Source: a virus. From it: a stretch of DNA of 64,000 nt. The stretch lies in the IMG/VR virus record IMGVR_UViG_3300019760_000006, positions 1 to 64,000 of that record; one strand, given 5' to 3'. Below the pieces are notes generated by a model. The model did no database searches, had not been told where the DNA came from, and saw only the letters and a list, made by a program, of their open reading frames with translations. Below are positions 1 to 64,000 of this stretch, in pieces. Positions within the stretch are counted from its first letter, which is position 1; every line of letters starts with the position of its first letter. The position numbers were made by a program, and so were the translations under genes.

Positions 1-672
1 GATGGAACTTTTCATGATAATAATGCATTAAATTATTCTGTTGTTGCTGGAAGGGAGATCAATAGGGATGATGGGAAGAACATAACGTACGCCTGTCTGT
101 ATGGAGCACAATCTAAAAAGATATCAGTGATGACGAGTGTGTCTGAAAGTAGAGGACAAAAGATAATTGATGCCCTTTGGCAGAACAACCCAGGATTATT
201 AGCTGTTAAAGAGAATATAGAAAAGTATTGGGAGAGGACAGGTAAGAAGTATGTTATGGGTTTAGATGGTAGAAAAGTTTACACAAGAAGTAAGCATTCT
301 CTCATGAACAGCCTATTTCAACATGCAGGCGCTCTTATATTGGATTTTGCACAGTGTTTTGTGGCTAATAAAATACAAGAAGAAGGACTGGATGTTCAGA
401 GGTGGGGGGAGTTCCATGACGAGAGTCAGTTTTATGAGAGTAACAAAGAAATTCAGATATTTACATTTGAAGAGAAACCGGAACAAATTAGGGACAATCT
501 CAGATACTCAAAACCTAAGTTAGATGAAGTATCTAATATGTGGGTTCAGTATTACGCCCCTGTCGGTCACTTATTAGATCAGGGGTTTTTAGCTGCTGGA
601 AAATTCTTTAAAACAAACGTAGAGTTTAGAGCAGAGTATCTTTGTGGCCCCTCATGGAGAGAATGTCATTAG
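1..672 (+). CDS. polA: Family A DNA polymerase, C-terminal part (5' truncated by window)
   Basis: Frame 1 is open from base 1: DGTFH...RDDGKNITYACLYGA (motif B, RxxxKxxxYxxxYG), GLDGRK...NSLFQ, and HDE (motif C). Confidence 0.92.
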   Translation, partial: DGTFHDNNALNYSVVAGREINRDDGKNITYACLYGAQSKKISVMTSVSESRGQKIIDALWQNNPGLLAVKENIEKYWERTGKKYVMGLDGRKVYTRSKHSLMNSLFQHAGALILDFAQCFVANKIQEEGLDVQRWGEFHDESQFYESNKEIQIFTFEEKPEQIRDNLRYSKPKLDEVSNMWVQYYAPVGHLLDQGFLAAGKFFKTNVEFRAEYLCGPSWRECH

Positions 673-730
673 TAATACGTAATAAAAATAAGGAGTTATA
701 ATATAATTATCATAATATGTGAAATAATAG

Positions 731-759
731 TTGACAAACAACATTAGATTTTATATAAC
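731..759 (+). promoter_or_regulatory. Sigma70-type promoter
   Basis: TTGACA-17 nt-TATAAC preceded by an A-rich UP-like GAAATAATAG; same design as 5205 and 7746. Confidence 0.8.
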
Positions 760-983
760 ATAATCATTGATTGAAACAACAATACAAAAACAAGGGAAAA
801 TAAAATGTACATACTTAAGGATTTTATTACGATTCAATATTCAAAGGAGCAAATCAAAATGTTTAAAGATGAGAGGATTAAAGAACAGAAACACATAGCT
901 AATGAAGTTTTGACAGGATTAAAATCATCATTTGATTCACAAGCTGATGATAGACAACAATTAATAAAAAGGAGATAAATAAA

Positions 984-1961
984 ATGAAAAGTAAATTTGT
1001 AAATTCAACAAACAACAGATTTGTTAGGTGTATTAAAGATGTCATCCACAGACCAGATGATAACATTATGCATTATGAGACTTGGGATAAGGTTGGGGAG
1101 GAGTATGAAATTTCTGGTCAGGGGGAAGATGGTGAGCTTTATATTAATGATTGCTCCGGTACGGGGTGTCATCAGGTTGGAAAACCTGGAAATATGTGGT
1201 TTGATGAACATTTCATCCTACTTATGAATGAGAATGAATTTAAAAAAGAATTCCTTGACAAAAACAATAAAGTTGCTGTACATTGTAAGACAGAAGCAAA
1301 AGCAAAAGCTTTTTGTGCTTGGATGCATGATCAAGGTTTGACTTGGTGTACGGGTTATAGTTATCTAAGGGTAGATAATAATTTTGAATTATACTTTGAA
1401 GAAACTTGTTATTCAAACCATGGAGAGTACAGTCCTATAGGGTTTTACAAAGATAATGGGTGGAGAGTCATAGAGTTTGACAAAATTAAATTTAATGAGA
1501 TTGAAAACAATAAGATGGGGAAGAAAGAGGAGAAGGAGGTGGATATGAAAAAAGTTAATTATGAGGTAATTAAACCATTCAATTTTGAAATGATTCTCAA
1601 AAGGAATCCTTGTGAATCAGAACAGAATAAAGCAATGCTTGAGTTGTTTGAAGCCGGAAACGCTAAGACAGATTACTTTCAGGAATGGGAGGATATTAAA
1701 GATTTTGAATGTGTAGAAAGGAATATTGATTGGTTAGTTGAAAAAGGTTTTATTAAGAAATGCAAAAAGCCTTTTAAACCATTTTATTTTAAAATTAAAA
1801 TCGATAATGAAGAAGACTTGAAAAGTTTATATGCAAGATTTATACTGATTAATAGAGAAGTAAATGAATATGGAAATTACTCATTTAAATGTACAAGAGA
1901 ATTTAATGATGAAGTTGATGCACTTGAAGAGATCCTCTATAAAAATGAAATTAAGTTCTAA
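984..1961 (+). CDS. Hypothetical multi-module phage protein
   Basis: 325-aa ORF with GGAG RBS; central AVHCKT...GLTW...ETCY module; internal GGAGG RBS and ATG near 1546. Confidence 0.7.
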   Translation: MKSKFVNSTNNRFVRCIKDVIHRPDDNIMHYETWDKVGEEYEISGQGEDGELYINDCSGTGCHQVGKPGNMWFDEHFILLMNENEFKKEFLDKNNKVAVHCKTEAKAKAFCAWMHDQGLTWCTGYSYLRVDNNFELYFEETCYSNHGEYSPIGFYKDNGWRVIEFDKIKFNEIENNKMGKKEEKEVDMKKVNYEVIKPFNFEMILKRNPCESEQNKAMLELFEAGNAKTDYFQEWEDIKDFECVERNIDWLVEKGFIKKCKKPFKPFYFKIKIDNEEDLKSLYARFILINREVNEYGNYSFKCTREFNDEVDALEEILYKNEIKF

Positions 1962-2015
1962 TACTAAGTTATAATAATAAACAAATAAATAAAGTAACAA
2001 AAAGGAGAATATTTT

Positions 2016-2858
2016 ATGGCGAAGGATATTATTAAAGTTAGAGGAACACTAAAACGAGTTTACATGAAGGAACTCACTCAGGAAGAACTTGATAGAATTA
2101 TCACACCAAGGACTGGACCAAATGCTGGAAATCAGGTTAAGATCTATGATGGAAAAACACATAAACTAAACATTCAGATGGATGATGATAAGTGGTATGG
2201 CGGCGGTGCCGTTAAAATTAGGCCAGGAGATCCTTGTATTCTTAGAAAGCAAGTAGATGATGAGTGGGAAAATATTTATGAAGGTGCTAAGGTTGTGTTT
2301 AAAGCTAAACTAAACGGTGACTATAATCCAAATATCAGGTGGAAAACATTTGATATGGAGGAGAATGGGGCACCTCCAGAAAACCCATTCATTTATAAAC
2401 AGAATGAAGCTAATAGTAATGCCGATTCGAACACACAGTCAGCTAATAAACCAAAGTTTGATCCTATTGGTATGATGAAGGGTAATGCTTTTAATGGAGC
2501 TATGGAAGTTCTTCAGCATAATGTCAATGTGGTAACATTCGATAGTGTAAAAGGGGTTGCTGGAGAGATTTTTAAAGCTAACAAAACTCTTCAAGAGAAG
2601 TATCCTGATGAAAATGGCGCTACTATTGGTATGGTGGTGAAAGAAGCTTGTTGTATGACAAGTGATTCAAAAGAGATTATTAAAATTGCTGAATATCTTT
2701 TGACAAGTGTTGTAAGTGAATTGAATAGCTATTTGGATGGTGATTATAATCAAAATGATTATAATCAAGATTATGATAGAGGCGATAGCGAAAATAATCC
2801 TGAGAACGTAAGTGGTCAAGATAACCAACCTATTGATGACAGGGAAATTCCCTTCTGA
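2016..2858 (+). CDS. Putative single-stranded DNA-binding protein
   Basis: Beta-rich N-terminus, low-complexity acidic tail ending DDREIPF (SSB-type tail), near DNA polymerase. Confidence 0.65.
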   Translation: MAKDIIKVRGTLKRVYMKELTQEELDRIITPRTGPNAGNQVKIYDGKTHKLNIQMDDDKWYGGGAVKIRPGDPCILRKQVDDEWENIYEGAKVVFKAKLNGDYNPNIRWKTFDMEENGAPPENPFIYKQNEANSNADSNTQSANKPKFDPIGMMKGNAFNGAMEVLQHNVNVVTFDSVKGVAGEIFKANKTLQEKYPDENGATIGMVVKEACCMTSDSKEIIKIAEYLLTSVVSELNSYLDGDYNQNDYNQDYDRGDSENNPENVSGQDNQPIDDREIPF

Positions 2859-2882
2859 TAAGCACTTGAAATAATTAAAGAT

Positions 2883-2912
2883 ACACACCTTGTATTAACT
2901 TATGAGGTGTGT
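2883..2912 (+). terminator. Hairpin, probable terminator
   Basis: ACACACCTTGTA...TATGAGGTGTGT stem just after the SSB-like gene; weak U-tract. Confidence 0.5.
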
Positions 2913-2944
2913 TAATAAAAACACATAAAAGGTAAATAAAATAG

Positions 2945-4666
2945 ATGAATTACAAAAGAGTTGAAATTGTTGAGGAAGTAATTGGTGTTATAAATGGTAG
3001 AGTTGTAGCTAAACTACAAGGTCATAAACATGATGTAATGACAAAACGTATTTTGTATATTAATCCAGATATTAGATTCTTTTCAACAAGTGAAACAATG
3101 TATACAATACCAGATGTTAATACAATCTCAGTTGATAAACTACTTGAAATTGCAAATGATATTAAATTTTATGAAGAGAATGGAGATAATCAAGTTAGAT
3201 GGATGAGACAGATATCATTAGAGAAACCTAATGATATTATGAAGAAACGATTTACATAATAATAAAAGGAAAAAGGAATAAAATGGAAAGTAAATTTGTA
3301 AAGTGTGCTGTAATATTTAACAATATTCTTGATATCATTGAATCTTTATTTGTGTGGGTTTTGATTGCAATTTGTATTAGGTTTTGTCTTGGAATACCCA
3401 CGGTGAATGTTTGTGGTAAATACACTGAAAATATAAATGGAATCCAAGAAACAGGGAGTTACTCTATATCACTCGATAAAAATGGTATCAATAAGAAAAT
3501 AAATATTGAACATGTAGAGATTGTTGAGGATTTGAAATGAAAAAATTATTTATTACATTTCTAAGTTTGTTGATATATTTTAGTTGTTGTTTTAACTGCT
3601 ATTCAGAGTCAACATGTGATATATCTAAATTTGATAGAAATGGTTTGGCTTATAAAGTGATTAGAGATAGAGTTAAAGTGGCATCTGAGTTGTTGTTTGG
3701 TGAACAGATAGATGGGGGGTTTCAAATCGTGAGTATTAATAATTTTGAATACCGGGATTTGAAATATATAAGAGTTGAGGTTGGTGCTATTGTTACAAAC
3801 AATGATAATAAGATTAAAGAAAAGGGTGTTTACTTTGTAAGTTTCCACGAAGTTAAAAATCTTGATCTAATATTTGATCTGATTCCCGAATCAATTGTAA
3901 AAATTGATTCAAAGTTTGGTGATGATCTTCTTAGTGTTAAATCAAACATATGATATAAACAAAAAGGATGAATTTAAAATGAGCAATGAATTTAAGGTTG
4001 GTGATAGGGTGATTGTGAATGGTGAACAAGATCTCATTAATTTTGTAACCGCTAAAGGGGTTGTTGTTGCGGATTCAGAGGAATTACCCCCTATGATAGG
4101 CGTTGAGTTTGAAATGACTGATGCCTCAATGCACAGCTGTAAAGGAGCTGGAATAGATAAGCATTGTTATTATATATACCCATCTCTTATAAAAAGGATT
4201 GAGGAAAAAGAAAAGATAGGGGGGGAAGGAAAAAGAAAAAGATACAATGATTCTTAGCAAATATACTTTCAGAACAAACAACTTTAGCTTTGAAAGAGTT
4301 GTAGATGATGCAATTGAAGATCAGAAACTATCGTTCCTGGTAATTGGAAAGAATAATTGTTTGTTTGGTATGTCCAAGAACTTTTATAATGAATGTAGAG
4401 AAGATATAGGTAAATTCTCTATAGAGAATAGTTATACAGTATCTTATAATAATCTGACTGGGAAGTTTGTAACAGAGCCTTCTGCTAATTATGAGCATCC
4501 ATATTGGTTACACATCTTTAGTAAAGAGGATATTAGGAAGGTTATTAAATTTTCTAATAAACTAAAAAGATTGGATGAGGAAAGAAAAAGGAAACTTTCA
4601 GATAATATCGGGCCAAATAAAAAGACTAAAGAAAAAAGTACACAATTTACTGTTATAACACTCTGA
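2945..4666 (+). other. Five small hypothetical genes (2945-3259, 3283-3540, 3537-3953, 3979-4257, 4247-4666)
   Basis: Tandem or overlapping ORFs with RBSs; 3283 has a hydrophobic segment and 3537 a signal-peptide-like N-terminus. Confidence 0.7.
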
Positions 4667-4696
4667 TAGTATAATGTTATAACATTGTAATATTTA

Positions 4697-4741
4697 CCCC
4701 CCATACTTACATTAATTTGTAGGTGTGGGGGATTTTTATTT
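4697..4741 (+). terminator. Rho-independent terminator
   Basis: CCCCCATACTTACA/TGTAGGTGTGGGGG stem followed by ATTTTTATTT. Confidence 0.85.
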
Positions 4742-4883
4742 GTAAAAGTGATTTGAAATTTTTATTCCAAACTTATTCTGAAACGGTTTCAAAAATTTAG
4801 ACCAAAATTACTTTTTGATTTGTGAATTTTTTAAAAAGACAACATAGGATGGATCTTCAAGTGAAATTGCAATTTCTTTATAG

Positions 4884-4929
4884 AAAAATAGACCAAAGTT
4901 GGTTGTGAAAAAATAGACCAAAGTTGGTT
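4884..4929. repeat. Perfect 21-bp direct repeat x2 (AAAAATAGACCAAAGTTGGTT)
   Basis: Copies at 4884-4904 and 4909-4929; degenerate third copy near 4791; each has an internal ACCAA-AG-TTGGT palindrome. Confidence 0.9.
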
Positions 4930-5204
4930 TGCCAGGCGGGGTGGCAGAAATGAATGTTGTTCAGTTACTGAATATAATTAATTTAAAAACTCTTTTTACA
5001 AAAACAAAAAGGCTCAAACATTAATCGATATTAACATTTGAACCTTTTATAAGAAGTGTCTTGGCTTGGTAGCTCGACCTCTTTAGTTTTATGACAAATT
5101 GTCAGATCTATATATAATAAGGTGGGGTATTTGTCAAGCTATTTGATTATGTATAGATACATATATAGATACTGAAATTAATTTTATTTTATATGAAATA
5201 ATTC

Positions 5205-5233
5205 TTGACACCTTAAAACCACCTTGCTATAAC
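5205..5233 (+). promoter_or_regulatory. Early sigma70-type promoter
   Basis: GAAATAATTC-TTGACA-17 nt-TATAAC with extended -10 TG. Confidence 0.85.
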
Positions 5234-5290
5234 ATAAACATTGGTTGGAGTTAATTATTAATTGTAAGAGTGAAAGAGGAAATTAAACAA

Positions 5291-5464
5291 ATGGAAAAGA
5301 AAATCAAAGAGTTGAAAGCTGGCGAAGAAGTAACTATAATTGCAGTTGAAACTGGATCAAGGGCTTGTACAGGTTGTGTGTTTGAAGGTGCTTGTAATTA
5401 CAAAACACTTGAAGAGATAGGGATTCTGGATTGCGAAAATTTAATCTTTAAAATTAAAAAATAA
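5291..5464 (+). CDS. Small Cys-rich protein
   Basis: GAGG RBS before ATG 5291; CTGCVF...C...DC motif also present in 13415-14188. Confidence 0.65.
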   Translation: MEKKIKELKAGEEVTIIAVETGSRACTGCVFEGACNYKTLEEIGILDCENLIFKIKK

Positions 5465-5467
5465 CCA

Positions 5468-5496
5468 TTGACAAACATAAATCACCTTGTTAATGT
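5468..5496 (+). promoter_or_regulatory. Early sigma70-type promoter
   Basis: TTGACA-17 nt-TAATGT with TG extension. Confidence 0.65.
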
Positions 5497-5550
5497 CTAA
5501 TTAAATTAATGGGGTGCTTAACAATAACAGATAATAAAAAGGAACACAAA

Positions 5551-6015
5551 ATGTTGATTACAGGTGAATTAAATAGAAGAACGTGGGAAATTCGCAGACG
5601 CGCTGCTAATCATTGGAATTGCAAAGTGCTGTCTGTCTCCTGGAAACATTGCCTGAAACTTGCCAAGTATCACGGAACAGTAGAGAAAATTTGGCAGAAG
5701 GAAGTCCTGAAGCAAGCCCAGGAAACAACAAACAAAACTATCGTATATGAAAGATCCGCAACAAAACAAACAGTCAAGAAACGTCGTGGTAGACCTGAGA
5801 AGAACGGGGAACTTATCCCTTTTATTGAGAATTGTATCTCTGCCGGAAATATGACAAGGAAACAACTCCTTGCAGCCACCATGCTGCGATATCCAGAGAT
5901 GAAAAAATCATCTTTATCAGTAACAATTAGTAACTGTGGTAATACTGAGAAAACAAGATTGACAGGTGGTAAGGTTTTTGTTAAAGATGAAAATAAACAC
6001 TTGGTTTTTGCCTAA
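5551..6015 (+). CDS. Early protein, basic, possible C-terminal HTH-like domain
   Basis: AAGGA RBS before ATG 5551; RRTWEI...SWKHCLKLA N-terminal helix pair, RRGRP motif, helical C-terminus. Confidence 0.65.
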   Translation: MLITGELNRRTWEIRRRAANHWNCKVLSVSWKHCLKLAKYHGTVEKIWQKEVLKQAQETTNKTIVYERSATKQTVKKRRGRPEKNGELIPFIENCISAGNMTRKQLLAATMLRYPEMKKSSLSVTISNCGNTEKTRLTGGKVFVKDENKHLVFA

Positions 6016-6205
6016 TTGAAAAAGGATGTGATAAAATGAAAGATTTGTTAGAGTTTTGTAAGTGTGAATTGAAAAGGTTAGAATCTGATGATCAATATGG
6101 TGGTTATTCGGAATGGGAGAATGGTATTGAGCGAGGAAGGATATCACAGCTTGAGGATATCATAGAAGAAATAGAAACCAGGTTGATAGAAAAGAGATAA
6201 ATAAA

Positions 6206-7721
6206 ATGAAAGAGATAAGCTTAAAAATAAATCTTATGATTACAGATCTTTTGGAAGAGAAGGAAAGAGCTTGTATATCCGGGAATCTTGATTGTGAAAC
6301 AGTATGTGAGACAACAATTGAGAATCTCCAAGATATACTTCATTGGATTGCACAAAAAATAGGGTATAAAAATGTACTTTACACAAAGGTTGAAACATAT
6401 AACAAGTACTTGGGAAATTGTGTATCAAGGGATGAACTACTATGATGCTGAATACATTTACAGTAACCTATTGAACACCTCTGTGAGGATTATTCATATT
6501 GATTTACAAGAAGATGGCAGCAAAATGATAGTTATTAAGGAGAAATAAATAAAATGTTATGTCAAGAAGTGAGAAAAGATATCCGGGACGCTGTTTATAT
6601 GGCAATGGATTTTATAGCAGATTGGCAAGGTGAGGATTATGTTGGCGGGATTTGCAAACGAGAAGATCTCAACATTAATTCACAAGCGGTTTTAGATTTT
6701 GTCTTTAAATGCCAACAAGAATATAATACTATAGAAAATAAATGGTGGTTGTAAAAGGGAGAGTAAAATGTCCTGCACAGTTAGCTATACATTTCCTTGC
6801 AAGGAGGAGTTTTCACCTAAACGGTGTGTGATAAAGCCTATTAGGGGAAGATGCTCTGCCTTCTTAACATTAATGCCAGCAACTCATTATATATTACTCC
6901 CATTTGCTAAAATTGGTTTATGTCTGCAAATGTCAAATGTTCCAGATACGTTATGGACGGTTACAGAAATTAAGGAGATTTAAAATGTCAAATGAATCAA
7001 TACCATTTTATTCTGAAACATTTGGAAAGCACATAACAATAGTTTACGGCTATTTACCAAGTGAGTCATGGATAGATAAAGGAAAATACTGTCAAATACC
7101 CGAATACTTTGAAATCCTTGCTATCCTGGATAGCAAAACAAATTCGGAAATCCTGATTGATGATGAGGACGCTTACATTCTCGATGATATAGAAAGAGAA
7201 TATAAACAGCATTGTGAATTAATAAAAGGAGAATATTAAAATGGGCAGAGAAAAAGGTTATAAACCAAGTATTAGGTCAATTAAAGAAAAAGGTGGATCG
7301 TTTTATATAGATTATGATGATAATTTAAATGGTCCTGGTGTTTTTGATACTGAATTTGGGTTTTGTTGGGCAACTTGCAATGTGGAAAATGTTTGCGAAG
7401 AATTAAACAAAGAACTAACAAAAGGAAAATATTAAAATGAAAAATAAAAACGATGATAAATTTATCAACCGATCAAATGAACGATCTGCAATTGAAAAAC
7501 GTATTGCAATCAAGCAGAAGAAACTTGACATTCTGCTTAAACATAACACGCTTAAACAACAACCTGAAATAAAGCGCCTAACACTTGAAATAAAAGAGTT
7601 AGAAGAAGAAAGAAGAGGGTTGTATCTGAAAAAAGAATCTACTTTTAAATCAAGTGAAAATGGGGTTGTAGAGGAGGTGCGTGTGAATAAAAAAACAATA
7701 AGAAGACGGAGACAAAAATAA
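6206..7721 (+). other. Small early hypothetical genes (6206-6445, 6554-6754, 6768-6983, 6985-7239, 7241-7435, 7437-7721)
   Basis: Tightly packed ORFs, most with a GGAG-type RBS and A-rich spacer. Confidence 0.7.
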
Positions 7722-7745
7722 ATTAGAACCCCTTGAAAATAATTC

Positions 7746-7774
7746 TTGACACATTAAATTCATATTGCTATAAC
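7746..7774 (+). promoter_or_regulatory. Early sigma70-type promoter
   Basis: AAAATAATTC-TTGACA-17 nt-TATAAC ATAAACATTG, near-identical context to 5205. Confidence 0.85.
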
Positions 7775-7823
7775 ATAAACATTGAACGAAACATTCACTA
7801 ACACAAAAACGGAGATTATTAAA

Positions 7824-8249
7824 ATGAAAAACAGAGACTACAAAAACATTGAAGGGATGACACTTTCTTTTAAATATGGGGTATCAAGGGGGTATGAGAC
7901 ACAAGGTTATACAACTTGTGGATGTTGGTTTAATGGTGGGAAAGTAGGGTTTTGCATGGGTGGTGGTTATGATCTTGCTGGAACATCTTTTGGGCAGTTT
8001 ATTGAGACGTTATTTCATGAGGAGTTGAAAAGAAAAAGCGCCAAGGATTTATACGGATTCTCCTTTTTCAATGAGAAAACCAGAAAACGGCAAACACAAT
8101 GGAGCAAAAACTGTTCTGAAGGGGGTTTTCTTGACGGTGGTTGTGGTTTTAATTCGATGATGGAGGTTTTTAATCGTCTTGGTTACTCTCTCAAGTATGT
8201 GCTTGAAACGACTAATGAAAAAGTTTATACTATTACAACACACAAGTAG
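7824..8249 (+). CDS. Hypothetical early protein
   Basis: GGAG RBS before ATG 7824; GGGYDLAGT and LDGGCG motifs. Confidence 0.75.
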   Translation: MKNRDYKNIEGMTLSFKYGVSRGYETQGYTTCGCWFNGGKVGFCMGGGYDLAGTSFGQFIETLFHEELKRKSAKDLYGFSFFNEKTRKRQTQWSKNCSEGGFLDGGCGFNSMMEVFNRLGYSLKYVLETTNEKVYTITTHK

Positions 8250-8266
8250 AACAGGAGAATAAAACA

Positions 8267-8578
8267 ATGTCAAAAAGAACACAGCAGGTAAAATCATTAG
8301 GTAAGAATGGTAGACGAATCATAAAGAAACAGCAAACAATTGAATCTGTTTCAAGAGGTGGCAGAATCTTCTCCGTTATCTTTACTAAGAAAGATGGAAG
8401 TGAAAGAAAGATGGTTTGCCGGAAGGGGGTTGTGAAACATCTTAGAGGTGGACAGTCAACTACAAAGCATATCAAATCACTTGTGACTGTCTATGACACA
8501 CAGGCTAAAGGGTATCGCTCGATTAATCTTAAAACCTTGAAGATGGTCAAAGGAAGAGGTAAGACAGTTACATTCTAA
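8267..8578 (+). CDS. Phage WYL-like / SH3-fold protein
   Basis: FSVIFTKKDGSERKMVC...VYD...GYRSIN pattern typical of stand-alone phage WYL_2-type proteins. Confidence 0.7.
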   Translation: MSKRTQQVKSLGKNGRRIIKKQQTIESVSRGGRIFSVIFTKKDGSERKMVCRKGVVKHLRGGQSTTKHIKSLVTVYDTQAKGYRSINLKTLKMVKGRGKTVTF

Positions 8579-8785
8579 AGGGAGGAAGGGATAAATAAAA
8601 TGAACAATGTTGTAGATAATTTCATAAGTGATTTACTGGATGACATTTATGGTCAGGATAGACAAGAACCTTTGACAAACGACTCTTTTTGGTTAGAAGA
8701 TGATAGTATTCTGTCAGATGAGACGACAAAAGTCTATGATAAAGATTATTATAATTAATTGTTAAAAGAAGAAGGAGATGAAGTA

Positions 8786-10137
8786 ATGTTTGGTTGCACA
8801 CCTGGTGTATATAAAAATAAAGAAGCTGTTAAATCAGTCGCTAAAGGTTATTCTTTAGAAGAAGGCAACGGTTGGATTGTCATGGAAAAACATTGCAAAG
8901 CAGGTAAGGGTAAATCTATTACGTGGTATCGCCCGGTTAGAGTTGAGGATAATATGGAGGCAAGAGGTGAAGGGTGGAGACCGCCATCAATTCCTTATTA
9001 GGGGGCTTTTTAAAAGTTTGCTAAAATAATAGTTGACAAGTGAATAATAAAATGCTACATGTCTACCAGAATACATTAACAAACAATGTCATAGAAAGAA
9101 AATTTACAAGAGAGTAAACATGACAGCAACAATGTTTATCGGTATATGTGTAGCATTTATCCATATAGCAATTAATTACTGGTGTTTCAAGTACGAAATC
9201 AATTAATAAGTTTGGAGATTCTTAAAATGAAAAAGACAATCGAAATTGTAGGACATGGTGTTATGTTAACTGATTATTTTCATGGAACGAGTGGAGTATG
9301 GATTAATGTCTATATCAACAATAAAACAACAGTCAGTGAAGTTATCGAACTATTAAGGGATGAGATAAATTTAGTGTGGGATCATGTAGAGTTTACAGCG
9401 AGTCAACACGGTTGTAATCCCGAAGATGTTTGGACAGCTATAACAGAACAAATAGGAGAGATGGAGAACTATGTAAAAAATAAAGGTAATGGAAATAATA
9501 TTTTTCACTATAATTCTGACTTGGATAGCGGAGAATATGATGAAGATGAAGAAATGCCTGTAGCTATATTCACAATTGAGTTTGAAGATTAATACTATTC
9601 TACTAAGAGCAAGGGCTAAAGTAATGAAAAATATTGAAGTGATTAAGTGTGCTGAGACATTGAGGAATAAATTCTATCGTGTTGTTTTTGAAACTGAAAA
9701 TATGAAGTATACAACGGATGGCTGGTTGAATTATAACCAAGCATAGCAAATTAAGACTTGGATATCAACCAATAACATTTCAATCAAAAAATGAAATTAG
9801 AACTTGCAAAACGTGGGCATAGTGTTAGTATAGATAAATATGCTATGTCTAAAAACTATTTATTATAAAGGAGGAAAAAATGAAAATCAATGGCAAGCAG
9901 ATTTGGGCTTTAGAGGAAATTGGCAACGAACCAGAATTTAATCATTTTGGTTGTGATAACTGTAATAATGGGTTAGGTGATATTGTTATCTCCTACAGGG
10001 CCAGAACAAAAGATCAACTTTTCTATCCAGAAAATAATTATGATTATTATGAATTGTGTTTATGTCAAGATTGCCTTTGTGCTTACTTCAATGGTGATGA
10101 ACTACCCGAAGATTGTAATAATATTTATCAGATTTAA
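8786..10137 (+). other. Small early genes (8786-9001, 9227-9592, 9880-10137)
   Basis: RBS-led ORFs; 9227 is highly acidic; 9880 has CxxC...CxxC. Confidence 0.65.
9033..9061 (+). promoter_or_regulatory. Early sigma70-type promoter
   Basis: AAAATAATAG-TTGACA-17 nt-TACATG with TG extension. Confidence 0.65.
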
Positions 10138-10154
10138 AAATTAGAAGGTGAATT

Positions 10155-10802
10155 ATGAACATCTTTATAACAAATCCCTCTCCTGTCATATCTGCTTACA
10201 ATATTGATGATGTGCGAGGCAACAAAATGATAGTTGAATCTTGCCAAATGATTGGCACCCGGCTGTATATGTGCATCGATAAGCTACAGTCAAGATACCC
10301 ACTATCATGGATAAAGGCAAATAAGGAGAACAAACAACAATACAAAGAAGAAACAGGGCTGTATGTTCCTTGTTATATTGATGTCCCTTGTAATATATGG
10401 ATAAGGAAGAACAACTATAATTTTGCTTGGCTTGTTGCACATACGAAAGCGCTCGCAGATCTTTATTATCTAAGAACACAAAAACAACATGCATCAATGA
10501 AGATTTTCAATTCACCCTATTTTCCTTCAGATTTTATATGTTATCATCCATATGATAAACTATCACCCCTGCCTAACTGCACACCATTTTGTAAATCTAT
10601 TGATGGTAAGAAGCAGTACTTCACAGAGTCACAAGAAAAAGTAATTCGTGACTATAAAAAGTTTATGATACAGAAATGGTGCAAGACTGACAAAATTAAA
10701 TTGACTTGGGAGAGACGCAATATCACTTTTGATTATCCAAGGTTTATGAGTGAAAAGGCAATTAAATTAATGAAAGACAGACAAGCAATTTTGGGATATT
10801 GA
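10155..10802 (+). CDS. Pyrimidine-dimer DNA glycosylase / endonuclease V-like protein
   Basis: MNIFITNPSPVISA...D...KMIVESCQMI...PCNIW...NFAWL...Y..R..K.H pattern. Confidence 0.75.
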   Translation: MNIFITNPSPVISAYNIDDVRGNKMIVESCQMIGTRLYMCIDKLQSRYPLSWIKANKENKQQYKEETGLYVPCYIDVPCNIWIRKNNYNFAWLVAHTKALADLYYLRTQKQHASMKIFNSPYFPSDFICYHPYDKLSPLPNCTPFCKSIDGKKQYFTESQEKVIRDYKKFMIQKWCKTDKIKLTWERRNITFDYPRFMSEKAIKLMKDRQAILGY

Positions 10803-10803
10803 T

Positions 10804-11586
10804 ATGGCAAAGATAAAGAAACAGTTAAAACCTTGGCAAACCATGATAGTTGTCTTTACTTTTATATTCATTGGGTACAACTTAGTATCTGCCTGGACCA
10901 ACGAGTGGTTTGCTAATAAGGAGAGGACAAAACTGGAACAAGAGGTGGAAGAGAAGCAAAAAGAAATTGATGAATCTCAGTTTGAAATTGCAAAGAAGCA
11001 TAATGAAATTATCTCTCTAAAACAACAAGTTGAAAAATATCGCGGCTTGACAGAGGGTTATGGAGAATTATGCCTACTACGTAAACAACCTATCTATAAT
11101 AGAGTCATTGAGGTGTTTAATAAATATAAACTAATACCAGATAACGAGACAACAAAACAAGAGTTTTATGGTAAATTACTATTCTTCACTTGTGTAGTTG
11201 AGTCTAATGGTGGGAGACATTTAGATCAACTATCAGGTGGACCAGGAAGTGGTTATTATCAGATTGAACCCTCAACCCATGATGACATATATACACACTA
11301 TTTCCGATATAATAAACAATATGAGAAGATAACTCTTTCATCATTCGATAAAAATAAGAGTGAAAAAGCAAACCTTAGAGATAATTTTGAGTACCAGACC
11401 TGTATAGCATTCTATCAGTATCAACGATTGATTGATGCCAGTATGATTGGTTCTGATTATATAGAGGAGAGTGAGACACACACTATTGCTAAACTGTGGA
11501 AAACACATTGGAATACGAGACGAGGGAAGGGAGATATCAAGATATCTATAAAAAAATATAATGAATTTATAAATAATGTAAAATAG
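10804..11586 (+). CDS. Membrane-anchored coiled-coil protein with lysozyme-like domain
   Basis: N-terminal TM, coiled coil, then VESNGG..L.Q..GGPG.GYYQIEP.THDD...WK.HWNT..GKG. Confidence 0.7.
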   Translation: MAKIKKQLKPWQTMIVVFTFIFIGYNLVSAWTNEWFANKERTKLEQEVEEKQKEIDESQFEIAKKHNEIISLKQQVEKYRGLTEGYGELCLLRKQPIYNRVIEVFNKYKLIPDNETTKQEFYGKLLFFTCVVESNGGRHLDQLSGGPGSGYYQIEPSTHDDIYTHYFRYNKQYEKITLSSFDKNKSEKANLRDNFEYQTCIAFYQYQRLIDASMIGSDYIEESETHTIAKLWKTHWNTRRGKGDIKISIKKYNEFINNVK

Positions 11587-11589
11587 TTG

Positions 11590-11618
11590 TTGACAAGGTT
11601 AATTCGACTTGGTAAGGT
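11590..11618 (+). promoter_or_regulatory. Early sigma70-type promoter
   Basis: TTGACA-17 nt-TAAGGT with TG extension and A-rich UP element. Confidence 0.6.
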
Positions 11619-11676
11619 GTCTTTAAGTTAAGGGGGGGGGATGAAAAACAACCAACAAACAAAGAGAATAAATAAA

Positions 11677-12395
11677 ATGAAAACAACAATTACATTACAT
11701 GCGGATAGTAAAGAAGATAGAATTAAAGCTTTAGATTTTCTTGACAAGGAAGACATTACAGGGATGACATTTACATTTATCAGTAAGCGTGGTTTTGTTT
11801 GCTATTTTGATGATGGAAGGAGAGATACAAAAGAAGAAATTAGTTTTGAAATTGAGCAGCCTACTATCTACCATTGCCTTAATATCCAAGATGAAGATAC
11901 AAAGAAAATGTTGAACGAATTGATTAATAAAAAGCAACAGATTTATTTTAAAAATCACCCAAATATCCATTGGAAAAGGGGGATTTTAAAAAATGAAGAA
12001 GGAGGAGAGTAAATAAAATGAGTTATGAAAGTAGAATATATGTAGGTGTGGTTAGGAACGGAGATGATTATTTTAGTGAAATTGCAAAATTTCAGATTGG
12101 TAAAATAGATTATACAGGAGCTTTTCATAGACTTATTGGGATGTCAAAAGATGTAGATGATTTGTGTTTATATGCAGATGATGGGGATACTGAAATAACA
12201 ATAGACAAATATGGAGAGAAGTTAAAAGAACTACCTTTAGATGATGTTATAAAAGCTTTAGGAAAAGATAAAGAAAGATATAGACGAATCCCTCCTGTTA
12301 TTGAGTTTCTTAGAGTTATTAAAGTACAAAAAGAGTTTGGGGTGTGGGGGTATGAAGACGATGTTAATATAAAAGTGTTACATTTTGGTTATTAA
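11677..12395 (+). other. Two hypothetical genes (11677-12012, 12018-12395)
   Basis: ORFs preceded by the recurring AAATAAAATG start context. Confidence 0.7.
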
Positions 12396-12436
12396 TAAAT
12401 AACTGCCTAAAAACCTTATTTAAACTGTAGTAACAA

Positions 12437-12495
12437 ATAACAATAAAACACTTGATAACTCTTTATTATAGGAGTTGTTAGGTGTTTTGTTGTAT
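12437..12495 (+). terminator. Long hairpin / terminator
   Basis: ACAATAAAACACTTGATAACTCTT...AGGAGTTGTTAGGTGTTTTGTTGT stem with G-U pairs, directly after the gene block. Confidence 0.7.
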
Positions 12496-12859
12496 GTTGG
12501 TTTAAATAAAATTTAAATAAAAAAATCTTCTCAATATTAAACCATTATAAAAAGGCAAACAGTTATTGTGCGCGCTATGTATGTGTTTTCACAACTACAG
12601 GTTGTAGTTGATGAATAACAACATGTTTGTTTGCCTATATAATATAAACATTCATTATCCGAGCATATAAGTATTTGCGCACTATTATAGTTTGCTCGGA
12701 TAATATTATCTGACTTAGATAATATTATCTAAGAAAGCATTGATAAATAAAAGAAGATGAATATAAAATTTGGCCCCGACGAGGAGAGAACGTAGTGAAC
12801 GAGAATGAGGAGTGGGTTAGATCAATTTCATTATCTAAAAATTCAAACACTGTTTGAAA

Positions 12860-12875
12860 TGTTTCACGTGGAACA
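12860..12875. promoter_or_regulatory. parS: parS site (ParB-binding centromere sequence)
   Basis: TGTTTCACGTGGAACA; its reverse complement TGTTCCACGTGAAACA matches the canonical bacterial parS at 16/16; extra half-site CGTGGAACA at 12884-12892. Confidence 0.8.
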
Positions 12876-12942
12876 CGTGGGGACGTGGAACACGAATATA
12901 TGAACTATTGTTCATATTAAATTAATTTAAAATTTGTAAATG

Positions 12943-12978
12943 TTATTCACAATAACACTTGACAACAAATTATGCACA
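12943..12978 (+). promoter_or_regulatory. Two DnaA-box matches flanking a -35 hexamer
   Basis: TTATTCACA (12943-12951) and TTATGCACA (12970-12978) fit TTATNCACA; TTGACA at 12959-12964. Confidence 0.5.
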
Positions 12979-13414
12979 TGTTATTAATACACATAATCAA
13001 TTGAAACATTAACTACAATAAAGAAAGAAAAAGAAAAGGAGAATAAACAAATGGAAAAGAATGACCTTATTATCAAATACCAGTTGAAAATTGACCAGAT
13101 GGAGAGGAAAATTAAAGATACATATAAAACAGACATAGGGAGAGGTACTGCTTATTTCTTCATTAAAGAGTGGGAAGATTTTATTAAAGATTTGGAAAAG
13201 ATGGAGGATTAAGAAAACAAATGAGAACTTTTATATTAAGATCAATTCAAGTGATTTTAACACTAACGATAGGTATATCTGTAGCTTTACTGTTTAAACA
13301 TAAATTTGCAATCTTCCTGCCAGTTTTAGTTGGGAGTATTCTGTGGGTTATGTTAATCTTTGGTATAGATGAGTATATTTATTTTAACAGACAATAAGAG
13401 ATGGGAGTAAACAA

Positions 13415-14188
13415 ATGGAAATTAATTTAAATGATTATGAACTTATGAAAGGTTTGCATTGTTGTGGTTGTTATTTTTACCCTGAAGGAGGGGGGTTTTG
13501 TAAGGTAATGAACACCGGTAAGTGTAAAGCGAATGTTGATGAAGGTTATAGAAAGGTTGAGCATGACGGAGACAAACTACAGGTGTTACGTACTATCAAC
13601 TTAGGTGATCATCTTGGCTTGGTTGATGTTATTAAAGGTGGTGATTGCAAGGATTGCATGTTCGAGGCGGGCTATAGTTCGTGTGGGAGTAAAGCTATAG
13701 AGGTTATCTCTGGTTTTGATTGCGACGTAGATGATTGTTATTTCATCAAACATGTTGAACAGCCCATAGTAAGGTGGGTACAATGCACACCGGATAACAT
13801 TAAGGTAGGGGATGAGGTTATTAGCAAAATAAATCCTGACAATAAATATACAGTTTACTCTGTATTTGATAAAGGCAGACAAATGACCTTGCCCCTTGAA
13901 GTCGATGGGGAATATAGGAAGATTAGTAGACCAACAAGCATGTTCCTCAAGAAAGTGGTTGTTGATAGTGGGAATTTGCCACAACCTATAGTTGAACGCA
14001 AGATTGCATCATTTGCAGAGATGGAGGCAGGTGATAAAGGTGTGGTTATAAGCAGTAAATATCATAAACACTATATAGGGAGGCAAGTTATCAAACTACT
14101 TAATGGGTATGTAGTTGATGTTAACGTAGGCGCTTATTGGAGTAACGGCGATTCTATTGATACTATTGTGGTTGAAATAGTAAATTAA
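13415..14188 (+). CDS. Cys-rich multi-module hypothetical protein
   Basis: 257 aa; two CxxCxF...C modules followed by KOW/SH3-like segments (IKVGDEV, MEAGDKG). Confidence 0.7.
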   Translation: MEINLNDYELMKGLHCCGCYFYPEGGGFCKVMNTGKCKANVDEGYRKVEHDGDKLQVLRTINLGDHLGLVDVIKGGDCKDCMFEAGYSSCGSKAIEVISGFDCDVDDCYFIKHVEQPIVRWVQCTPDNIKVGDEVISKINPDNKYTVYSVFDKGRQMTLPLEVDGEYRKISRPTSMFLKKVVVDSGNLPQPIVERKIASFAEMEAGDKGVVISSKYHKHYIGRQVIKLLNGYVVDVNVGAYWSNGDSIDTIVVEIVN

Positions 14189-14213
14189 ATAATTAATAAA
14201 GGAGAAAATAACA

Positions 14214-14718
14214 ATGATTAAATCAATAGTGAATAGTAAGGTAGAACACAAAGAGAATCAATTTCCTAAGCTTATGCAGTGTATTGATACTCCATCATTA
14301 ATAGTTTATATGGTTAGTGAGGGGAAGGGTTATGTACTATCACCTGACAATGAAGACGATGAAGTATATCAAGATTGGGAGATCAACGATTATGAGGAAG
14401 AGTGGAGTATGTATAGATTTAAAGACTTCCATGGTAGTATCACTCTCGAACAAGATTAATTAATAGTGAAAAAGGAGTTACAAAATGAAAGCTTTAGGTT
14501 TTATTCTATGTGCATTCGGTGTATGTCTTGGATTGTATACAGGTGTATGGGTTTGTTTTATCGGTGGTATTGTTGACGTTATAGAGCAAGTTAGGGCAGA
14601 ACAGCTTGATTCGATGATCGTAGCTTGTGGAGTGGCTAAGGTTATGTTTAGTTCATTCGCTGGATGGCTGACAGCAATCGTACCATTTACATTAGGTGCT
14701 GCACTTATGCAGGATTAA
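14214..14718 (+). other. Two small genes (14214-14459; 14485-14718, two-TM membrane protein)
   Basis: AAGGAG RBSs; hydrophobic helices in the second ORF. Confidence 0.7.
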
Positions 14719-14801
14719 TTAACAACATTAAACTGAACGGATAGCATCTCAATACTCTGGGGTGTTATCCATTTTTATTTATGTTTTATTAATAAAATCA
14801 T

Positions 14802-14830
14802 TTGACATCTACAGAGAATAGGAGTAGTAT
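14802..14830 (+). promoter_or_regulatory. Sigma70-type promoter
   Basis: TTGACA-17 nt-TAGTAT, directly after a terminator hairpin near 14738-14780. Confidence 0.65.
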
Positions 14831-14876
14831 TTTCATATTGAGTTTGAGAAAAACAAATAATATAGGTGATCACAAA

Positions 14877-15135
14877 ATGCTTAAGTTCAAAACAAAAACA
14901 AAAAAAACTCACACTATCACATGTGACAGCAGCAGGTCTTGTAGGCGATACTCTCGTTACTGATCTTAAAGCAGGGGATACTTTTGAATACAATGACTAC
15001 AAAGGCGACGAACTTAAAATCAATGAAATTATCAAAGAAACGGCAAAGATGATAAAGTTCAGTGTAACTAATAACCAGAATAAAACATTCGGACTTCGAC
15101 TTAGAAAAACAACAACAATAAATTTAATTTTTTAA
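14877..15135 (+). pseudogene. Small gene apparently frameshifted in an A8 run
   Basis: AGGTGA RBS and ATG 14877 (MLKFKTKTKK) join the long 14866 frame only if the A8 at 14900-14907 loses one A. Confidence 0.45.
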
Positions 15136-15157
15136 AAGGAGAAAGGAATAAAACAAG

Positions 15158-15379
15158 ATGACTAACTTAATCATGAAAACCTTGAAAACTCTCTTCATAC
15201 TTCTCACAATCATTAGCATAGCTTCTATCCCGGTAGGTATCACATTTAACTTTAGTGCTGGTGTTATCCCTCTTGCACTTCTTGGTATGTTTCTATTCGG
15301 TTTTGCAGCTAACACCTGCTCCGAGATCGTTAGTGAACGGGAACTAAGAGAAGCGCTGGCAAGAGTAAAGAAGTTCTAA
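15158..15379 (+). CDS. Small two-TM membrane protein
   Basis: Two hydrophobic segments; RBS upstream. Confidence 0.7.
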   Translation: MTNLIMKTLKTLFILLTIISIASIPVGITFNFSAGVIPLALLGMFLFGFAANTCSEIVSERELREALARVKKF

Positions 15380-15420
15380 TAAAGACTGCTTGACTGAAGT
15401 CGCACATAATATCATCTAAC

Positions 15421-15465
15421 AAGCACCTACTGGTTATTAATTTAATTGGTAGGTGTTTTCTTTTA
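15421..15465 (+). terminator. Rho-independent terminator ending the early arm
   Basis: AAGCACCTACTGGTTA...TAATTGGTAGGTGTTT stem followed by TCTTTT. Confidence 0.8.
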
Positions 15466-15554
15466 TCTATTAGAATGAATGACATTCAATTATAAAATGA
15501 ATCACATTTATTATCACACAATTAATACAAAAATAAAACTAAAAAAGATTTTCA

Positions 15555-15583
15555 TTGACAAAAAATGTAGGATATTTTATAAT
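15555..15583 (+). promoter_or_regulatory. Consensus sigma70 promoter facing a non-coding region
   Basis: TTGACA-17 nt-TATAAT. Confidence 0.8.
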
Positions 15584-16078
15584 CAAACAGGGAGATATTT
15601 AGGGGGAGATGGTGCGGGTTAGACCGATCACTATGTTAAGTACCTATTAAATATTCTGCGAGGTTCTCTCTATTATACCTCACTTGATATTTGTAATCAC
15701 AAATACAACACACACATAAAGAAAATAGTGATAATAATATATTATTATAATTTTATAATAGTTTTATTTAAAAGAAGTTTTTTCTTTTACTTTCTTTTTA
15801 TTAAAAGAAACTCTTTTTAAAGATACTCTTACTTTTTAAAAGTAAGACAAACCTTGATATTTATATTATAGATAACCCATAAAAACACTTATATATCTAT
15901 GTATATATATATATAATTTTAATGTTTATTTACTATAGAAACATAAAAAGGTAACCTCGGAAACCCTTGTCAATAAAGGATCTCCAAGGTTGTGTTTTTA
16001 GTTTCTTAAAAACGCCTGTAAGTTTTGTAGATACTCTACAATTTTTTCATAGATTAAGAATCTATGAAAGCTAAACAA

Positions 16079-17332
16079 TTAATTGTTCACCCACCTCTCA
16101 AACATCTCCCTCATTCTATCACTAAAGAACATCACTTGTATCTTCTGACCTTTTCTAATTCTTGTTCTCCATATGCACTGAAGCATGACAGAAAGACTTC
16201 TCTCATCTTCTATTTCTTTTGTTTTTAACTCCCCCTTCTCTTTAAGATATTTGTCAATATTCACATTAGGATAGACATTCTGCATATAAATAATAACACT
16301 TTTGTTGCTATATTCATTTGTAGCTTTACTGTTAAATGGTATCCAACAATCTTTATAACCTCTCAGTTGCACATGTCTTCCCTTTTTTGTTATATCTTCT
16401 TGTGATGTAGAAATTTCTTTTGGACAAGCATATAATAGTTCTTCTTTTGTACACCTCCTCCTTTTCAAGTAATCACCAACATTATCTCTTATCTTTTTTA
16501 GTTCGCTTGGTTTCCGACTCACCCACCAGTTATTTGAGAAGTGTGTCCTCCTATTCTTTGATATTTTCTGTATCGCTTTTGGTGAATCAATAATCTCAAC
16601 TAAAGATGATATTTTCTTTTTGATCTTCTTAACTTCATCGTTGTTTTGTTTGTTTATAGTATATTTTATATTATTAAGATGGAAGTAAGCACATAAATCA
16701 CTACACTCAAACAAATATGTCAGGATAACATAGTTATCCACAATCTTAAAGAAATCAGCAGGTATTTGTATTATAAATATTGATTCATTATCTAAAGCAA
16801 AAGCATTACCACTAAGTATCTCCTTCTTAAACATTCTATACTCATTTGTACCAATCTCTTCATCATCCTCTGGCCCAACCCATCTAACTTGTTTTGTTAT
16901 AGGATCAATCTCAAGATATTCAAGCTTCTTTAGCTCTCTTTTTTGTTGTCTTGATATTTTGAGTGGCTTGAATGTTGTCACTTCTTCATCTATAATCACT
17001 TCATAGTTTTGTTTTTTAATCTCAGCTTTTATCTCTGGTGTGAATAGAGAGAATAGTGCATGTGTTGTTACAATACTCTTCCCCTCTGTCAATAGAGATA
17101 ACAATGCTTGTGTTTTTGATACATATTGTTTTTTGTTTTGGTCATAGTAATCCACTGGTTCACAAAAATGTTCACCAGGACAACCACCCATATACCTCTT
17201 TGCTTCTGTGAGGAGTGGAAGAATAACTAATAAAGGTGCGTCACAACGTTGTTGTGAAGTTCTCTCATTAATTCTCTCTATTTGGTTTGTAGTCTTCCGA
17301 CTCCCCATTATTTGATCAATTATTTGTATTAT
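16079..17332 (-). CDS. SF2 helicase-like / possible origin-binding protein
   Basis: IIDQIMGSRKTT (degenerate Walker A), TTHALF, VIIDEE (Walker B), KATNEY, QCIWRTRIR; frame is open upstream of ATG 17308 to ATA codons at 17329/17332 behind AAGGAG. Confidence 0.7.
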   Translation of the reverse strand: MIQIIDQIMGSRKTTNQIERINERTSQQRCDAPLLVILPLLTEAKRYMGGCPGEHFCEPVDYYDQNKKQYVSKTQALLSLLTEGKSIVTTHALFSLFTPEIKAEIKKQNYEVIIDEEVTTFKPLKISRQQKRELKKLEYLEIDPITKQVRWVGPEDDEEIGTNEYRMFKKEILSGNAFALDNESIFIIQIPADFFKIVDNYVILTYLFECSDLCAYFHLNNIKYTINKQNNDEVKKIKKKISSLVEIIDSPKAIQKISKNRRTHFSNNWWVSRKPSELKKIRDNVGDYLKRRRCTKEELLYACPKEISTSQEDITKKGRHVQLRGYKDCWIPFNSKATNEYSNKSVIIYMQNVYPNVNIDKYLKEKGELKTKEIEDERSLSVMLQCIWRTRIRKGQKIQVMFFSDRMREMFERWVNN

Positions 17333-17853
17333 TTGTGCTCATCTCCTTCTATTGTTATGATTTCATCAATATATGTTTCACCACTCATATCGGGCACATC
17401 ATAAATATCTTTAAAGTAATTGTGTACATTAATCCAAGTTTCTTCAGATTCACCCCTCATATTTTCTTTTGAAGATAACCTCCTATTCAAACCAACCTTA
17501 TTCTCATCTCTCCCAAAATCAATCACTTTCAATGTATAGCCTACTGGCAGGTTATTCCAAATTCTCCTCCTATGCCAATGTGCTAAAGATAGTGCAGCAG
17601 CATCTATAATTATGTTCTTTGAACATTCACAACATTCTTGAATAAACCCCTCCATCATTCTAATTACAACACTTTCTCTCCCTTCACTCCAAATATATTT
17701 TGTGTTGTTAGAGAGCATATAATACAACACATCATCTGAAAATACCATATAATCTTCTATGTGGATATTTGGTTTATTTAAATATTCACCAACCCAAGTT
17801 GTTTTCCCTGTGCCAATATTACCAACTAAAACAATACATTCTTTATTTATCAT
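17329..17853 (-). CDS. P-loop kinase (AAA_33 / polynucleotide-kinase-like)
   Basis: IVLVGNIGTGKTTW, SDD, IIIDA motifs. Confidence 0.75.
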   Translation of the reverse strand: MINKECIVLVGNIGTGKTTWVGEYLNKPNIHIEDYMVFSDDVLYYMLSNNTKYIWSEGRESVVIRMMEGFIQECCECSKNIIIDAAALSLAHWHRRRIWNNLPVGYTLKVIDFGRDENKVGLNRRLSSKENMRGESEETWINVHNYFKDIYDVPDMSGETYIDEIITIEGDEHK

Positions 17854-17929
17854 TTGTGTTCACCTCTCCCTACAAAATCTTCAAATGTTGTGTTATATTC
17901 AATCCATCTATTATTCATCTATAGTCTCC

Positions 17930-18517
17930 TTAATATATAACACCTCTGTTAACCCACTCTCTATACTCATCTCCATTTCTCATATAATAACATCTAACTG
18001 GCATCTTTACAACACACCTTTGGCACATAGGAGATTCAGGATCATCATATTCATTTGTTATTCTGATCTGTCCAACATCATAACATACTCTATATAAATC
18101 ATCTTCTGAATTTTCTTTTAACCACTCATCTCTATATAATATGTGATAACTCCTCTTCTCTAACACAAGGTTCAAAACCCGTGATAACAGCTGATAATAA
18201 AATAGAAGTGTTCCATCATTTGTTGAACTTCTTATAATCTCATAAGTAGTTTCTTTATTAGCTTCTGTTTTTTGTAATGAACTGTCATAATGTATGTACT
18301 CATCTATTTGTTTGTATATATCATCTAAGCCAGGTGTTTTAAAAACTTCTGCTACTTTGTCAATAGCTTCAGTAAATGTACACACCTCTTTACTTTGTAG
18401 AAACCACTTCCTCTTTTGTTTGCTATTATCTAAATCTCTTCCACACAAATCACAAGTTGTCTTAATAATTACTTTTTTAGTTGTAGCTGGTACATTAATT
18501 TCTTTGTAATGGTCCAT
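17930..18517 (-). CDS. Hypothetical protein
   Basis: 195-aa ORF with GGAG RBS; TCDLCG near N-terminus. Confidence 0.65.
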   Translation of the reverse strand: MDHYKEINVPATTKKVIIKTTCDLCGRDLDNSKQKRKWFLQSKEVCTFTEAIDKVAEVFKTPGLDDIYKQIDEYIHYDSSLQKTEANKETTYEIIRSSTNDGTLLFYYQLLSRVLNLVLEKRSYHILYRDEWLKENSEDDLYRVCYDVGQIRITNEYDDPESPMCQRCVVKMPVRCYYMRNGDEYREWVNRGVIY

Positions 18518-18543
18518 CTGTAGTTCTCCTTCACCCCTTCTTC

Positions 18544-18867
18544 TTACAATTCAGTAATTCTAACTCCACACCTACTTGCAATCTTTCTACATTTAGGACA
18601 AGGGAGTATTGGCAACCTCTTACCATGTTTATTACATCTATAAATAATAATATATTTTACACTCCTTTTATACATTCTTATCAATCTTTGTTCTGAATGA
18701 TCACCACCCATCTTCCTAACAATCTTCTGCCTATTGAATGTATATCCAAGTACTTCTTTCTTTTTGTTTAATGCAACAGCAGATACAAGATAAGTACATT
18801 GTGATTGTAAAGCTTTTTTTGTTAATGTTTTAATGAAACATCTTTTCAAATTGTATGATATTTTCAT
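18544..18867 (-). CDS. Zinc-dependent cytidine/dCMP deaminase-like protein
   Basis: HSE and PCPKC motifs (HxE...PCxxC). Confidence 0.75.
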   Translation of the reverse strand: MKISYNLKRCFIKTLTKKALQSQCTYLVSAVALNKKKEVLGYTFNRQKIVRKMGGDHSEQRLIRMYKRSVKYIIIYRCNKHGKRLPILPCPKCRKIASRCGVRITEL

Positions 18868-19061
18868 GATTAAATAGTATCAATATTTTTATATCTTTTT
18901 AAATCTTCAAGTAATTCAATAGTTAATTTCATAAACCTATTAATCTCATGTGGATTAATTCTATGATCTTTATTTAAACAATATTCATATCCATCGGAGA
19001 TGCTTTTCAATTGTAATAGTTTCTTATCAAAATTTGATTTATCAGTCATTACTTACCTCTC

Positions 19062-19691
19062 TTATAAAAGCCATTGTTTTGCCATCGCTTCAGCTATACC
19101 TGTGAAAAATCTACTTCTTTCTTTACCTCTGTTTTTACCTGATATTTTATGTATTCTGTTGTCCCTTCCATCAACAATATTTGTTGGTTGTAATTTTGGT
19201 AAATTGTTGAGCCACAACCCTGTTTTCTTCGTCTCACCATGACCAAACATCCAAGGCTGTATATATTGTGTTGGTTCAATTTTAATCCTCTCTTTTGCAT
19301 ACTTATGTTGCACAGGATTTTCAATACAAATCTTTTTATGTTTGAAATTATTTAAGAAGAAGTTAAAGAATTTACACCCCTTTTCCATATCATCCCACCT
19401 TTGTCTATCTATATTTGTCTTTACAATATTACTCTTACCACCTTCATATAACCACCTAACACCAGAATTGCAAAGATATGTACATGGCGGGTGTGCTATA
19501 ATTAAATCAAACATATCAAAATCTATCAACTCTGGTTGGAGAATATCTCCTTGTATATGCTCTCCATAAGAAGATTCACTTGGTAAAATATCACAGCTTA
19601 CAGCATAAATATTTTTGTTTTGACTCCTCCCCTCTCTTATAAAAGCATCCCTAACAACGCCGCTATACTCACAAGCAACTAAAACATTCAT
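19062..19691 (-). CDS. Short phage DNA cytosine methyltransferase-like protein
   Basis: VLVACEYSG, SCDI, AHPPCTYL (PC), IENPV, KKTGLW, RSRFF.GIA.AMA.QW. Confidence 0.8.
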   Translation of the reverse strand: MNVLVACEYSGVVRDAFIREGRSQNKNIYAVSCDILPSESSYGEHIQGDILQPELIDFDMFDLIIAHPPCTYLCNSGVRWLYEGGKSNIVKTNIDRQRWDDMEKGCKFFNFFLNNFKHKKICIENPVQHKYAKERIKIEPTQYIQPWMFGHGETKKTGLWLNNLPKLQPTNIVDGRDNRIHKISGKNRGKERSRFFTGIAEAMAKQWLL

Positions 19692-19830
19692 ATGAGCCTC
19701 CTCATTAAATCAACTATATCTGTCTACTACTCTTCCTATATGACATTATTTCATCAATTACATTTATTATTCATTTAAACTTTCCTTACCCCTCTTTCTT
19801 TCTTTATTAATTTATATAATAGTTTCATAA

Positions 19831-20409
19831 TTAAATAATATTAATACTCTCAATATCCATTGGCAAGGCAACTGTTGTTTCATACTCAGCAGCAGACTCA
19901 ATAGCTAAGATAGTTTTATCCTGTGCACTAAGATCTAAATTTTTAGTAGTAAATAAACTACCAAGAGCAATCTTTGTTCCACTGCCAGATGCATAGTATT
20001 TATCAACAGACTTTATAACTTGATAATTCCCTTCAATGCAAAATATACCCCCTGTATCTGTAGCTACAAGGATGTGGCTGTCCATTTCTTCAACATTATT
20101 TACGTTTCTGGAGTATAATCCAACTTTTAAGCACTCTATAACACTATTAACAAACTCTGTATGCATGAATTTATTAATATCAGTTTCATTTCTATTCGGT
20201 ATTTCTAAAGAATACTGTAGAAGAGACTGGCACTTGGGGTCTCCACTTACGCCTATTAAGTATTCATGTTTTTGATCCGCATCTTTAATCTTAAAGATCT
20301 TAGGGTTTGATAGAACCCTTTTAACACCTCCGCTTGTACTTATACATGTGTCACTTGCCATCCAAACTTTCTTATCTTCTTTGTCGATATATGAAACAAT
20401 ACAAGTCAT
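19831..20409 (-). CDS. HslV / proteasome-beta-like Ntn protease
   Basis: Starts MTCIV (N-terminal Thr nucleophile) behind AAAGGA; ASD, KIF, ASGSG...ALG motifs. Confidence 0.8.
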   Translation of the reverse strand: MTCIVSYIDKEDKKVWMASDTCISTSGGVKRVLSNPKIFKIKDADQKHEYLIGVSGDPKCQSLLQYSLEIPNRNETDINKFMHTEFVNSVIECLKVGLYSRNVNNVEEMDSHILVATDTGGIFCIEGNYQVIKSVDKYYASGSGTKIALGSLFTTKNLDLSAQDKTILAIESAAEYETTVALPMDIESINII

Positions 20410-20462
20410 TTTAAATAGTTCCTTTCTTTTCATTCCTTTTACATTAATATCCAATTTAACAT

Positions 20463-20545
20463 ATAAAATAGGCTGATACAGAGAGATTTATAGTTTTCTT
20501 ATACAAGTATATAACCTTTTTATAAACCTCTCTATAATCGCTTAA
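20463..20545 (-). ncRNA. Conserved intergenic hairpin, copy 1
   Basis: On the - strand TATAGAGAGGTTTATA pairs with TATAAATCTCTCTGTA, followed by TCAGCCTATTTTAT; similar to 41160-41240. Confidence 0.55.
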
Positions 20546-20575
20546 GAGTAGCTTTAATTTCGATTAATATTAAAT

Positions 20576-21706
20576 CTATTCTTTTACAATTCTATAACCT
20601 AAAGACTTGGCTGTATTTTCAAATTCTTTTTCTTGTCTTTCTCTTCTTAATTTATCAATTCGTTCATTTTCTTCCTTCAGGTATTCTTTTAATTCTTCCT
20701 TTGTAACTAAACCAAAGAACTCTCCATCACTTGAGTATTTAGCTATACTGCCTTCAAATTCACTAAAATAATCATCATGACAAGCTATTTGAACATTTAC
20801 CTTTTCACCATCCATCTTTGAAGCTTGGATAAGAATTTCATCACTAAGATTATCAACCCTCTCAATCACACAACCAACCAAATCTCCCAATTCTGAATAA
20901 AAATTATTAGACATTACATATCTCCTTATTTAGACTCAACACTTTCACACAAACTATTAAGAATCTCTTCAATCTGTCTTAAAGATGTTGAAACATTTTG
21001 CATAAAGAACATAACCTCATTTGAATCAACTACATGCTCTTGTTGCATTTTAAATTTAAAATTAGAATAAGAATCCTCTACAATCTTATTATATTCTTTT
21101 AATTGTTCAATCTTTTCTATTGTATTCATTTGATATCTACATTCTCCTTGTCAGAATTTATGAGGACTTCTTCCCATTTACCAAGCTTTTCTTTGTTCTT
21201 AATATCCTCTCCCAACTTAATTATACTGTCTAACTCCCTCTTTATTGCTTTATAAGAATCCCTCTCCATAGGAGAGACACCATCAAATATTGGCAGCCAC
21301 ATAAACAAGAACCATTTACGTAGCAATCTATACTTTGTGTTTCCATCTTTATTAGTTCTTTTTACAATCTTATAGTTTTTGTATTTATCTCCACAACCAA
21401 CACCTTTAATACTTCTTGATAGTGGTGAAGGTGTTGGCTTAATAGGTTTTTTGTTTGTATCTGTTTGCCATTTAGTTTTTGTATTTCCTTCTGTTAATTT
21501 CATTGTAGACCCCTGAACATATTTATAAAAGGGTTAATGTTTTCATTACTTTTATACAGTTTCAAACTATCTTCTAATGTTTGAATCCTGTCTTTCATTC
21601 TTTCATTACAACCCCAACAAACACACATATTAATGTTTTTATGTAGGTTGCCATCTCTAACAATACCAAGATACTCTCCACACTCTTTACAATAAAGTTT
21701 TTTCAT
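20576..21706 (-). other. Small hypothetical genes (20576-20914, 20926-21129, 21126-21503, 21500-21706)
   Basis: Abutting or overlapping ORFs with RBSs; 21500 has CxxC pairs. Confidence 0.7.
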
Positions 21707-22236
21707 TTTGTTATATTTTCTCCTTTAACCTGAACAGTTCTTTGTAGTGTATCAATTCTATAATTATCAAGTTCCATGCTAACAAGAATATGTTTATTTG
21801 TCAATATATCGTTTTCACCCCCTCTATGCACCTTCTCATGTAAATGACCATGGATATTATAATCAATATCTTCTCTCATGTATTCTTGAGGTTTATGTGT
21901 TAGTAGAAGATTATATCCATAAATTTTCATCTCCATACTTTCACCAACCCAATCCCATCCACTATCCAAATACCAGCCAGTTGTTTTCGAGTCGTGGTTC
22001 CCTTTCACGAAATAATTCTTACAATCTTTTGTAAGTTCAAAATACCTCTCACTCCAATATCCGTACTTATAAAAAGTAAAATCACCAAGACAGATAAAAA
22101 CTGTTCTTTCATCTTTGTGTATATCACTGATGTTTTTAAGAATAATTTCTTCAAATCCTTTCTGTCTATACCCACATTCATACATTGTTTTATGACCCAA
22201 GTGAGGGTCTGAAAAGATATAGTATTGTCTTCTCAT
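21703..22236 (-). CDS. Calcineurin-like metallophosphoesterase
   Basis: SDPHLGH, LGD, GNHD, THKP, HGHLH motifs. Confidence 0.9.
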   Translation of the reverse strand: MRRQYYIFSDPHLGHKTMYECGYRQKGFEEIILKNISDIHKDERTVFICLGDFTFYKYGYWSERYFELTKDCKNYFVKGNHDSKTTGWYLDSGWDWVGESMEMKIYGYNLLLTHKPQEYMREDIDYNIHGHLHEKVHRGGENDILTNKHILVSMELDNYRIDTLQRTVQVKGENITK

Positions 22237-22237
22237 T

Positions 22238-22669
22238 TTAATTAAATCCTTGAGTATAGTCTTCGTTCATTATAAAATAATTCATCCATTCTTTATGTAC
22301 AGTATTGTTTTTCTCTGCCTTACAAAAACAGCACATAATATCTGTTTTCTTTCTAAGTGCTCTTGTAGTCTTAGCCTCATAATGACCACAAATATTACAA
22401 TGTACTATCCATTTCCAAGGGTATCTGTTAAGTCTCTTAAAATTCTTAAACCCCACTACAGTAAAATTACCAATTATTTCTCCAGTTAAATCAACAAAAG
22501 TTCCATTATATCTGAGACCTGAAGGTATTTCATCAAGGCTTGGACAACACTCCCAATGAAGTGGCATCGTATCTTTATGGCAATAACTCGGCCTACTAAT
22601 ATCAGACCTTTGTAGCACCAAATCTCTATACTCTTTTGTTGATAGATCTAAAAATCTTGTGGATTGCAT
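22238..22669 (-). CDS. Zn-ribbon protein resembling a homing-endonuclease N-terminal domain
   Basis: DLTGEIIGNFTVVG...WIVHCNICG...CCFC; no HNH core; GGAGG RBS before ATG 22669. Confidence 0.55.
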   Translation of the reverse strand: MQSTRFLDLSTKEYRDLVLQRSDISRPSYCHKDTMPLHWECCPSLDEIPSGLRYNGTFVDLTGEIIGNFTVVGFKNFKRLNRYPWKWIVHCNICGHYEAKTTRALRKKTDIMCCFCKAEKNNTVHKEWMNYFIMNEDYTQGFN

Positions 22670-22921
22670 AACCACCTCCATTCTTTTTTAAAATAATAAA
22701 ATCCCTACAGACCAAATATTATCTGTATGTCGATAATTTCAATCTGTAGGGATCATATCCTCTCTCTAACTATTTGTCAAGTTGTTTTTCCACCTAACTT
22801 CAAAAACATGTGTGTTTTTATTGGATGCATCCCCCAATTTAATGTAAATGGACCAACATCTCCTGAGCTGCCCACAGTAGTATCACCCCCCCCCCTTTTT
22901 TTTATTATCTCACTATTTTAT

Positions 22922-23113
22922 TTATGCTTGTGCAATAGCTTTAATATAATCTTGAAACAACCTATCTTTTGCTTGTTTTACAGAGTGACTGCAACCATGT
23001 TTAAAATCTCTCTTACAGATAGGGCATTTATCTCCCCTCGCAGACCAAGATGTCATTTTATCTTTAGCTCTCTGTATTTTCCTATTTTTCTTACTCTCTG
23101 CTGATCTTGCCAT
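22922..23113 (-). CDS. Small basic Zn-finger-like protein
   Basis: GAGG RBS; CPIC...CSH. Confidence 0.6.
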   Translation of the reverse strand: MARSAESKKNRKIQRAKDKMTSWSARGDKCPICKRDFKHGCSHSVKQAKDRLFQDYIKAIAQA

Positions 23114-23124
23114 TAAGTTGTCCT

Positions 23125-23535
23125 CTAAAATTCGTTATACAACCTGTTTTGTGTTCTAAAATCGGCATGTAGCCAACCCACATCTTTCTCGATAGTTATT
23201 GGAAACACACCATAATCATTCCATCTCTCTTTAAGATCCTCTCTAACCTCCTCTACAGTTACATCTTGAAATTTCATATCGGTTGCATTCCCTCTTGAGT
23301 GTTGACTCCAATAAGAATAATCTGGTGATTCTGGTGTTCTAAAACCTGACCATTTGTAGCTTCCACCCCAAAACCAATCATTAATTATAATCTTACCATA
23401 TGTATCCCTCATCAAATCAATAAATTGTACCACTTCTGGTGTTATGAACCACCATGATTTATCATCTCCGAACTTATGATAAGTCTGAGGATCAACTAAT
23501 TCATAAATTTTAAACCACTTGGGTTTGTGAATCAT
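23125..23535 (-). CDS. Peptidase M15 family (probable endolysin)
   Basis: SGFR...SQH..G.A.D...WLH.D zinc-peptidase motifs. Confidence 0.85.
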   Translation of the reverse strand: MIHKPKWFKIYELVDPQTYHKFGDDKSWWFITPEVVQFIDLMRDTYGKIIINDWFWGGSYKWSGFRTPESPDYSYWSQHSRGNATDMKFQDVTVEEVREDLKERWNDYGVFPITIEKDVGWLHADFRTQNRLYNEF

Positions 23536-23537
23536 AA

Positions 23538-24122
23538 CTAATTACCAATAATATCATTAAAAACTATTTCTACCTGCTTCTTAAGATCCAGCAAATTATC
23601 AGTAGAATTATCCAATACATAATCACACTTATCTTTAAGAAGGTGAACTTCATTCTCACTATTATGGTTTGGCATATAATCAATACCATCAGCTTTGGCG
23701 CGAGTTATGCGAGTTTCTTCATCACAATCTACAGAGATTGTAATATAATCTCTCTTCCTGCAAGAATTAAGCTCCGTCCTGGTCCTACAATCATCACAAA
23801 TAATCAAACCAACATTATCAAAATCCTCTTCAATCTCTTTACTTGTTGTTTCAAAGACTTCAGCAAAAACCTTCTTACCGTAATACTTCTTTGTAATATC
23901 ACTAAGCTCCTGGTAGAATCCTCGTTTTTTTGGTAGAGTGCATTCAATATTATCTCGAATATACTCATCATAACACTTCATTGGTTCAGCGAATTTAAGT
24001 GTATAAATGTCTTTATAAGTTTTGTCAATTTCATTAAACTTTTCTTCAAACATCTCCATGAAGAAACCAGATGTTGATGTCTTCCCACTTCCTGCATTTC
24101 CAATGATTGCAATTTTATACAT
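23538..24122 (-). CDS. Deoxynucleoside monophosphate kinase-like protein
   Basis: IIGNAGSGKT, FAEPMK, ICDDCR..E, HNSE motifs. Confidence 0.75.
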   Translation of the reverse strand: MYKIAIIGNAGSGKTSTSGFFMEMFEEKFNEIDKTYKDIYTLKFAEPMKCYDEYIRDNIECTLPKKRGFYQELSDITKKYYGKKVFAEVFETTSKEIEEDFDNVGLIICDDCRTRTELNSCRKRDYITISVDCDEETRITRAKADGIDYMPNHNSENEVHLLKDKCDYVLDNSTDNLLDLKKQVEIVFNDIIGN

Positions 24123-24142
24123 AATAATTTACCTTTTTGTTT

Positions 24143-24445
24143 TTAATTATTTTCAACAAGAGTCATAATCTTTACATATGAATCAATTGGTTCAAGAGCT
24201 TTCATCTTCTCTTCTACAAGATTGTTATTGTAATAATAGTTAAGCCACTTCTTAAACAAAGCAGGCTTCAAACCAAAACACTCTTTTAGATTAGCACCAG
24301 CATCTTTAATAGATTGATTAGCATCTTCGATCTTACCAAGTTCTGCACTAACCTCTTTAATTGTTGAAATAATATCTTTTGCATCTTTCAATTCAAGTGT
24401 TGAAAGAAATTTGTCAATCTCACTTTCGTAAACATTTTCATTCAT
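24143..24445 (-). CDS. T4 DsbA / GapR-like dsDNA-binding protein
   Basis: Helical; KIED.NQSIKD...KE.FGL.PA.FKK pattern. Confidence 0.6.
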   Translation of the reverse strand: MNENVYESEIDKFLSTLELKDAKDIISTIKEVSAELGKIEDANQSIKDAGANLKECFGLKPALFKKWLNYYYNNNLVEEKMKALEPIDSYVKIMTLVENN

Positions 24446-24472
24446 AATTATTTCCCCCTCTTCTTTTAGTTT

Positions 24473-24952
24473 TTATTTATTTATATCACCAAACCAAGTT
24501 GTATAAATTCTTTCTATGTTCTGTTGTGATTTAACAAGTTTTTCGCCAGCACACCAACATTCTTGAAACACCACTTCTTCTCTTTTAATCTCCTCTTCAG
24601 TGAAGTTTTTAAACACATTGATACAGACATCATTTGCAAATCCTGAGTGGATACCTGCCATATCGTCGTGAAAATCAAAACTTATATCCAAACCTTCATC
24701 TTTGCCTTCATAGTCTGCCATTTTGATTCCTTTTTATTTTAGAAGTTTATTATACCTTTTAATTTCTCTGTTCAATCTTTCCCATTCTTTCTTTGCTGTA
24801 TTGTTTTTCCAATACTTCTCTGTTTTCAAAACCTTCTTAGGGTTGTTTTCATCTTTAATCAGTTTAGTGAATACAAATTCTGAATAGAGGTTGTCTGCTT
24901 TTGATTTAAGAAAATTAATCTGATTCTGAATGTTTTCTACGTTGTTTTTCAT
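24473..24952 (-). other. Two small hypothetical genes (24473-24721, 24734-24952)
   Basis: Compact ORFs in the - strand operon. Confidence 0.6.
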
Positions 24953-24986
24953 TTTTATTCTTTTCGCTTTCTTTTTAATGTTACTT

Positions 24987-25475
24987 TTAAATATCTGTAC
25001 TACCGTCACTGCCACGGTTCTTCTTTGTCAACTTCTTTACACTATTAAATTTTAGTGGTGGTTGTTTATCACATATTCTGAATTGAAAAAGTTTGTCACC
25101 AAAATCTATTTTACAATCCCTCAAAGCATACACCGGAACCCACCACTCATCCTCTGGACCTGCAAAACTGTTATCTATAATACCTATATTGTTTGTTTGA
25201 ATAATTCCTTTCTTACCAAATGTACTCCCTCTCGGGACCAAATGGGCTTCAAATCCTTCAGGAAGCTCAAGACAAAACCCAAGATAAATCTTAAAACTCT
25301 CACCTGCTGAGATGTGCATTAGTCCAAGATAGGTATTACCCTCAAGTGGACCAGATGTCATTTTAATTCTATCTACATATACGTCAATCCAATCTCCAAC
25401 TTCAATCTTCTCAAGCTTTGGTAAATCTGGATTATTGTACTGAACATTAATTGTTTGCATCTCTATATCACTCAT
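24987..25475 (-). CDS. dut: Trimeric dUTPase
   Basis: GDWID, LELPEGFEAHLVPRGST, NNIGIIDNSFAG, QFRI, NRGSDGST. Confidence 0.92.
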   Translation of the reverse strand: MSDIEMQTINVQYNNPDLPKLEKIEVGDWIDVYVDRIKMTSGPLEGNTYLGLMHISAGESFKIYLGFCLELPEGFEAHLVPRGSTFGKKGIIQTNNIGIIDNSFAGPEDEWWVPVYALRDCKIDFGDKLFQFRICDKQPPLKFNSVKKLTKKNRGSDGSTDI

Positions 25476-25478
25476 TAT

Positions 25479-26805
25479 TTAATATTCATCCTCTGTTTTA
25501 TATTCGACAATCAATCCTTCACCCCTTTTACCAGCCTCCCACGCTTTTTCCATCATGTATACCACATTAAGTGCATCGCTTAAATCTCTACTTATATACA
25601 TATCTTCAGGTTCACCTGCACCAATAAAAAATTCTTCTTCACCATCAACTTTAATCCTAACATAATCCCTATAGTCTCTTCTTTCGAGTGCTTCCTCTGT
25701 AGGTTCATACTGTACAATTTTCATCTTATCTCCTTTCCTTTTATTAATAGTGAAATTTAATATCTGCGTTAGTAGCTACTTCGAACTCTTTGCCACACCA
25801 ATCACATTCAACAATTTCGCTTCGAGGATCACCAAAAAACTCATCATTTTGTGATTACTAAATAATCTTGAGACAAAACAAGATCACCATTTTGTCTTCT
25901 ATATGTGAGTATCGGGTAACTATCTTGATTGTTAATATTCTTCATATTATAAGAAGAAGAATACTCATCCCAATATATTTCATATGGTCCATACCCATAT
26001 GTTTCTGGTTTATGTGATGGACATATAAGCAAAGATCCAAGAATTACTTTTTCGCCTTTTGAATCTTTGACTCCAAAATATTTATTCATCTTGAATTTTT
26101 CAGCCACGGCTACGCCTCCTCATCTTCGAGTAGTTGCTTAATTAAAATAACTTTTTCTTTTAAAGGCACTTCGGCGTGTAATTCTTTAAGTTTGTTCATT
26201 ATGTATTGCTCTTATTTAATAACTCCAAGTGTTTTTAGCTCATTAATATAAGTATAAATTAAATTCTCTTTACTCCCTTCCAATCCTCTTCTTTCAAGAA
26301 TATCTATCATACCAATCCACAAACTCTTTGCTGCATCTTCATACTCTTTTCTAATTGACTGAATGTAATCTGTAATCTCGCTATTGCAATTTGTTAAGCA
26401 TTTTGGTTGTTCCATTTTACTCCTCTCTTATTTAATAATATCATCAAGTGCCACAGTTAACACCTCATCAAAAGAACTACCTCCATTGTACCATTTTAAC
26501 TCAAAGTCAATAAAACCTGGGTTCATCTCATCAAACTCTGCTTCTGCAATATCTTCATAAGCATCAATATCTTCTTTATTGACTACTTTGTAAAGGTGTT
26601 TTTCTCCTGAATTTGTTGTATAAATCAAATACTCTCTATAAAATCCATTTTCAAAATCATATACAATTTCTTCTTCTGAATGTTCATCACAATATGCATA
26701 TCCTTTTTCATTTTCAAGGAGTCTTTTCAACATTTGATTAAAAGACTCACCCTCTTTTTCATAAATTCTCTGAATTGTTCCTTTAATGTGTTCTGTTTCA
26801 CTCAT
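25479..26805 (-). other. Small hypothetical genes (25479-25724, 25844-26107 YopX-like, 26212-26415, 26428-26805)
   Basis: RBS-led ORFs; 25844 has YFGVKDSKGEKV, resembling the YopX GxKDKNGxEI motif. Confidence 0.65.
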
Positions 26806-26843
26806 CTTAACAACTCCATTTTTATTTAAGTTAAGTTTCTAAA

Positions 26844-27182
26844 TTATTTCAACCAGTCCGCTATTTTGATTGGTTGCCCAGTAATATCAATTCCACTTTT
26901 CAAAGTTTCAACAACCATTTGCATCCTTAATGGTAAGGATTTAAAATTTAATTCATACCCACTTCCTGCTTTTAATGAGTTTTTATTAATTCCAATCTTA
27001 TCAATCCAATATTCTTTCATTTGTTTGTTATACTCTATTTCCTTCCATCTTGCAAGTAAAATCTTGCAGATTTTGTCAAATTCATGATCAGAAATAACGC
27101 TCATATCATGTTCATAGTACAAACAGCTATGACAAACATATAATCTACACAATCTATCTGTTGATATTGATTCAATATTCAT
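26844..27182 (-). CDS. Stand-alone NAD-dependent DNA ligase domain Ia-like protein
   Basis: YVCHSCLYYEHDMSVISDHEFDKICKIL matches LigA Ia YYxxDxPxISDxEYD; no adenylation domain follows. Confidence 0.75.
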   Translation of the reverse strand: MNIESISTDRLCRLYVCHSCLYYEHDMSVISDHEFDKICKILLARWKEIEYNKQMKEYWIDKIGINKNSLKAGSGYELNFKSLPLRMQMVVETLKSGIDITGQPIKIADWLK

Positions 27183-27265
27183 TATATCTCACGTCATTAT
27201 AAAACTTACCATATTTCTAATTTGATCCATAAATCTTATCAATAGCAGCCATCTTACCCCTCCTG

Positions 27266-27697
27266 CTAATACTCATTTTTCAAATCAATAACTTCTTGCT
27301 TATAATTTTCAATTCTTTTAATAAATTCATTAAGATGCTTATCAGACTGCATAATCACAATATTACATAACCCCTTAAAGCAAGCTTTACACTCATTTTT
27401 ATCTGTAAAAACTCTCAATGGTGTGCCAGTCCTACTCCTATATCCAGTATTATCAAAAACAGGAATTGGTCTCTTCGTCCACTCACCTTTCTTGTTAAGC
27501 TTAAAGAAACAAGATTGTGTATAATAGATGTTTTTGTTACCTGCATCTGAGATTGGTCTAATTTCAACTTTTGTTGGTAGAACTTTCCGTACAGGTTTAT
27601 CAGGGAATCTTCTTCTAAAATCACAAATCCAAACCTGTTCATAATCCATACTTCCATTTGTGATCTTATCAATATCAACTTCTGATTTGTATTCCAT
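27266..27697 (-). CDS. Hypothetical protein
   Basis: 143-aa ORF with AAAGGA RBS, downstream of a - strand TTGACA near 27797. Confidence 0.7.
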   Translation of the reverse strand: MEYKSEVDIDKITNGSMDYEQVWICDFRRRFPDKPVRKVLPTKVEIRPISDAGNKNIYYTQSCFFKLNKKGEWTKRPIPVFDNTGYRSRTGTPLRVFTDKNECKACFKGLCNIVIMQSDKHLNEFIKRIENYKQEVIDLKNEY

Positions 27698-27812
27698 TAT
27701 GCGATTATTCCTTTGCTATAGTTAATAGTAAGATACAGTTACAAAGTTGATTTGTTTCCAACCAAGTGACTACATCTTACTATCTTTGTTTTAGTTTGTC
27801 AATATGTTTTTG

Positions 27813-28469
27813 TTAAAATTCCCAATTAGCCTCATACAACTTCTTTCTATCCACCAAAGAAAAACCTTTTAAACATTCTTCATAATTAGAGCAACTTCTC
27901 CTTAGATGAAAATTATCTCTAATATTATAACCAGAGATAATTGTATACTCACCTTTCAACCTGTTAGCGAAGTACTCTACAAAATCAATTGGGTTTGTAC
28001 AAACAATAACCTTCTTTCTGTGAATTAAATCATCAAGTATACTATCTCTAAAGAACAATGAACCAACCTCAAAGACAACCTCCTCAAACTTATCAATATA
28101 ACTTCCACATTTAAGATTATTATATTCTTTACTTACGTACCACGCAAGGTTTTTACTTTCAGTGTACCAAAGAAATTCTTTTACTTTAGCTCTTTCATTA
28201 AAAGCAAAAGTCTTTCCACAACCAACACCAGTTAGGATAAACACAGGTTTATTAATTTCTGGTTTACATTCTACAACAAGTTTCTGAAATTCTGTTAAAA
28301 CAACAGATTCTGTCTTGTTCTTTTCATAATTGAGCCTATCCTTCAAATAGTCAACTTCTTCTTTGAGAATCCTCTCCTCAAACTCCTTCACAAAACCAAA
28401 GGGGCTTCCAGTAATATCCTGAATTTGTTTGATAAGATTATATTTCTCTTCTTTTAGTTTATAACTCAT
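27813..28469 (-). CDS. Degenerate terminase-large-subunit ATPase-like protein (no nuclease domain)
   Basis: LTGVGCGKT Walker A, VCTNP motif III, and C-terminal IRDNFHL...Y...L...DRKKLYEANW that aligns with TerL CYDNTYL...Y...L...DRDRLLHGCW in this window. Confidence 0.7.
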   Translation of the reverse strand: MSYKLKEEKYNLIKQIQDITGSPFGFVKEFEERILKEEVDYLKDRLNYEKNKTESVVLTEFQKLVVECKPEINKPVFILTGVGCGKTFAFNERAKVKEFLWYTESKNLAWYVSKEYNNLKCGSYIDKFEEVVFEVGSLFFRDSILDDLIHRKKVIVCTNPIDFVEYFANRLKGEYTIISGYNIRDNFHLRRSCSNYEECLKGFSLVDRKKLYEANWEF

Positions 28470-28486
28470 AAATATCCCTTTTATTT

Positions 28487-28837
28487 TTATTTAATTTTGT
28501 ATATTTTCTGATTATTACTGGCGAGTGTTATGCCAGTAAGTTCATCTGTGATTGGTGGGAGATCTTTAATGCAATCACCAGTATTTAAAATCCAAACTAT
28601 ATGATGAGCTTTAATTAGTTGGTTATTAAGATTTATAGATACTCTTTCATATCTTTTCTTAGGATCGGGTTTATTCCTGTAGCCTGCAACCTTACCAGAC
28701 CACCTTGTATTCCAATTTTTCTTTCTATCAGTACGGTATCTCCATATAAGATTTCCAGTAGAGTCATCATACTTCAAAACACTTTTTATATATTCATAAC
28801 TTGGTCTATTACTGGATGGTTCAATATATTTATTCAT
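28487..28837 (-). pseudogene. Truncated HNH homing endonuclease remnant
   Basis: LKYD..TGNLIW...GKVAG...AHHIVWIL.TG N-terminus, but no DH...N...NL catalytic core. Confidence 0.65.
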
Positions 28838-28838
28838 A

Positions 28839-31199
28839 TTATCCGCACCTACTGAACCCGCAATTTTTACAAGAAGCACATCCTCCATCATTTACATAAG
28901 CTTTCTCGCCACACTCAGGACAAACCAACCCAATCTCATCGTTCTCATCTTCAATTTCTATCTGTTTTACATATCTTCGAAGAACTCTACTAAGTATGCC
29001 AGAGCAATCTACCATACTGTATGATGATTTGTCAAGCTGTTTTAAAACTTCATCAAGAGAGATACCATACCTGAAACACATACTTATAACTCTACAGATG
29101 GCATCCCAATTACTTTGCCTTTCAAGTAGAAGAAAGCTATTAAACATACCATCTTTATCATTACCAGCTTCAAGTGGTAGCTTTGTAAACACTTCAATAG
29201 GTAAGTCATCTTCATCAAGAGATACATTCAAATAAGCCTTTGATTTTTTCCACATAACTTCATGTCTTTCTGCATTTTCAATAGGTAGAAGTTCTTTTTT
29301 AATGAGAATACTCTCTGTAATTTCTTTTGGAACTGTGTTTTCATTATCTATTACGGCAGATAATACACCTTCTTTACAGCCATCTCTAAAAACTGTAATT
29401 CCCTTTAGTTTTTTCTTCCAAGCATCAATGTAAATAGAAACTATTTGATTCTTTGTACAATTATTTGGTAAATTAATTGTTGAGCTGATGCTTGAATCTG
29501 TAAATTTTTGAATTGCTGATTGAATCTTAATCCTATCCTTTGGTTTAACTTCGTCAGCTTCAATATAACAAAGTTTGTTCTTCGCCTCTTTAAGAGAGAT
29601 TCCATCAAAGCTATCTAAATCATTTAACATTTGTTTACAGGGAAGATAATGAATAAATTCATACTCTTTATTATCAATCCTGTTCTTTCTTCTATATGAA
29701 AACTTAAAAGATGGTTCAATACCGCTTGTACAATTATCAGAGATAATACTTAGTGTCCCTGTGGGACCAAAAGTATTGAATGATGTGTTTCTCATTCCAA
29801 AAGTGATAATATTTTCTGTAAGATCATCATCTAATTCAATCCAGCCAGACTTTTTAATTGCTTCGACAAACTTTACTCTATCAGACCTTTCACTTAATGC
29901 CTCACATGGGCCTTCATCGACAGCAATATCAACTGATGTCCTCATTGCTTGTGAAAGTAAAATACTCGTAACCGAGCTAATAAATTCCTCTGACTCTTTG
30001 TCTCCATAAACATAGCCAAGCATTGCAAAGGTATCACCAATACCAGTCTGTTCAATACCAATACGTTTTCCAAAACTATCAGCTAACTGCTGTTCAGGAA
30101 GAGGATGTTTTGTTTCATTGATATCTGAAAACACATTCATAATTCTTGTAGCTGTCTCAACATCATACTCAAAAGAATACCAATCAAATTCTGCCAACTC
30201 TGTGTAAGGATTTTTAACATATTTATGAAGAACAAAAGAACCCAAAAGGCAATTATTCCAATAACTTAACATTTGTTCTCCGCATGGATTGCTGGAAATA
30301 GGTTTAAGTTTATCACTAATGTATGTTCCAAAAGTATGCTTCTGAGCTGTATCAATAAACATCACACCTGGATCGCCACATTTATGGCTTGCTTCTGCAA
30401 TAAGATCAAGGATATCTCTTGCTTTCATTTGGGAATAGTATTTAAACTCCCCACCAGATTTAAACCACTTGTCATAGTCACCCCCCCACTCTTTCTCATA
30501 CTTCTCTTTATCTTTTTCAATATCTGGGAAACAAAACACCCACTCTTCATCATTCTCAATGGCAGTCATAAAACTATCGGTTAATTTTAGACTTACATTT
30601 ATACTCGAAATATCAGGCAGACTGTTTGTAAATATATCTTTTTGAAAAACTTGCTCAGGCCAAGCCTTACATCTGATAAAATCAATAGCGTCTGGATGGC
30701 GAATATCAATAGTCGCAATCATTGCCGCCCTTCTACCATTGGTCCCAACAACCTTACCTAATTCAGAAAAACTTGGCAGAAAGGAGACACTCCCACTACT
30801 TGTTATTGCTGCATTATCAACTTTTGTATTTTTTGGTCTTAGAATCGTAATATCAAAACCGCTACCACCTCTCATCTTAAAAGTGTTTGCGAGATTCTTC
30901 TGGCATTCAAATATTCCATCCATACTATCAGACTCAATTGGTGTGAGATAACAATTACTGAAAGATCCTCTCTCACCTTTATTACAACAACTAAGTATGC
31001 TTCCAGCAGGTAAAAACTTCCCGCTTCTAAGGAGTTCTTTTTGTTTTTTATTTGTTATCTCACAGTATTCAATAACTCCTTCAATAACATCTTTAACATC
31101 TTCGTGACCATACTTGTTAAGGCACACCATTTTGATAAATTGTTCATGTTCTTCAATACTCTGCTCAAGCAACCCTCTTGTTATTTTCACTTCACTCAT
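28839..31199 (-). CDS. nrdJ: Class II (adenosylcobalamin-dependent) ribonucleotide reductase
   Basis: FLPAG, SNC, GGSG, RRAA, NPCGEQ, GPTGT, TSGIEP, LKGITVFRDG; C-terminal CPECG...C..CGFSRC; no small subunit gene nearby. Confidence 0.9.
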   Translation of the reverse strand: MSEVKITRGLLEQSIEEHEQFIKMVCLNKYGHEDVKDVIEGVIEYCEITNKKQKELLRSGKFLPAGSILSCCNKGERGSFSNCYLTPIESDSMDGIFECQKNLANTFKMRGGSGFDITILRPKNTKVDNAAITSSGSVSFLPSFSELGKVVGTNGRRAAMIATIDIRHPDAIDFIRCKAWPEQVFQKDIFTNSLPDISSINVSLKLTDSFMTAIENDEEWVFCFPDIEKDKEKYEKEWGGDYDKWFKSGGEFKYYSQMKARDILDLIAEASHKCGDPGVMFIDTAQKHTFGTYISDKLKPISSNPCGEQMLSYWNNCLLGSFVLHKYVKNPYTELAEFDWYSFEYDVETATRIMNVFSDINETKHPLPEQQLADSFGKRIGIEQTGIGDTFAMLGYVYGDKESEEFISSVTSILLSQAMRTSVDIAVDEGPCEALSERSDRVKFVEAIKKSGWIELDDDLTENIITFGMRNTSFNTFGPTGTLSIISDNCTSGIEPSFKFSYRRKNRIDNKEYEFIHYLPCKQMLNDLDSFDGISLKEAKNKLCYIEADEVKPKDRIKIQSAIQKFTDSSISSTINLPNNCTKNQIVSIYIDAWKKKLKGITVFRDGCKEGVLSAVIDNENTVPKEITESILIKKELLPIENAERHEVMWKKSKAYLNVSLDEDDLPIEVFTKLPLEAGNDKDGMFNSFLLLERQSNWDAICRVISMCFRYGISLDEVLKQLDKSSYSMVDCSGILSRVLRRYVKQIEIEDENDEIGLVCPECGEKAYVNDGGCASCKNCGFSRCG

Positions 31200-31277
31200 G
31201 TACTTTAACCTTTTCTTATTTAATTTTATCATTCACTTGATCTTCTGTGAGCCTGACCATTGTTTTTACACTGTTCA

Positions 31278-31942
31278 TTAATTATCTTCCTCTTCAACCT
31301 CACTCAAGTAAATCTCATGTTGTTTCTTATAGTATTCATAAAGTTCTTCAGATACACCCCAATCACTAAAATAGTCTCTTTCCAAAACTTTTACAAATTC
31401 TACAAACTTCTTATTTGATACAATTGAAGATATAACAATCATAATATCTTCAAGACTCATATTTACTGTTGAATTATTCGTTACATTATACTCTGTCGTT
31501 AGATCCATGATTAATTTTCTCCTTTAACATCTTCAGGCATCAAAACATCAAGGTCATACAATTCACCCTCTACTCTATACCTATCCCATTTCATATCTAA
31601 TGATACTTGTAGAAATGCAAGCTCTTCAAGAATTGAAGAAGTATCTTCATTCTCATATTCATGAAGTCTTCCTGATTTATTAACTCTCTCTTCTTCCTTC
31701 TCATACAGAGCTGTAATATCAGCATCAAAATCAAGAAGTAATTCTTTTGGAATTAGATATGTTGTACTCTCATATTCCCTTAAGTTACCAAACTGTTCTC
31801 CTTCTTTTTCTTTCCCTTCTTGGGAAGTTATTGAAAGCCGTTCTTCATGCATATTACACTGTCCATACCCAGGGCATTCAAAATTAAAATAATTACTTCT
31901 TTCAAGTGAACACCACCCGCAATCATTATACTTACAAGCCAC
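31278..31942 (-). other. Two hypothetical genes (31278-31508, 31511-31942)
   Basis: AGGAG RBSs; second has a Cys-rich N-terminus. Confidence 0.65.
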
Positions 31943-32043
31943 CTTACACCTCCTATACTGTTGAAAAATATAGCATCTTCTATTTATTAAGTATTAAATG
32001 GAAGATGCCATTAGTTAATTTAATAATAATTTTAATTTATTTA

Positions 32044-32619
32044 TTAATCTACTGAAATAGAAACCGTAGCAGACCCGGCTTTAATAACCCTGTTGTTTTT
32101 ATAGTCTACTTTAACAGGATAAGGATAGACTGTAACTTTACCCTCTACATAGATAGGCATAAGCTGATTTGTATCTTTATCTACTGATAAAACCCAAGTA
32201 GCTGTTGTATTCTTTGAAGCAAAAATACCATTAGGTTCTTGCTGTTCAACAACTCCTTCAAGAAGTGTATGACCCCCATACACTTTAACTCGTTTCTTAG
32301 CAAGTTGTAAAGGATTGGTGAGACTTGTATCATAAGGGATTCCAAAACCAATAGAAGGTGTATCACCTTCAATCATCCCGTAATCACTCCTCCATACAGT
32401 ATGTGTAGATACCTTCTCATTTCTGAGATCGTATAGTTTTATGATCAAGTCTCTTTCTAATGAAAAATCATATGCAGGAATTGGTTGACCTTTAGCATAT
32501 TGTGAGAGTTGCCTATCCACTGCCTGGGATTCTTTTTCTGTTGATGTTTTTTCATAAGTGCAAGAACAAAGCCCTGTTACCATAGCCAACACTGATGTAA
32601 TATAAATAATCTTTTTCAT
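32044..32619 (-). CDS. Lipoprotein
   Basis: Signal peptide ending LCSC lipobox; IGFGIPY...TNP...EPNG motif. Confidence 0.75.
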   Translation of the reverse strand: MKKIIYITSVLAMVTGLCSCTYEKTSTEKESQAVDRQLSQYAKGQPIPAYDFSLERDLIIKLYDLRNEKVSTHTVWRSDYGMIEGDTPSIGFGIPYDTSLTNPLQLAKKRVKVYGGHTLLEGVVEQQEPNGIFASKNTTATWVLSVDKDTNQLMPIYVEGKVTVYPYPVKVDYKNNRVIKAGSATVSISVD

Positions 32620-32638
32620 CTCTTTTCACTCCCTCCTT

Positions 32639-32944
32639 TTAGTTTTTACTCATTTTTAAAATGTTAATTGCATCAATCTGAGCTTTAATCTCAGCTTTTG
32701 TTCCAGCACTAACATCTGGATTTCTAAGTTTTCCTTTTAGTTGAGAAATCTGCGCATCGTAAGTTGTAACAGCGTCTCTATCTGCTTCATGTTTCTGATA
32801 TGAATTTTCAAAAACTACCCTTTCAACAACAGTTTTACCAAAAATACCTGCATAGTTTAGAATGGTAAACACAATCATTGAACCAATCAAAAGAGTTACA
32901 ATCCACACCCACCAACCGCCAAAACACTTCTTTTCTTTTTCCAT
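32639..32944 (-). CDS. Single-TM membrane protein paired with the lipoprotein
   Basis: N-terminal TM, then VERVVFENSYQ and a coiled coil. Confidence 0.7.
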   Translation of the reverse strand: MEKEKKCFGGWWVWIVTLLIGSMIVFTILNYAGIFGKTVVERVVFENSYQKHEADRDAVTTYDAQISQLKGKLRNPDVSAGTKAEIKAQIDAINILKMSKN

Positions 32945-33009
32945 TATTTATCCCCTCTTTATATTTGAGTCCCGCCAAAAAGAGGCAGGACTCGTTTTTA
33001 ATTGTCTAT

Positions 33010-33661
33010 TTAAAAATCATTATTAATAACTCTCTCAATTCCTTTAATAATATTCTCAGCTTTCTTAGACTTTTCTTCTTTCACAATCTTTTCTTTTTCA
33101 AGTCTAATAATCTCTTCAGTGTGTTTCTTCCTTTCTCTTTCCATATTCTCTTTAATTCTTTTCAAATCATTTGTAGCTTTTGTAAAACCTTTCACAGCTT
33201 TATCAATATCATCTTTGTTGTCCCAAAGAACAGAAATATAAGACCAAAATTGTTTTAAAGCATTCATTTTAGTTATCTCCTTTTAGAGAGTCTTTATAAG
33301 TTTTAATTGTTGATCCAACTGTATCTGAAACAAAAAGTGACTTCTTAGTTTTCATCATTAACTCAATCAATTCTATAGCTTCATGAGGAGCAAAGTTATG
33401 TTCATCTTCACTATTAGTAGTGAGAAGTTCCCTATACATCAATTTCAAACCCCTTGCCCTCTTTTTGGTATGCCACTTAATAAATCCATCAAGCAACTGA
33501 TCTACTTCTTTAGCTGGCAACGCTGTGTAAGATTTAATCATCTCTTTACCAAGAGTAATCAATGCTTCATTATTTAGCAATTCAAGCCAAGGTTGCATTT
33601 CACGAAATACCTCTTTAGCCATCTCCATCATCTCATTTACATCATCTTTTACAAATTCCAT
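33010..33661 (-). other. Two helical hypothetical genes (33010-33267, 33269-33661)
   Basis: AAGGAG RBSs; coiled-coil character. Confidence 0.65.
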
Positions 33662-33841
33662 TATTTTCTAATCTCCTTTCCGCAAACTGTACATCTATAC
33701 AGATTCTCTGATTTATTAACTTTGTTACAAAGTCTAATCTGTTTACCATACTTTTGGTCTTGCCACTCATGTTCACAGCTACACTTCAGTTTTTCTGTTG
33801 TCATTTTTAATCTCCTTACTTTTAATTAATTGTTATTATGA

Positions 33842-33915
33842 TGGTGCTCCTGGAGAGAATTGAACTCTCATTAATCGCTTATAAGGCAACCGTTCTTCCT
33901 TTGAACTACAGGAGC
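33842..33915 (-). tRNA. tRNA-Ile (anticodon UAU)
   Basis: Cloverleaf: GCTCCTG/CAGGAGC acceptor, GTTC/GAAC D stem, GTTGC-CTTATAA-GCGAT anticodon arm, GAGAG-TTCAATT-CTCTC T arm, A73, encoded CCA. Confidence 0.92.
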
Positions 33916-33936
33916 TTTAATTTGTTTATGAAAAAT

Positions 33937-33965
33937 ATAATACACCAAGAGTTATTGTCTGTCAA
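33937..33965 (-). promoter_or_regulatory. Promoter for the tRNA
   Basis: TTGACA-17 nt-TATTAT on the - strand, about 20 nt upstream of the tRNA 5' end. Confidence 0.75.
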
Positions 33966-34166
33966 GCACTTTATTTCAGTAAATACTATAATAATGATCT
34001 TTATCTTCTAATCTACAATCTGGATGAATATAATATTCACCATCATCTAAACCTGTTAACGCAACCTCAAGATCTGTGCAAAAATAATATTCATCCCACT
34101 TCTGCTGCATAACAGCACAGGGACAATCTTCGCAACTTTTAATCTCTTTATAGAATATTTTTGTCA

Positions 34167-34487
34167 TTATTTTAAATCTCCAATTAACCAAGTCAATATC
34201 CAACCAAATTTAGAATCCTCATCAACATGAGAGTCACCAAACAACACATACCTGAAAGGCATTATTATTACAAATAGTGGGTAAACCCATAAAGTATTAA
34301 TTCTATTCATAAATGTTGTTTTAGGTGCCTCGTAATACCTATCTTTCACAAGGTATTCAGAATAATACCCCTCCTCATATGTACCAAACAAAATATCAAG
34401 AACATCACCCGGTGTTTGGCAGTCATTTTCTTTTATGACATTTTCTAATTCATACCTATATAAATTTCTTTTGCTTATTTTAATCAT
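34167..34487 (-). CDS. Hypothetical membrane-associated protein
   Basis: RINTLWVYPLFVIIMPF hydrophobic segment. Confidence 0.65.
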   Translation of the reverse strand: MIKISKRNLYRYELENVIKENDCQTPGDVLDILFGTYEEGYYSEYLVKDRYYEAPKTTFMNRINTLWVYPLFVIIMPFRYVLFGDSHVDEDSKFGWILTWLIGDLK

Positions 34488-35047
34488 TTTATACTCTTTA
34501 CAATTTCTTTTATATACATTAAAGGATAATAATCATGTTTTGTGATAATTTTTGCAAATTTACCACACGTATTCTTACCTTCTTTACAAATCCCATTCCT
34601 GTACACACAGTCAGGAACCATGAATAAGGCAAGATTGGGAGATATTTTCTTAATTTCATTTTTAATTAAAGACATCACTTTAACAGTTTCTTTGTGGCTT
34701 TTAAGACATAATCTTTTCCTTGAGAGACTAATGAGTGCTTCAGCATTAATCTTAATTGTATGTGTTACAGGGGTTAGTCTGTTAACCCCTTCATTAGATT
34801 TTTTATTATTTCTATCATCTCTATTAGAAAATACAAAATGTTCACACCCTATCTTATGCCTAACAAAATGTGTACTGACAAAAGAAGGAATACCTTCCAT
34901 TCTAATCAAGTACTCTTGTGTTCTTATAGGTGAATGTTCTAACATATAAGCAATCTTTTCAGTTATGTGTGTATTGAAATTAACTGTTGAATCGAAAGCC
35001 TCTTTCATCAATGCTAAATCTGTAATCTTTTTAACTGTTATTTTCAT
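34484..35047 (-). CDS. thyX: FAD-dependent thymidylate synthase (short ThyX-like)
   Basis: EHSPIR, STHFVRH...SNR, INAEAL...RLC..SH.ET, VP.C.Y..G.C.E...CG. Confidence 0.85.
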   Translation of the reverse strand: MKITVKKITDLALMKEAFDSTVNFNTHITEKIAYMLEHSPIRTQEYLIRMEGIPSFVSTHFVRHKIGCEHFVFSNRDDRNNKKSNEGVNRLTPVTHTIKINAEALISLSRKRLCLKSHKETVKVMSLIKNEIKKISPNLALFMVPDCVYRNGICKEGKNTCGKFAKIITKHDYYPLMYIKEIVKSIK

Positions 35048-35059
35048 TAATCAATACCT

Positions 35060-36359
35060 TTACTGATTAGTCCAATACATTGCATCAGCTTTACCTACAA
35101 AAACATGCCATGATTGTTTTAATTTATTAGTAAAACTTCTATATTTATAATTAATAGGCCTTGCAAAACACCAACCAACACCTCTAATATAAACTGTATC
35201 TGCTGATTTTGTATTGAACATCTGATCAACATTGTATTTCATATAATAATCTCCTATTCTGTTAAAAGTTCATACTGTTTCATAGAATGAACTTGTATTT
35301 TTGTATCTCTATCTTCAGGTGTATTCACAATAATGTTTCTTAACTTGATCATATAGTCAGTATTCACATCTTCTTCATGCACATATCTCAGTCTATCATG
35401 AATAAACATTAGAAAGGTTTTATCTTTCATACTAAAACCTCAATTTACTAATCTTTTCAATTTCATTATTAATCTCCCTTCGAAGATAATTTTCAAGAGG
35501 TTCGTACTCATCTCTCTCTTCATCATATTCTCTCATATCATCTTCTCTAAACCAGATTGGAATGCCAAGAAATCTAACACAAATATCATTACCATCAGTT
35601 GTGAACTCTATAAAATAGTACTCTTCGGGACACTGATCTTCCAATTCTGATTGAAGCTTGTCAACAATATTAATAATACCTAATACTTCTCTCTCATAAT
35701 TTGAAACCCCTGGACAATCACTTTTCATAGTACAATCTCCTTGTTTTTAAAAGATTCATCTGATAACATTTAAACTTTATATCTTTTATTTATATACACT
35801 TTTCTACGAAAACCTTACATGCATCCATAGGATTTTTAATAGGAAATAAAACTTCCTTAACACTATTAATATCTATTTTGTCAACATTATTATTCCAATG
35901 CCAGTTATGTGTGTTAGCTTTCTTTATAATATCCATCCATTTATCATCTGTATTTAAACATTTAAATAAAGATCTGATAGTATCACACCATAACTTATGA
36001 TCCATAACTATTTCTATTATGTGTTCATGTTCTCCAATAAACCACTCTATTTTAATTTCATTTTCTGTATGAAAATAAATATCAAAAATATCACCGTATG
36101 CAGGTTTTAGTGATTTTGACCTTAATCTTAAATTATTGGTATCTAAAGACTCTATAACTGGTTTTATGTTCCTATCTACAAACATATCCATTAAAGTAAA
36201 GCGTAACTCTACATTAAATTTAAAATTAGGTGCATAGAATTTTGGAGTGTATTTAGCACGAAAAACTATAGCATCTTTTAAAAAATCATCTTTATTTTTG
36301 TCAATATAAACTGCACTACTCCCAACTTTCCTAACATCACCGCCAGATATTTTTCTCAC
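35060..36359 (-). other. Hypothetical genes (35060-35242, 35432-35728, 35790-36359)
   Basis: RBS-led ORFs. Confidence 0.65.
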
Positions 36360-36372
36360 TTATACCTCCTTT

Positions 36373-37446
36373 TCATATTTCCCTCATTAATTCTATAATT
36401 GGAAGTTTTCCATCATTCAATACAACTCCACAACCAAGTGTAGGTTTAGGCATATCTTTAGCATAATCAAAAGCATAGGCTTTATGATTAATCCCAACAG
36501 GTACTTGCATACTAAATATTGTCTTATTTCTCCCTGTCAAGTAGTTAATATAACAATCATGATGCCAATGTCCCGCTACTACACTCATCATCTCTTTTCC
36601 TGCCTTTGTATGTGCCTTCATTCCAGTGCCATGTGTATACAAGACATCATCATAAACAAAGTTATATTGAAAATTCCAGTTTGGTATTTCAAGAACTTCA
36701 TTTATTGATCTAACCCATTCTTTAGATACACCGGAATCAAAAGCGCGCCTTAGTAAAAGGCGGTCATGATTTCCCCAACATACATCCGCTTTTTGGAAAA
36801 TTGAGTACCAATTTTTAATTTTTTTCTTAACATAATAAAGTTCATCTTTAGCTGACATACCATCAGGGTCAGACTTATAGAAAGAAGAGTAGTGATTGTC
36901 AATAATATCACCTATGAAAATAACATGGTTGCAGTCATACTTCTTATAGATTGCTTTACAAAAACTTGGATATTCATCTAAACACCAAGGTTCGTGAAGG
37001 TCACCAATAACCAAAATATTTCTTGCTTCTTTCTTTACAGGTGACCAAACTCTCTCTCCAAAAGTACATTGATATTTTTGTTCTAATGGTTTCCAAGTAA
37101 CCTTAGTTTCTTTAGGATCAGGTTCTATACAAGAATACTCTTTATAACCACCAAATTTATATTTATTAATAGAATTAACCAAGCAATCAAATAATTCTTG
37201 TGGATCACTTTCTCCAATCAACCTTTTGCTTTCGTTCAACTCAGTAATATTATCAACTCTTTCAAACTCTTTATAAGTCTTTCCTGAAATGAAATCAAAT
37301 ACTGTACTTTTTGGTACACCAGTAATCTCTTCAATACTACGAAGAGATTCATTTTCGAATTTATACAATTTCCAAATCTGTGTTAGCACTTCATCAGATA
37401 GCTGTTTTTTCTTTCTGATCTGCCCATCACTTAATTTTTTACTCAA
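36373..37446 (-). CDS. HTH-fused metallophosphoesterase
   Basis: N-terminal SLRSIEEITGVPKSTVFD HTH; GDLHEP, GDIID, GNHD, THG, GHWH motifs. Confidence 0.85.
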   Translation of the reverse strand: MSKKLSDGQIRKKKQLSDEVLTQIWKLYKFENESLRSIEEITGVPKSTVFDFISGKTYKEFERVDNITELNESKRLIGESDPQELFDCLVNSINKYKFGGYKEYSCIEPDPKETKVTWKPLEQKYQCTFGERVWSPVKKEARNILVIGDLHEPWCLDEYPSFCKAIYKKYDCNHVIFIGDIIDNHYSSFYKSDPDGMSAKDELYYVKKKIKNWYSIFQKADVCWGNHDRLLLRRAFDSGVSKEWVRSINEVLEIPNWNFQYNFVYDDVLYTHGTGMKAHTKAGKEMMSVVAGHWHHDCYINYLTGRNKTIFSMQVPVGINHKAYAFDYAKDMPKPTLGCGVVLNDGKLPIIELMREI

Positions 37447-39752
37447 TAATCATCTCCTCAACCTGTTCTCTTAGATCTGACATCATAACCTTACCTTCGC
37501 TTGTATTTGAAAATAATTGTTCATCTATTACCATATCTGTAGAAATATTGTTACCACAATGCCAACATAAACCTTTTATTGGCTTGCAGTCCTCTAAAAA
37601 ATCATCACATACGTCTTCAATATCTCTATGTTCTGTTTCAACTTCACATTCAAACAATGCACTCGCATAAATAGGTAGCCAAATTTTAATTTTCTTTTTC
37701 ATTATTTAACCATCAGTCGTTAGACTGAACCTCTCTAAACTTAAATACAGCAGATTTAATAGAATCTTCTGCAAGAACAAGATACTCACCATTTTCAAGT
37801 TCTTGGTAAAAGCTAACTACATCTCCTATGAGAATATCTCTTGAGTAATACTTTGCACATTCTTCAACAGAATCAAAATTTATTTCACATGTTGTATACT
37901 TTTCACCAAATATAGTAATATCAGCTATAATTTTCATTATTTATTTTCTCTCCATTACTCACTTAATCTTTTCAAAACATTTAGGTTCATCTGAATAAAT
38001 ACATATTGGTGTAGAACTTTCTGAGATGCCTTCAGAATCATTCCACCACAATTCAGCATCATGCTCAACTTCTGGTGTTAATGCCCTGTCACATTCATCA
38101 CCAAACTTACATTCTTTATAAAATGTACAAAATGTTTTATCTTTATAACAAATCATATATAGGGTCCTTTTCAATTTTAAGTTTTTATTCAATAAACAAT
38201 TTATACGTTGATTATATTTATATAATACAAAACACCATTTGTCAAGCTATTTATTCATCACAACACCAATCTTCATTATCTGCCAAGTCAATATCAATAT
38301 ATTGATTCATTTTTTCTTCAGCCTCTTCTCTGATTTTAAATTTAACACATTCATTATTAAAACCTTGAAAACAAACATCCTCCCACTTACCTTGTATTTC
38401 TTCTTTTGTGTACATAAATGTTATAAATGGAAAATATTTCTTAGGTCTTCTCCACATTTGAATTTTCCAAAAACCACCCTTATTGACACACAACCTATAA
38501 TTATTCATTTTAATCTCCTTTATAAATTAGTTTTTATTTTTATCTATAATCTTCATAGTTTCTTCGTCAACATCAAAATCTCTCAAGAATTGGCTCTCTG
38601 TGTAAGCTACAGGATCAATTCTTGATAACTTATACCAAACAACCCTATCACATTCATTACAAACAAACCTTGTAAAAGCTGGAGTCTTATCTGGAACTCC
38701 AACAGATATAAAAGCATCACAATCATCATATGGACGTTCGCCAAAATTCATTTTATTTATTCTCCTCTTTTTGAACACCATACCAAATCTCTTTAAACTT
38801 ATCACTATCAATCTTATCAAGAGTGTCAGCAAGCTTATAAACCATATCAACCAACTCATCTCTTTCTTTGATAATATTATTAGCTATATACTTATTAGTA
38901 CAACAAATAGATTCATCATTTGCACTTGCGATATTGACATCTAAACCATTTGTGTGCCTTCCAAAAACAAACCACCTTGGGAATCTCTCTTCTACATATC
39001 TCTCTATCATTTTATTTATTCTCCTTTATTTGAATCACAAACCCAACTGTCATTTTGTGAAAGTTCAATATCAGTATAATGATTCATTTGTCCTTCAGCT
39101 TCCATTCTTGTTCTAAATTTAACACAAGACAAAAACATAACTACACCTTTTTATTTAAAAATTTTAAATATCAAATAGATTGAATCAATACACAATAACT
39201 ACTAAATCAATCCCTTACAAAATAATATTTACCAGTCCAAGACTCTTCCTTACACCACTCCTCTGCTTCTTTAATATTATCAAAATCTTTAAATATAATA
39301 TCTGTTACACAGTGATAATCATTATCAACTTCTACTATCTCAATTTTCATTTTATTTTCCTTTTAAATATTTACAATGAGATAATTCAACCCTTATATTA
39401 CACAACTCTTCTGTAAGGGCTTTTTGTTTATCAAACATACTATTGACAAACCAATAACAATAGCTAAGCCAACAACATAATACAATTATCACTGCAATTA
39501 GCCAACAACATGATAGTTTATAAAAATTTTTATCCATACTACACCTTTTTATCTAAAAACATTAACATTGTAAGCATTAATAGAGCAAGTAGCGCAATAA
39601 CAGTTACAACCAACAATAGTCCACCCGTTATCTATGATATCAATTTCATACGCTTCTGGTATGTCGTAAGTGCCCCAATTCTTTTCCATAGGTATTTCCA
39701 TATATTTACCACAACCACTACATCTTATCTTCATTACGCATGTAAAATTCAT
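37439..39752 (-). other. Run of small hypothetical genes (37439-37702, 37713-37937, 37959-38192, 38251-38508, 38527-38751, 38753-39010, 39352-39537, 39549-39752)
   Basis: Packed ORFs with GGAG RBSs; several are Cys-rich; - strand TTGACA near 38240 and 39818. Confidence 0.65.
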
Positions 39753-40133
39753 TTTAATCTCCTTTACAAATTAGTTTTTGTTAAGTTCAAAAACAACTTA
39801 CTATAACATTTTTATAATGTCAACTATTATTTTTCATATCTTGTAATTTTAAGACTATACATATTATTAGTTTCTATATATAGAAACACTTACATCATTC
39901 AATCATCTTATGGATGATAAACACACAAAATACAAAAACAACAATAATTTGTAGTTTATATAGTGAGTTACAAGGAAATAAGAGAAAATCTATGAAAACA
40001 AGAGCTTTTTAAAACAACAAAAAACATACATTTCTATTGTAACTTCTTATTTTAATTACAAATATAAACAAAATAAAAATAATCTTGAATTTAGAATAAT
40101 CTGATATTTGCCTGTAATCAAGAATAATAGGAC

Positions 40134-40162
40134 TTGACAGGCAATAAATTTCAAGGTATAAT
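40134..40162 (+). promoter_or_regulatory. Consensus sigma70 promoter for the rightward arm
   Basis: TTGACA-17 nt-TATAAT, overlapped by an imperfect inverted repeat (TGCCTGT...ACAGGCA). Confidence 0.85.
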
Positions 40163-40210
40163 ACTACCTATTAAACAAACAAATTATGAAACTATAAATA
40201 TATTAGCTAT

Positions 40211-40495
40211 AAATTATATGCCTTTGGCATTAAGTTTATCTTATAAATTTTATTCTTTTAATTGTTATTATTAATAAAAAACAAAAGAATAAATTATATA
40301 TAAATAATTTTATCTCTTTATTTTCTTTTATTAATAAAAACTTAAAGAGATAAATAATGTTACTTATATATTATATGTCCGTAGGACATAAATATTGTGT
40401 TAAAGATTTTATTCCTTTGTTATTTATTATTAATATTAAATAAAGGAATAAATATATAAGTAACAAATTATATGTACGTAGTACATAAATTATAT
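40211..40495. repeat. Array of covarying hairpins
   Basis: Three TTTAT(TCT/CTC/TCC)TTT...AAA(AGA/GAG/GGA)ATAAA stems and three triloop hairpins. Confidence 0.75.
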
Positions 40496-40530
40496 GTTAT
40501 GATTTTATAATAAATAAAAGGAGAATAAAA

Positions 40531-41149
40531 ATGTTTAATAAGATAAAAATAATCTATAATACATTGTTGTTTATTTCAAGGTATGTTGAAGATTACAACC
40601 AATCTAAAGAACATATAAAAAGAGTTGAAAGAGATTTGTATATCGTAAGAGAAGAATATAGGAGATTGTATTTAGAACACACAAAGATTAAGAAAGAAAT
40701 AAAAGCAATACAAAAGGATTTAAAACCACCTTATGATGGTGATGTTAGAGTTGTTGATGTGTTTTGTTCTGTTTGTGGTAACTACATCAGGTCTGTTGAG
40801 AGTTTAGATGAGGGTGATATTTACTTTTGTTCTAAATGCCAGAATAATATGTGCAATTATAAATAATAAAAGGAGATATGTTTTTGTAATACAAAAATAA
40901 AACAAGTATATGAAAAACAATAGAAGTGAAGAGAAGATGACTATGAGAGATTACGATAGGAGATTAAATGATAGATGTGTGTGTTGTAATGAGTTTTTAA
41001 ATGAGGGGGGTAGGGATGTTATGTGTGACAAATGTAGAAGAGCTTGCTATGAATCAGACAATAATTATAATGATTGGTGTGTTGATAGTGTGTTGGGTTG
41101 GAATGAAGATATCAGCTTATCTGATCTGAAAATTGATACATGCTATTAA
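40531..41149 (+). other. Two small Zn-ribbon genes (40531-40866, 40910-41149)
   Basis: CxxC...CxxC in both ORFs. Confidence 0.65.
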
Positions 41150-41159
41150 ACATTGATTT

Positions 41160-41240
41160 TAGGTTGATAGAGAGGTGTTTGTATTGATTGGTGTAAGTGT
41201 ATACGTTTAGAATAAATATCTTTCTATCAGCTTATTTTAT
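41160..41240 (+). ncRNA. Conserved intergenic hairpin, copy 2
   Basis: 23-bp stem (41160-41182 with 41212-41234) with six G-U pairs, ending TCAGCTTATTTTAT; similar to 20463-20545. Confidence 0.6.
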
Positions 41241-41349
41241 GTGTTAAAATGGAGATTATAAATAGATGATAGATTTAATTCTATTGAAAGATTATATTTG
41301 GTTTGGTGTTTCTTATATTTATATAAAAATGTATAACTATATTCATAAG

Positions 41350-41410
41350 AAATAACATATTTGTAACTATTTATAACAAAAATAACATATTTGTTATTAT
41401 TTATTACAAA
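41350..41410. repeat. Imperfect 30-bp tandem duplication upstream of a promoter
   Basis: AAATAACATATTTGT(AAC/TAT)TATTTAT(A/T)ACAA x2; TTGCAA-17 nt-TATAAT follows near 41426-41454. Confidence 0.6.
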
Positions 41411-41830
41411 AACGTAATAAAATAGTTGCAATAAATTAATATTCATGATATAATTATTGTATTAATTATTTTGATAAATGAAGAAAGGAAGAAATATGGA
41501 TGATATTGTTTTAGAACTTAAGAAGTTTTATATTTCAGTTATGAATAATGATAAATTAAAGATTGAAGATAGATTGGATGCAGCGGATAAGCTAAGAGAG
41601 TTTCTTAGTGAATATAATGATGATTAATGATAAAATAACTAAACATCGTAAAAATAAGTCTATAGAAGAACTTAAAAGAAAAGCTGACAAAGCAAGACGA
41701 AAAGGTTGGTTCACAGTAGAGGAAATTGATTATGCTGAAGTAGAGGCAGAATATTTAGTTAAATTGTTTGGTTATAATAAATAATAATTGTTTGTAGATG
41801 ATTAATAATATTTAGTAGGAGGTGACGAAT

Positions 41831-42166
41831 ATAGATATATTTATGAATTACACTCTTCCAGATCCTCCAAAAAAGAATAATCCTGAAGAATTTGCTAAAA
41901 GAGTTGATGTTTTTATAAATTTTTGGGATTCTCCTAAATTTCCAGGAGAAGATTCAATGTTTTCAAAAAGTAATCAGATTAAATCTGAGTTTAAAGCTAA
42001 GGTTTTAGCTAACACTGAGTTTAAAGAATCAAATGAAAGTATTTATAATAGGAAAACTGATTATTCAGATAACTCTTCTTTATCAACTATAAAAGATAAC
42101 AGTAGTCCAATGGATCATATAATATCTTCTGGTTTTTCCATGGCAGCTATGGGTGGAATATTTTAA
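41831..42166 (+). CDS. Hypothetical protein
   Basis: GGAGGTGA then ATA 41831 (alternative ATG 41843). Confidence 0.6.
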   Translation: MDIFMNYTLPDPPKKNNPEEFAKRVDVFINFWDSPKFPGEDSMFSKSNQIKSEFKAKVLANTEFKESNESIYNRKTDYSDNSSLSTIKDNSSPMDHIISSGFSMAAMGGIF

Positions 42167-42283
42167 TAATAGTTGATTAAGTACTTGCTCTGTTACTAAT
42201 AAGTAACATCAAATTTGAATCTATAATTTTATAGTCACCTTATACTATTTAATAGATAAGGTGTTGTAAAATGGAGATATATT

Positions 42284-42508
42284 ATGCTTCCATATGGAAT
42301 TCCAAGACTCCCTCAAACTGATTGCCCTGATTGTATTGATTTACATTATTTTGGTTTTAAATCAAGAAAAGGTAGATTAGACGGTAAGAGTAATATCAGA
42401 AATGTTAGAAATAAGAAAGCTACAAGAAGATATTGGAAACGTAAGGAGAGGAGGAGAGCTATTAAAGAGATTAACGATGAAATCTATGAAGAAACATCTA
42501 TTGAGTAG
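42284..42508 (+). CDS. Small basic hypothetical protein
   Basis: GGAG RBS; M.PYG...C..C and KRKERRRA pattern. Confidence 0.65.
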   Translation: MLPYGIPRLPQTDCPDCIDLHYFGFKSRKGRLDGKSNIRNVRNKKATRRYWKRKERRRAIKEINDEIYEETSIE

Positions 42509-42520
42509 GAGGTGATTGAC

Positions 42521-42892
42521 ATCAGTAGACCTGTAGGTAGTAACAAAGAATGGCAACAGAATAAAAAGATTCTAAAAGCTAAAGCTGATACAGATAAATG
42601 GGCTTCTGATTTAGCACCAGAAGCAAGAAAGATAATTAAAGAGCTAATGTTTAGTACAAAATCATCACCCGTGGTTAGGAAGGGGTGTGCTGAAATTGTT
42701 CTTAAAAGAGTTGATGATAGATTTAAAGAACTTGGTGGTAAGGCTGAATATCTAACTGATGAAGAGGTTGAGAAGAAACAACAGCAAGAGCAGTCAGAAA
42801 AGGCAAAAAAGAAAACTGAGGAGAATGGTGGAACTCCATTTTTAAGACTTACCTGTGAAACACCTGATGAGAAGACAGGGACAAATGATTAA
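42521..42892 (+). CDS. Putative terminase small subunit
   Basis: SRPVGSNK N-terminus, helical core (VRKGCAEIVL), position upstream of TerL; likely ATC start. Confidence 0.55.
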   Translation: MSRPVGSNKEWQQNKKILKAKADTDKWASDLAPEARKIIKELMFSTKSSPVVRKGCAEIVLKRVDDRFKELGGKAEYLTDEEVEKKQQQEQSEKAKKKTEENGGTPFLRLTCETPDEKTGTND

Positions 42893-42965
42893 TTGTTGAC
42901 ATTAAGTTTATGAAATGATATTCTCTAATATCTTAAAATATTAAATAAAAGGAGAATGTTGTTTT

Positions 42966-43673
42966 ATGAGTGAAGATGAAAAAGAGTTTAGGGTTATTAA
43001 AGAGTTTCCTGATTATGAGATTAACAAAGAAGGTATTGTAAGAAGGGCGAGTGATAAATTTAAACCTAATATTAGAAGGAATGGTAGGGGGTTTAAGTCA
43101 GTATCTCTAAAAGGTTCTAATGGGTTTAGATCTGTATATATAAAAAGACTCTTAGATTCTACGTTTAACAAACCAGAAGAAGATGATATTGTATCTTTAG
43201 ATGTAATAGGTTATCCAGAATATTCAGTAACATATGAAGGAAGAGTATGGAGTTACAGATCTAATAAGTTTATGGCACCGAGAAAAATAGGAAGAGGATA
43301 CTATGGTGTAAGTCTTGTAAATGAATTTGGTGATAAACATTTCTTAATTCATAGATTAATGGCTTTAACTTTCATACCTAATCCAGAAGACAAACCAACA
43401 GTTAATCATATAGATGGTGACAAAACAAATAACTGTATTGTAAATTTAGAGTGGGCAACATATGAAGAAAATAATAAACACGCTATATATAATAATTTAA
43501 GAGATAAAATTTTGGACACAGATAAAGTTCATGAGATATGTAAATATCTACAAGACAATGTAGGTTGTTTTGTAAAAGATGTTTGTAAAAAATTTGACGC
43601 TTCTTGGGATCAGGTTGGTGATATAAGAAAAAGAGTGACTTGGACTGAGATATCTAAAAATTATATATGGTAA
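42966..43673 (+). CDS. NUMOD4-HNH homing endonuclease (free-standing)
   Basis: Two NUMOD4-like repeats (FPDYEINKEG, YPEYSVTYEGRV) plus HRL...VNHIDGDKTNN...NLEW; own TTGACA at 42896. Confidence 0.9.
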   Translation: MSEDEKEFRVIKEFPDYEINKEGIVRRASDKFKPNIRRNGRGFKSVSLKGSNGFRSVYIKRLLDSTFNKPEEDDIVSLDVIGYPEYSVTYEGRVWSYRSNKFMAPRKIGRGYYGVSLVNEFGDKHFLIHRLMALTFIPNPEDKPTVNHIDGDKTNNCIVNLEWATYEENNKHAIYNNLRDKILDTDKVHEICKYLQDNVGCFVKDVCKKFDASWDQVGDIRKRVTWTEISKNYIW

Positions 43674-43689
43674 TAGGAGGTGATCTAAA

Positions 43690-45189
43690 ATAAGTAATGA
43701 AGAAACTCATCAGCTTGGGCCTTGTAGTAAAAAGCAAGAGATGATTTTAAACAATGATTCTACCCTTCTAATATGCGGAGGTGCGGCGGGATCGGGTAAA
43801 AGTTATCTCTTGCTACTGATGATTTTGAAGTACGTTGATTGTCCAAATTGGCGTGGTGTCATTTTCAGGAGATCGTATACAGAAATTGAATCTGGTGGAG
43901 GCTTGCTTGATGAGGCATCTGCAATGTATTTTGGCCTCCCCAAAAAATATAGGCCGACACTAAATAGATCAAGGGTTTGTTTTACATTCCCCTCTGGAGC
44001 GCAACTCCAGCTTGCGTCGATGCAGCATCACCCTAAAGATACTCTTAAGCAATCTGGTTCGCAATTTAGTTTTATCGGGTTCGACGAACTTTTTACGTTC
44101 GAAGAACAGCAATTCGTTTTTCTCTTTTCCCGCCTTAGATCAAGATCAAAATATCCAGGGAGGGTAGTTTGCACTACAAACCCTTATGGTGATACATTTA
44201 TCCTGAAATACGTCATAGATAATCTTGATGAGGGCGGTTTCCCTATTAAATCGCTTGATGGTAAGAAAAGATATTTTATTCGTAGAGGTGAGGATGTAAC
44301 ATTTGCCGATACTGAAGAAGAACTTAAAGAAAAGTTTGGTGATAAAGTAATGCCAATATCTTTTTCTTTTATATCGGCTAATTGTTATGATAACACTTAC
44401 CTAATGGAAAATCAACCTGAGTATGTGGCCCACCTGGAGTCACTAAAAGATGTAGATAGGGATAGACTTTTACACGGTTGTTGGTTTGCGAAAGAGAAAG
44501 CCGCTAAATATTTTGATAGAGACTGGCTCAATAAATTAGATGAAGTCCCAAGAGGTAGTACTTGTTGTAGAGGTTGGGACCGTGCATCCTCGCCGCCTTC
44601 GGAAAAAGAATTACATCCAGATTTTACAGCCTGTTGTAAGGTTTGGAGGACTCGTAATGGTGATTTTATAATCACAGGCCAGCATAGTAAAAACAATTAT
44701 GATGATGTAACTAATACTTACGGTAGGTTTAGAAAGACTCCTGGTGAAAGAGAGAATATAATTCTTGAACAAGCTATAAGTGATGGAGAATCTTGCACTA
44801 TAGTTTTGAGTGAAGATCCTGGTAGCGCAGGAAAATTTGAGTATAAGGAAAGTGCAAAGGTATTAATGTCTGAGGGTTTTCTTGTTAAAAGAGACCCTGC
44901 TTGTCCTACAGCAAGTAAACTAAAGAGGTTTGAACCGTTTTCTATTGCTTGTCAGAATGGTTTAGTAAGCATAGTTGAGAGTACATTTGACAGAAAAACT
45001 CTTGATGCCTACTATAAGGAGCTTGAAGATTTTGATGGTGAGCGTTCTTCAAGAACACGTAAAGATGATCAAGCCGATGCTACAGCTACAGCCTTTAACT
45101 ACATTTCCCAAAAGAAAAACATCCCGATAGTTTGTAGAAATCAACAAAATTTAAAGACAATGTCTAATAGTCTTCTAAATACTCTTTAA
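43690..45189 (+). CDS. terL: Terminase large subunit
   Basis: GPCSKKQ, GGAAGSGKS, FIGFDE, TTNP, GWD nuclease start, DDQADA; frame open from ATA 43690 behind GGAGGTGA. Confidence 0.95.
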   Translation: MSNEETHQLGPCSKKQEMILNNDSTLLICGGAAGSGKSYLLLLMILKYVDCPNWRGVIFRRSYTEIESGGGLLDEASAMYFGLPKKYRPTLNRSRVCFTFPSGAQLQLASMQHHPKDTLKQSGSQFSFIGFDELFTFEEQQFVFLFSRLRSRSKYPGRVVCTTNPYGDTFILKYVIDNLDEGGFPIKSLDGKKRYFIRRGEDVTFADTEEELKEKFGDKVMPISFSFISANCYDNTYLMENQPEYVAHLESLKDVDRDRLLHGCWFAKEKAAKYFDRDWLNKLDEVPRGSTCCRGWDRASSPPSEKELHPDFTACCKVWRTRNGDFIITGQHSKNNYDDVTNTYGRFRKTPGERENIILEQAISDGESCTIVLSEDPGSAGKFEYKESAKVLMSEGFLVKRDPACPTASKLKRFEPFSIACQNGLVSIVESTFDRKTLDAYYKELEDFDGERSSRTRKDDQADATATAFNYISQKKNIPIVCRNQQNLKTMSNSLLNTL

Positions 45190-45312
45190 ATATTTTGTTT
45201 ATAAACAAAGTTTTATCTTACAAAGATAAACCTCGACATAAACACATATTACAAAATAAAGCAATTAATGTCAATAAGATTTTTTAAAGTTTGAAGATCA
45301 ACACATAAATTT

Positions 45313-45855
45313 ATGAAAATTTCAAAGTATTTAAACAGTAGTGAATCTGCTCAGATAACAAATGATGGAATTCTATTTCCTTCAATAATTGATTTAAAAT
45401 ATTTTGTAGAGGATATTATATTTGATTTAATAAATAAACACACAATATCCTCTTTAGGTGGAAAATACATATTGAATAAGGCAGCAGGAGAAGAAGAGAA
45501 AAAAAGAAATGAATACATAACAGGAGATAATTAATTACCAATGATAGATTGTAATAATAAGAATTTCATAAGAAAACCATTAGATTATATACATAATCAA
45601 CAATTAACAAGTTCATTTGAACCTGTAACAATACCAGAAGATTTAGATTTTGACACTTATTTAGCTAAGACAGTGAATGGCGGTGATTTAGAAGTAAAGT
45701 GGAGTAATACAAGTTCTGAATCTTTCACATTTTCATTAGAAGATGGAACTCTTCCATTAAACACTGGTTTTGAGAAGAGAAGTTATGATAAGAATGATGT
45801 ACTGTTTTATGCTAAAGGTAATGATATGTTACAGATTATGTTTGTTAAGGAATAA
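45313..45855 (+). other. Two small genes (45313-45534; 45541-45855 beta-rich, possibly virion)
   Basis: ORFs between TerL and the beta-helix gene. Confidence 0.6.
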
Positions 45856-45918
45856 TGAGGAAATCAATAATGAAAAGCAATTTTATGTGGGATAAAGTTT
45901 CGTTTGAGGGGGTGGTGA

Positions 45919-47556
45919 ATGCGTGAGATTTTCGTTGACTACGAATATGGAGACGATCTGAATCCAGGGACGTTCGCCGCGCCGTATAAACACGACCGGG
46001 GCATGTCCGGATGGTATGGTGGTGGAGTGGCTTACAATCCTGGTGACATCATCCGTTTTAAACGAGGTGTTGTGTGGCCGAAAGCCACAGGCACCAGTTT
46101 TGAAGGGACTTCAAGCGACCCAATAACATATACCGATTACGGTGACGCTGAAGAGCCCGCGACGCTTCAGCCTTCGGACTATTTGACCGGATGGTCCTTA
46201 CATGCAGCCGGTATTTATGTTGCTGATCTCGCTTCTCTTGTTGCGTCTTTTATCGTTCTTGACAATGAGATTCCTCTACCTTCAGTTTCTTCGATTGCTG
46301 AAATTACCGAAAATTCCTTCTTCTACGATTCCGGCGCTCAAAAACTATACGTAGGGGTTGACGGTGATATCGCAGACCACACTATCTCTGCACCTCACAC
46401 CGTGCATTGTTTCGCCGTGTCAAAAGCGTACATCCATGTTTACGGCCTGCGTGTAAGGCACGGATACGACACTCAAACGGGTGGTATAAAATTGTATGCC
46501 GGGGTGACTGAGAAAGTCGGATGTATCGTTGAAGAGTGTGAATCCGTGGCGTGTGGTACCGGGATTTATAACTATAATACAGATGCTACCATCAGGAAAA
46601 ATACTGCCCGGAATTGTTGGAATGGGCAGCAATATCCCGCCGGTGCAGGGTTTGGATTAATTACTGGGCGTGGTGGTGTTTTCGCAGACAATATTATTGA
46701 GGGATGCTACACGGGTGTCGGAACAACAACCGGTAATATCGGTGGAATTTTCACGAATAACAAGATTTTGGATTCCATAGTCAACTCCGTGGGGTATCTG
46801 TACGGAACAGCAGCAGGCCCGTGTAAAGTGTTTGGGAATTACATCCGACACAGCCCTGCTGCCGCTGTGGGTCATGGCCTGTGCGCCACAGCTACCGCTG
46901 GAAATTACGTCACTGCTAAAAATAACATCGTTGAGATTCCGACTGGCACTATCAATCATGTAAATATCAATTGCATTTATTTGAGGGATGGTTCGGATTA
47001 TACGGGCATAGATTTCGACAGCAATGATTATTTCGTGGCCGATGGCCTATCTTGTAAGATTGGTAGATTATGGGAGTCCGAAGCCGTTCCGGTTGTTGAT
47101 TACGACACGTTAAATGCTTTTAGAGATGTGACGGGAACAGACGCAAAATCAATTAGCGCTGATCCGCAGCTTGATACAGCTGGCAGACCGGCCACGAATT
47201 CCCCAATCGTAGGAGCCGGTCAGGTAATCCCGGGCATCCACGACCAGTCTACTCCGGCCACGGATATCGACGGCAAGCCCATCCTATTCATACCAAATAT
47301 GGGGCCTTATGATGACCGGGTGTCCAAAACTATCACCGAAGCCAACTATGCGCCCACTGGCTACTCAGTTCGGGCCGGTGCCACGCTAACGCTCAAGGGC
47401 GGCGGTGATGTTGATCTCTCAGGGATTACTGACACCGGGGAAATCATATGTAAGCTGGTAGGGGATATCAATTCGTTCGTACCGAATGGGGATGATACAA
47501 AGCTATCTTCTATGAAAAAAAAGAAAATATATAATTTAAATGAAAGGAGTTTGTAA
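45919..47556 (+). CDS. Right-handed beta-helix (pectin-lyase-like) protein on a GC-rich segment
   Basis: FVD...GDD.NPGT...PYK, PGD.I.FKRG..W N-cap; Asn/Gly-rich coils; ADPQL...SP.VGAG...DIDG...P.MGPY end; GC clearly above flanks. Confidence 0.8.
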   Translation: MREIFVDYEYGDDLNPGTFAAPYKHDRGMSGWYGGGVAYNPGDIIRFKRGVVWPKATGTSFEGTSSDPITYTDYGDAEEPATLQPSDYLTGWSLHAAGIYVADLASLVASFIVLDNEIPLPSVSSIAEITENSFFYDSGAQKLYVGVDGDIADHTISAPHTVHCFAVSKAYIHVYGLRVRHGYDTQTGGIKLYAGVTEKVGCIVEECESVACGTGIYNYNTDATIRKNTARNCWNGQQYPAGAGFGLITGRGGVFADNIIEGCYTGVGTTTGNIGGIFTNNKILDSIVNSVGYLYGTAAGPCKVFGNYIRHSPAAAVGHGLCATATAGNYVTAKNNIVEIPTGTINHVNINCIYLRDGSDYTGIDFDSNDYFVADGLSCKIGRLWESEAVPVVDYDTLNAFRDVTGTDAKSISADPQLDTAGRPATNSPIVGAGQVIPGIHDQSTPATDIDGKPILFIPNMGPYDDRVSKTITEANYAPTGYSVRAGATLTLKGGGDVDLSGITDTGEIICKLVGDINSFVPNGDDTKLSSMKKKKIYNLNERSL

Positions 47557-47582
47557 TCAGAGATTACAACAAATAATAAAAA

Positions 47583-48169
47583 ATGATTAAAGAAAAGAAA
47601 GAATTTATTTATAAACCATTTGGATCTTTTTGGGTGAGTATGTTTTGGAAAGAGGTTAATAAGTGGTTTGAAGATGGTTGGAAAGTTTGTGAGAATACAG
47701 GGAATAAATTGAAAGATGTTCCTATCATCCTCCCTAATATGATTAGGGTTGTTTTTGAACGTGATAGTATTGATCTATCACTTGAACATCTTAAAACACT
47801 TACAAAAGTTGATGAATATAAAGAATTTTGTAAAAAGTGTGATATCGATTATGATAAATCACTTGAAAAAGCACCAATGAAATTTAAGAAGTTTATTCGT
47901 GAGTGGCTTGAAAACTATGAAGATAAAGAGGAAGATGTAAAACTTGATATCTTTCTTAATAAAGATTCTTTTAAACAGGTGAATGATTGAAAATTATAAC
48001 AAGAAAAAATAAGATTGAGATTTTGGACAATGATGGTAAAGATTTAACAAAGTCTCTTGAAATAACATCTTTTAAAACAGTTGTGGATGGTACGTCACCT
48101 CATAAAACGAGAGGTGTTATCTATATTGATAACGTAGAACATATCTGTGTTGATGAGGATAATAAATAA
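47583..48169 (+). other. Two hypothetical genes (47583-47990, 47987-48169)
   Basis: Overlapping ORFs coupled to the portal start. Confidence 0.6.
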
Positions 48170-49821
48170 TGTCAAAACGAAAAAAGAATAAAAACAAAAG
48201 AGCATCTCCTAATGTTAAGCAAGACGTTTATGTGAATAAGCAGGCACGTAAACTTTCAACAAGGACATCAACAATTGAAGTTGGTCAGCCTGGAATTGTT
48301 TCTGGAAACTATTTTATTCAGGATTCAAGAAAGACAGAACTCGCAATGCCACGCAGACTTTGTACATTTGATGTTATGTGTCAAGATGATGCTGTAAGCA
48401 ATTCTGTTAATTTTACAAATATGCTTGTTGTTAATTCAATGTATGGTGGTAAAGTTATTCCTGGTGAAAGTAATAGCTATGCAAGCAGAGTAAGTTCAGA
48501 TGCGATTAATTACATGTTTCATAACATGTCTTATGGTACTTGGCTTGATTTTTGTATCAACGCAGCAACAGACCTTAAATATGGATTCTCATTTGCTAAT
48601 ATAGTTACTGGAAAGTATAAGAAGGGTAAGTACAAAGGTGCTATTGGTATTAAGAAACTCTCTCCTCGTTGCCAAAAAACAGTTTATGGTTGGGTTTGGG
48701 ATAATAAGAATAGAGAGTTTGAAGGTTTCTTACAGAATAAGAACCTTTATCAAAGAAAGATGACATCTGGAAGATCAACAGATTTTCTTGGTAATATAAA
48801 TCTCCTTAACTCTGCTAAATATTATACAAATGGTTATCCATTTCTAAGAAGAGAACAACTTCTTCATTTCACTTATAACTCAACTAACAACAACCCACAA
48901 GGCAACTCTCCATTGATGGATTGTTACAACGCCTGGGCTGAGAAGAAATTAATAGAAAAATTTGAGATCTCAGCTATAACAAAGGGACTTGGCGGTGTTC
49001 TTTTATTACGAATTCCTTCACAATTGATTGAAAGGGCAAATGATCCGCAAGGGAGATTTCCAGAAGCGACTGCTGAATATCTTGCATTACAACAGGATGC
49101 AGCAGCTATTCATTCCGCTGAGAATGCACTTATGGTGCTTACAAGTGATGTAGATGAGATAACTAAACAACCTCTATATGATGTCAAATTTATGGGTGTA
49201 GAAGGCGGTAGTTCAACTAACTCATTTGACACAACAAAGATTATAGATCAAAAGAGAAAAGCAATCTATAATACATTCCTTACATCTGCAATTCTTCTTG
49301 GTCAAGGTGAAGTTGGTAGTTATGCACTCTCAAACAACATCACAACAATGCATGCTCTGGCTGTACAAAACAATATTCTTCAAAAGACTAATGTAATCAA
49401 TACACAATTAATTCCACGTCTACTTGAAGTTAATGGTATTGAACTTGATTGGAAAGATATGCCAAGATTTGAGCCTATCTCTCCTACTGAAGTTGATAAT
49501 GAAATTTTATCGAAAGTCGTACAAAGAATGAAGAGTGTTAATGCCATTACGCCAATAGCTCTTAAAACTATATATGAAGAGTTTGGTTGGGACACAGAAG
49601 GTGTTGATGAATTAGATTTCAGTGATAAAGGAGAGAGTAGAGCAGGAGAAAGCCAAGGAAGCTCAGGTACAGGTAATTCCCAAAACACTGGTGGTGGAAG
49701 TACATCTACATCTAACATGGAGAATTCAGATACTCAGAAGAGTATAAAGTATTTTATAAGAGATGGCAGTGCTTTAGTAGATGCAACCACTGGAAAATAT
49801 GTTGGTGAGATTGAAGAATAG
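48169..49821 (+). CDS. Portal protein
   Basis: 550 aa after TerL; YGFSF...KLSPR.Q, NPQGNSPL..CY..W..K, GSYALS motifs. Confidence 0.9.
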   Translation: MSKRKKNKNKRASPNVKQDVYVNKQARKLSTRTSTIEVGQPGIVSGNYFIQDSRKTELAMPRRLCTFDVMCQDDAVSNSVNFTNMLVVNSMYGGKVIPGESNSYASRVSSDAINYMFHNMSYGTWLDFCINAATDLKYGFSFANIVTGKYKKGKYKGAIGIKKLSPRCQKTVYGWVWDNKNREFEGFLQNKNLYQRKMTSGRSTDFLGNINLLNSAKYYTNGYPFLRREQLLHFTYNSTNNNPQGNSPLMDCYNAWAEKKLIEKFEISAITKGLGGVLLLRIPSQLIERANDPQGRFPEATAEYLALQQDAAAIHSAENALMVLTSDVDEITKQPLYDVKFMGVEGGSSTNSFDTTKIIDQKRKAIYNTFLTSAILLGQGEVGSYALSNNITTMHALAVQNNILQKTNVINTQLIPRLLEVNGIELDWKDMPRFEPISPTEVDNEILSKVVQRMKSVNAITPIALKTIYEEFGWDTEGVDELDFSDKGESRAGESQGSSGTGNSQNTGGGSTSTSNMENSDTQKSIKYFIRDGSALVDATTGKYVGEIEE

Positions 49822-49844
49822 ATTATACACTGGGGGTGATTAAA

Positions 49845-50435
49845 ATTCCTTATGCTAATGTAGCTGATGCAAGAAAGAAAGTTAAAGCATTAAAGAATCT
49901 ATCTGACAGTCAAGTTAAAACTTTTATATCCGTGTTTAATAAACTTGTTAAAGATGGTGAGAAAGAAGATAGCGCTTATGCTAAAGCTATTGCATCAGCT
50001 AAACGTATTAAAAATAAATCAAAGGGATCTGAAGATCAGGTATACGATATGATTGTAAATAAATACATTGAAGAGAAAATGATTGCTTATGAACCTATGT
50101 ATTGTCCACCAAATGTCGCAGATTGTGTTCAAGATGCAATGACAGATGAAGAGATAGTGAAGATGGTTGATAACGCAAATAAGAAAATAGCAGATGGTAC
50201 TTTAAAACCATATCTTTTCCACAAAACACAAACTGATGCTTTTTCTTTTGTAAAAGCCTTTGTGAATCCTTGGGATTGTGTTGTTGGTGATCAGGAAATT
50301 TATGAAGGGCAACCTGTTATTGTTGTTAAGTATAAAAACAAGAGGGCATGGGAACTTAGAAAACAAGGTATTATTAAAGGCCCTTCTATTGGTGGTATAG
50401 CAGGAAGTATTGAGGAGGTTGATGAAGATGAATGA
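49845..50435 (+). CDS. ChaB-like domain fused to XkdF-type prohead serine protease
   Basis: (M)PYANV...L.D.Q...F..VFN......E..AYAKA (ChaB-like); D...D.M..EEI, LFH, WE..K.G.IKGPSIGG (XkdF-like). Confidence 0.75.
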   Translation: MPYANVADARKKVKALKNLSDSQVKTFISVFNKLVKDGEKEDSAYAKAIASAKRIKNKSKGSEDQVYDMIVNKYIEEKMIAYEPMYCPPNVADCVQDAMTDEEIVKMVDNANKKIADGTLKPYLFHKTQTDAFSFVKAFVNPWDCVVGDQEIYEGQPVIVVKYKNKRAWELRKQGIIKGPSIGGIAGSIEEVDEDE

Positions 50436-51246
50436 TCTTGATAAAATAAAAACCCCTAAAAAGAAACCAAAAAAGATTAAAAGGTATTTGAAGGATATTG
50501 ATCTTGATCATATTGCTATGACAAGTGGTATGGGGGCTGCAAGTGAAATGAATGAACCATTTATTCTTAAGTCTGTTGAAAAATCAAGTAAAGATGAAAA
50601 TACTTATACAGAAGAAGAGACAGGTATTCTTAAAGAACTTGGGGAATGGAAAGAAGAGTATATAACTATTAAATCTGTTAGTAAAACTACAGATATTCTA
50701 AATGAAGCTGAAGAAAATCCAAATATAAAAGAAGAACAAAAGGAGAAAGAAACAACAATGTCTAAACAGAATGATGGTGTGGTAGAGACACCTGTTGTTA
50801 GTGTTGAGGAACTTGATGCACTACGGCAGGAAGTTATGAAGATGAAGAAAGAGAATGAGATTCTTAAATCTAATGAATTGATTAAGGATTTTATTTTTTC
50901 TAATGATGAAGATAAACAGAAAGAAATTAAAAAAGGTGTAGCTGAGATTATCTCTACTATTGAATTTGAGTCAAGAGAAATTCTTACAAAAGCTTTTAAT
51001 GCTGCTATCAAACATGTTTCAACAAAGGCTGTAGAAAAAGCTAAGTCTGAGGATAAGAAACCTGAAGAGAATACTTTGAAGAAGATGTTGGATGAAGAGG
51101 TTGGTAGTGAGGATGGTGAGGATAAAGATGCACTCCTGAAAGGTAATCCTGAAGGTAGGACAGAAGTTGATAAGTTTAACGAAGATTTCACTAAGTACTT
51201 TAATAAATCTAAAGGAATTAAAGAAGACAATCAGGAGGGGAAGTAA
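50428..51246 (+). CDS. Capsid scaffold protein
   Basis: Charged coiled-coil ORF between protease and capsid genes; GGAGG RBS. Confidence 0.7.
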   Translation: MNDLDKIKTPKKKPKKIKRYLKDIDLDHIAMTSGMGAASEMNEPFILKSVEKSSKDENTYTEEETGILKELGEWKEEYITIKSVSKTTDILNEAEENPNIKEEQKEKETTMSKQNDGVVETPVVSVEELDALRQEVMKMKKENEILKSNELIKDFIFSNDEDKQKEIKKGVAEIISTIEFESREILTKAFNAAIKHVSTKAVEKAKSEDKKPEENTLKKMLDEEVGSEDGEDKDALLKGNPEGRTEVDKFNEDFTKYFNKSKGIKEDNQEGK

Positions 51247-51252
51247 TATATA

Positions 51253-51735
51253 ATGCCTACAGTAACTAATAGTACAAAAAGACGACAGATTTCTGAACTA
51301 ATTAAAGGGTATGATAATTTTCAGTATGAGAAGGGTATTAACTTCTATTTTGCAACAGTTGATGTAAAAGGAACTGCTGCTATTGATCCAATTGGAACCC
51401 CTCTTGTATGGAATAATACAACCTCTGCTTTTGAGGTTTTTATAGCTCAAGATTTTAGTGCTATTGCTACATCACCACTTCCTGACAAATCACCTATCTG
51501 TCTTACTGTTGGTGATAATAGAGGTGTTGGTTTTAATGAAGCAGATACACAACTTATTGCAGATACAGCCACTAAAATGACAGTTATTTTTAGAGGTGAG
51601 GCTGGTGTGAGTGAAGCTGGATTGGATTGGGGAACTGCAAATGGAACCAATCAGGGGCTTTTTAAAAATAAACTTGAACAGCAGAAAATTGCAATTGTAG
51701 AGAGTGCCACTGAAGTCACTCCTTCTTTTATTTAA
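51253..51735 (+). CDS. Head decoration protein (lambda D-like position)
   Basis: 160-aa beta-rich ORF directly upstream of the major capsid gene. Confidence 0.65.
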   Translation: MPTVTNSTKRRQISELIKGYDNFQYEKGINFYFATVDVKGTAAIDPIGTPLVWNNTTSAFEVFIAQDFSAIATSPLPDKSPICLTVGDNRGVGFNEADTQLIADTATKMTVIFRGEAGVSEAGLDWGTANGTNQGLFKNKLEQQKIAIVESATEVTPSFI

Positions 51736-51758
51736 TGAGAGGTGAAATAAAATAATAT

Positions 51759-52850
51759 ATGAAAATTAATCAGACAGAAATCAGTTATGATGTAAAGAAA
51801 CAGGCTCAGGTAACTTCACAAGGAAACCCTTGGCTATTCCACGATAGAACAGATCTTCTCCAGAATTTTCAGGTAAAGCCGGGAATTTTTACTGCTTTGT
51901 TCGGTGGATCTTTTACTACAGACAACCTTAAAACTCATACTTATGAATTTGATCGTACATTTGAGACACTGGCGATGCCAGGTGGTAAACGTTATGATGA
52001 GATTGGTAAGGATCTGAAGAAAGATCAGCACGATATGAAATACTATGGTGTACCTTCTTTTGGTCTTAGATATAATGTCATGGCACAGGATTGGATGGAC
52101 AGACGACAGCCTGGCACTATGGAGCTTATGAATGAGGCTTATGTTGAAAGTCAGATGGCTCTAAAAGCTGAAAGAGCTTGGGGTTTGTTTACAGAGTATG
52201 GTATTGCCTCTCTCCTTCTGACTGATCAGAATATCATCCTTGATGGACCTTATACACAGTATAATTATTACACAGATCTTATTGGTGGTGCTCGTCCTGC
52301 TAAAGTTGATATGAAACTTGATGAGAATGTAAATCATGAAGATCTTATGAATGCTGAAGTTGATAATATTACTCAGAAAATTATGAAAGCGGGAATGTCT
52401 GCTGGAATGATGGTTTGTCTTTGTGGAACTACTTACTTTAATCAGAGGTTGGAGATTGAAAAGCTTACAACTCTAAACCGTGAAATCAGAAATCGTCTTG
52501 ATCTTGCATCAATGCCTGTTCCTGAGTCTTCTTTTGGTACTGGTGATCTTCCCTATCGGAACTTTGAAGGTATGCTTGATGGTGTTCTTTACATTCATAT
52601 TGGTAATGAAATTCTTACAGGTACAAAAGTAATTGCTGACACTGATGCATACCTTATGCCAATGGGTCTTAGTGGTTGGCTTGCAAAAGCTTATGCTCCT
52701 GCTATTGATAGAGAGAATGTGAATAAAGAGGCTCGCGATATGTATATGTGGAGTTATGAAGATAGGTTTGGTCTTAACACTTATTTTGAAAGTAATGTGC
52801 TCTTCGCTAATCGCAGACCAGAATTTATCACTCATTTGAAGAATACGTAA
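51759..52850 (+). CDS. Major capsid protein (HK97 fold, lambda E-like)
   Basis: 363 aa; AYAPA...VN...Y...ESN.L....RPE C-terminus; position; downstream terminator. Confidence 0.88.
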   Translation: MKINQTEISYDVKKQAQVTSQGNPWLFHDRTDLLQNFQVKPGIFTALFGGSFTTDNLKTHTYEFDRTFETLAMPGGKRYDEIGKDLKKDQHDMKYYGVPSFGLRYNVMAQDWMDRRQPGTMELMNEAYVESQMALKAERAWGLFTEYGIASLLLTDQNIILDGPYTQYNYYTDLIGGARPAKVDMKLDENVNHEDLMNAEVDNITQKIMKAGMSAGMMVCLCGTTYFNQRLEIEKLTTLNREIRNRLDLASMPVPESSFGTGDLPYRNFEGMLDGVLYIHIGNEILTGTKVIADTDAYLMPMGLSGWLAKAYAPAIDRENVNKEARDMYMWSYEDRFGLNTYFESNVLFANRRPEFITHLKNT

Positions 52851-52868
52851 TAAAAATAATAGTTTATA

Positions 52869-52891
52869 TAGGGCCTGAAATATGGCCCTTA
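52869..52891 (+). terminator. Hairpin after the capsid gene
   Basis: AGGGCC-TGAAATAT-GGCCCT. Confidence 0.6.
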
Positions 52892-52918
52892 GAAAATTAT
52901 TATAAAGGAAGTTGATAA

Positions 52919-53362
52919 ATGGCAACTATTGATCGAGATAAGTTAAGAGAAGATGTAAAGTTTTGGTTGCCAGATGGTAATACATTATCTGATGATCAAA
53001 TAGAAAAATTAGATGAGATGATTATTGGAAAGATAGGTGATGATGATACAAAATATGATCAAATACTTTGCCTATCTATTGAGTTAGCTGCTATTAAAAA
53101 TTCTTCTAACTCTTCAATATCATCTACTGATGTAAAGAAAGAGAAACTTGGGCCTCTTGAAATAGAAAGTTTTAAGAGTAATAGAATCAAAGATCCTTGG
53201 CCTGATTGGATTAAATATGATCTACCTTTTATCTGTGCAATTATTGGATACACAGATCATTTAGTTAAACTTAAACATTTTCAAATATATGTATCTCCCG
53301 GCGAAGATATTGATATATTTGATGGACAATGTGACGATTATAGTCAACGATGTAGTTATTAA
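52919..53362 (+). CDS. Head-tail adaptor (putative)
   Basis: Follows MCP; KKEKLGPLEIES beta-hairpin motif. Confidence 0.65.
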   Translation: MATIDRDKLREDVKFWLPDGNTLSDDQIEKLDEMIIGKIGDDDTKYDQILCLSIELAAIKNSSNSSISSTDVKKEKLGPLEIESFKSNRIKDPWPDWIKYDLPFICAIIGYTDHLVKLKHFQIYVSPGEDIDIFDGQCDDYSQRCSY

Positions 53363-53472
53363 CAAGTAAGTTAACAAGTAAATTTATATAACACAACATA
53401 ATTTCCCCGACAATGTAATAATGTTTTAATAATTCAAAAGAAACAATAAAAAAGGAGAAGAAAAAGGAAATT

Positions 53473-53745
53473 ATGGCAGACACAAGACCTGATGTAATTT
53501 TGAATGGTGAAGAGTACCAAGATCTTTATGCAGCTACAGGCATTACTGTTGGTACTAAATTAATTCTTTTTAACAAATCTACATCTGATGTGAGTGTAAT
53601 ACTATCAGCAACAAAACCACTTAATAATGATACAAAAGGTATAAGAATTGAGATTAAAGGTTCTATACGTGCTTTCACTGTTGATAGTGGAGAGAGTGGT
53701 TGTTGGGCTAAAGGATGGGGACCATTATCAGTGCAGGAAGCTTAA
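53473..53745 (+). CDS. Small virion-associated beta protein
   Basis: 90 aa, DLYAATGITVG...NK...CWAKG; heads the fibre-like gene block. Confidence 0.55.
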   Translation: MADTRPDVILNGEEYQDLYAATGITVGTKLILFNKSTSDVSVILSATKPLNNDTKGIRIEIKGSIRAFTVDSGESGCWAKGWGPLSVQEA

Positions 53746-53783
53746 TATGAACTTAAATTATAATAATACAGGAGGTTCATATT

Positions 53784-55430
53784 ATGGCTATTAGACCTTA
53801 TTTTGGAGGTGGTACCGGTGGTGGTTTTGCTTTAGGCCATTTAGACAATCTTTTTGGGGCTACAAGTGGTGATGCAACAGCCTCTCCTTCGATAGTCCTT
53901 CCTGCTGCAAATAAAGCTGCTGCTATAGCTGTTAGAGATGCTTACTCATCTGCAAATCCTTCTTGGCTTGCTGAATATGATGCTGATAGTAATCTTAATA
54001 TTAGATTAATATATTTAGATGGTGGGAATACTATTGTTGTACATCAGATTAGACAAGGAGGTAGTTGGGTTGATAACGGAAGTGTAACTGCTGTTGAAGG
54101 GCTACCAGGAAGTGGTACTGACTTCTCTCATGTTTCTGATAATCATATTCCTGCTATTGGTGTTGGTCCTGACAAACTTCCATATGATAGTGGTATTGAT
54201 CACGATCCAGTAACAGGTAATCTTAGAACACCGGCTTCATTAACTGTTGGAAGTAATTCACTATCATTTGATGATGCTCAGACAATAAGCAGTGGTATTG
54301 AGAATGTCTTCTTTAAACTTGATTTTCAAGATGAAGTTTATTCCCCTGCATGGCAGCAAGCAAATTTAGATGCTTCTGGCAGAGTTAGAAATAGGAAGTG
54401 GATTGGTGATATTAAATCAGATTTTGTTAAACAGCCGATAGATACTGAAACACTGTCTGACCCTGTAACATTTAATTACACTGCATCTGATAATATCAGA
54501 ATAGCTGATTTTCAGTTGAAACTTGAAGATGCAGCTACAGATTTGACAATATCAATTACAACAACATCTGATGAGAAGGTTTGGAAATACAATTTTGGAG
54601 TTGCATCTCCTGGGTTAAATAAATTTAATATTATTAATAAAACATCACCTGTAGATGTAAGAATTGGTGATGAGTATAAGATAACAATAAGTGGTGGTCG
54701 AGTTAAAGGAAGTGCTTCAAACATTCCTTGGTTTACCGAAACCTATCGTGCCTGGAAAGATGTTGATTTAGCAAGAATGGAAGATTTAGGTGGAGATCAT
54801 ACAAAGATTAAAACTTTTATAATGAGAGATCAGCCAACAAAGGTTGCTGCCGGTACACTTCTAACAGGTAATAGAACATTTGATTTTAGTTTAGAAATGC
54901 ATGAAGGTGTCGTAGGTAATGGTACGCTAAGACAGAATGGTGGAATATTAAAAGCTGACATTTCTCCAGCTGGTTATTTTTTTAACCAAAGCTTATCCCC
55001 TATTACATTAAATTCTGGTGAATCTTCAACCTGGACTCTTGAGTTTACCCTTACAACTGGTGGTATTATAAGTAAATCATTTACAGTATCTGCTGTTGAC
55101 GCAGAGGAGTTAATGTATTGGGATGTACAAACATCTCATGATGCAAATGCATTTAATTATGTTAGCATAACCTCAAGACATGCAGAAATAAATACAGCAA
55201 TAAAGATAAATATTCAGACATACACAGGCAGCAAATACTTTGCTATTGCACAACCAACATCTGAAGCAGATATAACAAAACTCGTTATAGGCGGTATAAA
55301 TCAGATTGGGGCATTCACTAAAAACACATCTGCTATTACAATTAATACAATATCATATGATGTGTGGATTAGTAATAATCTTTTACTTGGAAGTGTTGTA
55401 TCTGGAGAGACAGTGGAGGTTATAAGATGA
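53784..55430 (+). CDS. Fibre/appendage-like structural protein
   Basis: 548 aa; Gly-rich N-terminus, beta-sandwich-like domains; in the structural operon. Confidence 0.6.
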   Translation: MAIRPYFGGGTGGGFALGHLDNLFGATSGDATASPSIVLPAANKAAAIAVRDAYSSANPSWLAEYDADSNLNIRLIYLDGGNTIVVHQIRQGGSWVDNGSVTAVEGLPGSGTDFSHVSDNHIPAIGVGPDKLPYDSGIDHDPVTGNLRTPASLTVGSNSLSFDDAQTISSGIENVFFKLDFQDEVYSPAWQQANLDASGRVRNRKWIGDIKSDFVKQPIDTETLSDPVTFNYTASDNIRIADFQLKLEDAATDLTISITTTSDEKVWKYNFGVASPGLNKFNIINKTSPVDVRIGDEYKITISGGRVKGSASNIPWFTETYRAWKDVDLARMEDLGGDHTKIKTFIMRDQPTKVAAGTLLTGNRTFDFSLEMHEGVVGNGTLRQNGGILKADISPAGYFFNQSLSPITLNSGESSTWTLEFTLTTGGIISKSFTVSAVDAEELMYWDVQTSHDANAFNYVSITSRHAEINTAIKINIQTYTGSKYFAIAQPTSEADITKLVIGGINQIGAFTKNTSAITINTISYDVWISNNLLLGSVVSGETVEVIR

Positions 55431-58400
55431 CTATACCATTATTTGGGAAATTAGTTAGTGCTACCGGTCAACCTTATGCTGATGCTGATGCAGTTGAAGT
55501 TGACACAACAAACTTTAATAAGAATCTCTCAGCATCAGATGATGAAATACAGAAAGCTTTAGAGACTATAGATGAGCTTGATATTGGTGGTGAAGTTTTT
55601 AATCCTGCTGATCATTCAGTTACAGAGTTTAATGATATCACTGATGCCGGTAGTGGAGAAATAATTACTGCTGCTGAAAGACAGCAACAAGAAAATAATA
55701 CATCTGAAATTACTGCAATAAGAGCAATACTGGCTCAAGAAGAGGTTGTTTATAGATATATTGGGAGTATTGCACCAACCATACCGTCCTCGTACAGAGG
55801 TGAGTATTATGTTGAGATTGTTAACCCAATAGAAGATATAACAACTACATTACCTAATTTCGCACACAACGAAAATGCAACTAAATATGGTGTTGTTAAT
55901 AAGTCGGATACTTACAATGTTATAATAAATTCTCCAAGTGGGTATAGTATTGACGGAGGGTCTAACTATATTATAAGACCTGATTCATTTGCTTACTTCG
56001 TTAAAAAAGATGACACCAGATGGGTTGTTGGGTTATCAGGTACAAACACAGATGAAGCTGGTATAGAGCTTGATGATGGTGTTAATGACGTTGGTGGCAT
56101 TAAAAAATTAGTAGTTAATGGGATGAAGGTTGAAGCCATAAACACTACGGATGCCAATTTAAAATCGTATACAGAACTTATGACTCTTGATGGAGATGGG
56201 AATCCAACTCAATACACAGGTCAGGGACACGTTATTGAACTAAACCCGCCATTACGAGCATACCCTCACCCTTCAGCACAAGACACCTTGATAATGGATA
56301 TACAGCAAGGGTATTATGAGAAAGTTCATGTCCCTGGATTCTTAGGATATCTTGGTGATACAGAATCAATACTTCCACGTTTCGAAGATGAAAATAAATA
56401 CTTTAAAGGCGCTCTATTTTTCGAAAATGTCGTAAAAGACAGGGGTGCGTTTATTGAGATTGATAGAACTAATAAGGCATACGGCATTCAAGAGTTCGAT
56501 GGTCTTGACCCTAATGTATCTGGTGGCAATGACTACCTTATTGTATTCAGAGCGGCTTTGATCGGGACGGCTCCGAGAGATGGAAATGTCAGGCTTGAGT
56601 TGGTGAAGAAAGACGCAGACCCATCAGATCCAGATCTTGGATATATTACAGACAAAAACGGAAAACCAATTGTTGTTGAGAGAGCTTTCAAATCTGGTCA
56701 GCGCCTTGGAATAATGGAAGCCGCAGGAATAGTAAACGTCACTGGATTGCAGGAGTTTAAGTGTATTGTGACAGATACATTTCAACAGGGTGAGGTTATT
56801 CTCGGGGATAGGGCAAATGGTGGTACAGGGTTGTTGATCCAATGCCTTACATCTGAATATAAAACAGGTGATGCATTACAGCAGTTTGAATTAGATACTG
56901 CTCAAAATCTTGAATACAGCTCTTATTATTTAGGTGCTGATATTATAGATTTCAAGGCTGATTTTACCTATCCTGTAGCCGAAACGTTGCTTACAGCGGG
57001 AAATATACTTTTTAAAACTCACAACGCACATCTTCTTGCCGGTACTAATTTATTGCATGGTCAAGGAAACAATCATCTTAATATAAAAGATGACGGTGCG
57101 GTTACAATGTTTTCTCTTGATGAGGTTATTGATAATGAAAAGTCGCATACGCTGAAAGGAAAACCAATGCGCTTTTCTGTCACCATGACAAATGACAACT
57201 CTGATTTTGATGCCTATGTCTGCAAGTATACTGGAGACTCTACTAACACAAGGACTTCTATTGTAAGTGGATTTAATGGTGATGGTTCTCCTATCTTTCG
57301 GTCTGGATGGTCTGTAGCAGACCAATTCTTAATACCACAAACATCATTAGGCACTGATGTCACAACTAATCACGATTTAGTATTGCCTACTGATGCAAGT
57401 ATCAATAACTTCGGGTTTTTAATCAAACCAACAACGGCCACCTTCCCGTTTGAATGTGAGATAGGAAACCTTAATGCCGAGTGTACTGACCCATTTACAG
57501 GCTACTATTTAAAATTACCATCAACCGTTGAAGAAGCTCACCTTGAGTTTGATAAAGAATACAAAGGTTTTTCACTTAACTCTGAAGGCAATCAGACTTT
57601 AAGATTTACTATTAACAATCTTCCTATTACCGGAACCCCGATGCCTACGGGAAATCCAGGAAAAGGATTAGCACCGATTGAAAGCAACTCTTCTGTAGAT
57701 GATATCCCTCCGCAAGACTCTACATATGGAAGAGCAGGGATTAAGGTTAAAAAAAGCGGTAGGGTGGATGTTAAAACAGGGTTGAGGCTATACTCTGAAA
57801 AATCAACTGATACATCCGTTACATTCTGGTGGGAGATTTATAACGCCGGAGCTGATAACTTTAAAATAGATGCTTCGGAAACAACTTTTGATATTAAAGC
57901 AAACAGTAGCAATATCGCTTATAGCATGAATGAGTGGGGATGGGACGCAACCACAGATATGGTCTTCCTGCTTAAAGCTCAAGCAAGTGAGACGGATGGT
58001 TCATTTCTTGAATCTTATCTCGGTGGACCAGACATGGTTGACATTGATATCGATTTCAAGTCTTTGAGCACTGGCGAGTCTGCTGATGAACCAGCCGATG
58101 CGATATTCGTAGGTGACGAATTAGACCAGGTATGGGAAATAAAATCAGGCACGGATGGCCGACTCGAAACGCTACAGGATGGAGAGTTACCAGAGAATAC
58201 AAATTATCATGTAATCGGGACTGATTTTGATACTAATGATTTTGTGGTAGATCAGTTTGGTGGCATAACCTTGGTAGACAAACCAATAGCCACAGATTAC
58301 ACAGAGATCAGCGCGGACACAGATCTTGATGGGCCAAGGAACTACATTGTTGATACTCTGACACCTGCCACAACAGTCACCATCAACATACCTTTCGAGG

Positions 58401-59770
58401 AGACTTCATCTTTCACGGTACGTGACGAGAAAAAGGAGTTTGATGCTTATAACTGTATTGTGACGATCAGGGACGCATCTGACTCAATTGTCCATACCGC
58501 AACTCTGAACAATCGTGATAAAGGGTGGATCTTTTACAACAGTGACGGAACGGAAAACGGGTGGAATTATGGTGAGATAGGTAAGGGTGGTACAACAGCC
58601 ATTGCTTCTGATCATGTTGCATCAGTTGACTTTCCTGCTACTGAATTAAGTATTGAAATCTATGATCCTAATACAATTGCTGATGATGTATTTGATATGG
58701 ATAATATGGCAGAAAGTGTTACTTCTAAAGTAATGACTGCCGATGAAAGAACAAAGCTTGGTAATATGTCGAGCAATGGTACTGGTGATCATTGGGTTAG
58801 TGGTTTGATGATTGCTGAAGATGATCCAAAGAGTCAGTCATTACAATATAACAACGGTACTTATATGATTAATGGTTTTATAAAGACCGTTGCTACTGGT
58901 GGTGATTATGACCTTACATCACATTACACTGGATTGACAAGTTATCAACATGCTTTTGTAACAATCTATGTTGATGGTGATGAAGTCATAAAATCAACTC
59001 GTGGTCCTGCTGCTGATAAGTATGAGCTACCTGATACTGCTGCGCATATTGATGACTCAGTGACACTTGCTTTCATTGAGATAAAAGTTGATAATGGTGG
59101 ATTACCAAAAGATATTGGTAATAAAGAAATACAAGATGCAAGATGTTATAACAATCCTAACTCTGATGAGTTTGTTAAGGTAAGTGCTGATGACACAACA
59201 ACAGGTCATTTAATAGATAAACTATCTAACAACGGTAATATTTCATTTACTATTGAGAATGTTGGGTCTAACGAAACAATTAAAGCTGATTATTCTGGAA
59301 GTTCCAATCCACCAAGACTAAATGCCCATTTGTCAACAAATTTATCACTATCTCTTGAAATAGAGACAATTATTGAATTTAACACTGTTGAAAATGCGTT
59401 AGATATTTCTTTATCTTCTGGTGAAATAACTTTTACACATGGTGGTAAGTATTGTGGTCATTTAATTTTAAGTATTGATGAGGATAGAGATCCAGAAGTT
59501 TATGTGTGGGTTGAAAAAAAGCCAATTTCAACCGGTGTGTGGGAGTTAGCCAATAACATGAGTGTTTTGAAAGTAAAAGAAGACGGGACTTATTTTCTGC
59601 CAGGAGATGTAGAAGTAGATAGTGGGGATATTATAAGATTTAAAATTTACTATACAAAATCAGATGCAACTGCTGATCTTATTTCAATATCAAAAACTTT
59701 TTCTCTTGGGACACTGGTACAAGAATCAGCATCTGTTAGTCTAATAAAGGTTGGGGAGGTGACACCATAA
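55427..59770 (+). CDS. Large mosaic fibre-like protein (1447 aa)
   Basis: NLSASDDEIQKALETID, MTADERTKL and VKVSADDTT.G.L.DKL shaft-type motifs; GC-richer central segment. Confidence 0.65.
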   Translation: MTIPLFGKLVSATGQPYADADAVEVDTTNFNKNLSASDDEIQKALETIDELDIGGEVFNPADHSVTEFNDITDAGSGEIITAAERQQQENNTSEITAIRAILAQEEVVYRYIGSIAPTIPSSYRGEYYVEIVNPIEDITTTLPNFAHNENATKYGVVNKSDTYNVIINSPSGYSIDGGSNYIIRPDSFAYFVKKDDTRWVVGLSGTNTDEAGIELDDGVNDVGGIKKLVVNGMKVEAINTTDANLKSYTELMTLDGDGNPTQYTGQGHVIELNPPLRAYPHPSAQDTLIMDIQQGYYEKVHVPGFLGYLGDTESILPRFEDENKYFKGALFFENVVKDRGAFIEIDRTNKAYGIQEFDGLDPNVSGGNDYLIVFRAALIGTAPRDGNVRLELVKKDADPSDPDLGYITDKNGKPIVVERAFKSGQRLGIMEAAGIVNVTGLQEFKCIVTDTFQQGEVILGDRANGGTGLLIQCLTSEYKTGDALQQFELDTAQNLEYSSYYLGADIIDFKADFTYPVAETLLTAGNILFKTHNAHLLAGTNLLHGQGNNHLNIKDDGAVTMFSLDEVIDNEKSHTLKGKPMRFSVTMTNDNSDFDAYVCKYTGDSTNTRTSIVSGFNGDGSPIFRSGWSVADQFLIPQTSLGTDVTTNHDLVLPTDASINNFGFLIKPTTATFPFECEIGNLNAECTDPFTGYYLKLPSTVEEAHLEFDKEYKGFSLNSEGNQTLRFTINNLPITGTPMPTGNPGKGLAPIESNSSVDDIPPQDSTYGRAGIKVKKSGRVDVKTGLRLYSEKSTDTSVTFWWEIYNAGADNFKIDASETTFDIKANSSNIAYSMNEWGWDATTDMVFLLKAQASETDGSFLESYLGGPDMVDIDIDFKSLSTGESADEPADAIFVGDELDQVWEIKSGTDGRLETLQDGELPENTNYHVIGTDFDTNDFVVDQFGGITLVDKPIATDYTEISADTDLDGPRNYIVDTLTPATTVTINIPFEETSSFTVRDEKKEFDAYNCIVTIRDASDSIVHTATLNNRDKGWIFYNSDGTENGWNYGEIGKGGTTAIASDHVASVDFPATELSIEIYDPNTIADDVFDMDNMAESVTSKVMTADERTKLGNMSSNGTGDHWVSGLMIAEDDPKSQSLQYNNGTYMINGFIKTVATGGDYDLTSHYTGLTSYQHAFVTIYVDGDEVIKSTRGPAADKYELPDTAAHIDDSVTLAFIEIKVDNGGLPKDIGNKEIQDARCYNNPNSDEFVKVSADDTTTGHLIDKLSNNGNISFTIENVGSNETIKADYSGSSNPPRLNAHLSTNLSLSLEIETIIEFNTVENALDISLSSGEITFTHGGKYCGHLILSIDEDRDPEVYVWVEKKPISTGVWELANNMSVLKVKEDGTYFLPGDVEVDSGDIIRFKIYYTKSDATADLISISKTFSLGTLVQESASVSLIKVGEVTP

Positions 59771-59809
59771 TGTATTGGAAGTGACATATTAAATAGTTAA
59801 TAGGTAATT

Positions 59810-59850
59810 GCAGTGGAGGAGTATTGATTAGTATCCATCTTCTCCACTGC
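59810..59850. terminator. Hairpin / possible terminator
   Basis: GCAGTGGAGGA...TCTCCACTGC stem. Confidence 0.5.
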
Positions 59851-59895
59851 TAAATAGAAAAAAAGGAAGAAAGAAAGAAAGGAGTTATTATGTAG

Positions 59896-60300
59896 ATGGG
59901 AGATAATGATAATAGTACTTTTTGGGATAGAGTTTTAGATTATCTTTCTAAGGTTATGTTACCTTTGTGTTTAGCTGGTGTGTGTTCTGGTGCTTTTTTT
60001 GCTTATGGTTCTATACAGTCTAATAAGATAAATGTAGAACATGTTCAGGCAGACATACAACGTGTATCCTCAGAACACAATAGTAGAATAATGGCAAACC
60101 AAATTGGTTTAGAAAAGACAAACGAGAAGGTGCATAAAATAGAGGTTCTTTGCGAAAATATGTATCGAACTTTGGATAATATAGAAGAGAGAATGAGAAG
60201 TAACGATAAGAAAACATATTCTGAACTTAAGAATATAAATAAAACTCTTGCTGTTTTAAAAGATAGAAGTGAAAGGCAGACAGACAAAGAGATTAATTAA
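59896..60300 (+). CDS. Single-TM coiled-coil protein (holin-like candidate)
   Basis: One N-terminal TM followed by a coiled coil. Confidence 0.45.
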   Translation: MGDNDNSTFWDRVLDYLSKVMLPLCLAGVCSGAFFAYGSIQSNKINVEHVQADIQRVSSEHNSRIMANQIGLEKTNEKVHKIEVLCENMYRTLDNIEERMRSNDKKTYSELKNINKTLAVLKDRSERQTDKEIN

Positions 60301-60321
60301 TACAGGAGGTGATAGTAATTA

Positions 60322-60687
60322 ATGGCATATGCAGGTGATTTAAAAGTTAATTTTACAAATCTAATAGCTAAGTATGGAAGTAGTTATACACTGAAAAGGA
60401 AGACAAGTTCTGGAACTCTAATAGACCCTTTGAATCCGACAAAAAGGTATGCAGAAACAGAAACAACACATACAATTACAGGATTTTTATCAGCTTACGA
60501 CAAAAAAATGATTAACAAACAACTTGTAGAGATCACAGATATTCCTATGTATGTATCTCCGACAATTACTTTCAATGGTGATACTGATAAGATTACAGTT
60601 AACTCAGACGAATATTCTATTGTTACTATCACACCTTACACAGTAAATAATGATGTGATTTATTATGAACTACAGTTACGTAAATAA
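60322..60687 (+). CDS. Head closure / head-tail joining protein
   Basis: LIAKYG...L.R...DP...D...Y.IV......YELQLRK pattern; position. Confidence 0.75.
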   Translation: MAYAGDLKVNFTNLIAKYGSSYTLKRKTSSGTLIDPLNPTKRYAETETTHTITGFLSAYDKKMINKQLVEITDIPMYVSPTITFNGDTDKITVNSDEYSIVTITPYTVNNDVIYYELQLRK

Positions 60688-60716
60688 CTGTGGATACGTA
60701 AATAAAAAGGTAGTAT

Positions 60717-61139
60717 ATGGCTAAATCTTTTAAAACATTCGCAAAAGAATTAGATAAAGAGTTTGATGTTATCAAAGAGGATATCGAACATAAATACAAA
60801 CAAACAGCTATTGATTTTCTTGATTATGTAACATCACCTCCACCTAAAGGGACACCAAGAGATACAGGATTTACTTCTAATAGCTGGCACATATCTCTAA
60901 ACTCACCTTCATTGAATCATGTAGGTGAACCGAGTACATCAACTGGAGCTAATACAGCTAAAGCACGACAAGAAGAAAGTATTCATAACTTAGAATTAGC
61001 AACATTAGAGAATATTAGAAGTATATTTATCAACAATCCAAATTCATGGATAAGTGACTTAGATGCTGGAAGTAGTACTCAAAATCCTGGTGGGTTTGTA
61101 GCTATGGGGGGACAATATGCCGAATCAAAAATTAAATAA
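60717..61139 (+). CDS. Neck / tail completion protein (HK97 gp10-like)
   Basis: TPRDTG...SW...N......L..GSS.Q.P.GFV motif. Confidence 0.8.
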   Translation: MAKSFKTFAKELDKEFDVIKEDIEHKYKQTAIDFLDYVTSPPPKGTPRDTGFTSNSWHISLNSPSLNHVGEPSTSTGANTAKARQEESIHNLELATLENIRSIFINNPNSWISDLDAGSSTQNPGGFVAMGGQYAESKIK

Positions 61140-61166
61140 AACAATTAGGAGGAGTGAAGGTATGAA

Positions 61167-61583
61167 ATGACAACATTTTTAGAAGCAAGTAATATAACAT
61201 TATCACATTTCCTAACTGAATGGAGTTCACCTGGGATGCCAGCAACACTCGTTGCTTTAGAAGATTTAAAGTTTGATAAACCAAATGCTTTGCCTTGGGT
61301 AAGAATGATTATTAAGCAAAATGAAGGGAGAGGACAGACTATTGGTGGTAAGGGGTGTAGAAGCTTTAAAAGGCTTGGTATGATCCTATTTCAGGTGTTT
61401 ACACCTCTATATTCAGGTACATATGATGGTAATGATTTATGTGAAAAGATAATTAAGATATTTGAAGGTGAGAATATTAATAACATTTCTTATTACAATG
61501 CTTTCTTTTCACCAACTGGTCCTGATGGTAATTGGTATCAGTTTAATGGCAATATTGAATTTAGTTTTAGTGATAAGAAATAA
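61167..61583 (+). CDS. Tail terminator protein
   Basis: PWVR...IG.......G....QVFTP..SG...WYQ.N pattern; position before the tube. Confidence 0.75.
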   Translation: MTTFLEASNITLSHFLTEWSSPGMPATLVALEDLKFDKPNALPWVRMIIKQNEGRGQTIGGKGCRSFKRLGMILFQVFTPLYSGTYDGNDLCEKIIKIFEGENINNISYYNAFFSPTGPDGNWYQFNGNIEFSFSDKK

Positions 61584-61608
61584 AATGATTAAAAAGGAGA
61601 AATAAAAT

Positions 61609-63084
61609 TTGAGTGCTTCAACAAACGAGACAGTCATAAGTTATTCAGTAGAACAGTCCCCCGGTGTACTTGCAGGTTCACCAACATTTAAAAGTTTGGA
61701 GGTAAATGATATTAGCACCCTTGGTGCTACTATTACAACCACTCCAAGAAATCCAATTGCAAACACACGTGGTCCTCGTAAAGGGTCACCAACAGATCTT
61801 GATAGTTCTGTCGAATTACCGGCAGATCTTACCATTGATTCTTTCCTTGATTTCTCTCAAGGATTTATGTATTCAAGCTGGTATTCACAAGCAAAGTTTG
61901 ACCCTACTGCTGTTACATCTACTGGATATACAGTAGGAAGTGGTGGTAATCTTGATGCAGGTACACTTATCTATGCAAGAAACTTTCAGAACTTAGAGAA
62001 TAATGGTTTGAAAGTTGTAGGAAGTGCTTCAACATCAACAGAAATTAAAACAACAGGTTTGGTTGCAGAATCATCTCCTCCTGCTGGTGCAATGGTAGAG
62101 GTTGCTGGTTTTCAAGGAGCGAGCGGGGATCTTCAGATTAATGCATCTGGTGATCTAACTTCAACAGCTTTGGACTTTACTACACTTGGAATTATAGTTG
62201 GTCAGAAGATTTATATTGGTGGTAATGAGACAGCTACACAGTTTGCAGGTACTAATAACAAAGGATTGGCAAGGGTTAGAGTTGTAGAAGCTAATAAACT
62301 TACACTTGATCATAGAGATCAAGATTATACTACAGATACTGGTGCAGGTAAAACTATACAGATTTTTATTGGAAGTTTTATTAGAGATCAGCCTGTTCAA
62401 GATCCTAAGTTTTTAAGAGAGACATATACATTTGAAGCAGCTTACGCTGGTCTTGGAGCTGCAAGTAATGAAAACTGGTATGAGTATGCAAAAGGTAATT
62501 ATGCAAACACATTTACATTTTCAAACCCTGGTCAAGCTTTATGTACACTAACTATGGGTTTTGTTGGTTTGGATACAGCAGTTCCGACTCAGACACAAGT
62601 ATCAGCTACACGAAAAGTTCCTACAAGAACATCTGCTTTTAATACATCTTCTGATTATACACGTATTCGAGTTAATAAAGCAGATGAGACTGGATTGACA
62701 TCTTATTTTGATAGTTTAGAAATTGCTATTAACAATAATGTAAATGCCCGTAAAGTTCTTGGAACACTTGGTGCAGCTTTTGTAAACATTGGTTCTCTTG
62801 AAGTAACCGGGACGGCAGATGTTATCTTCACCGATACAGGTGTTATTGAAGCAGTTAGAAATAACTGTACAGTAAGTCTAAACTATGGGGTGAGAAACCA
62901 AGATGGTGCTTTGGACTTCTCAATTCCATCTATGACCCTTGGTGGTGCTGATAAATCATTTCCAAGAAATGAGAGTATTACACTAAGTATTACAGGTAAT
63001 GCTTTTACAGACACTTTCTTTGGCTATGTATTTGGCATCACATACTTTCCATACATGCCTGGGTCTACTGCTGCTGTTTGCTAA
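61609..63084 (+). CDS. Major tail tube protein (siphovirus type)
   Basis: 491 aa, Thr/Gly-rich; EQSPG...R.P, G.LEVTG, IPSMTLGG motifs; TTG start with AAGGAG. Confidence 0.85.
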   Translation: MSASTNETVISYSVEQSPGVLAGSPTFKSLEVNDISTLGATITTTPRNPIANTRGPRKGSPTDLDSSVELPADLTIDSFLDFSQGFMYSSWYSQAKFDPTAVTSTGYTVGSGGNLDAGTLIYARNFQNLENNGLKVVGSASTSTEIKTTGLVAESSPPAGAMVEVAGFQGASGDLQINASGDLTSTALDFTTLGIIVGQKIYIGGNETATQFAGTNNKGLARVRVVEANKLTLDHRDQDYTTDTGAGKTIQIFIGSFIRDQPVQDPKFLRETYTFEAAYAGLGAASNENWYEYAKGNYANTFTFSNPGQALCTLTMGFVGLDTAVPTQTQVSATRKVPTRTSAFNTSSDYTRIRVNKADETGLTSYFDSLEIAINNNVNARKVLGTLGAAFVNIGSLEVTGTADVIFTDTGVIEAVRNNCTVSLNYGVRNQDGALDFSIPSMTLGGADKSFPRNESITLSITGNAFTDTFFGYVFGITYFPYMPGSTAAVC

Positions 63085-63114
63085 ATTTATTTATATAAAT
63101 TTATATAAGTTATA

Positions 63115-63247
63115 CCCGACTATTAACATAAAGATTTTGTGTTGATACCTCGCGAGGCAGGTGGGTGGAGTGTTGTCGGGGCACTCTGCTCACCACTTCT
63201 CCAGCTTCTACATGCTACTGAATGTAGACATCTATCCGACAAGATGT
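63115..63247 (+). ncRNA. Structured intergenic RNA element between tube and chaperone
   Basis: Five hairpins; loop GTCGG(G) complementary to CCCGAC (63115) and to loop CCGAC (63236). Confidence 0.6.
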
Positions 63248-63299
63248 AAAACAATAACAACACAACAAATTTTAAGAAAATTTAAGGAGAAATTTAAAA

Positions 63300-63758
63300 A
63301 TGACTAAGAAAGTAACTAAGAAAAATGTATATGCAATGTTTGATATGGATCATAGTGTGGAAGTAGATGGTTTTTGGAGTGAGTATGGAGATTTCCGTGT
63401 GAAGATTGCTCGTATGGGTGGTAAGAACACTGAATATACAAAAACTCTTATGAATCTTGGTAAGAAGTATCAAGCTGCCGGAAAGACAAACATCCCTGAT
63501 GACAAACTTGTGGAAATTGGTAATGAGATTATTGCTGATGGAATCATTAAGGGTTGGGAAGTAAGGGATGATGAAACTGGTGAGTGGGTTCCTGATAAGA
63601 TGTATGCTTACCCTTCAGGTGATATTGTAGACTATAGTAGAGAAGAAGTTCTTAACATTATGAACAATCTTGAAGAACTTAGAAAAGATATTGAAGATAA
63701 GAGTAATGCTAAGAGGAACTATCTTAAAGCTTATCAGGAAGATATAGTAAAAAACTAA
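63300..63758 (+). CDS. Tail assembly chaperone (gpG-like)
   Basis: After the tube; G.W......V.IARMGGKN..Y...I.GWE...YS.E pattern; ends at a slippery site. Confidence 0.85.
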   Translation: MTKKVTKKNVYAMFDMDHSVEVDGFWSEYGDFRVKIARMGGKNTEYTKTLMNLGKKYQAAGKTNIPDDKLVEIGNEIIADGIIKGWEVRDDETGEWVPDKMYAYPSGDIVDYSREEVLNIMNNLEELRKDIEDKSNAKRNYLKAYQEDIVKN

Positions 63759-64000
63759 CAGAAGTTCTTTCTTGGAATCTTAGGAGAGGGAAGGCATATA
63801 GGACGGTTATGGAGGGACATGCAAAGAATCCTAATCGTCCTATACCAGAAGAATTTAAAAAAGTTCCTGAATTAGGGGAGTTTCTTATTTTTTATTGGGA
63901 AGTTTTTTGGGAGTTATCAACAGAGAGACTTGTTGAATGTGGACCTATTCCTGGAAGTAAAATTCTTCAATACTCTAAAGATTTTGATATTTCATATGAT
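63749..64000 (+). CDS. -1 frameshift extension of the tail chaperone (gpGT-like; runs off the window)
   Basis: A AAA AAC (63749-63755) just before TAA; -1 frame LTEVLSW...PEL...YWEVFWELSTER...GPIP is open to the window end. Confidence 0.8.

Follow-up and report, generated by a model that had tools for sequence, protein, structure and literature searches.

The 655-bp gene-free gap at 12396-13050 of this phage genome is best read, we hold with moderate confidence, as an early-operon control region with phi29-style coupling to host DNA-binding proteins and operators for a putative regulator. The gap would divide two early operons of a lytic-type phage and would consist of two modules. The left module (12440-12733) would begin with a strong RNA terminator that ends the upstream operon, followed by palindromes that are found only here in the record and that overlap or follow two candidate promoters. 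Those palindromes built from the motif ATTATCYRA would most likely be operators for one dimeric DNA-binding protein, probably phage-encoded, and the hairpin at 12654-12704 might in addition serve as a stem at the 5' end of an RNA. The right module (12842-12987) would be the upstream region of an early promoter, P12959, gathering sites that match host proteins. Host ParB would load on phage DNA at a parS site, by the phi29 mechanism, and host regulators would modulate this one early promoter, which would couple the first genes, and what becomes of the phage DNA, to the state of the host cell. Direct observations comprise the sequences with their statistics, the difference in folding of the terminator between the strands, the membership of P12959 in a promoter family and the absence of phage par genes; we infer every binding event, and its consequence, from sequence.

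If host ParB does load here, an unrelated large uncultured phage would join the few lytic phages that borrow a chromosome-segregation protein from their host, phi29 being the documented case of such use, and parS would be physically linked to one early promoter together with sites for other host regulators. A DNA piece of ~500 bp would then allow one to ask what ParB does on phage DNA (positioning, SMC loading, silencing or dormancy), and the ATTATCYRA operators hint at a further regulator. Otherwise, this is an ordinary though crowded phage control region.

The phage and its gene-free gap

The window (the whole stretch of DNA that was analysed, 64,000 nucleotides) is the first 64 kb of the 92,760-bp IMG/VR record IMGVR_UViG_3300019760_000006, whose source is microbial-mat metagenomes. 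Positions are those of the window unless given as positions of the record. The record has 32% G+C, strong Shine-Dalgarno sites and sigma-70-type promoters, and the host is probably Gram-positive-like. A family A DNA polymerase gene is split across the record ends, with its C-terminal DNA_pol_A part at bases 1-672 and its N-terminal part at record 90926-92758; an HNH endonuclease gene lies immediately upstream of it, and at the break the polymerase domain lacks ~200 profile positions. Finding both ends in one polymerase gene suggests that the map is essentially circular and nearly complete, for which reason the 71% completeness estimate for the record is probably too low.

Genes are present for a T7-type primase-helicase, ribonucleotide reductase, terminase, portal and capsid. 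The genome is at least 93 kb long and has a T7-type replisome and a Vequintavirinae-like terminase. Profile searches of the 92.8-kb record, which lacks part of polA, found no integrase, HTH_3, S24 peptidase, ParB_N, AAA_31, CbiA-type ParA or StbA/ParM-type gene, and from its gene content the phage looks lytic. Among genome contigs, the ribonucleotide reductase has a single match, to an RNR of a Bacteroidota MAG at 24% identity, and this says nothing about the host.

No relatives of the phage were found by any search route (cultured phages, viral contigs, protein and metagenome searches). Cultured phages gave no blastn match, and comparing the flanking proteins and TerL with viral contigs gave nothing closer than a 30% TerL. 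A search of 5.8 billion proteins with the neighbouring proteins returned these proteins themselves and one 38% homologue, which the metagenome scan placed on one G+C-rich contig, where it is directly followed by genes with no gap. Pattern scans with the hairpin arms gave no matches, the double GATAATATTATC pattern was found in 10 viral contigs, and the pattern of parS plus a half-site was found only in the unrelated contig IMGVR_UViG_3300047564_006836. Mat-sample contigs from four runs contain no variant within the gap, at a cover of ~5x and with parts of the gap without cover being uninformative.

Two + strand ORFs, 12018-12395 and 13051-13212, flank the gap, which contains only micro-ORFs of 20-41 aa. 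The original prediction drew attention to a cluster of operator-like palindromes in a gene-free stretch of ~370 bp. Every palindrome it quoted is present where it was placed, in a gap that is 655 bp long rather than ~370 bp. It overlooked a 24-bp RNA hairpin (12440-12493), a direct repeat of a parS half-site (12883-12894) and the promoters. The features are as follows, with the strand given where one applies:

12440-12493, + strand: predicted intrinsic terminator hairpin with a 24-bp stem, closing the upstream operon (ORF 12018-12395)
12548-12641: long imperfect fold-back with outer 9-bp arms and an apical palindrome (z -3.0)
12615-12652, + strand: candidate promoter P12615, ATAACA-17-TATAAT, 10/12 consensus positions
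12654-12704: inverted repeat with perfect 12-nt arms (12654-12665 and 12693-12704) and a 27-nt spacer
12696-12733: O1 and O2, abutting operator-like palindromes with centres 19 bp apart and zero spacers
12740-12769, + strand: candidate promoter P12740, TTGATA-18-TAAAAT, 10/12 consensus positions
12795-12857, + strand: possible 20-codon micro-ORF, an open frame with GGAG-N8-GTG spacing in a purine-rich, G+C-rich island
12830-12838, + strand: sixth, isolated half-site, ATTATCTAA
12842-12858: 8-1-8 palindrome TTCAAACA-C-TGTTTGAA, abutting parS
12860-12875: exact chromosomal-type parS, matching TGTTNCACGTGAAACA at 16/16 positions on the - strand
12883-12894, + strand: second copy, in direct orientation, of the parS half ACGTGGAACACG, 17 bp on from the first
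12898-12917: 8-4-8 palindrome ATATGAAC-TATT-GTTCATAT with a GAAC-N4-GTTC core, at -96 to -77 of P12959
12935-12978, + strand: two overlapping TGTNA-N7-TNACA sites and two consensus DnaA boxes (consensus from a hand-chosen panel)
12959-13050, + strand: predicted early promoter P12959, TTGACA-17-TATTAA, and its leader, which reaches the ATG at 13051

The clustering of palindromes is real. Six maximal perfect inverted repeats (arm of at least 8, loop of at most 30) fall within 12550-12920, compared with 0.29 expected from first-order Markov shuffles that keep dinucleotide transitions, and 0/2000 shuffles reach six. This density is 20 times the expectation, and the record mean is 0.51 inverted repeats per 370-bp window. 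Only one place in the record is denser, at 15.6-16.1 kb, where there are eight.

Palindromes, promoters and candidate host-protein sites

The hairpin at 12440-12493 folds with -30.5 kcal/mol (z -9.1) on the + strand, compared with -11.4 kcal/mol (z -3.1) on the - strand. All four of its arm mismatches become G.U pairs on the + strand, its 3' side is U-rich (UUUUGUUGU), and it was picked up by a terminator scan. These features mark it as an RNA terminator that acts on one strand and ends the upstream operon. Two terminators, at 12458-12495 and 15429-15466, are 74% alike over 38 nt; they are 2,971 bp apart and close the operons that flank the block at 13.0-15.4 kb.

The stretch that follows behaves differently: 12540-12745 folds about equally on either strand (z -5.3 and -4.1), which indicates symmetry at the level of DNA. 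Because of this either-strand folding and the 0-1 nt spacers of several palindromes, double-stranded protein sites fit the palindromes (the terminator apart) better than RNA does. The fold-back at 12548-12641 has outer arms AGGCAAACA (12553-12561) and TGTTTGCCT (12628-12636) around an apical 8-3-8 palindrome, CAACTACA-GGT-TGTAGTTG (12592-12610). With the terminator on its left and the candidate start near 12650 on its right, it is probably not transcribed. P12615 sits in its descending arm, and 12638-12652 repeats the -10 of the early promoters 5205 and 7746 together with the ATAAACATT that follows it. The P12615 element agrees with the early promoter family only in its -10 and initial transcribed sequence, and we treat it as a candidate promoter.

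Each arm of the inverted repeat at 12654-12704 includes ATTATCCGA, and the repeat folds with -17.6 kcal/mol (z -3.9). A transcript from P12615 would begin with it as a 5' hairpin (+4 to +54), or else it would be two distant half-sites. O1 (12696-12713) is symmetric at 16/18 positions and O2 (12714-12733) is a perfect 20-mer; GATAATATTATC occurs at 12699 and 12718, the second copy within this 20-mer. The 12654-12704 repeat, O1 and O2 are all composed of the 9-mer half-site ATTATCYRA. The record contains 16 copies of this 9-mer (9 expected record-wide), six of them within 185 bp, for which clustering the Poisson probability is ~1e-13. The statement in the original prediction that all palindromes differ, such that one phage repressor could not account for them, is therefore wrong for these three. 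The O1/O2 palindromes are unique in the record, and a look-alike at 38862-38880 was dismissed as coding sequence. No candidate regulator for the operators was found: HTH_3 is absent from the record, and the first gene after P12959 encodes a plain helical hairpin.

P12740, which follows O2, is a weak candidate promoter by consensus match. It has a leader, GGGTTAGAYCRAT, in common with a promoter at 15555, which we attribute to chance because local alignment does no better than with shuffles. The promoter at 15555 is a perfect TTGACA-17-TATAAT and is followed only by a 13-codon ORF. Elsewhere, 40134-40495 and record 78039-78340 hold promoter-driven arrays of short hairpins that have modules in common with each other and none with the studied cluster; these arrays (40.1-40.5 and 78.0-78.4 kb) were considered as kin of the cluster and set aside as a different element family.

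P12959 belongs to a family of early promoters (731, 5205, 7746, 9033 and 12959) defined by an upstream AATAAY element, TTGACA with a 17-bp spacer, a -10 resembling TATAAC and a conserved leader, ATAAACATTG / TTGAAACA. It agrees with the family in all four parts, its leader being ATAATCA..TTGAAACA, and its prediction as an early promoter is secure. The first gene after it encodes 53 aa and has no Pfam or ESM Atlas match. A ribbon-helix-helix repressor was considered for this protein and rejected, as its AlphaFold model (pLDDT 83) shows a hairpin of two helices and lacks any strand.

The parS at 12860-12875 is the sole copy in the 92.8-kb record, where composition alone predicts 1.3e-4, and no further parS exists in the record even at 2 mismatches. 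Because the record (lacking part of polA) has no ParB_N, any ParB acting at this parS would presumably be the host's. Two parS-like sites 17 bp apart also occur in the contig IMGVR_UViG_3300047564_006836 (4690-4730), in an intergenic position before a promoter-like stretch, and in >117 viral contigs, parS is followed by a second full or half site within 20 bp. The palindrome that abuts parS, at 12842-12858, is weak as RNA (-4.3 kcal/mol, z -2.2) and has no match in our hand-chosen motif panel.

The palindrome at 12898-12917 has a z of -5.1 as RNA, and its GAAC-N4-GTTC core is one of only two in the record. The LexA likeness that had been proposed for it holds for this core, not for the flanks, which are T and A and give 2 mismatches to the 14-mer CGAAC-N4-GTTCG; at -96 to -77, the site would be too far upstream to occlude P12959. 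Its arms, ATATGAAC and GTTCATAT, have only four occurrences in the record, and they make a second inverted repeat at 53745-53782 with a 22-nt spacer, which encloses the ribosome-binding site of a gene starting at 53784. Closer to P12959 are the TGTNA-N7-TNACA sites, at 12935 and 12941, and the DnaA boxes, at 12943-12951 and 12970-12978, which flank the -35 hexamer. Two of the record's 21 DnaA-type sites fall in the gap, where 0.15 are expected. Part of the overlap between the DnaA and TnrA-type sites arises because the upstream AATAAY element common to the promoter family lies there.

These matches come from a panel of 17 regulator consensus sequences, applied after the region had been seen; 15 were used in a record-wide ranking. 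The motifs were chosen by hand rather than taken from a curated collection, and we treat the matches as leads. The panel's exact matches in the gap are parS, the two DnaA boxes, one GAAC-N4-GTTC core (LexA) and the two overlapping TGTNA-N7-TNACA sites (TnrA-type), and all fall between -134 and -16 of P12959. In the record-wide ranking with this panel, four motif types were reached only by windows overlapping the gap, a count to be read with the caveat that palindrome-rich DNA favours palindromic motifs.

The idea that the cluster displays sites for several host proteins therefore survives in part. An exact parS in a record with no phage ParB (part of polA missing) and four consensus types of the hand-chosen panel found only in the 120 bp before P12959 speak for it, but half of the palindromes match none. 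The proposed likenesses to CopY/BlaI and Fur sites fail on spacing: TACA-N3-TGTA (TACA-GGT-TGTA) is present where CopY/BlaI needs TACA-N2-TGTA, off by one, and a 6-0-6 palindrome with no central base (GATAAT|ATTATC) is present where Fur needs the 7-1-7 TGATAAT-N-ATTATCA. The gap contains no exact match to the CopY/BlaI or the Fur/PerR/Zur motif, and no Fur match even within 2 mismatches.

Alternative explanations

Contig depth in the mat samples raises the possibility that this is a DNA-handling site rather than a transcription switch, i.e., a terminal-repeat boundary, a packaging or processing signal or a replication origin, with the 12.7-15.4 kb block occurring twice per virion DNA. A depth step over 12674-15341, a block of small early genes, is seen in three of four mat samples, at ~1.7x (X2), 1.1-1.7x (X3) and 1.9x (X5) relative to the flanks. 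The block's proteins are found on 4-5 contigs, compared with 2-3 for the flank proteins, and a 97% variant of ORF 15158-15379 exists on a 3,110-bp contig. The record's two most palindrome-rich stretches bracket the block, and TerL is 43% identical to terminases of the Vequintavirinae type, a group of phages with fixed ends and 459-514-bp direct repeats in non-coding DNA (PMC7471380, PMC9862379). Six iteron-like 9-mers, AT-rich stretches and the T7-type replisome would suit an origin. However, the depths derive from low-coverage contigs (~5x) rather than reads, and X6 has no step. The block could be a collapsed repeat with its left edge inside the cluster, or it could be a module shared among strains and recombining in two palindrome-rich gaps. 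A strain-shared module accounts at least as well for the depth and the contig counts, for the 97% variant and for the breaks at both edges, and we favour it because of those contig breaks and the existing variant. In the Vequintavirus Gotham, the repeat lies at a convergent junction, within a non-coding stretch of ~2.4 kb, and the corresponding place here is 15.4-16.1 kb, not this gap. No initiator gene was recognised among the neighbours, and the turning points of cumulative GC skew are at 16 and 40 kb rather than at 12.5 kb. We consider a DNA-handling site unlikely, if worth keeping in view. The most palindrome-rich stretch of the record, 15380-16078, is itself at a convergent junction and, by analogy with Gotham, is a candidate place for the genome ends.

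Structured RNA offers a different account of the same hairpins, most of which would act in transcripts starting at ~12650 and ~12775 as 5' stabilisers, as an attenuator with alternative hairpins or as a small RNA. The stretch 12646-12960 folds with z -3.9, and the hairpins at 12654-12704, 12699-12729 and 12714-12733 overlap and are mutually exclusive. From Gram-positive bacteria, a stem placed at +4 is known as a layout that stabilises transcripts, and 12654-12704 would match it. Against this, 12540-12745 is about as stable on the opposite strand and has no G.U asymmetry, unlike the true terminator, and spacers of 0-1 nt in several palindromes make poor RNA hairpins. Taken alone, 12770-12935 is not unusually stable (z -0.9). 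No Rfam family matches at gathering scores (at E<=10, only chance matches of microRNA type appear), and the promoters that would be needed, P12615 and P12740, are only candidates. We therefore judge RNA function for most of these hairpins to be quite improbable. Still less credible, and hardly to be believed, is that the cluster is mostly accidental, a piece of AT-rich non-coding DNA in which promoter fragments were left over or duplicated and only the terminator and P12959 work. Low-complexity AT-rich DNA does breed short palindromes, for example at 15.7-15.9 kb, and 12638-12652 resembles a decayed copy of a family promoter. But shuffles keeping dinucleotide transitions never attain the observed palindrome count, the palindromes here are not simple AT runs, and chance accounts poorly for both parS (1.3e-4 expected) and the ATTATCYRA clustering (~1e-13).

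In the model of the original prediction itself, several host proteins would find a landing pad or decoy array here, which would anchor or pause entering DNA in the manner of phage T5, shield it or titrate regulators. The exact parS and the exact consensus matches for three more host-regulator types of the hand-chosen panel are concentrated here, which speaks for it. The T5 injection-stop signal (iss) is likewise non-coding and palindrome-rich, with host DnaA boxes (10.1101/866236), and, counted in the same way, 1 kb of it holds 5 inverted repeats. With a Vequintavirinae-like TerL the genome probably has fixed ends, in which case the DNA could enter in a fixed order. However, half of the palindromes match no host consensus, three have one half-site in common, and one or two sites per regulator are too few for titrating abundant proteins. 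We give the landing pad a slim chance. A more specific version is very unlikely, in which the gap would be a docking hub for host chromosome proteins (ParB, DnaA, LexA-like and TnrA-like) gathered within ~130 bp upstream of one early promoter and bordering a 3-kb virion terminal repeat, where host proteins would capture or position the first-entering DNA and gate the first genes, as a Gram-positive-style counterpart of the T5 injection stop.

Comparison with known systems

In T5, the iss occupies 1.0-1.7 kb of untranslated DNA within the left terminal repeat and contains eight DnaA boxes paired 3 bp apart, direct-repeat arrays and a 131-bp inverted repeat whose partner is ~3 kb away, and it acts together with A1 and A2 (10.1101/866236; NC_005859 annotation). 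Our gap is like it in being large and untranslated, in its place among small early genes, in its many palindromes and inverted repeats and in having consensus DnaA boxes. Other T5 sequence features that were looked for are missing. A tblastn search of the record found no homologues of T5 dmp, A1 or A2 (best E 2.0), the two DnaA boxes are 18 bp apart on the same strand rather than eight in close pairs, and there are no direct repeats of the DRE/DRD type or in arrays. A long inverted repeat with a distant partner was sought in 12.3-16.2 kb and by a record-wide search for short matches, and none was found. Every sequence-level feature of the analogy that could be checked thus fails except palindrome richness. 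On sequence criteria, we reject membership of the gap in the T5-type injection-stop signals and see no sign of a stop to DNA injection.

O1 and O2 invite a second comparison. Phage repressors of the lambda type bind adjacent palindromic operators, OR and OL. The arrangement here is similar in having two abutting zero-spacer palindromes of 18-20 bp built from one half-site, with promoters adjacent and extra half-sites near. It differs in that an HTH_3 profile search of the record found no repressor/HTH gene, in that O1/O2 are upstream of one candidate promoter and downstream of the other and overlap no proven promoter, and in that the motif occurs at this single locus only.

Phages also use sites for the host regulators LexA and CtrA, the latter in a "lytic deferment" model (PMC9437464). 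As in those cases, consensus sites for host regulators are clustered here at a phage promoter of a few small genes with no assigned function. In the LexA and CtrA studies, the sites recur across relatives and binding has been shown, whereas here there is a single genome with single predicted sites.

The closest comparison is with phi29 and Nf, virulent Bacillus phages that carry parS sites for host Spo0J/ParB plus Spo0A boxes (PMC2731898). Two differences from phi29, whose system traps phage DNA in the spores of a spore-forming host, count against our explanation: phi29 has five parS sites where this phage has one and a half-site, and Spo0A boxes (TGTCGAA) lie at the early promoters of phi29 while 12396-13050 has none (the whole record has four). 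The phage studied here is also unrelated to phi29, being at least 93 kb with a T7-type replisome and a Vequintavirinae-like terminase, and its sites are predicted ones. The arrangement is otherwise that of phi29 in a different setting: this is a lytic-type phage with no ParB of its own, the host parS consensus lies in non-coding DNA beside early promoters, and candidate sites for other host regulators accompany it.

Follow-up and report, generated by a model that had tools for sequence, protein, structure and literature searches.

Why should a phage that encodes no partition proteins of its own carry an exact copy of a bacterial chromosomal centromere? ParB-parS is usually seen as a device for the maintenance of chromosomes and plasmids, and the question is whether such a site on a phage genome is real, who reads it and to what end. 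Positions given here are those of the window, the 64,000-nt stretch (1 to 64,000) of the 92,760-bp record IMGVR_UViG_3300019760_000006 that was analysed, unless the record is named. At 12860-12875 lies the 16-bp palindrome TGTTTCACGTGGAACA, the reverse complement of which, TGTTCCACGTGAAACA, is the classic chromosomal parS of Bacillus subtilis. An earlier note on this DNA had called the site a 16/16 match to canonical parS that was very unlikely to be due to chance, and both statements hold. The palindrome fits TGTTNCACGTGNAACA at all 14 fixed positions, and its two variable positions, T at 5 and G at 12, obey the rule of natural parS (Y5/R12: the former a pyrimidine, the latter a purine). A first-order Markov model of the 32% GC genome predicts 1.7e-4 such sites per whole genome. 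The match to TGTTNCACGTGNAACA is unique in the 92,760-bp record, and the search for further parS sites in the rest of the genome that the note had called for returned nothing else within 2 mismatches, the runner-up 16-mer having 3. The site is unchanged, with 0 differences, in contigs of four other microbial-mat runs and is therefore not an assembly artefact; since the populations sampled by these four runs are invariant, they are uninformative on selection.

The palindrome is followed by CGTGGGGA and then CGTGGAACACG, and the second half-site that the note had seen there proved to be a perfect arm. Two perfect 12-nt direct repeats ACGTGGAACACG lie on the plus strand at 12866-12877 and 12883-12894 (span 12866-12894), separated by the spacer TGGGG, with the right parS arm GTGGAACA complete at 12885-12892 within the second copy and a degenerate arm, GTGGGGA, between the two copies. 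The ACGTGG hexamer occurs 11 times in the genome, and 3 of these 11 fall inside the 26 bases of parS and repeat. The half-parS heptamer GTGGAAC (= GTTCCAC) is found at 12885-12891, adjoining the full site. Isolated GTTCCAC and GTTTCAC arms are bound in vivo by Pseudomonas aeruginosa ParB, whose distribution over full and half sites changes as growth proceeds from phase to phase (PMC10419367). The half-parS repeat, together with the cluster of operator-like palindromes described below, is particular to this phage. We know of no flanking direct repeat as a normal feature of chromosomal parS, and we count this against a reading of the site by host ParB.

The absence of a visible parA or parB could be extended to the whole genome. 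Profile searches of all six frames of the whole record for ParB_N (PF02195), TIGR00180, HTH_ParB (PF17762) and the ParA-type AAA_31 (PF13614) gave no match, and the same searches gave matches in control genomes. The replicon has neither the cognate ParB nor the ParA-type Walker ATPase of a self-contained ParABS system, and the phage-encoded ParAB that the note had named among the findings that would overturn its reading did not turn up in this practically complete record. CheckV puts completeness at 71%, an estimate that is too low because the gene for the family A DNA polymerase (PolA) spans the record ends with only about 20-25 codons missing. This gene is split between record positions 90911-92760 at the right end, where a 616-codon open frame runs off the record, and window positions 1-672 at the left end, which opens inside a frame with a PolA match; in an alignment with the phage M1 polymerase (698 residues), the right end covers residues 1-473 and the left end residues 518-698. 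Judged from its ends, and unless a mobile element has inserted at the break, the record is an essentially complete genome that is circularly permuted and opened within polA.

The phage itself is uncultured, comes from microbial mats and has a genome of about 93 kb with 32% GC. It encodes a terminase, a portal, a major head protein, tail proteins, ribonucleotide reductase (RNR), ThyX and dUTPase, together with a T7-type primase-helicase, the family A polymerase and a tRNA-Ile(UAU), with Shine-Dalgarno sites at most genes. Neither an integrase (six frames) nor a plasmid-type replication gene was found in the genome. Its cultured relatives are distant (25-43% amino acid identity) and all infect Gammaproteobacteria: Pseudomonas phage M1, Pseudaeromonas phage KLEP7, Acinetobacter phages Ab5/Phab24, Aeromonas phage PAc, Alteromonas phage PT11-V22 and Vibrio phages. 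GenBank phages gave no DNA match, near or distant, and IMG/VR gave no relative through the 257-aa or 409-aa neighbouring proteins or TerL; the extended pattern of the parS site was not found elsewhere, and the 257-aa protein matches only itself among 5.8 billion proteins. A host search by RNR in bacterial genomes returned only a match of 24% identity. Five distant cultured relatives lack an exact parS and have only chance-level matches with 1-2 mismatches, an absence that at 25-43% amino acid identity neither supports nor refutes a reading of the site as functional.

We turn to viral contigs at large, where at least 119 contigs in IMG/VR match the 14 fixed parS bases. The two free positions served as an internal control. 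Among the matches listed, 94 of the 100 contigs with a single match have the Y5/R12 form, where composition predicts 24.8% (P = 2e-49), none of the 100 single sites is one of the equally palindromic A-T or G-C variants, and, scaled from the six outside the rule, about 2 of the 94 sites that obey it would be due to chance. By this measure the sites in viral contigs follow the specificity of ParB and not that of palindromes in general, and the Y5/R12 excess, with no alternative palindromes, indicates that exact core matches are real parS. Again among the matches listed, a ParB_N match is present in only 5 of the 35 parS-bearing viral records of at least 30 kb (30 are without), and of the 17 parS-bearing records that are at least 90% complete, some of them bounded by direct terminal repeats, 14 have none. 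Five of the records without ParB_N, some with 2-3 sites, also lack TIGR00180, and many of the parS sites of these viral records are non-coding. On these counts the orphan host-type parS is recurrent in phages, and a search of the literature returned no survey of natural orphan parS in them.

Two of these records deserve description. A 77-kb record of 97% completeness (L065) has three exact parS in non-coding sequence at 6637-6894, two of which abut head to tail, and has neither a ParB_N nor a TIGR00180 match. An 86.5-kb phage of 30% GC (G051) has two exact parS 47 bp apart in a non-coding region of about 900 bp, at about 51230-52120 (L205 1200-2090), which also holds three extra TGTTTCAC arms, TGTATAC-type iterons and three TTAGCACTC/GAGTGCTAA inverted repeats; no ParB was found in this phage, and its TIGR00180 search was negative. 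The region looks like an origin- or centromere-like hub, and its parS architecture is, as far as the arrangement of motifs tells, in the same style as that of the phage described here, to which G051 is unrelated save for a gene of the P0002 family (see below). The phage described here thus shares with the other orphan parS phages an exact parS in a complete or nearly complete genome with no ParB, often in non-coding sequence, and differs from them in being unrelated and in having its own palindrome cluster and 12-nt direct repeat.

The parS of our phage lies in a gene-free and apparently regulatory gap of 655 bp (12396-13050), flanked by two plus-strand gene blocks that are mostly without known function. 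A terminator-like hairpin on the plus strand (12443-12490) would close the upstream operon and is followed by a hairpin with a 12-bp stem (12654-12704). The 12-bp palindrome GATAATATTATC is then found in two copies 19 bp apart (12699-12730) and nowhere else in the genome; the pair lies just 5' of a promoter-like TTGATA-18-TAAAAT on the plus strand (12740-12769, by consensus match only) and resembles operators for a phage repressor. A transcript from this predicted promoter would cross parS, and a possible 20-codon frame with a Shine-Dalgarno site stops 2 nt short of it. Directly upstream of parS is a 17-bp palindrome or hairpin, TTCAAAC-ACT-GTTTGAA (12842-12858), and downstream of the repeat an AT-rich one, ATATGAAC-TATT-GTTCATAT (12898-12917). 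A second promoter-like sequence on the plus strand, TTGACA-17-TATTAA (12959-12987), stands ahead of the next gene block, which begins with the ORF at 13051. As promoter consensus matches are no commoner than in shuffled sequence, both promoter assignments are tentative. With regard to RNA elements in the gap, Rfam gave only sub-threshold microRNA noise, and a structured RNA was rejected as a candidate, the local fold (z = -3.2) being accounted for by the DNA palindromes.

The gap also holds two perfect copies of the DnaA-box consensus TTATNCACA, at 12943-12951 and 12970-12978, on the same strand and 27 bp apart; the pair lies 70-110 bp downstream of parS, with the second copy inside the spacer of TTGACA-17-TATTAA. 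We considered an oriC-like landing pad and rejected it: TTATNCACA occurs 9 times in the genome, where about as many (7.3) are expected, and no excess of DnaA boxes was seen near the parS sites of other phages.

The upstream gene that adjoins the gap (12018-12395, plus strand) encodes P0002, a protein of 125 aa that belongs to no Pfam or PHROG family. Its family comprises 975 clusters at 50% identity with M1, Y3, D63, Y65, R90, H122 and G124 invariant. The fold of P0002 is predicted with confidence (pLDDT 93) and has no convincing match in the PDB (best Z 5.6) and no recognisable DNA-binding fold. A P0002 homologue is found 216 bp from parS in an unrelated 8-kb contig, and a profile search revealed a complete phage of 64.6 kb in which parS and homologue are arranged likewise. 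In this group the homologues stand behind an exact parS (L163 3001-3348; L165 3001-3348), which is located 33 nt upstream of the operon's start codon within a leader block that is conserved between contigs (L163; L164 = L165 = L166). One further lineage, G051, has parS, 13.6 kb from its P0002-family gene. Within 3 kb, 40 of 44 P0002-family loci have no parS, and four metagenome loci of the family have none either. Allowing for the way in which it was found, the link between P0002 and parS has roughly p = 0.01 and is suggestive, not general.

We propose that the parS of this phage, kept in non-coding DNA of the early region, serves host ParB as a functional docking site and loads ParB clamps onto the phage DNA, with positioning or retention of the phage genome as the favoured benefit, a reading that we consider moderately probable from the sequence evidence. 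In the absence of a phage ParB, the site would be read by the chromosomal ParB of the host. After injection, a host ParB dimer would nucleate on the 16-bp palindrome, for which the adjoining GTGGAAC half-site would provide a second, weaker contact. ParB would then bind CTP, close into a clamp and slide onto the flanking phage DNA, resulting in a partition-type complex on the phage genome. This complex would tie the phage DNA to the ParB/ParA, and possibly the SMC, machinery of the host, so that phage genomes would be positioned or retained alongside the origin region of the host and would be inherited whenever lysis comes late. The process would be the non-sporulating counterpart of the Spo0J-dependent capture of phi29 into spores. 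We infer here that ParB binds, that its clamps load and that the phage gains from this; the sequence of the site, its uniqueness, the lack of phage ParA and ParB, the completeness of the genome and the recurrence of orphan parS are what we observed.

The suggestion in the earlier note that the phage borrows host ParB in cis consequently stands in part: the absence of ParA and ParB from the whole genome, the Y5/R12 positions, the half-parS, the recurrence in other phages and the case of phi29 all speak for it, and the binding itself is predicted. It can be added that ParB loads on the injected genome of an engineered lambda-parS phage within minutes (bioRxiv 10.1101/2025.11.03.685801). Several considerations count against the proposal. 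The site is set among operator-like palindromes and promoter-like sequences, surroundings that suit a regulatory role no less well than one in segregation. Nor is it obvious why a lytic-looking phage, one that has no integrase, should need partition. Canonical ParB is missing in about a third of bacteria, among which the host of this phage may be.

A precedent exists in the virulent Bacillus phage phi29, which has five parS sites bound by the host Spo0J/ParB (Meijer et al. 2005, as summarised within PMC2731898), and the binding of Spo0J to them helps to trap the phage genome in spores (same summary, PMC2731898); the principle of a phage-borne host parS is, by that summary, already published. 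To judge from it, phi29 shares with our phage a lytic type of life, the lack of a ParB of its own and a host chromosomal parS that would engage host ParB in cis, the last being read here from the sequence. The two differ in that phi29 has, in the same account, five parS sites as opposed to one full site and a half-site, and in that phi29 is a 19-kb protein-primed podovirus, whereas the phage described here is of about 93 kb with relatives that infect Gammaproteobacteria. Spo0A boxes are not enriched in our phage (TGTCGAA, 4 seen against about 11 expected), and we found no sign in it of a spore-forming host or of a coupling to sporulation of the phi29 type; spore entrapment is unlikely as the benefit here. 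With chromosomal parS/ParB-CTP complexes (consensus tGTTNCACGTGAAACa) our site shares the identical 16 bp, and its extra arm is the preferred half-parS GTTCCAC. In contrast to chromosomal parS, which forms an origin-proximal cluster, the phage site is single, is not near oriC and has no cognate ParB or ParA on the same replicon. Plasmid-prophages of the P1 ParAB-parS and N15 SopAB types likewise have a centromere-like site on a phage genome, but they encode their own ParA and ParB and have their own centromeres, whereas here there is no partition protein and the site is that of the host.

Our literature search found natural use of a host centromere by a phage only in phi29 and its relative Nf, for spore entrapment. 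This phage, together with the many complete phage genomes that have an exact parS and no ParB, suggests that the trick is widespread, and it would then extend to non-sporulating hosts. A single mutable 16-bp site offers a clean experimental handle on the positioning, inheritance and silencing of phage DNA, and its use by phages may throw some light on carrier states and on delays of lysis in natural communities.

Other explanations of the site divide into those that keep the binding of host ParB and those that do not. Among the former the main functional rival is control of the flanking promoters, in which host ParB binds but the selected function is transcriptional, ParB acting as a host-state-dependent repressor or roadblock for early promoters; the phage would read the growth or cell-cycle state of the host through ParB occupancy, as phi29 reads Spo0A. 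The promoter-proximal parS of L163 and L164 makes this plausible, and we rate it as unlikely overall while taking it seriously. The parS here stands between the promoter-like sequences at 12740-12769 and 12959-12987 and beside operator-like palindromes, in L163 and L164-166 an exact parS precedes the start codon of the operon by 33 nt in a conserved leader, and P. aeruginosa ParB dissociates from parS in stationary phase (PMC10419367) and represses the promoters that adjoin parS3 and parS4 (PMC5521831). Yet the promoter matches are no commoner than in shuffled sequence, and the parS of this phage lies outside the promoter spacers. A decoy function shares with our proposal the premise of binding: replicating copies of the phage parS would titrate host ParB-CTP away from the origin region, and the upset of host segregation, SMC loading or division would benefit the phage. 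One high-affinity site with a half-site on a multicopy replicon may in principle suffice for this, but the site is single, whereas arrays are found in phages that seem designed for titration or partition (for instance L065, L129, G051), and nothing here indicates an effect on the host, which leaves the decoy quite improbable.

Were ParB not to bind, the palindrome could be an operator for a phage-encoded DNA-binding protein other than ParB, its identity to parS being coincidental. The cluster of distinct palindromes around it, with GATAATATTATC present twice, and a 12-nt direct repeat like that of iterated operators would suit such a protein, and most neighbouring genes are without known function. 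It would, however, demand a coincidence over 16/16 positions of about 1e-4 per genome; the variable positions of the viral sites, among the matches listed, obey Y5/R12 and never form alternative palindromes; and no candidate binder was found, P0002 having no recognisable DNA-binding fold. This makes the operator improbable. That the site is a chance match, or the functionless remnant of a past recombination with host DNA, is very improbable. So many windows were scanned that some chance matches must exist, but 1.7e-4 are expected per genome and about 98% of such matches in viral contigs are not due to chance (among the matches listed); the location is non-coding with a duplicated arm adjoining, and the flanks are phage-like in composition and hold no fragment of a ParB gene. 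Least of all do we expect that a phage ParB or ParAB was missed and that the site serves ordinary plasmid-prophage partition. The 71% completeness given by CheckV would leave room for one, and a six-frame HMM screen can overlook very divergent proteins. Against this, the two halves of PolA nearly meet across the record ends, with only about 20-25 codons missing, which makes a hidden ParB very unlikely unless a mobile element has inserted at the break; the searches for four families were negative; whatever reads a canonical parS should itself be a canonical ParB, a protein that the models used detect easily; and neither an integrase nor a plasmid-type replication gene is present. The whole prospect is exceedingly remote.

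Our proposal of docking by host ParB admits a bolder extension, which we regard as doubtful: a widespread and as yet undescribed strategy by which many unrelated phages would place an orphan parS in early or regulatory DNA, where bound host ParB would report the growth or cell-cycle state of the host and control early transcription or retention, with the P0002 family as a partner. P0002 would be a candidate for this part because its gene adjoins parS both here and in an unrelated group of phages.

A few further observations concern the genome outside the parS region. Between the terminase and portal genes a 545-aa ORF (45919-47556), which has no Pfam or PHROG match, lies in a local island of 43% GC in a genome of 32%. 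Within 42966-45189 an HNH endonuclease gene stands directly upstream of the large terminase ORF, and the match of that ORF to the PHROG terminase profile starts only at profile position 161; either the large terminase gene is interrupted, perhaps, or its true start is a non-standard codon further upstream. The genome of Alteromonas phage vB_AmeM_PT11-V22 (MN877442.1) is also exactly 92,760 bp in length, which appears to be a coincidence as the identity of the major capsid proteins is only 27%. Finally, a gene for a Thg1-like tRNA-His guanylyltransferase (PF04446, E = 3e-26) is found at record positions 85266-85982 (L148 10266-10982), just upstream of the primase-helicase gene.

Follow-up and report, generated by a model that had tools for sequence, protein, structure and literature searches.

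Large terminases (TerL) are treated as single-copy, two-domain motors that belong to the packaging machinery of the phage. Satellite interference proteins are small, and they redirect or block the terminase or the capsid by mimicry or by direct binding. The TerL fold is also recognised by immune receptors. The sensors Avs1-3 recognise it through direct binding (PMC13581612, introduction), and binding of the target activates the sensors, which envelop the target core (PMC13581612). For KpAvs2, the ATPase domain of TerL is the predicted contact (PMC11564622). Among published small phage proteins, only Ksap2 of phage Bas60 (Bas60_220, KpAvs2-stimulating protein 2; Escherichia phage PaulScherrer, MZ501100.1) has a fold like that of the terminase ATPase; it binds KpAvs2 and triggers its toxicity (PMC11564622).

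The protein described here, ORF218, is a stand-alone, TerL-ATPase-like protein of an uncultivated virus. The window, that is, the whole stretch of 64,000 nucleotides that was analysed, corresponds to the first 64 kb of a virus record of 92.8 kb and is AT-rich, with about 32% GC. The minus strand carries an arm of nucleotide-metabolism genes between about 16 and 40 kb; from about 42 kb onward the genes for packaging and structure follow on the plus strand. The gene of ORF218 (27813..28469 including the stop codon, minus strand) is an intact frame of 218 aa in the minus-strand arm. A Shine-Dalgarno motif AAGGGA (28475..28480, minus strand), read from the sequence, is positioned 5 nt 5' of the ATG, in agreement with the earlier note, which had credited the gene with its own ribosome-binding site and no frameshift. 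Upstream of it, with a gap of 17 nt to the stop of the first, are an HNH endonuclease ORF (28487..28891, minus strand; PHROG 99) and a class II-type ribonucleotide reductase, RNR (28839..31232, minus strand; Ribonuc_red_lgC at E 2e-89, and TSCPD). Along the direction of transcription the order is RNR, HNH ORF, ORF218, a promoter-like site, ORF143 (143 aa, 27266-27697) and a protein with a ligase Ia-like domain; dUTPase and kinases follow farther along the same arm, and ThyX is encoded upstream. The interval from RNR to ORF218 has no terminator-like site, and the promoter-like site comes after the ORF218 stop.

The complete TerL of the phage (43741..45189, plus strand; Terminase_6N and Terminase_6C) served as the comparison partner. 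The ORF218 gene is located in the RNR/dUTPase/ThyX module on the minus strand, 15 kb from TerL and portal at 43.7-49.8 kb, and therefore not beside TerS and portal in the packaging module. Judged by genome position, ORF218 probably precedes the late genes, and its site in the opposite-strand nucleotide-metabolism arm suggests that it would be made before TerL.

The earlier note had aligned ORF218 by eye with the TerL of this phage and had called it a second, degenerate terminase ATPase domain. By BLASTP the best E-value between the two proteins was 1.4, which is insignificant. Against Pfam and PHROGs no terminase match was obtained (Terminase_6N none at E<=1), and the NCBIfam and PADLOC scans returned nothing significant, PADLOC holding models of defence systems only and being silent on anti-defence proteins. 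Since neither BLASTP nor the Pfam and PHROGs models gave a terminase match, the alignment made by eye needed profiles. With hhalign, the ORF218 family (A2, 12 sequences) matched the TerL family (A3, 40 sequences) with a probability of 95.8%, an E-value of 7.6e-9 and a score of 66.6, ORF218 175-217 being paired with TerL 208-249. A second, colinear match covers the Walker A/P-loop region (E 7.9e-5). Reversed profiles scored about 17 and 30 column shuffles at most 20.1, against 66.6 for the real pair; residues 55-174 of ORF218 by themselves scored 36.6, their shuffles at most 17.9. In greedy or global mode ORF218 64-218 aligned with TerL 1-250. This alignment is colinear, pairs Walker A, Walker B, the TNP motif and the C-terminal DNPxL...Y...L...R...GxW segment, and reproduces the pairing of motifs first made by eye. 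It requires two large gaps, at which TerL is longer by about 75 and about 55 residues. The homology of ORF218 to bona fide TerL is thus colinear at the profile level.

Other lines of evidence point the same way. Two homologues of ORF218, P0004 and P0008, reached 12.4 and 14.4 bits to Terminase_6N (PF03237), under its gathering threshold of 22 bits, and both matches sit on the C-terminal segment (profile positions 152-205 of 215). The Terminase_6N scan of the genome itself found the real TerL alone. In the HMM comparison proposed in the earlier note, ORF218 itself stayed under the Pfam threshold, and its family matched the TerL family colinearly. Among the feature neighbours in ESM Atlas, 25/30 belonged to Terminase_6N/Terminase_3 clusters, and the best structural neighbours were TerLs (TM 0.73-0.75 over residues 55-218), with helicases at 0.63-0.67. 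Because the profile, sub-threshold Pfam and ESM Atlas lines agree, the resemblance to TerL is confirmed beyond chance, and the second TerL-type ATPase domain has the support of profiles and language-model features and, as regards fold, of the structural neighbours in ESM Atlas. The description of ORF218 as a stand-alone, trimmed and catalytically impaired paralogue of the TerL ATPase is well supported. Its origin from a TerL is very probable, and with comparable confidence it can be called a TerL-derived pseudo-ATPase; an origin from a helicase, or a chimeric one, is unlikely.

Every motif quoted in the earlier note was found at its place in both proteins. The ORF218 begins with an extension of two long predicted helices (aa 1-54, 28308..28469, minus strand; pLDDT 63-76), which is not conserved, the N-termini of homologues being short or Cys-rich (CxCxxC / CxxC). 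The core domain (aa 55-218, 27816..28307, minus strand) has a five-stranded RecA-like P-loop fold followed by C-terminal helices. On the same strand it carries the Q-motif LTEFQK (aa 58-63, 28281..28298), whose Q62 is invariant in the family, and the Walker A motif LTGVGCGKT (aa 79-87, 28209..28235), whose glycines are invariant. These are followed by the Walker B-like strand EVVFEV (aa 130-135, 28065..28082), in which VVFEV is aa 131-135, and by IVCTNP (aa 155-160, 27990..28007), which pairs with the TerL coupling motif VCTTNP (consensus sCNP). The C-terminal terminase signature, YTIISGYN.RDN.HL...Y..CL......DRK.L...NW (aa 175-217, 27819..27947), completes the domain; within it, aa 178-189 read ISGYNIRDNFHL and aa 195-216 read NYEECLKGFSLVDRKKLYEANW. 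The corresponding motifs of TerL are GGAAGSGKS, IGFDE, VCTTNP, ISANCYDNTYL and EYVAHLESLKDVDRDRLLHGCW. The TerL motif CSKKQE lies in frame just 5' of the first ATG, and the true start of TerL is probably upstream of that ATG.

The active site was compared across the family. The Walker A lysine is kept in 9/11 homologues and replaced in P0007 (GVT) and P0012 (GTT). The E134 of ORF218 aligns with D115 of TerL and is E or D throughout the family, so the Walker B acid is kept. The next residue, V135, aligns with the catalytic E116 of TerL, and this position (V/M/G/N/Q/P) is acidic in 0/11 homologues. The earlier note had regarded Walker B as lost; this holds for the catalytic glutamate, which is absent from all 11 homologues, and not for the Walker B acid. 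The TNP-motif position reads TN[PG] or TP. Invariant residues are Q62, the P-loop glycines, C68, P70, E71, K74, P75 and R93, and Q62, the adenine-contacting glutamine, is unchanged even in the homologues that have no P-loop lysine. The invariant FRR motif of TerL falls in a segment deleted from ORF218. In summary, of the features of a TerL ATPase domain, ORF218 has the Q motif, Walker A (GxxxxGK[ST]) and the coupling motif, and does not have a Walker B of the form hhhhDE with its catalytic glutamate. With the adenine-binding glutamine kept, the catalytic base gone and the phosphate-binding lysine gone in some lineages, ORF218 would most simply be a nucleotide-binding or purely structural pseudo-ATPase. 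The full GKT P-loop in 9/11 members means that some ATPase activity is possible.

It is against this background that another reading has to be weighed, in which ORF218 would be a minimal but still active member of the helicase/terminase class of ATPases, such as an SF1-like loader or a small subunit of a motor, with a catalytic base from elsewhere or from a partner. The retention of GxGxGKT, the Walker B acid and the TNP/TP motif in 9/11 members is in its favour, as are matches of the family profile to FBH1 (E 0.008) and to E. coli UvrD and Rep (E 2.1e-5) and sub-threshold Pfam UvrD-helicase (PF00580) matches in 7/10 homologues scanned. However, the helicase likeness spans only the Q-motif and P-loop, about 35 columns (profile positions 1-35), helicase motifs II-VI are absent, and there is no second RecA domain, for which the protein is too short. 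The ORF218 therefore does not show the SF1 UvrD-like motifs I-VI over two RecA-like domains. The catalytic glutamate is found in no member, the P-loop lysine is missing in two, and a DEAD-box control profile gave no match to the ORF218 family. With the helicase match confined to the first ~35 columns, TerL is the sole family that matches two colinear segments and explains the C-terminus. We consider an active ATPase of this kind to have a slim chance, and the helicase resemblance reads as that of a shared ancestral Q-motif/P-loop module. Domain 1A of SF1A helicases (UvrD/Rep/PcrA/FBH1) shares with ORF218 the Q motif, the P-loop spacing, the GxGxGKT loop and the next helix, whereas ORF218 is without 1B/2A/2B domains and its C-terminal segment is terminase-like.

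Structure prediction gave AlphaFold2 models of the full protein (pLDDT 79.7) and of the core 55-218 (pLDDT 83.1). Both contain a confident five-stranded RecA-like domain at residues 60-180 (pLDDT above 90). The C-terminal segment, which carries the significant TerL match, is modelled poorly (pLDDT about 50-60), and the N-terminal helices are also low. In a fold search against solved structures, the core matched the whole helicase/terminase class, and TerL was not singled out: the T4 gp17 ATPase domain scored 9.0-9.1 (rmsd 3.1, 123 residues), Rep, DEAH-box helicases and others 9-10, and no other solved TerL ATPase domain appeared in the top 50. A complex prediction of the ORF218 core (aa 55-218, A2) with TerL 1-255 (A3) scored 0.30, under the mark of 0.32, in a run without controls, and it counts neither for nor against binding.

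ORF218 ends at the boundary between ATPase and nuclease, which corresponds to TerL residue 250, and a C-terminal RNase H-like nuclease domain (Terminase_6C) is absent; the stop at the start of the nuclease domain described in the earlier note was thus borne out by an alignment that ends at TerL 249-250. No longer or fused relatives were found in the searchable set. The downstream ORF143 was considered as the other half of a split second terminase and rejected, its hhalign match to the TerL nuclease reaching E 0.009 only. It was also rejected as a remnant of the nuclease, its ESM Atlas neighbours being unrelated phage proteins (Phage_g100-like), and it has no relatives in IMG/VR.

The family is small. 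About 11 homologues with 33-67% identity were found among 5.8 and 1.8 billion proteins searched, all of them from metagenomes or uncultivated phages. Searches of 50,697 phage genomes by tblastn and blastn gave no ORF218 match, and neither did a scan of genome contigs. The metagenome and IMG/VR scans yielded one other phage only, G001, plus its copies. This is a complete 82.5-kb phage with terminal repeats, of which the loci L001, L002 and L005 are copies, and its ORF218 homologue stands directly after the class II RNR gene, with the HNH ORF absent. Between the two phages, identity is 56% for RNR, 52% for a phosphoesterase, 47% for ORF218, 46% for the dUTPase and 44% for TerL, and for most of the small ORFs in the 20-kb arm G001 offers no counterpart. 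Two samples of the G001 phage differ at 1 site in the gene of the homologue; at 47% identity the only homologue with DNA is saturated for dN/dS. As ORF218 is about as conserved as TerL and RNR while accessory ORFs turned over, it behaves as a core gene of its lineage, not as a decaying fragment or fast-turnover cargo, and such core-gene-like conservation is not typical of anti-defence cargo.

These data also bear on whether ORF218 is a functionless, decaying remnant of a duplicated terminase gene. The loss of the catalytic glutamate and of the nuclease domain, the rarity of the family and the adjoining homing endonuclease gene would all fit such a remnant. They are set against an intact frame with a ribosome-binding site, 11 homologues at 33-67% identity whose invariant residues cluster in motifs, and conservation like that of TerL across two phages whose small ORFs have mostly been replaced. 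Neutral decay, which the earlier note had named as evidence against its own proposal, did not appear, the homologue being as conserved as TerL and the invariant residues being concentrated in the motifs. We regard decay as barely credible.

The conserved position after RNR makes for a stronger rival, namely that a TerL-derived P-loop domain took on a new role outside packaging, in which it would bind ATP/dATP as a partner or regulator of the adjacent class II RNR or of another replication protein. In both phages with known context ORF218 is directly 3' of RNR, the HNH insertion being the sole difference, while the core proteins of the two are only about 45-55% identical. The absence of a terminator-like site after RNR and the presence of a promoter-like site past the ORF218 stop are consistent with this role, and the arm encodes dUTPase, ThyX, kinases and a ligase-like domain. 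The Q62 is invariant even where the P-loop lysine is replaced. Furthermore, Ksap2, whose likeness to the TerL ATPase fold is weak, is flanked by nrdA and nrdB in 80 Stephanstirmvirinae records. However, the adjacency to RNR is weak evidence, because it is seen in just two related lineages that share their overall gene order. To our knowledge, there is no RNR accessory with an ORF218-type fold. At the sequence level hhalign detects no homology between Ksap2 and ORF218 (E 0.38), and in other respects the Bas60 arm barely resembles this genome. An RNR or replication accessory is on balance rather unlikely.

The gene of Ksap2 (bas60_0220, 111 aa) overlaps nrdB, and it holds its place between nrdA and nrdB in those 80 records. 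In phage ESCO5, an HNH gene is inserted between nrdA and the Ksap2 gene, like the HNH ORF before ORF218. Given these placements, two phage groups have a small terminase-ATPase-like protein right after the gene of the RNR catalytic subunit. As a homologue of ORF218, Ksap2 was rejected: hhalign of a 7-member Ksap2 alignment against A2 gave E 0.38, and the A2 profile found nothing in the Bas60 genome. Ksap2 matches the TerL profile no more than marginally (E 0.009; score 24.5, shuffles at most 20.6). The TerL of Bas60 is 41% identical to the TerL of this phage, and the Bas60 arm and the arm of this genome have almost no proteins in common. The parallel between ORF218 and Ksap2 is thus a lead, not a result. 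A single class of early, RNR-linked, dead TerL-ATPase miniatures kept for regulation, in which ORF218 would be a mimic that does not hydrolyse nucleotide and that binds its own TerL, the portal or a sensor of terminases, has a low probability. If it were real, such a class might serve to cap or time the packaging motor or to couple dNTP supply to packaging, and its members, as copies of the terminase fold, would also be central players in the arms race with Avs, whether as triggers or as sponges.

The earlier note proposed two candidate functions, a decoy for Avs receptors and a dominant-negative acting on packaging, which the analysis neither bore out nor refuted. As a decoy, ORF218 would be an early, dead mimic of the TerL ATPase that binds terminase-sensing Avs/STAND receptors without allowing their assembly and so shields the real TerL. 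The direct binding of Avs1-3 to the TerL fold (PMC13581612) and the predicted contact of KpAvs2 with the TerL ATPase domain (PMC11564622) favour this proposal, as do the TerL-like core kept by ORF218 and its probable expression before the late genes, as judged from genome position. Binding, however, activates Avs, and Ksap2 triggers KpAvs2 (PMC11564622). The ORF218 gene is conserved as a core gene and not as patchy cargo, and PADLOC matches none of its models to ORF218, those being models of defence systems only and uninformative on anti-defence proteins. Because Avs sensors are activated when they bind and envelop a target, because ORF218 is without much of the TerL surface, and because the precedent of Ksap2 is that of a trigger, a decoy function is disfavoured; it may be possible, at a very slight probability.

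The explanation favoured overall, to which we give a probability of about 0.4, is that ORF218 is an old, minimal TerL-ATPase paralogue acting on a partner that TerL contacts. In this view ORF218 is an old stand-alone paralogue of the T4-type (Terminase_6N) TerL ATPase domain, reduced to a minimal RecA-like core. Its adenine-binding Q motif and glycine-rich P-loop are kept, as are the acid of Walker B, the TNP motif and the closing strand-helix segment. The catalytic glutamate is lost together with the entire nuclease domain, and two stretches of TerL are missing, one of about 75 residues that separates helix 1 from the Walker B strand and includes the FRR motif, the other of about 55 residues past the TNP motif. 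These motif states are results of the analysis, as are the homology, the limits of the domain and its conservation like a core gene of the lineage. Such a protein would be expected to bind nucleotide and to hydrolyse it poorly or not at all, and therefore would occupy a partner of the TerL ATPase instead of moving DNA. Mimicry of TerL towards some TerL partner stands somewhat short of even odds.

Paralogues that have lost catalysis often act as regulators of their active relatives or as competitors to them. For this reason, and because the nucleotide-binding face and the closing segment are retained, the leading guess for the partner is the packaging machinery itself (the TerL ring, TerS or portal), a tentative and rather doubtful assignment. 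ORF218 would then regulate packaging or compete with it, as a product of a replication/nucleotide-metabolism operon. Several points speak against the favoured explanation. The placement in the RNR/dUTPase/ThyX module agrees no less well with a function in nucleotide metabolism or replication; the Q-motif/P-loop stretch matches UvrD/Rep about as well as TerL; the segment bearing the significant TerL match has low confidence in the predicted models; and the full GKT P-loop of 9/11 members leaves room for some ATPase activity. The literature was searched for terminase decoys, for terminase paralogues made up of the ATPase only and for dominant-negative fragments of terminase encoded by phages, with no relevant result.

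The literature searched contains no description of a conserved TerL copy that stands alone, is catalytically impaired and comprises the ATPase core only. Should the packaging machinery prove to be its target, ORF218 would represent a pseudo-enzyme with which a phage regulates a viral DNA motor, and it would be a ready tool for studying how the ring is assembled. Should it encounter Avs receptors that sense terminases, it would illustrate how phages tolerate, or turn to their advantage, immune recognition at the level of the fold. It also offers a minimal TerL ATPase core (about 125 residues) for structural work, and binding to TerL, portal, RNR or an Avs sensor, once shown, would sharply raise the value of the finding.

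Among known systems, the satellite packaging-interference proteins (PICI/SaPI TerS-like, Ppi/Rpp-type, P4 Sid/Psu) are similar to ORF218 in the activity proposed for it. They target or mimic TerS or the capsid and are encoded by satellites, whereas ORF218 resembles the TerL ATPase and is encoded by the phage, and there is no homology between them. Ksap2 is like ORF218 in being small, in being limited to a narrow phage group and in its place immediately after the gene of the RNR catalytic subunit. It differs from ORF218 in its length of 111 aa, the absence of a P-loop and its class I RNR context (nrdA/nrdB), and Ksap2 is by experiment an Avs2 trigger. Unlike TerL, ORF218 has neither the catalytic glutamate nor the nuclease domain, stays under the Pfam threshold, and is encoded away from TerS/portal as a second copy alongside a complete TerL. 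In size, its domain measures about 160 residues against about 250 in the TerL ATPase domain, two segments being deleted. The closest system nevertheless is the TerL ATPase domain of the T4/PBSX type (Terminase_6N, e.g. the N-terminal domain of T4 gp17, PDB 2O0H), with which ORF218 has in common the RecA-like ASCE fold, the upstream Q motif, the P-loop, the Walker B acid, the TNP coupling motif and the closing strand-helix signature DNPxL...Y...L...R...GxW.

The N-terminus of ORF218, the stand-alone, trimmed TerL-ATPase-like protein of the window (27813-28469, minus strand), is predicted to be helical and spans 54 residues; the homologues P0003, P0007 (9989-10531 of L001, the locus copy of the related phage G001), P0012 and P0013 instead carry a short CxCxxC or CxxC motif, rich in Cys, at that end. 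This motif and the invariant C68 might form a metal site.

In the full-length TerL, the first ATG, GTG or TTG comes only after the conserved N-terminal segment with the Q motif GPCSKKQE, which is encoded in the same frame (43690-43741, plus strand). With no more than 20 open codons ahead of that ATG, the likely start of TerL is a non-canonical codon, namely Ile at about 43690. In G001, one in-frame TGA was found within the TerL match. Directly 5' of TerL is a gene for a 235-aa HNH_3-domain protein (42966-43673, plus strand), as in packaging systems assisted by an HNH protein. Among the ORFs scanned, Pfam pointed to no canonical TerS.

A second isolated enzyme domain is present in the ORF218 operon, a stand-alone 112-aa Nlig-Ia protein (26844-27182, minus strand; Pfam Nlig-Ia, E 2e-12), which comprises just the Ia domain (the N-terminal, NAD+-binding one) of an NAD-dependent DNA ligase. 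The same arm carries a proteasome-subunit-like protein (19831-20454, minus strand; 13003-13560 in L001), which is conserved in the two phages with 29% identity, and the G001 copy matches Pfam Proteasome (E 3e-11). The equivalent arm of Bas60 also has an annotated "putative proteasome component"; blastp at E<=1e-3 gave no match between that arm and the window protein.

The Bas60 gene for Ksap2, the protein that triggers KpAvs2 (MZ501100.1, 124604-124939, locus L006; also loci L007-L012), is a conserved gene of the nrdA-nrdB interval that overlaps nrdB, and it was found in 80 Stephanstirmvirinae records. The Ksap2 profile matched TerL marginally, in the region from Walker B to the following helix (AGxQ...IW.S...ATAYAL.RARS vs QGLQYS.I.FDE...YLMSRLRS). 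In the window, an HNH endonuclease ORF (28487-28891, minus strand; PHROG 99, E 1.9e-14) sits between the RNR gene and ORF218 and shares 53 nt with the 3' end of the former; the corresponding junction in G001 is without it. The RNR 3' junction looks like a recurrent landing site of homing endonucleases; Escherichia phage ESCO5 has an HNH gene at the equivalent place, between nrdA and the Ksap2 homologue.
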